This document shows positions 1 to 20,907 of a DNA stretch of 20,907 bases, piece after piece. The DNA comes from Thermodesulfobacteriota bacterium (GTDB taxonomy: Bacteria > Desulfobacterota > Desulfobacteria > Desulfobacterales > SURF-7): assembly GCA_049320885.1 (NCBI GenBank), contig JBMORA010000026.1:1-20907 (forward strand). Direction: 5' to 3'. Both the position numbers and the translations under genes were made by a program. Each line of letters starts with the position of its first letter. Positions within the stretch are counted from its first letter, which is position 1. A model generated the notes under the pieces. It was given only the letters and a program-made list of their open reading frames with translations, did no database searches and was not told the DNA's origin.

Positions 1-1136
1 TCTCCACTGTCCAGATCGGCATCACCCTCGTCGGCATCATTGCGGGCGCCTTCAGCGGGGCAACCCTCGGGCACCGGCTCGGCGGCTGGCTGGATGCGAT
101 TCCAGCGATTTCACCCCATGGGACAGCCGTCGGCATCGGCCTTACGGTATTGGCGACAACCTACCTGTCATTGATCATTGGTGAGCTGGTGCCCAAGCGA
201 ATCGCGTTTGCCCAGCCTGAACGGATTGCCATTCTGGTTGCCGGCCCCATGCTCGGCCTTTCAACGATCTCCGCTCCGGCGGTATGGGTCCTCCATGCCT
301 CCACCGAGATGATCCTGAGCGTATTCGGTTTATCAGGCTCCCGGGAAACGACCGTCACCGAAGAAGAAATCAAGACCCTGATCGCCGAGGGAACCATGGC
401 TGGCGTATTCGTCCCCCAGGAACAGAAAATGATCGAGGGCATACTCCGCATGGCCGATCGTTCCGTCCGGATCATCATGACCCCGCGTTCCCAAATTGTA
501 TGGATTAACGCCGAATCCGACTGGCGCACGATTCTCGACACGGTGGATGCAAATCGTTTTTCGCGCCTCCTGGTCTGCGACGGAACCGTGGATCGTCCCG
601 TCGGTTTTGTCCATTCCAAGGATCTGCTTCCCGCGGCGTTGCGGGGTGGTGATTTCAACCTCAAAACCCTGGTGCAGCCGCTGCTTTTCGTGCCCGATAA
701 AACCTCGGTTCGCCGGCTTCTCAATCGCTTGAAAAGCGAGAAGGTGCACATCGCCGTCGTCGTGGATGAATACGGTGCCACCGAAGGGCTCGTGACCATC
801 ACGGATGTGATCGAGGCCATCGCCGGCAATTTACCGGAAAGAGGCGAGGAAAGCGAACCGTTGATCGTCCGGCGGGAGGACGGGTCATGGCTGGTGGACG
901 GAATGCTTCCCACCGATGAGGTGGAAACCGTCACCGGCATCGGCCTGGGAGAGGAAGTGAAAACCATGGCGGGCTTCGTGCTGCAGCATTTGCGGCGCAT
1001 ACCGGAATCCGGCGCGAGTTTCCGGTACGGAAACGCACGGTTCGAGGTCGTCGACATGGATGGCCGCCGCATAGACAAGGTGCTGGTCACGACGGAACAT
1101 AACGGAACCGAATCCCATGAATTGTCGAAGGCATGA
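1..1136 (+). CDS. HlyC/CorC hemolysin-family (CNNM/DUF21 + 2 CBS + CorC) Mg2+/Co2+ efflux-type protein, 5'-truncated by the window edge
   Basis: Frame is open from base 3 (STVQIGITLVGIIAGAFSGATL, typical DUF21 helix), then IIGELVPKRIA, MTPR, FSRLLV, VVVDEYGATEGLVTITDVIEAIAG and a C-terminal FEVVDMDGRRIDKV; stop TGA at 1134-1136. Confidence 0.93.
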   Translation, partial: STVQIGITLVGIIAGAFSGATLGHRLGGWLDAIPAISPHGTAVGIGLTVLATTYLSLIIGELVPKRIAFAQPERIAILVAGPMLGLSTISAPAVWVLHASTEMILSVFGLSGSRETTVTEEEIKTLIAEGTMAGVFVPQEQKMIEGILRMADRSVRIIMTPRSQIVWINAESDWRTILDTVDANRFSRLLVCDGTVDRPVGFVHSKDLLPAALRGGDFNLKTLVQPLLFVPDKTSVRRLLNRLKSEKVHIAVVVDEYGATEGLVTITDVIEAIAGNLPERGEESEPLIVRREDGSWLVDGMLPTDEVETVTGIGLGEEVKTMAGFVLQHLRRIPESGASFRYGNARFEVVDMDGRRIDKVLVTTEHNGTESHELSKA

Positions 1137-1202
1137 TCGACCGACGCGGGAGCCGGATCAATCCAACACGCTCCGGATTCGGATTTTGTTTTGATGCGTC
1201 CA

Positions 1203-1256
1203 TGCTTATATATTGTAATATTTGAATTGACAATCCACAACATTTTGTGGTATGCA
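1203..1256 (+). promoter_or_regulatory. sigma70 promoter (TTGACA 1227-1232; extended -10 TGnTATGCA 1248-1256) overlapped by tandem NrdR-like boxes (1203-1218, 1235-1250)
   Basis: Perfect -35 with an 18-bp spacer. The 16-bp near-palindrome CCACAACATTTTGTGG matches the NrdR consensus acaCwAtATaTwGtgt, and a weaker box TGCTTATATATTGTAA starts 32 bp upstream. Confidence 0.6.
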
Positions 1257-1312
1257 GCCCCCAAATTTCGTTCCATCTTCCTTTCTTCGCTGAGCAGACA
1301 ACCGGGGCGGGT

Positions 1313-1543
1313 ATGTACGAGAAAACGGAAAGACGTTTTGTTGGCGAGCGCAGATCCGGCAGAGAAAGACGTACGGGAGGGACTTTGGATCCGGAGGCCG
1401 TGCCGGAGCAGACCGAGCCGGATCCCAGGCTTTTTTTCAACCGCTATCGCTTCATCGTCCACAAGGCGCTGGATGAAATGGCCAGGCGCGACATCGAAAT
1501 CTCGAGACAGTCGGCCGGCATCCGGGATAAAGCGAATCCCTAG
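1313..1543 (+). CDS. small hypothetical protein (76 aa) with repeated ERR motif (ERRFVGERRSGRERRTGG)
   Basis: Shortened form of track ORF 1247..1543, using the ATG at 1313 downstream of the promoter and a G-rich SD. It fills the intergenic gap, and ERRxxxERR repeats are common in small deltaproteobacterial proteins. Confidence 0.55.
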   Translation: MYEKTERRFVGERRSGRERRTGGTLDPEAVPEQTEPDPRLFFNRYRFIVHKALDEMARRDIEISRQSAGIRDKANP

Positions 1544-1597
1544 CCGCCGACACTTCCGCTTTCCCCGGAAAAACGCCGGCGGCGCTCAGGATGCCGC

Positions 1598-2812
1598 CTA
1601 TTTGCGGTTTCCCACCATTTCCAGAAACGCCTCAATGCGGGTTTTGATCTGTCCCTCGGTGAACTTGCGGTGATCGATACAATCCACCTCCAGGTTGAGC
1701 ACCGGAATGCCGATCTCCCGGAACCCATCCTCGATCATGCCGCGCGCGCCCGTTCCCTGGCGGCAGCCCCAGTTGCAAGGGTTGATGGCCCCGTCAATCC
1801 GATATTCCTCGGCCATTTTTTGAAGATGTCGGACCCGGTTCCGGATGCTTCCGTTGATCGGAATGGAGATGGAGCGCCTGGCAAGACCCTCGTAGATATG
1901 CGCCGTATCCACCGGCTCCCAGGTGATGTCGTTCAATTCATCTACGACGATCTTGGCCCCGTATTCCTGTTCCAGGAGTTTTTCGACCGGATTCTTGAAT
2001 TGAATGCGGTTCTGAACCCACAGCAACCTGAATTTTTCCCGGGCGGCCGCCTCCGTGATCCCTTGTCGCCGTTTTTTCAATTCGTCCCGGTAGGATTCCG
2101 CCACCCCGATCCCGGCCTCCGTTCCCAGGAACAGCGCCATGACCACCCCGAAATTGCTCAAATCCTTGCTGGTGACCGGCGACGGAATCTGTTTGGCCAA
2201 TTCATAGACCTCGATCATGATCTCCCGCGCCCGGTTGGTTTTTTCAACAGCATCGCGCAACCTGTCCGGGTTCAGGGGCAAGCCGGTGATCTCCGTCACG
2301 AAGTCCGCGAGGGAACGGATCTGTTCCGCCAGATAGTCCACGTTTTCCCGGCTTTCGTCCTGGGGGATGTTCAATACGAACATCCGTTTCCCGAAATGGG
2401 CGGCCAGATTCTCGATGACCGCCAGTCCGCCGGAGCACGGGGAAGTCGTTCCGATCAGGAATTCTGGTTTCGGCATCAACCCCTTGAGTGCGGCGCCGCT
2501 TACCGCGCGATGGTAGCTGCATGAATCCGAAGAATAGCCGATGTGCTCGGTTTGCTCGATGAAGTCGCCCACTCCTCCCGTGGAAGCCAGCATGGCACCG
2601 ATGAACTCGACGAAACAGGAAGTCACCTCCATGACGTTCAACAGGTCGAAGGGCGCGGTGATGCCGCACCAGGCGACTTTGTGTTGTCCGGAATACAACC
2701 GCTGCCCGAGCCGGGCCAGTTCCAGTGAGTACAGTTTTCGCGGGCTGCCCTTTCCGTCCGCAATGGCCTGCCGGAGTCCCGCTTCCAGGCCGTCAAAGTA
2801 TTCCTTCATCAT
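1598..2812 (-). CDS. 2-hydroxyacyl-CoA dehydratase / class I benzoyl-CoA reductase family, catalytic (HgdA/HadB/BzdO-like) subunit, 404 aa
   Basis: Motifs GYSSDSCSYHR, PKPEFLIGTTSPC, NPCNWGCRQG and GIPVLNLEVDCIDHRKFTEGQIKTRIEAFLE. Start moved to the ATG at 2812, 6 nt after GAGGTG. Confidence 0.88.
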   Translation of the reverse strand: MMKEYFDGLEAGLRQAIADGKGSPRKLYSLELARLGQRLYSGQHKVAWCGITAPFDLLNVMEVTSCFVEFIGAMLASTGGVGDFIEQTEHIGYSSDSCSYHRAVSGAALKGLMPKPEFLIGTTSPCSGGLAVIENLAAHFGKRMFVLNIPQDESRENVDYLAEQIRSLADFVTEITGLPLNPDRLRDAVEKTNRAREIMIEVYELAKQIPSPVTSKDLSNFGVVMALFLGTEAGIGVAESYRDELKKRRQGITEAAAREKFRLLWVQNRIQFKNPVEKLLEQEYGAKIVVDELNDITWEPVDTAHIYEGLARRSISIPINGSIRNRVRHLQKMAEEYRIDGAINPCNWGCRQGTGARGMIEDGFREIGIPVLNLEVDCIDHRKFTEGQIKTRIEAFLEMVGNRK

Positions 2813-2817
2813 GTCAT

Positions 2818-3873
2818 TCACCTCAGCATTTCCGTAAAGGCTTCGATTCTTGTTTTTTGCTGGCCCATGGAACGGACGGTGCAATCGCCTTCCAGCAGGA
2901 GGAAGGGCATGCCTTCGTCCTTCAACGCCGCCCGGATGACCGGTAACCGCGAAATATACGGATCGCAGAACTTGACCGTGTATCCGATCACCCCTTTGGC
3001 CTGATGATGCCGGGCGGCGGCAACGATGTCGCCGGCTATTTGGGCCGGTCGGGTCGCACTGATGGTGCGGGCGCAGGCCGGACGGCCGAGCAACCCGCGC
3101 GCATAATCCGCCAGCGGATCGCCGCCGTCATCCGCCCCCGCTGCGATCGGCGTGAACAGCCGCGAACCGGTGCAGAGGTCCTCCCCCACGATCCTGGCGC
3201 CGCAGGCGGCGAACAGGGCAAAGGCCTCCGCATCCGGCAGGACATTGCCGAAAAGGTAAATGGGCACGCTGTCGTCCGCCGGTTCCGCATCTTCCCGCGC
3301 CAGCAGCATTTCCAGATGATCGTGCATGGTTTCCGGCGGCGTGCAGGAGGCCCGCAGATACGCCTGTTGCAGCAGCAGGGCGCCTTCCCGCATCGCGCCG
3401 ATCCTCACCCTGGCCCGCACCCGTTCAAAATCGCCGGCCAGCCGATTGTACAGCCGAAGACTGCCGGCGATTTCATCGCGCCGCGGCATCCGGCCGCCCC
3501 ATTCCGCCAGAACACCTACCAGTTGTTGCAGTTTTACCTGGAAAAAAAAGATATCCCTCTCCGCGGCGGTGGCAGGCATGTCGACACAGACGGCGGGCAC
3601 ATCCGGCCGGGCCATCCGCCAGGCATCCGCCAGTCGCCGCATGGCGTCGCAACTGTTCATGAATACCATTCCCGCCATATCCGGCAGCCGGCCGCTCATG
3701 GCCCGGTCAAGAATCCGTTTGACATGCGGACAGAGGTTGTCATGCAGCAGTCGACCGGCCTGATCCGGACAATCGACATCCGGCAGGATTCGGTGGGGCA
3801 CGAAACCGGCCGCATGAATCAGCGCAAGCGGCGTATAGGCGCAGGCATATCCGACGACAGGTTGTTTTTCCAT
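2818..3873 (-). CDS. 2-hydroxyacyl-CoA dehydratase / benzoyl-CoA reductase family, second (HgdB/BzdN/DCCP-like) subunit, 351 aa, with six family-position Cys
   Basis: VGYACAYTP, HDNLCPHVK, MNSCDAMRRL, GEDLCTGSR, RPACAR, VKFCDPY and GQQKTRIEAFTEML; starts 2 nt after the MarR stop. Confidence 0.88.
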   Translation of the reverse strand: MEKQPVVGYACAYTPLALIHAAGFVPHRILPDVDCPDQAGRLLHDNLCPHVKRILDRAMSGRLPDMAGMVFMNSCDAMRRLADAWRMARPDVPAVCVDMPATAAERDIFFFQVKLQQLVGVLAEWGGRMPRRDEIAGSLRLYNRLAGDFERVRARVRIGAMREGALLLQQAYLRASCTPPETMHDHLEMLLAREDAEPADDSVPIYLFGNVLPDAEAFALFAACGARIVGEDLCTGSRLFTPIAAGADDGGDPLADYARGLLGRPACARTISATRPAQIAGDIVAAARHHQAKGVIGYTVKFCDPYISRLPVIRAALKDEGMPFLLLEGDCTVRSMGQQKTRIEAFTEMLR

Positions 3874-3875
3874 GG

Positions 3876-4364
3876 CTACATCATTCCTTTATTGGCGTTG
3901 GTCAATACTTTTCTGAGAACCTTGCGGGTGATTTCCAATTCACCCGGCTGAATTCCGGCAAAAGCCTCCTGCAGCATGCGATCCACAGCCTCGAAGACCT
4001 TGTCGCGGATCATGCCGCCCTTTTCCGTCAGGGTGACCTTCAGGGAACGGCGATCATGCGGGTCACTGGATCGCTGCACCAAGCCGTCCCGCTCCATGCG
4101 ATCGATGAGCCCTGTCATGGTGGACGGCTCGAGCCCGGCGCAGCGACTTAAATCCGTGAGCCTCATCCCGTCCTCGCTGCCGAGTTTGCTCAACATTTCG
4201 TCCAAGCCCTCCCCTGTCCACAAACACATCAGGACGCCCAAATAGGCGGGTTTGACTTCCGGAAGCCCACTGTCGGTCAGTTCTTTCTTCAGCACCGCGG
4301 TGGCGGACAACGAGGCCCGGGTAATCAGATAATACGGGCAATCAGCCGGAGTTTCGTATTTCAT
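3876..4364 (-). CDS. MarR family transcriptional regulator
   Basis: wHTH segment LTDLSRCAGLEPSTMTGLIDRMERDGLVQR and DRRSLKVTLTEKG; first gene of the dehydratase-family operon. Confidence 0.93.
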   Translation of the reverse strand: MKYETPADCPYYLITRASLSATAVLKKELTDSGLPEVKPAYLGVLMCLWTGEGLDEMLSKLGSEDGMRLTDLSRCAGLEPSTMTGLIDRMERDGLVQRSSDPHDRRSLKVTLTEKGGMIRDKVFEAVDRMLQEAFAGIQPGELEITRKVLRKVLTNANKGMM

Positions 4365-4399
4365 AACACACCCTTTGGTTCGTTCTTGTTCCCATCCAT

Positions 4400-4467
4400 A
4401 TATTTTGCTACCAAATATTATGTATCAATAATTTTTGCAAGCAAAATTTTTACCCCCTTGCTATGAT
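4400..4467. promoter_or_regulatory. AT-rich divergent promoter region with candidate MarR operators
   Basis: Inverted repeats ATATTT-N7-AAATAT (4400-4418), ATTAT-N6-ATAAT (4417-4432) and TTTTGC-AA-GCAAAA (4433-4446). Extended -10 TGcTATGAT (4459-4467) points toward the kinase gene. Confidence 0.5.
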
Positions 4468-4576
4468 CCAATCCAACCTGGCTTTCGCTGCCGCCGACTT
4501 TTTGCTGTTTGCCTTTTCATTTCCAGCCATGTTATTTTCCAAAAAATCAACACAAACGTGGTAAAGGATGGTTTGC

Positions 4577-6850
4577 ATGCCCCCCGTTCCCATGTCCAAA
4601 GACATCTGTTGCCAGAACTTCAAGGGGCTGCTCGCCCATGTCCGAAAACATTACGGCGAAGAAGGCATTCGCACCCTGACCTCCGGGCTGCTGGACGGGC
4701 GGTATTTCATCCAGGACAAGTTCACCCCTTCCCGGGTCATTCCCATTCAGGAAGAACACCTGACCGACCCGGCCTACTGGGTGTCCAACGATTTTTCCCT
4801 GGCCCTGCTGGGCAATGTCAACAAGGTCGTGAAAGGACCGGATGCGCTCTTTACGGCCGGCAAGGAAATGGTCAAGGAAAATCTATCCAAAACCTCGCTC
4901 TTGTTTGCCAAATTCGTGGGACTCCGGGTGCTGGCCGGCAGGGCCGCCAATATCAACAGACGCTTCAACCGCACCAAGGACGTGAACCTGGTCAGGTTTC
5001 AGGAAGGATTGGCGGTATTCGAATTGAACTATAAATCCGGATTTCACGTCACCAAGGATGTTTGCAACTGGAACCTGGGCATTTACACCGGCATCACGGA
5101 ATTATCCGGCGCGTCCCGGATTGCCGGCCGGGAAACCGACTGTATTTTGGAAGGCGGCCGATGTTGCCGCTTTGAGATCACCTGGGATAACAAGAACACC
5201 CTATCCAGCATCCCCAGAGTCTTTTTTCATTGGGCCGGCCGCTGGATTGTGAAGGATCTGATCGCCGATTATGAAAAACTCCTGGACGAACGGGACAAGC
5301 TGATCGACAATCTCGGCAAATCGGAAAAAAAATACCGCGCCCTTTTCGAGGATTCCCAGGAAGCCCTGAGTTTGACCCACAACGGCCGGATCATCGATGT
5401 CAATCCGGCCTGGATGCGGCTGCACGGATATACCGAAAAAAGCGAAGCTGTCGGCAACGACATTCTCAAAACAGTTCACCCGGAAGACCGGACCACCTTC
5501 ACCCGACGCTACGAGAACCGCGCCGAAAACGAGGAAAGAATGTTTCAAATGCGGGAGATCACCCGTTCCGGCCAGGTTCTTGATGTGGAGGTCTATCTGA
5601 GCCGCATCGAATTCGACGGCAAGGAATCCGTGCTGACCATGGTCAAGGACGTTACCAGACAAAAACAGGCCGAGGAACATCGCCGTCAGCTGGAGGCAAA
5701 GCTGCAACGGGCGGAAAAAATGGAAACCATCGCCACCATGGCGGGAGGAGTGGCCCACGATCTGAACAATATCTTGTCCGGCATCGTGGGATATCCGGAA
5801 ATCATCATCATGCGCCTTCCGGAGGACAGCCCCCTTATCAAACCGCTTACCATCATGCACACCACCGCCAAAAAAGCCGCCGCCATCGTTCAGGACCTGC
5901 TGACCCTTTCCAGACGAGGCCTGATGAACTCGGACGTCTTCAACCTCAACCATACCATCCGTGAATATATCGAAAGCCCGGAATGTCAAAAATTGTTGTC
6001 GTATCATCCCGATGTGCGCATTGAAGCCGACCTGACTGAAGATCTGTGGAATACCAAGGGCTCTCCGGTGCATATCTACAAAACCATCATGAATCTGGTT
6101 TCAAACGCCGCCGAAGCCATGCCCGAAGGGGGAAGCGTCCGGATCAAGACCGGTAATTGCCGCATCGATCCCGCCAGCCGGGAGTCGGAAGAAGTCCAGG
6201 AAGGGAACTATTGCCTCGTCAGCGTTACCGACACCGGCGTCGGTATTGCCGAGGAAAACCGCTACCGGATCTTTGAGCCTTTCTATACGAAGAAAAAATT
6301 GGGCCGAAGCGGTACCGGTCTGGGCATGGCGGTTGTCTGGGGAACGGTGAAGGATCACGGGGGCCACATCCATGTGGAAAGCCAGCTCGGCAAGGGTTCG
6401 GAGATCAAGATGTATCTCCCAGCCACCGCTGAACGCCCGCCGGTCAACAAGGCCAAGGAAGGGCTCCGACATCTCCGGGGACACGGAGAAAAAATTCTCG
6501 TTGTCGACGATATGATCGAGCAGCGCGAAATCGCAACGGATATCCTCGCCTGCCTGGGATACCGGGCAGTCGCGGTTGCCAGCGGCGAGGAGGCCATCCG
6601 GTATCTGGAGACGAATGTCTGCGATCTGATCATCCTCGACATGATCATGGAGCCTGGAATCGACGGCCTGGAGACCTATCGCCGCATTGTCGAGAAACGG
6701 CCGGGCCAGAAAGCCATCATTGCCAGCGGGTATTCGGAAACGGAAACAATCAAGGAGGCTCAATCCCTGGGGGCGGGCCGCTTCGTGAAGAAGCCCTATA
6801 CCATGGAAACCATTGGACTTGAAATCCGCAGGGAACTGGAGCGGAAATAA
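4577..6850 (+). CDS. hybrid sensor histidine kinase: N-terminal V4R-like domain, coiled coil, PAS, HisKA, HATPase, REC
   Basis: V4R-type C-x22-E-x2-C-x7-C (DVCNWNLG...ETDCILEGGRCC); PAS (VNPAW...VHPED); H-box AGGVAHDLNNIL; N-box MNLVSNAAEAM; DTGVG, FEPFYT, GTGLGM; receiver VVDD...ILDMIM...KKPY. Start at 4577 chosen from the AAGGA SD (alternatives 4568 and 4592). Confidence 0.92.
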   Translation: MPPVPMSKDICCQNFKGLLAHVRKHYGEEGIRTLTSGLLDGRYFIQDKFTPSRVIPIQEEHLTDPAYWVSNDFSLALLGNVNKVVKGPDALFTAGKEMVKENLSKTSLLFAKFVGLRVLAGRAANINRRFNRTKDVNLVRFQEGLAVFELNYKSGFHVTKDVCNWNLGIYTGITELSGASRIAGRETDCILEGGRCCRFEITWDNKNTLSSIPRVFFHWAGRWIVKDLIADYEKLLDERDKLIDNLGKSEKKYRALFEDSQEALSLTHNGRIIDVNPAWMRLHGYTEKSEAVGNDILKTVHPEDRTTFTRRYENRAENEERMFQMREITRSGQVLDVEVYLSRIEFDGKESVLTMVKDVTRQKQAEEHRRQLEAKLQRAEKMETIATMAGGVAHDLNNILSGIVGYPEIIIMRLPEDSPLIKPLTIMHTTAKKAAAIVQDLLTLSRRGLMNSDVFNLNHTIREYIESPECQKLLSYHPDVRIEADLTEDLWNTKGSPVHIYKTIMNLVSNAAEAMPEGGSVRIKTGNCRIDPASRESEEVQEGNYCLVSVTDTGVGIAEENRYRIFEPFYTKKKLGRSGTGLGMAVVWGTVKDHGGHIHVESQLGKGSEIKMYLPATAERPPVNKAKEGLRHLRGHGEKILVVDDMIEQREIATDILACLGYRAVAVASGEEAIRYLETNVCDLIILDMIMEPGIDGLETYRRIVEKRPGQKAIIASGYSETETIKEAQSLGAGRFVKKPYTMETIGLEIRRELERK

Positions 6851-6863
6851 CCGGCGGCAGGCA

Positions 6864-7325
6864 TCAGCCGGGAATCTCCGGTATGGGAAAGCGCTGCATG
6901 CCCATCCGGAAGCAAAGGCCCTCATCGCTCTCTTCCAGGCAGGCAGCAAGCTTCACCAATGCGCGATCGGAAAACCGAATCCGTTCCTCTCCCCGGCGCA
7001 TAAAAAGCGCATCGTTGCGGACATACAGCGCCGACGGGTCCATGGGAATCCGTTCCCCTGTATTGATCAGCAATGCCTCCGGCGGCTTGCCATTGACATC
7101 CACCACCCGGAGAGGCGTGTCCACATAATGAAAATACACCTTTTCCCGAAGGTTGTCGCGCTCCTGGGTAACGTAATAGCCGTTTTCATCCCTCCGGATC
7201 GACCGGTTGAAGCGGTCGATGATCCGGGGGTTTTCAAAAGGGCCATGTTCATTGCACCAGCGCCCGCGGGCGTCCATCCAGAAAACCGCCTGATCCGCAC
7301 CGATAATGATTTCGCCGTACGCCAT
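6864..7325 (-). CDS. conserved hypothetical protein, DUF1285-like (153 aa)
   Basis: Pattern FWMDARGRWCNEHG...IIDRFNRSIRRDENGYYV...EKVYFHYVDTPLRVVDV resembles DUF1285. No transmembrane segments. Start set at the ATG at 7325. Confidence 0.65.
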   Translation of the reverse strand: MAYGEIIIGADQAVFWMDARGRWCNEHGPFENPRIIDRFNRSIRRDENGYYVTQERDNLREKVYFHYVDTPLRVVDVNGKPPEALLINTGERIPMDPSALYVRNDALFMRRGEERIRFSDRALVKLAACLEESDEGLCFRMGMQRFPIPEIPG

Positions 7326-7369
7326 GCTACCTGCCCGCACCGAATTTTTGTCCGATATTCGCCCGCGTT

Positions 7370-7412
7370 TTGACATAAGTCAATGGATAAAAGCGGCTTC
7401 ATGCGCTATGGT
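7370..7412 (+). promoter_or_regulatory. Crp/Fnr-family (FNR-like) box TTGAC-ATAA-GTCAA with downstream -10 TATGGT
   Basis: Perfect 5-4-5 palindrome at 7370-7383. The -10-like hexamer at 7407-7412 places the box centre at about -42, the class II activation geometry. Confidence 0.5.
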
Positions 7413-7525
7413 TGCTGCAACGCTGGACAGCGACGGACGGCATCCGAATCGGTTGTCCGGTCTGACCGGAAGCCGCCCGCAGTCCCTTTTTCCGTATGAA
7501 TTCATTGGATAAAAAGGAGTCGGTG

Positions 7526-7732
7526 ATGAATACGATCGATGCCCTGAAACAACAACTGAAGGAACTGGAAGCGGAAATCGCGGAAACCAGAAAACGGCTG
7601 CCGGCCCACTCGGTCAAACCCCCGATCATGATGTGCCTGCTGGATCTGGAAGACCGGTATGAGGCCCTTTTGGAGCAGATCAGCGCAGCGGCCTCTTCGG
7701 CGCACGACCTTTCAAGGCGGCGGGAGTCATGA
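7526..7732 (+). CDS. small helical-hairpin / coiled-coil protein with RLPAHSVKP motif (68 aa)
   Basis: Strong SD AAGGAG (7514-7519) before the ATG at 7526; heptad helices either side of LPAHSVKP; ATGA overlap with the next gene. Confidence 0.75.
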   Translation: MNTIDALKQQLKELEAEIAETRKRLPAHSVKPPIMMCLLDLEDRYEALLEQISAAASSAHDLSRRRES

Positions 7733-8337
7733 AAACAGGCAGGGTATTTGAAACCACCTACCGGGAATATCTGAACCGGCTTGCGGGGATCGATCTTCGT
7801 CAACGGGCGGGAATGCTGGGCGGCAAGGTCATGGGGTCCGAACTTGTCATCCCGTTTTACGGGAAGCCCCACCGGGTTTCGGCAGGCGGCGTTCTGGACG
7901 CCGAGGGGAAACAATCCAACTTCGCCATTTGCATCGTGCTGTTCCAATACACCCTGATGTGCCCGGACCGGCTTCCGCTGGCCGGGGACTGGATGACGTT
8001 CCGCGATTTCAAGGATGCCGGTCCCCTGACCGGTTATTTCACCAGCAACACCAATCGCATCATCGAAACCACTTTCGGCGGGGACATCGCAGCACTTGAG
8101 AGAAAAAGCAGGCAGTTGGGCGGAATCGTCATGACTGACGGCGCCGCCTATGATTTTTCCGTACAGTTCACAGCCCTCCCCCGGATACCGGTCTTGCTGC
8201 GTTTCAATGGCCGGGATGGGGACTTGCCGGCCCAATGCACCATTTTGTTCCAGCAATCGGCCGGACTATTCCTGGATATGGAGTGCCTTGCCATTACCGG
8301 CACCTTTCTAGCTGGGAATCTCATCGCTCCGCCATAA
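7729..8337 (+). CDS. DUF3786 domain-containing protein
   Basis: Characteristic IPFYG, YTL..P, WMTFRDFKDAG...YF, LGG, FTALPRIPVLLRF, PAQCTILF and FLDMECLA segments. Confidence 0.85.
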   Translation: MKTGRVFETTYREYLNRLAGIDLRQRAGMLGGKVMGSELVIPFYGKPHRVSAGGVLDAEGKQSNFAICIVLFQYTLMCPDRLPLAGDWMTFRDFKDAGPLTGYFTSNTNRIIETTFGGDIAALERKSRQLGGIVMTDGAAYDFSVQFTALPRIPVLLRFNGRDGDLPAQCTILFQQSAGLFLDMECLAITGTFLAGNLIAPP

Positions 8338-8396
8338 ATCGGCCTTTTCCCTGCTCTCCTTGTCCGGGCGATGGCCCCTCGTGGAAAACGCCCGTC

Positions 8397-8431
8397 AAAA
8401 AAATGGGGCGCTTTTTGGAAAGCGCCCCATT
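8397..8431 (-). terminator. intrinsic terminator of the dsrTMKJOP operon
   Basis: 13-bp perfect stem AATGGGGCGCTTT / AAAGCGCCCCATT (8402-8431) with a 4-nt loop. The A-tract at 8397-8403 gives a U-tail on the minus strand, about 30 nt after the dsrP stop. Confidence 0.85.
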
Positions 8432-8459
8432 GGTATGCACACCGGAAATCAGTGATGAA

Positions 8460-9617
8460 TTATACCGTCACCTCTTCCTTTACTCCCACTGCGATCTTGT
8501 ACAGGATCGTCAAAACCAGAAAACCTGCAGCCCAAACACCGATGGTGATAATGGCTTCCAGCAGGGTGGGAACATACTCGTTCACCTGATGAAAGGGGTT
8601 GGGAACGAATCCGCCGGAAATCAGCCCGAGTCCTTTGTCGATCCAGGCGCCGACAAACAGCATCGCGCAGGCCACGCCCAGGGTGGTTTCATTGGCGCGG
8701 GTGGCCGGATTCACCAGCAGGATAATGGCCACCACCATCAAGGCCATGGCCAGCCACATCCAGGGTACCAGGACCCCGTGGCCGTGAAGGCCGAAAAAGA
8801 GGTACTGGAGATGGGTCAGATGCTCGGGTATGTTGCTGTACATGGCCACGAAGACTTCGCAGACGAAGAAGAACACATTGGCGATCAGGGCGTAGGTGAC
8901 GATTTTGGCCACTGCCTGGATGGCTTCCTTGCCCGGATCGAATTTCGTGAACTTGCGGATGATGAAGCACAGCAAAATCAGGAACGCCGGTCCGGCGGCG
9001 AAGGCCGACGCCAGAAAGCGGGGCGCCAGGATGGCCGTAAGCCAGAATCCCCGTCCCGGGAGGCCGCAATACAACCAGGCGGTCACCGTATGAATGCCGA
9101 AAGCCCAGGGAATCGACAGGTAGATGAACGGCTTGATCCATTTGGGAGGCGCCACGCCGTTCCGTTCGGATTCGAGCACGATCCAGCCCACGAAAATGTT
9201 CAGAAACAGGTAGCCGTTCAGAACGATCATATCCCAGAACAGCATGGAACGGGGTGTGGGATACAGCAGCACATTCAGAGCGCGCATGGGCTGCCCCAGA
9301 TCGGCGATGATGAACATCAGGCACATGGAAATGGCCGAAACCGCCAGGAACTCGCCCAGGATGGTGATCTTGCCAAATTTCTTATAATTGTGCAGATAAT
9401 AGGGCAGCACCACCATGACGCCTCCGGCCGCTACACCGACCAGGAAAGTGAACTGGGCGATATAAAACCCCCAGGTCACGTCCCGGTTGAGACCGGTGAT
9501 TCCGAGACCGAATGTGAACTGCTTCAGATAAACCAGAAAACCGATGCCGGCAACGCCTGCCAGAGCCAGCACCAACAGCCAATATTTTTTGCTTCCTTTT
9601 ACCGCCAGTTCAAGCAT
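8460..9617 (-). CDS. dsrP: DsrP, NrfD/PsrC-family membrane subunit of the DsrMKJOP complex
   Basis: GLGITGLNRDVTWGFYIAQFTFLVGVAAG, ADLGQP, SIPWAFGIHTVTA, LAPRFLASAF, WIDKG; about 10 hydrophobic helices; last gene of the operon. Confidence 0.96.
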   Translation of the reverse strand: MLELAVKGSKKYWLLVLALAGVAGIGFLVYLKQFTFGLGITGLNRDVTWGFYIAQFTFLVGVAAGGVMVVLPYYLHNYKKFGKITILGEFLAVSAISMCLMFIIADLGQPMRALNVLLYPTPRSMLFWDMIVLNGYLFLNIFVGWIVLESERNGVAPPKWIKPFIYLSIPWAFGIHTVTAWLYCGLPGRGFWLTAILAPRFLASAFAAGPAFLILLCFIIRKFTKFDPGKEAIQAVAKIVTYALIANVFFFVCEVFVAMYSNIPEHLTHLQYLFFGLHGHGVLVPWMWLAMALMVVAIILLVNPATRANETTLGVACAMLFVGAWIDKGLGLISGGFVPNPFHQVNEYVPTLLEAIITIGVWAAGFLVLTILYKIAVGVKEEVTV

Positions 9618-9624
9618 GGTTACC

Positions 9625-10413
9625 TCACACGATGTAGTATACGGCCGGGCCGGTGCCCAGCGCGGGTTTCCGCCGGATGGTGAAATTTGTTTTCAACAGT
9701 TTACGGACGTCGGACGCCGGATCTTCCAGATCGCCGAAGGCGATGGCGCCGTTGGAGGCCTCGACGCAGGCCGGCATTTGGCCGACGGATAGTCTTTCCG
9801 CACAGAAATTGCATTTTTCGACCACGCCGCGCATGCGGGTTGGAAATTCGGGATCGATTTCCTTGATGAACGGCCGGGGATCCCTGAAATTAAAACTTCG
9901 GGAACCATAGGGGCATGCGGCCATGCAAAACCGGCAGCCGATGCAGCGGTGGAAATCCATGATGACGATGCCGTCTTCCCGTTTGAAGGTCGCCTTGGTG
10001 GGGCAGGCCCGGACACAGGAAGGATTTTCACAGTGATTGCACAGCACGAGAACCGGCAGTTGCTCGGAACGTTCATCGAGATACTTGCTTTCCAGATCCG
10101 GGAAGACATGCTTGTACTCTTCGTGCCAAATCCACTTGATTTCATGACGCACTTCTTCCATCTCCGGAACATTGTGCCGGGAATGGCAGGCCTTGATGAT
10201 CGGCTCCATGGCTTCGGCCTTATCCAGTTTGCGGGTGTCGATCACCATTCCCCATTGCGTGGCCGTGAGGGCCTTTTCCCCTCGATGGGTCTGAACCTGG
10301 GTTTCCGCTCCATGCTCGTTGGAAGAGGCGAAAACATCCAGCACCGGCTTTGATCCAATTCCGAGCGCGGTCAGGCCCGCTATTTTCAAAAAGCTTCTTC
10401 GGCTGTTTTCCAT
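9625..10413 (-). CDS. dsrO: DsrO, Tat-exported ferredoxin-like Fe-S subunit
   Basis: Tat motif SRRSFLK; CNHCENPSCVRAC, CIGCRFCMAAC, KCNFC...PAC. Start at 10413 (TAATG overlap with dsrJ; GGAGG SD). Confidence 0.95.
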   Translation of the reverse strand: MENSRRSFLKIAGLTALGIGSKPVLDVFASSNEHGAETQVQTHRGEKALTATQWGMVIDTRKLDKAEAMEPIIKACHSRHNVPEMEEVRHEIKWIWHEEYKHVFPDLESKYLDERSEQLPVLVLCNHCENPSCVRACPTKATFKREDGIVIMDFHRCIGCRFCMAACPYGSRSFNFRDPRPFIKEIDPEFPTRMRGVVEKCNFCAERLSVGQMPACVEASNGAIAFGDLEDPASDVRKLLKTNFTIRRKPALGTGPAVYYIV

Positions 10414-10800
10414 TACATCGCCTCCTTCGGTGCATTGTGGCAATCCCAGCAGTATGGTCTTACCGAAGCGTAATCATGGCATTTGTCGCAAAACTCGACT
10501 TTGCTGGTATGACATCCCATACAGGAATTTTCACCCGTGGAAAGGCTCATGTTGAATTCCTTCCCGTTGGTGCTTTTATACATCCGTTCGTCCGTCCGCA
10601 CGACGGTGTTCCGCCATTTGTCCAGGATCTGCATGTGTCCGGCCTTCATTTCCTCTTTCGGCAACACGCAATACCCCGCGGCCTTGGCCTTGGGGGCGAT
10701 CACCGGCTCGGGCGCCGGCGCGGCCTTGCCGAAATTGTACCAAAGCGGGGACAATATGATAACGGTGAAAACAACCAGTCCGGTGATGATCCATTTTTTA

Positions 10801-10808
<8 letters not shown>
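10413..10808 (-). CDS. dsrJ: DsrJ, triheme cytochrome c
   Basis: N-terminal membrane anchor; CVLPKEEMKAGHM; three CxxCH motifs (CMGCH, CDKCH, CWDCH). Start at 10808 after GGAGG. Confidence 0.96.
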
Positions 10809-12429
<1,621 letters not shown>

Positions 12430-12430
12430 A

Positions 12431-13471
12431 TTATTCTAGCTCCTTTTCAACAGGGAGTCCCGCTTCGATCATCTTCTCCCTGAAATCGTCTTCGTATTCT
12501 TCGTAAGTATGAACCTTGACCGGGTAATTCCAAGGATTGACATGCCGCCGCGCGCGGGTATCCGTGGTCAGATTGCGCGTGGGGCTCAGAAAAACCCCTC
12601 CCAGATGCATCAGCTTACTGAACGGGAAATACGCCAGCAGCACCGTGACTAAAAAAATATGGATGTAAAACAGACTGCCCACGGCGGCGGGAACAACCGG
12701 TTTCAAGGTCACCAACCCATGGGCAAGGGCCTTGATCGCCACGATGTCCGTCTTGACGACATACCGCATCATGATGCCGGTCAGGGCGATGGCCATGATC
12801 AGAAAGAGCGGGAAATAATCGGCCGCCAGGGAAAAATACCGGATCTTCGGGCTGAACACTCTCCGGAGGAACAGGAATATGACGGCGCCCAGCAACACCA
12901 GGCCGGACATGTAAATTCCGGGAAGCCCGACATCGATAAAATCGTAGAAGATTTCAATGCGGAAAAACCCGTCCAGATTTTCCAGGAGCTGAATCACCAT
13001 GGGCACCGGTTCAAAGAAAAAGCGCATATGCCGGAGGACCACCACGAGAAAGGAATAATGGAAAGCCAGGGCGAACACCCACAGCCAGATCTCCCACCGG
13101 TAAGTTATCCTGGTTCCCGCGCCCGTGTCCTTGAAGGCCATCTGGGTGTTGCGGAACAGCGAACGGAAACAGAGAATCTCCAGGATCATCCGCAGGATGA
13201 CGCCGCCCGTGGTGGTGGGGTTGTCGATTTTCGCATGCTTGATCCAGGGAAAGGATTTTTGTTGACCGCAGGTCGTGGGAATCCGGAAGGGGACCGGCGA
13301 ACTGGCCCAGCCCATCACCCGATAGATGAACGCCACGACAAACGTCAACACGGCTGCATACGGCAAAACAACACCGAACAAGGATTGCAGCCCTAACCAT
13401 TCCACCCCCACATAGGCGATCAAACATAGCGCTACAACAGCGATGAGGGAAAACAGATAGTGAACATTCAT
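12431..13471 (-). CDS. dsrM: DsrM, NarI-like diheme cytochrome b
   Basis: SPVPFRIPTTCGQQKS, FRSLFRN, AFHYSF...RH, FYIHIFLV..L..YFPFSKLMH and RARRHVNPWN. Confidence 0.97.
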   Translation of the reverse strand: MNVHYLFSLIAVVALCLIAYVGVEWLGLQSLFGVVLPYAAVLTFVVAFIYRVMGWASSPVPFRIPTTCGQQKSFPWIKHAKIDNPTTTGGVILRMILEILCFRSLFRNTQMAFKDTGAGTRITYRWEIWLWVFALAFHYSFLVVVLRHMRFFFEPVPMVIQLLENLDGFFRIEIFYDFIDVGLPGIYMSGLVLLGAVIFLFLRRVFSPKIRYFSLAADYFPLFLIMAIALTGIMMRYVVKTDIVAIKALAHGLVTLKPVVPAAVGSLFYIHIFLVTVLLAYFPFSKLMHLGGVFLSPTRNLTTDTRARRHVNPWNYPVKVHTYEEYEDDFREKMIEAGLPVEKELE

Positions 13472-13534
13472 CGACTCATACCTCTTTCTTCCGGCCCCCG
13501 GGTCAGGACCTGACCGCCGGCGGCCCGTTGCATA

Positions 13535-14077
13535 TTAGACGTTTGATTCCGCAAGCCCCGAATCTCCATCCGGGGTCTCCGTAAGTAATCCGGCACGTTT
13601 GAATGCTTTGTATACCTTGCTCTTCTCTTGATTCGCCTTGATATCGTACAGTCTTTCCCGGCAGCCCATATAGATATCAAAACCGAGCAGCATCAGCACA
13701 TCGATCTGCTCTTCCAATTCACCAAGGTCTTCTCCGACGGACAATGTCCGGTCCTGGTTTTTCACGAATTCACGGATGATTTTTTTCAGCGGCAGAATGA
13801 AACCGACGGCTTGTGAAGGGGAAAAATCCTGAACGGCACGAATCCGGATGACAGGGTCCAGAAAACGGATGACAGCTTCCCGCTCCGGCCCCCCGGCGAG
13901 TTCGTCGATGATCCCTTCCATACCCCGGATCAGGGAGTTTCCGACCGGATTGGCGAACGGATCCTTCTGGTTTTTTAAAAAACCGGCGGTTTCCAGCTGG
14001 TACGCATCGGCCACGACATCGAACCATTTTTTCAGGATGGCCGCCTTATGCTGTTTCACCAGTTCCCCGAGTCCCAT
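13535..14077 (-). CDS. dsrT: DsrT (RsbRD N-terminal domain protein)
   Basis: ILKKWF...Y..ETA.FL...KDPFANPVG, IRIRAVQDFSPSQAVGF and FDIYMGCRERLY; canonical position upstream of dsrM; GGAGG SD. Confidence 0.92.
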   Translation of the reverse strand: MGLGELVKQHKAAILKKWFDVVADAYQLETAGFLKNQKDPFANPVGNSLIRGMEGIIDELAGGPEREAVIRFLDPVIRIRAVQDFSPSQAVGFILPLKKIIREFVKNQDRTLSVGEDLGELEEQIDVLMLLGFDIYMGCRERLYDIKANQEKSKVYKAFKRAGLLTETPDGDSGLAESNV

Positions 14078-14184
14078 TTTCTTCCTCCGGCCGGCCGGAT
14101 CTCCCGGCCTGCCCGCAACCCGCTGATCCCAATTTCTATATCTTTAAATATCATCCACATACGAACAAAAAACCAAGAAGGTGT

Positions 14185-14213
14185 TTTATAGACGAGTCCC
14201 TTTTTCATGTCAA
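14185..14213 (-). promoter_or_regulatory. sigma70 promoter of dsrTMKJOP
   Basis: Minus-strand TTGACA (14213-14208), 17-bp spacer, TATAAA (14190-14185); about 100-nt leader to dsrT. Confidence 0.8.
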
Positions 14214-14386
14214 GAACAAACAGCCCCTGTGGCGTCATTTACATATTTATCGCGACCCGGAATAAACAGGCTCTTGATATTGAGAACTATATTGAGTATG
14301 TCGTGAGATAAGACACCGGCGATCCGGTTTCGCCCGGCTGCCTCTCCCCCATGCCGAACCATGGATTCTTGATCACACGCGAGAAT

Positions 14387-15874
14387 ATGAAGAGCTATCT
14401 GTTCTACGATACGGAAACCTCCGGTTTGAACCAGGCCTTCGACCAGATTCTGGAGTTTGCGGCCATCCGCACGGACCTCTCCCTGAACGAAATCGAACGC
14501 TGCTCCATCCAGGTGAGACTCCGGCCGGATGTGATCATCTCTCCCCGCGCCATGATCACCCATCGGATCTCCATTCAAAGAGCGATTTCCGCGGCGACCT
14601 GCGAATACGAGGCGGCGAGACAAATCCACAGCCTGGTCAACGAGCCCGGCACCATCAGCATCGGTTATAATTCCCTCGGCTTTGACGATGATTTCCTGCG
14701 CTTCACGTTTCATCGCAACCTGTTGCCGCCCTACACCCATCAATACGGCAATGGATGCCGGCGCATGGACCTGTTCCCCATGACCATCTGTTTCCATCTG
14801 TATAAAAGCGACCATCTTGCATGGCCGCTGAAAGACGGCAGGACGACCCTGAAACTGGAGCAACTGAACGCCGCGAACCGTCTGGCGGACGGTCGTGCTC
14901 ATGACGCCATGACGGACACGGAAGTCGCCCTGGCGCTGGCGCGCAGGTTGAAATCGGCAACCGCCATGTGGGAATACCTCGGAGAGGCCTTCTCCAAAGA
15001 TGTGGACGCAAAGCGCATGGAACAACTACCGGTCTGCATTCCATCGGCCGGCGGAGGTCATCGCCTGGGCCTGATCATCGGCGGTGAATACGGGCCTGAC
15101 CAGCTGTATCAGGCCCCGGCTTTATCCATCGGCCGTTCCGTTCCCTACGGCAACCAAACCCTCTGGCTGCGGCTGGACCGGCCGGAATTGTCGGAAGTCC
15201 GGATGGACACCATCGCCGAGAACACCTGGGTGGTCCGAAAACGAAAAGGCGAACCTCCGATCATTCTTCCGCCCCACGACCGTTTTTGGCAATTACTGGA
15301 CCCGGCACGCCGGGCTTTGGTCGACGACAACATCTCCTTCCTCAAGTCCCGGGATGAGCTGCTGCGCGCCATCATCGCTTACCATCGAGATTTCGAGTAC
15401 CCGTTTATCCCCGATCTGGATGCGGATGCCGCCCTCTTCCAGATGGGCTTCCCGGACCGGGAGGAGCAGGAACGCTGCCGGCGCTTTCACCTTCTGCCGC
15501 TTTCCGAAAAGCAGGCCATGATCGACCGCTTTGCAACCCCTGAAATCCGAATTCTCGCCGGAAGAATTATCGGGCGAAATTATCCACGACAGTCCCTGCC
15601 GGCCGGACTGGAAAAAGAATTTCAGCGCCACATGCGGCGTGTCAATCCGGAAAACGGGCAGAACGCTCTCGTGGATTTCAAGGGCCAGCGCCGGACGACG
15701 CCCGTTTCGGCGCTTATGGAAATAGCCGGGATGCTGCATGACGGCGGCCTCGACGACGAACAACGAAAACTGCTGGAGGATTTACAGACGTATATTCGAC
15801 AACAATTCTATCCCGGCTTCAATGGTGAATTGCCACCTGATACAGCAGGCAAGATCGAAACCGTTCCCGCATGA
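14387..15874 (+). CDS. sbcB: exodeoxyribonuclease I (DEDDh 3'-5' ssDNA exonuclease)
   Basis: ExoI motif FYDTETSG, ExoII motif GYNSLGFDDDFLR, LKLEQL..AN, ExoIII motif AHDAMTD; C-terminal DADAALFQMGF and RIIGRNYP as in ExoI. Start at ATG 14387. Confidence 0.85.
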   Translation: MKSYLFYDTETSGLNQAFDQILEFAAIRTDLSLNEIERCSIQVRLRPDVIISPRAMITHRISIQRAISAATCEYEAARQIHSLVNEPGTISIGYNSLGFDDDFLRFTFHRNLLPPYTHQYGNGCRRMDLFPMTICFHLYKSDHLAWPLKDGRTTLKLEQLNAANRLADGRAHDAMTDTEVALALARRLKSATAMWEYLGEAFSKDVDAKRMEQLPVCIPSAGGGHRLGLIIGGEYGPDQLYQAPALSIGRSVPYGNQTLWLRLDRPELSEVRMDTIAENTWVVRKRKGEPPIILPPHDRFWQLLDPARRALVDDNISFLKSRDELLRAIIAYHRDFEYPFIPDLDADAALFQMGFPDREEQERCRRFHLLPLSEKQAMIDRFATPEIRILAGRIIGRNYPRQSLPAGLEKEFQRHMRRVNPENGQNALVDFKGQRRTTPVSALMEIAGMLHDGGLDDEQRKLLEDLQTYIRQQFYPGFNGELPPDTAGKIETVPA

Positions 15875-15887
15875 AAGCAGGTAATGA

Positions 15888-16424
15888 ATGATGATGAAAT
15901 TTCTGAAAGCCCTCGTTTCCATCGCCATCGGGGTCGTATTGGCCCATATCGGTCATTATCTCTATTTCATCCATATCACGGAAAAAACCGATACCGGCAT
16001 TCCCGCCCGGTTCGCCATGGCGGTGGACGCATCCCTGCCGGCGCTCAAGGCTCTGATTCACGCCCTCATCATCTCCATACCCTGGATATTATCGCTGTCC
16101 GTAATCGGCGCCGGGGTCATTCTCTTTCTGAGATATAAAGAAAACATGATCATCAGCGACAAATTACGGAATGCGGAAGATGTCTATCGCGAGGCTGAAA
16201 AAGAGTTGCACCTGTATCGCACCCTGGTGAAAAAATGCCAGGAGGATTACGCCCGCAAGGAAAAGATACTCTCGGTCCGAAACGCAAAACTCGAGAAGAA
16301 ACTGAAGGAAGATTTTGAAAAAAACAAAGCACCCTATACGGAAGAAATCAAACGTCTGAAACAGGAAAAAGTGGAACTGCGCGAATCCGTCGCCAAACTC
16401 ATGAGCGCCCTGAAACAGAAATGA
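15888..16424 (+). CDS. hypothetical membrane protein (two N-terminal hydrophobic helices, C-terminal charged coiled coil)
   Basis: Hydrophobic LVSIAIGVVLAHIGHYLYFI and LIISIPWILSLSVIGAGVILFL, followed by about 90 aa of E/K-rich heptads; 13 bp after sbcB. Exact start among three tandem Met codons is uncertain. Confidence 0.75.
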   Translation: MMMKFLKALVSIAIGVVLAHIGHYLYFIHITEKTDTGIPARFAMAVDASLPALKALIHALIISIPWILSLSVIGAGVILFLRYKENMIISDKLRNAEDVYREAEKELHLYRTLVKKCQEDYARKEKILSVRNAKLEKKLKEDFEKNKAPYTEEIKRLKQEKVELRESVAKLMSALKQK

Positions 16425-16434
16425 AAGAAACCAG

Positions 16435-16463
16435 TTGACTTGATCCCCTCCAGCGGCTATATT
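16435..16463 (+). promoter_or_regulatory. sigma70 promoter of the hisI operon
   Basis: TTGACT (16435-16440), 17-bp spacer, TATATT (16458-16463), about 50 bp upstream of the hisI ATG. Confidence 0.75.
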
Positions 16464-16512
16464 AAAAATTTTAGGAATTAATTCGATAAGATAGACAGAA
16501 AGCACCCGCGCC

Positions 16513-16884
16513 ATGGAACTTGATTTCAGCAAATTTAACGGGCTGTTACCCGCCATCGCCCAGGATTACCTTACCGGTGAGGTTCTGATGCTTGCCTTTA
16601 TGAACGCGGAGGCCTGGTCCGCGACCACCGCCAGCGGCAAGGCCACTTATTACAGCCGCAGCCGCAACAAATTATGGGTAAAAGGAGAAACATCGGGCCA
16701 TGTCCAACTGGTCAAGGAAATCCGGATTGACTGCGACAACGACACGGTTCTGCTGAAAGTGGAGCAGATCGGCGGGGCGGCATGTCACACCGGCCACCGG
16801 AGCTGTTTTCACCGCAAATATGAAAACGGGACCGTCACCACAACCGACACGCCGGTTTTTAATCCCAAGGAGGTTTATAAATGA
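16513..16884 (+). CDS. hisI: phosphoribosyl-AMP cyclohydrolase (monofunctional)
   Basis: [32 protein letters not shown] and [10 protein letters not shown]. Confidence 0.97.
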
Positions 16885-17756
16885 CCCAGATGCTCAAACT
16901 CGGCATCCCCAAAGGAAGCCTTCAGGATGCGACCGTGGCCCTGTTTCGACGGTCGGGCTGGAAAATCAATGTCAACGGTCGCAGCTATTTCCCGGACATC
17001 AATGATCCGACGCTTCGTTGCGCCCTATGCCGCGCCCAGGAAATGTCCATCAATGTGGAAAATGGGACCCTGGACGCCGGCCTGACCGGCAAGGACTGGA
17101 TCGCGGAAAACAACTCGGACGTCCATGTGGTCACCGACCTGATATACTCGAAGGTCAGCGCCCGTCCCGCGCGCTGGGTTCTTGCGGTGGCCTATGACTC
17201 GCCGGCCCAAAAACTGGAAGATCTGGAAGGCAAAAAGATATCCACCGAACTCGTCGGTTTCACCAAGCGCTTCTTCGCCGACCGCGGAATCAACGTACGG
17301 GTGGAATTCTCCTGGGGCGCCACGGAAGCCAAAGTCGTATCCGGTCTGGCGGACGCCATCGTCGAGATCACCGAGACGGAAAGCACCATCAAGGCTCACG
17401 GACTCCGCATCATTCATGAATTGATGCAGACCAACACCCAGCTCATCGCCAACCACGCCGCTTTCAAGGATCCGCTGAAACGAAAAAAAATCGAACAGAT
17501 CGCCCTGCTCCTCAAGGGTGCCTTGCTGGGCGAAAAACTGGTGGGTTTAAAAATGAACGTTCCGGAGGCCCGCATCCAGGATGTCGTCAGTCTGTTGCCC
17601 AGCCTCCATGCGCCGACGGTCGCCCATCTCTACCAGTCCGACTGGTTTTCCGTGGAAACCATGGTGGATTCCGATGTGGTCAGGGATTTGATCCCCCAAC
17701 TGCTGGAAAAAGGAGCGGAAGGCATCGTGGAATATCCCCTGAACAAAGTGGTGTAA
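16881..17756 (+). CDS. hisG: ATP phosphoribosyltransferase, long form
   Basis: [39 protein letters not shown]-terminal regulatory domain with LPSLHAPTV and GAEGIVE. Confidence 0.97.
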
Positions 17757-18938
17757 ATGAACCCGAAACGGGCAGAAAGCCTTCGGATCGCAAAGCGGGC
17801 GGCGGATATGCCGCCCTTTATCGTCATGGAGGTGCTGGAAAAAGCAGAAGCCATGGCGCGGAAGGGAATCCGCATTCTCCACCTCGAGGTGGGCGAACCG
17901 GATTTCGATACGCCCGGATGCGTGAAGGCGGAAGTTTGCCGTGCGCTTGAAAACGGCCACACCCATTACACGCACAGCCTCGGTCATTACGGTCTGCGGG
18001 AAGCAATCAGCCGTCATTACGCATCAACTTACGGTGTCGCGGTCGAGCCGGATCAGGTGATCATCACTTCCGGCACTTCGCCGGCCATGTTTCTCCTGTT
18101 TGCCGCGCTTATCGAAAGCGGCGATCAGGTCATTGTTTCCGACCCCCATTACGCCTGTTACCCCAATTTCATCCGGTTCATGCAGGGCGAACCGGTATTC
18201 GTGCCGGTCCATGAAACCGAAGGATTTCAATACCGGCCGGAAGAGATCCGCGCAAAGATCGGTCCCGCGACCAGGGCCGTTATCATCAATTCCCCCTCCA
18301 ATCCCACCGGCAACCTGTTGTCGGCGGAACGTATCAAAGCCATCGCCGAATTGCCGCCGGTCATCATATCCGATGAAATCTATCATGGGCTTGTATACGA
18401 AGGCAAGGAACACTCCGTTCTGGAATTCACCGACAACGCCTTTGTACTAAACGGCTTCTCGAAACTGTACGCCATGACGGGTTTGCGCCTGGGCTATCTG
18501 ATCGCCCCCAAGCCCTTTGTCCGGCCCATCCAGAAAATCCAGCAGAATTTTTTCATATCCGCCAATGCCGTCATGCAGCAGGCAGGAATAAAGGCCCTTA
18601 CGGAAAGCGGTGGGGATATCACCCGGATGAAGGCCGTTTATGACCAACGCAGAAAATACATGCTCTCCCGTTTGAAGAAAATGGGATTCGGGATCACCAT
18701 TGAACCCACCGGTGCCTTTTACATTTTCGCCAACGCCAGAGCCTTTTCAACCGATTCCTATGGCCTGGCTTTTGATATTCTGGAAAAAGCCCATGTGGGC
18801 GTTGCCCCCGGAATTGATTTCGGACAAAACGGGGAGGGATACCTCCGCTTTTCCTATGCCAATTCCATGGAAATCATCACCGAGGCCATGGACCGGCTCG
18901 AACATTATCTTGGAAGGACGACGCCCGCAATATCATGA
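17757..18938 (+). CDS. PLP-dependent aminotransferase class I/II (aspartate aminotransferase Ib type)
   Basis: LEVGEPDFDTP, HYTHSLG, INSPSNPTG, ISDEIY, NGFSKLYAMTGLRLGY (PLP lysine) and GYLRFSYA. Confidence 0.93.
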   Translation: MNPKRAESLRIAKRAADMPPFIVMEVLEKAEAMARKGIRILHLEVGEPDFDTPGCVKAEVCRALENGHTHYTHSLGHYGLREAISRHYASTYGVAVEPDQVIITSGTSPAMFLLFAALIESGDQVIVSDPHYACYPNFIRFMQGEPVFVPVHETEGFQYRPEEIRAKIGPATRAVIINSPSNPTGNLLSAERIKAIAELPPVIISDEIYHGLVYEGKEHSVLEFTDNAFVLNGFSKLYAMTGLRLGYLIAPKPFVRPIQKIQQNFFISANAVMQQAGIKALTESGGDITRMKAVYDQRRKYMLSRLKKMGFGITIEPTGAFYIFANARAFSTDSYGLAFDILEKAHVGVAPGIDFGQNGEGYLRFSYANSMEIITEAMDRLEHYLGRTTPAIS

Positions 18939-19564
18939 TCATCAAATCCGCCGAATTCGTGACAAGCGCCGTAAACCCGTCCCAATACCCGCAGGAATCG
19001 CTGCCGGAAATTGCTTTTGTCGGACGATCCAACGTCGGCAAGTCCTCCCTGATCAATACCCTTGTCCATCGCAAACACCTGGTAAAAACCAGCTCCACTC
19101 CAGGGCGAACGCAGCTGGTCAATTTCTTCGACATCAACCGGTCCTTCACGTTTGTCGATCTTCCCGGCTACGGGTATGCGAAGGTTCCCGCCGCCATCCA
19201 GAAAAAATGGGCCCCCATGATCGAAACCTATCTTTCCGGACGAAAGACCCTGAAAGGCGCGGTGGTGATCCTGGATATCCGGCGGACGCCCGGACAGACG
19301 GAACTGGAACTGCTGGCCTGGCTGGCCCATTATCATATCCCCGGACCGCTGGTGCTTACCAAGGCGGATAAATTCAGCCGCGGACGTCAGGCGGTCCGGC
19401 ACCGGGAAATCGCGGAAACCCTGGGCGTCGATAAAGACCGGTTGCTGTTGTTTTCCGCCAAAACCGGCCAGGGGAAAGAGCGGGTCTGGGAGATAATCGA
19501 GCCGCTCGTCAGCGGAGATGTCACTCCGATTCACGCAACAACATCGGGTATGGTGGCACCATGA
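18935..19564 (+). CDS. engB: ribosome biogenesis GTP-binding protein YihA/YsxC
   Basis: PEIAFVGRSNVGKSSLIN, TSSTPGRTQ, FVDLPGYGYA and LTKADK. Confidence 0.97.
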   Translation: MIIKSAEFVTSAVNPSQYPQESLPEIAFVGRSNVGKSSLINTLVHRKHLVKTSSTPGRTQLVNFFDINRSFTFVDLPGYGYAKVPAAIQKKWAPMIETYLSGRKTLKGAVVILDIRRTPGQTELELLAWLAHYHIPGPLVLTKADKFSRGRQAVRHREIAETLGVDKDRLLLFSAKTGQGKERVWEIIEPLVSGDVTPIHATTSGMVAP

Positions 19565-20487
19565 ATCCACATCAGGACAAGTCATCGCCCCCAGTCGTTT
19601 CAATGGATTATAAATCCGGCTTTGTGGCGATTATCGGCGCGCCCAACGCCGGCAAGTCGACCCTGCTGAACCGGTTTCTAGGGCAGAAAATATCCATCAC
19701 TTCCCGGAAACCCCAGACCACGCGCAACCGCATCCTGGGGGTGATGCATCTCCCGAAAGCCCAAATGATATTCATCGATACGCCCGGAATCCACAAAACC
19801 AGGGAGGATTTCAATGCCAAAATGGTGGAACGGGCCTTTGCCGCTCTCGAGGACGTAGACCTCATATTGGCAATGGCGGACGCCGCCGATCCGGACGTCG
19901 AATCCGAAAACCTGTTTGTCAATCACCTGAAAGGGCTCCGCAAGCCGGTAATCCTGGCCTTGAACAAGATCGACCGCCTGGATAAGGATAGGCTGCCGGG
20001 CCTTGCGGCTTCATGGTCGGCCGTCCATCCTTTTCTGGCCGTCATTCCCATTTCCGCCCGTCACGGCACAAGGATGCCGGAGCTTCTTGAAATCATGGAG
20101 ACCGCCCTGCCCCAGGGACCACCCCTCTTCCCCGACGAAACGCTGACGGACATGTCCGAACGGTTCATCACCGGTGAAATGATCCGGGAAAAGGTTTTTC
20201 GGCTGACCGGGCAGGAAATCCCTTACGCCACCGCCGTAACCGTGGAACGCTTCACGGAAAAAAAAGGCGGCAGCCTGATCAGCATCGACGCCGTCATTCA
20301 TCTCGAAAAGGATTCCCAGAAGGGCATCCTGATCGGCAAGGGTGGAAGCAAACTGAAGCAGATCGGCGAGGCCGCCCGGAAGGACATTGAACGGATGACC
20401 GGAGCCAAGGTATATCTGAAGCTTTTCGTGCGGGTCCAGAAAAACTGGAGCAAAGACACCAGGGCGCTGCAACGATTCGGTTACTGA
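19561..20487 (+). CDS. era: GTPase Era
   Basis: KSGFVAIIGAPNAGKSTL, KPQTTR, DTPG, NKID and KH domain SQKGILIGKGG..LK.IG..AR. Start is 19561 (ATGA overlap) or 19603. Confidence 0.97.
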   Translation: MNPHQDKSSPPVVSMDYKSGFVAIIGAPNAGKSTLLNRFLGQKISITSRKPQTTRNRILGVMHLPKAQMIFIDTPGIHKTREDFNAKMVERAFAALEDVDLILAMADAADPDVESENLFVNHLKGLRKPVILALNKIDRLDKDRLPGLAASWSAVHPFLAVIPISARHGTRMPELLEIMETALPQGPPLFPDETLTDMSERFITGEMIREKVFRLTGQEIPYATAVTVERFTEKKGGSLISIDAVIHLEKDSQKGILIGKGGSKLKQIGEAARKDIERMTGAKVYLKLFVRVQKNWSKDTRALQRFGY

Positions 20488-20907
20488 TGATCCTCTCCTA
20501 TCACCCCTGCTTTGAAGGCGACCGCAATATTCTCTGCGCCGGACGCGATCCGGACGATACCGACCTGGCCGCCATCCAAATGGCCGAAGCCGTCATTCTT
20601 CCCCAGGGTTGCCGGCAGTCCCTGTTTGAGATGGCCCGCCTGCATGCGCGGCACGTTTTCCCGGATTACAGCGCGCGTTTCCGGTATCCGGGGAAAATCG
20701 GCCAGCTCCGACTGTTCCATGAAACGGCGACATGGCACCCCGCATCCCGGGCTTACCGTTCTGTCCGGGAATTTTCCCGGGAAACCGGGGAATCATCCCA
20801 TCTGCCCGCGGGGTTCCGCTTTCCGGCAGTTTTCAAATTCGATTGGGGCGGAGAGGGCGATACGGTGTTTTTCCTTCAAAATTCGTCCGACCTGCGCCGC
20901 ATCTTTG
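20487..20907 (+). CDS. ATP-grasp (RimK / glutathione synthase-like) protein, 3'-truncated; absent from the ORF track
   Basis: TGATG overlap with era. The frame is open to the window end: MILSYHPCFEGDRNILCAGRDPD...AVILPQGC...VFPDYSARFRYPGKIGQLRLF...HP...FPAVFKFDWGGEGDTVF, where P-x-V-x-K-x-x-x-G-x-x-G-x-x-V is the ATP-grasp loop. Confidence 0.75.
   Translation, partial: MILSYHPCFEGDRNILCAGRDPDDTDLAAIQMAEAVILPQGCRQSLFEMARLHARHVFPDYSARFRYPGKIGQLRLFHETATWHPASRAYRSVREFSRETGESSHLPAGFRFPAVFKFDWGGEGDTVFFLQNSSDLRRIF

Follow-up and report, generated by a model that had tools for sequence, protein, structure and literature searches.

A separate clade of BCR/HAD-family heterodimers with a predicted [8Fe-9S] double-cubane subunit, a remodelled catalytic pocket and an often missing activator

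The window, a 20,907-nucleotide stretch of DNA from a Thermodesulfobacteriota bacterium, encodes a small (beta) and a large (alpha) PF06050 subunit whose predicted heterodimer, judged from its sequences, belongs to a separate clade of the BCR/HAD family. Its architecture, in which a small subunit with a predicted [8Fe-9S] double cubane pairs with a three-cysteine catalytic subunit, is already known from BzdNO (2025) and is common. The clade itself is new in the literature searched, in which no paper on it was found; the search mostly left subscription journals outside its coverage. The features of the cassette are collected in Table 1.

Table 1. Coordinates of the cassette and adjoining features in the window
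Feature	Position	Strand	Description
Small (beta) subunit gene	2818..3873	-	351 aa, PF06050, six Cys
Large (alpha) catalytic subunit gene	1598..2812	-	404 aa, PF06050, three cluster Cys + E69
MarR-family regulator gene	3876..4364	-	162 aa
Palindrome copy, degenerate, 18-bp	4416..4433	.	likely MarR operator
Likely sigma-70-type promoter	4415..4444	-	by eye: TTGCTT, 18 nt, TAATAT; overlaps palindrome
Stretch 3' of alpha stop, activator-gene site in 34 relatives	1137..1597	.	no activator gene or remnant here

The end of the MarR gene and the start of the beta gene lie 2 nucleotides apart, and the alpha ORF opens with ATG behind a ribosome-binding site (GAGGTG) that the beta stop codon overlaps. 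The same window holds dsrMKJOP, each gene over its NCBIfam cut-off, so the host is a sulfate reducer. A functional tie between the cassette and the nearby dsrMKJOP was rejected, DsrK being found at 2 of 80 loci (the best 80 of 481). The host genome is 98% complete, and the closest named relative among the loci listed is a Desulfosudis oleivorans MAG (L059), with 67% and 77% identity. Of the contigs compared with the window, one record spans it in full.

The beta subunit contains cysteines at positions 11, 48, 75, 234, 267 and 303, with spacings of 37/27/159/33/36, and five further cysteines. The [8Fe-9S] ligands of BzdN are Cys36/73/100/263/293/327, with spacings of 37/27/163/30/34 (PMC11971306). 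Single-sequence and profile searches of the PDB paired the six beta cysteines one-to-one with the ligands of DCCP and BzdN. Of the homologues aligned (the best 120 of 1329), 118 retain all six and the other two have gaps at C11; from composition alone, the chance of cysteine at six given positions is about 1e-9. R28 and R238 were found in 120/120 homologues of the same set. Together with R264 they are the equivalents of BzdN Arg53, Arg267 and Arg290, and Y306 stands at the position of His330; in BzdN these three arginines and His330 surround the distal cubane (PMC11971306). The beta model (pLDDT 90.4) gave TM scores of 0.85-0.88 with HadC and 0.81-0.83 with DCCP, and of 0.89, with an rmsd of 2.6 A, with BzdN; from this fit and the alignment, the six cysteines would meet in one cavity. 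Binding of an [8Fe-9S] double cubane by beta is therefore a strong prediction. The original prediction had described a 351-aa subunit with six cysteines at just these positions and spacings, which the ORF at 2818-3873 (-) matches, and its assignment of C11, C234 and C267 as DCCP/BzdN-type ligands is supported, with all six cysteines kept in 118/120 homologues (best 120 of 1329). Its statement that ordinary HgdB/HadC subunits use only the equivalents of C48, C75 and C303 needs one small correction: at the C267 position HadC has a cysteine too, although equivalents of C11 and C234 are absent from it.

DCCP/DCCP-R of Carboxydothermus hydrogenoformans (PDB 6ENO, 7YYL) resembles the present system in its six cluster cysteines and homodimeric ASKHA ATPase, and was the top single-sequence PDB match for both window subunits. 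DCCP is, however, a homodimer with a seventh cysteine and an N-terminal lid, whereas beta has no lid, carries L30 at the position of the seventh cysteine and has a three-cysteine partner. Beta fell short of the DCCP cut-off (NF040772; 92 bits versus 350), and a separate true DCCP in the host genome scored 471.7 bits.

Small subunits with six cysteines are widespread. The host genome contains 15 PF06050 genes, namely seven pairs and one true DCCP, and six of its seven small subunits have all six cysteines. The same state was found in 31 of 47 small subunits sampled from 8 other genomes (29/45 minus two DCCP-like rows); for this sample 52 regions were chosen by eye as small-subunit-like, 5 alpha-like regions were dropped, and neither the window clade nor fragments nor the ten DCCP-like rows of highest score were included. 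As six cysteines are common, cluster content does not predict the type of reaction; the Archaeoglobus 'HgdB' probably has a role in phenyllactyl-CoA dehydration. In SI Fig. 11 of PMC11971306, BcrC and MbrN, both subunits of reductases, show three of the six cysteines, while ThncrN of culture N47, which reduces sulfate, and 'HgdB' of Archaeoglobus fulgidus have six, and thus resemble beta as six-cysteine small subunits of sulfate reducers. The three clostridial dehydratase small subunits lack equivalents of C11 and C234, and the BzdNO authors term the double cubane archetypal and treat it as ancestral (PMC11971306). The argument of the original prediction that six cysteines point to a reductase was not upheld, since six is the majority state, BcrC and MbrN lack three and the Archaeoglobus 'HgdB' has them all. 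The latter is also without the N-terminal helix, as is beta (PMC11971306), but by eye the Archaeoglobus pair is nearer to a host paralogue on contig C9 than to the window clade; ThncrN differs in its Bzd-type look in SI Fig. 11 (PMC11971306), and both lie outside the trees described below.

In alpha, C98 (DSCSY), C126 (TSPC), C350 (WGCRQ) and E69 (FVEF) were invariant in 70/70 orthologues, confirming the 404-aa partner with three cluster cysteines and a glutamate that had been proposed. E69 aligns with BzdO Glu65 and with the glutamate of HadB and MbdO. C98, C126 and C350 are predicted to hold one [4Fe-4S] cluster with an open iron, and E69 is the predicted conserved acid/base. The positions of the DCCP second-cubane ligands are occupied by G50, N294 and P318, so one alpha cluster is predicted. 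C49, C66, C346 and C378 are likewise conserved, C49 having counterparts in MbdO and HgdA, and are read as structural.

The predicted alpha pocket is remodelled and polar, unlike both known types, that of BzdO and that of the dehydratases. In a sequence alignment with BzdO orthologues, at about 20% identity, Ser44, Trp46, His131 and Tyr298 of BzdO, which there surround the benzoyl ring and the Fe-water, correspond to I/V51, A/V/T53, G129 and L293. I/V at 51 replaces the serine of HgdA, HadB and BzdO, and L293 the tyrosine found, as far as legible in SI Fig. 12 of PMC11971306, in all 12 published alpha subunits; with the family serine and tyrosine absent, the standard 2-hydroxyacyl pocket is gone. 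Y100 lies at the position of BzdO Tyr97 (Y in 65 of 70 orthologues, F in 5) and N268 at that of Gln274. Ten polar, invariant or nearly invariant residues are specific to the clade (H101, Q267, N268, R269, Q271, E292, N294, W298, R351 and Q352), and a pocket this polar hints that the acyl group is polar as well. R25, K26 and R38 are conserved in a helix that matches the CoA-binding helix 15-32 of BzdO. The alpha model was nearest to HadB (Z 43.6, rmsd 2.2, 379 aligned residues), a weak preference over BzdO (Z 39.2, rmsd 2.5, 378 aligned).

Both subunits pass the PF06050 (HGD-D) gathering score of 28.4, with 176.3 and 240.5 bits. Prediction of the beta-alpha complex gave a score of 0.91 against 0.00 for the best control, with contact agreement of at least 96% between runs and a partner pLDDT of at least 91; the mark applied to this score is reached by 116/157 solved and 2/215 mismatched pairs. 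Beta and alpha are thus predicted to form a heterodimer, although the score may reflect likeness to solved complexes. The complex score and the ligand alignment together support the earlier proposal of a predicted [8Fe-9S] subunit paired with a [4Fe-4S]/Glu catalytic subunit.

All NCBIfam equivalog cut-offs were missed by both subunits, by wide margins: BzdN and BzdO (TIGR03190/TIGR03191; 74.7 versus 453.8 and 50.9 versus 448.6), BcrBC/MbdON (TIGR02260/TIGR02263; 62.2 versus 486.55 and 63.9 versus 421.15), and HadB and HadC (91.2 versus 750 and 79.9 versus 700). Trees were built with BzdNO orthologues, one Fusobacterium HgdAB-type pair and one DCCP, and without BcrBC, HadBC and FldBC; the label of the Fusobacterium pair is inferred from gene order and from 438.7 bits on the HadB model, a score below cut-off. 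In the small-subunit tree the window clade (100/100) sat on a long stem apart from the BzdN orthologues. In the alpha tree, from which 14 of the 46 alpha rows were left out, a group supported at 99/98 united BzdO and the HgdA-type sequence with five further alpha subunits, and the window clade (100/99) fell outside that group among uncharacterised representatives. AU tests rejected grouping of the alpha clade with BzdO (p-AU 0.00027) and with the one HgdA-type sequence (p-AU 0.00016); within these trees, then, the separation from characterised enzymes anticipated earlier was borne out. The clade was present in 14 of 41 relatives, 10 of 17 genomes of the family and 8 of 301 of the phylum. Among the matches listed it also occurred in records whose titles name Spirochaetota, Myxococcales, Bdellovibrionales and Nitrospirae, and its hosts include Syntrophaceae and Smithellaceae. 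No cultured representative was found among 79 loci (best 80 of 481), 120 homologues (the best of 1329) and 10 clusters, the named records all being MAGs; a search of the ESM Atlas returned PF06050 clusters only.

Where an activator is adjacent, it is a single acyl-CoA dehydratase activase that passes TIGR00241 and misses the BzdQ, BcrA and BcrD cut-offs. It was adjacent at 34 of the 66 informative loci listed and missing at 32, with 4 further loci not assignable, and its presence or absence changed 15 times on the tree, at least 8 of these changes being forced by well-supported branches. Neither an activator gene nor a remnant of one was found at 1137..1597 of the window, nor a remnant elsewhere on the contig. 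The best activator match in the host genome scored 292 bits, compared with 438-485 for the sequences that build the profile. Only 6 of 34 genomes searched (20 of them selected because their locus lacked it) had a clade-level activator, adjacent in 5, and none was found anywhere in the other 28. The best candidate for a borrowed activator is a paralogue on contig C9 of the host genome. The host's true DCCP and two other pairs are also without an adjacent activator, so borrowing would not be specific to this cassette. At 7 of 12 BzdO-type loci two activator genes lie directly downstream; of the remaining five, most break off before this could be seen.

Across 79 loci and the window (the best 80 of 481) the cassette has the order marR-beta-alpha-activator. 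A MarR gene was present at 44 of the 80 and, apart from the activator, nothing else was conserved in place. The original prediction mentions neither the MarR repressor and its palindrome nor the loss of the activator. Cys9, near the MarR N terminus, was invariant in 39/39 aligned orthologues (39 of the 44 were used). It aligns with the cysteine of a putative OhrR-like protein of the host only if a two-residue gap is allowed. A PDB search with the MarR profile gave generic MarR matches (CouR-like, OhrR), with Cys9 outside the alignments. MarR sensors with an N-terminal cysteine answer peroxides or electrophiles and other MarR proteins answer CoA esters (PMC10458429); since both types are known, Cys9 does not decide the reaction type. 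Throughout the clade an 18-bp palindrome with the consensus TATTACGTATACGTAATA precedes the MarR gene on its upstream side, and in many relatives TTGACA stands immediately upstream of the palindrome. Each of the 34 upstream regions exceeding 100 nucleotides scored above the 95th percentile of shuffles, using a matrix trained on the same regions; with a matrix built without the window, the window copy scored 16.6 bits and is among the most degenerate. The palindrome is likely the MarR operator, and MarR likely an autorepressor of the cassette. A sigma-70 scan did not list the promoter chosen by eye and gave two sites on the opposite strand, at chance level. In a scan of the host genome with the palindrome matrix, 101 sites exceeded 11 bits, the window copy ranking ninth, and no clear co-regulated gene emerged.

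No electron-donor, ferredoxin or pathway gene recurred by the cassette in the 80 loci (best 80 of 481). Generic two-component proteins occurred at 20 of these 80, in variable positions, and ORFs labelled by eye as acyl-CoA dehydrogenase-like and AMP-ligase-like at 6 and 5. The nearest flanking genes vary between loci. The cassette is free-standing, and two distant genomes (G340 and G343) have no PF06050 pair besides it.

The reading we tentatively place first is an ATP-primed radical enzyme of the dehydratase type, acting on a non-benzoyl CoA thioester, recycling its electron and borrowing its activator. An inducer would act on MarR, possibly via Cys9, freeing the palindrome and allowing marR-beta-alpha to be transcribed. 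A homodimeric ASKHA ATPase, here a paralogue encoded elsewhere (with the C9 protein as best candidate), would inject a low-potential electron into the double cubane, the likely store of the catalytic electron. From there the electron would pass to the three-cysteine [4Fe-4S] cluster of alpha and on to the thioester, giving a ketyl radical; a C2 leaving group (OH or similar) would be eliminated, E69 serving as acid/base, after which the electron would return to the double cubane, so that one ATP-driven activation could serve many turnovers. The enoyl-CoA product would enter general beta-oxidation, and hence no pathway genes would travel with the cassette. Class I reductases use one ATP per electron, which would be costly for the Syntrophaceae and Smithellaceae hosts. 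In dehydratases one electron is recycled for at least 1000 turnovers per ATP (PMC8473912, PMC7771511), so a borrowed activator would be tolerable. A dehydratase-type enzyme is slightly favoured because the ATPase has been repeatedly shed, donor genes are lacking and hosts include syntrophs; also in its favour are the single activase in place of a BzdPQ pair, the weak preference of the alpha model for HadB, the basic residues in the CoA-helix and the six cysteines of the Archaeoglobus 'HgdB'. HadBC/HadI and other (R)-2-hydroxyacyl-CoA dehydratases (PDB 3O3M) are likewise heterodimers with a three-Cys, Glu-bearing catalytic subunit and a single homodimeric activase, which the clade has at 34/66 informative loci and the window does not. 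They differ in their one-cluster small subunit, in keeping the active-site serine and tyrosine, and in that no CoA-transferase or dehydrogenase gene is conserved by the window cassette.

Against a dehydratase-type enzyme, DCCP and BzdN, the two [8Fe-9S] proteins with solved structures, are reductases (PMC7317905, PMC11971306), the three clostridial dehydratase small subunits lack C11 and C234 equivalents, alpha has lost the serine and tyrosine, the HgdA-type grouping is rejected, activator borrowing is unspecific, and N-terminal-cysteine MarR proteins often sense oxidants or electrophiles, fitting reductive detoxification. Close behind, and possible though we lean away from it, is a stoichiometric ATP-driven two-electron reductase that would work like BzdNO but on an electrophile or on a CoA ester other than benzoyl-CoA, its double cubane gathering two electrons, in a detoxification cassette induced through the Cys-MarR. 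The predicted clusters are those of BzdNO, down to the Arg53/267/290 equivalents at the distal cubane, and N268 and Y100 stand at BzdO Gln274 and Tyr97; the BzdN cluster takes at least two electrons (PMC11971306), and DCCP, a reductase, likewise has a homodimeric ATPase (PMC7317905). The invariant Cys9 and the free-standing cassette, sole PF06050 pair in G340 and G343, would also fit. However, a co-induced activator has been lost at about half of the loci listed, ferredoxin and donor genes fail to recur (best 80 of 481 loci), six cysteines are a common state and Cys9 matches the OhrR-like cysteine only across the two-residue gap.

It is very improbable that the pair forms a dearomatising class I aryl-CoA reductase (benzoyl-type) in this sulfate reducer. 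Cluster ligands and glutamate are as in BzdNO, and class I-type aryl-CoA reductases are reported in the sulfate reducers N47 and NaphS2 (PMC12016498). BzdNO of Aromatoleum sp. CIB (PDB 8S02; PMC11971306) indeed shares the six-cysteine small subunit with its spacing, the three second-shell arginines and a three-cysteine catalytic subunit with Glu65 and Tyr97 equivalents. The small subunits are, however, only about 24% identical, alpha does not keep Ser44, Trp46, His131 and Tyr298, and here there is a single activator or none instead of the two-gene BzdPQ, and no ring-cleavage pathway. Neither Dch nor Oah was over cut-off in the 98% complete host genome (106.9 versus 292.5 and 110.9 versus 464.45); Oah was over cut-off in 13 of 38 clade-carrying genomes and in 0 of 11 in the host family, several genomes being incomplete. 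As for class II BamB, the host has four AOR-family genes, of which two were scanned with no specific match, and inspection by eye revealed no bam-like neighbours. Because the Bzd cut-offs are missed, the BzdO clade is rejected (p-AU 0.00027) and no ring-cleavage genes were found in the 98% complete genome, the predicted heterodimer is very probably not a benzoyl-CoA reductase. The original prediction had suggested possible new chemistry on the ground that sulfate reducers normally use the class II enzyme; that ground is not upheld, as class I types are reported (N47, NaphS2), 8 of the phylum's 301 genomes pass the BzdO cut-off and no ring-cleavage genes were found in the host. It is also improbable, though less so than a dearomatising reductase, that one or other cluster performs small-molecule or sulfur chemistry independent of CoA, or that the cassette is decaying and inactive after activator loss. 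DCCP reduces acetylene (PMC7317905), TudS shows the fold to be open to sulfur chemistry (PMC11971306), the alpha pocket residues are unlike those of any CoA-ester enzyme and the window palindrome is among the most degenerate; yet both ORFs are intact with every invariant residue present, activator-less copies persist across many lineages, and basic residues are kept in the CoA-binding helix.

More speculatively, and in our view unlikely, the clade could be a third, independently evolved branch of the BCR/HAD heterodimers that combines an [8Fe-9S] electron store, a polar Tyr-less pocket, a thiol-gated MarR, an activator shared among many paralogues and a radical reaction new to the family (e.g. 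reductive cleavage of C-O, C-N, C-S or C-halogen bonds in a polar thioester); Desulfobacterota would then use the double cubane routinely, about two thirds of their small subunits containing it.

The cluster prediction by itself is unsurprising since the 2025 BzdNO structure. A reaction is so far known for only one double-cubane heterodimer, and several of these genomes have 13 to 34 family members each, mostly with six cysteines. The window clade is tractable, offering its own repressor and palindrome for an inducer hunt, an activator from relatives and natural activator-less versions. With it one could test directly whether [8Fe-9S] belongs to reductases only or also serves a dehydratase, and whether enzymes share their activators.

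The small ORF beside the marR-beta-alpha cassette occupies the place that the activator ATPase gene holds in relatives, and had no match in Pfam or NCBIfam. The histidine kinase has an N-terminal region of about 250 amino acids ahead of its PAS domain, with no Pfam match there, and the kinase gene is not a conserved neighbour of the cassette. Alignment of the MarR regulator showed that the window's protein and those of four close relatives have 13 extra residues inserted after helix 2; the other 34 aligned sequences lack them. A gene encoding an RsbRD_N domain (Pfam match) stands before dsrMKJOP; this operon has no link to the PF06050 cassette.

Features in the window and in the genomes searched
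Feature	Location	Remarks
Small ORF	window 1247-1543	ERRSGRERR motif; convergent with cassette
MarR regulator	window 3876-4364	
Hybrid histidine kinase	window 4568-6850	divergent from cassette
dsrMKJOP operon, complete	window 8460-14077	all five genes above NCBIfam cut-offs
True DCCP gene	G000:C1:315847-319101	471.7 bits
Two related four-gene modules (L003, L004, L014, L015)	G000:C10:2892-7212; C31:2821-7012	
Small-subunit-like PF06050 protein (L144)	G063:C59:12360-13545	

Among homologues, the small-subunit-like protein L144 from another genome keeps none of the six Cys positions in the alignment. Some of the more distantly related proteins are fusions, of beta with alpha or, in one case, of alpha with the activator (P0139, P0143, P0216, P0229, P0255, P0169).

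The window's own genome (G000) contains fifteen PF06050 genes, comprising seven heterodimer pairs and one double-cubane cluster protein (DCCP), on contigs C1, C9, C10, C26, C31 and C65. Four of these modules have no adjoining activator gene, which suggests that activators are shared from a common pool. The gene immediately 5' of the true DCCP gene resembles selB, as judged by eye, consistent with the published association of DCCPs with selenium genes (bioRxiv 2022.07.06.499078). The genome also carries six glycyl radical enzyme genes (contigs C9, C17, C25, C28, C46 and C53).

The C10 and C31 modules each combine a six-Cys small subunit and two activator genes with a very divergent large subunit of 467 amino acids, for which there was no NCBIfam match at 1e-25. 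No genes for cleaving the ring of benzoyl-CoA were found in the genome that carries both. Judged by gene layout, these modules are better candidates for new stoichiometric reductases than the window cassette.
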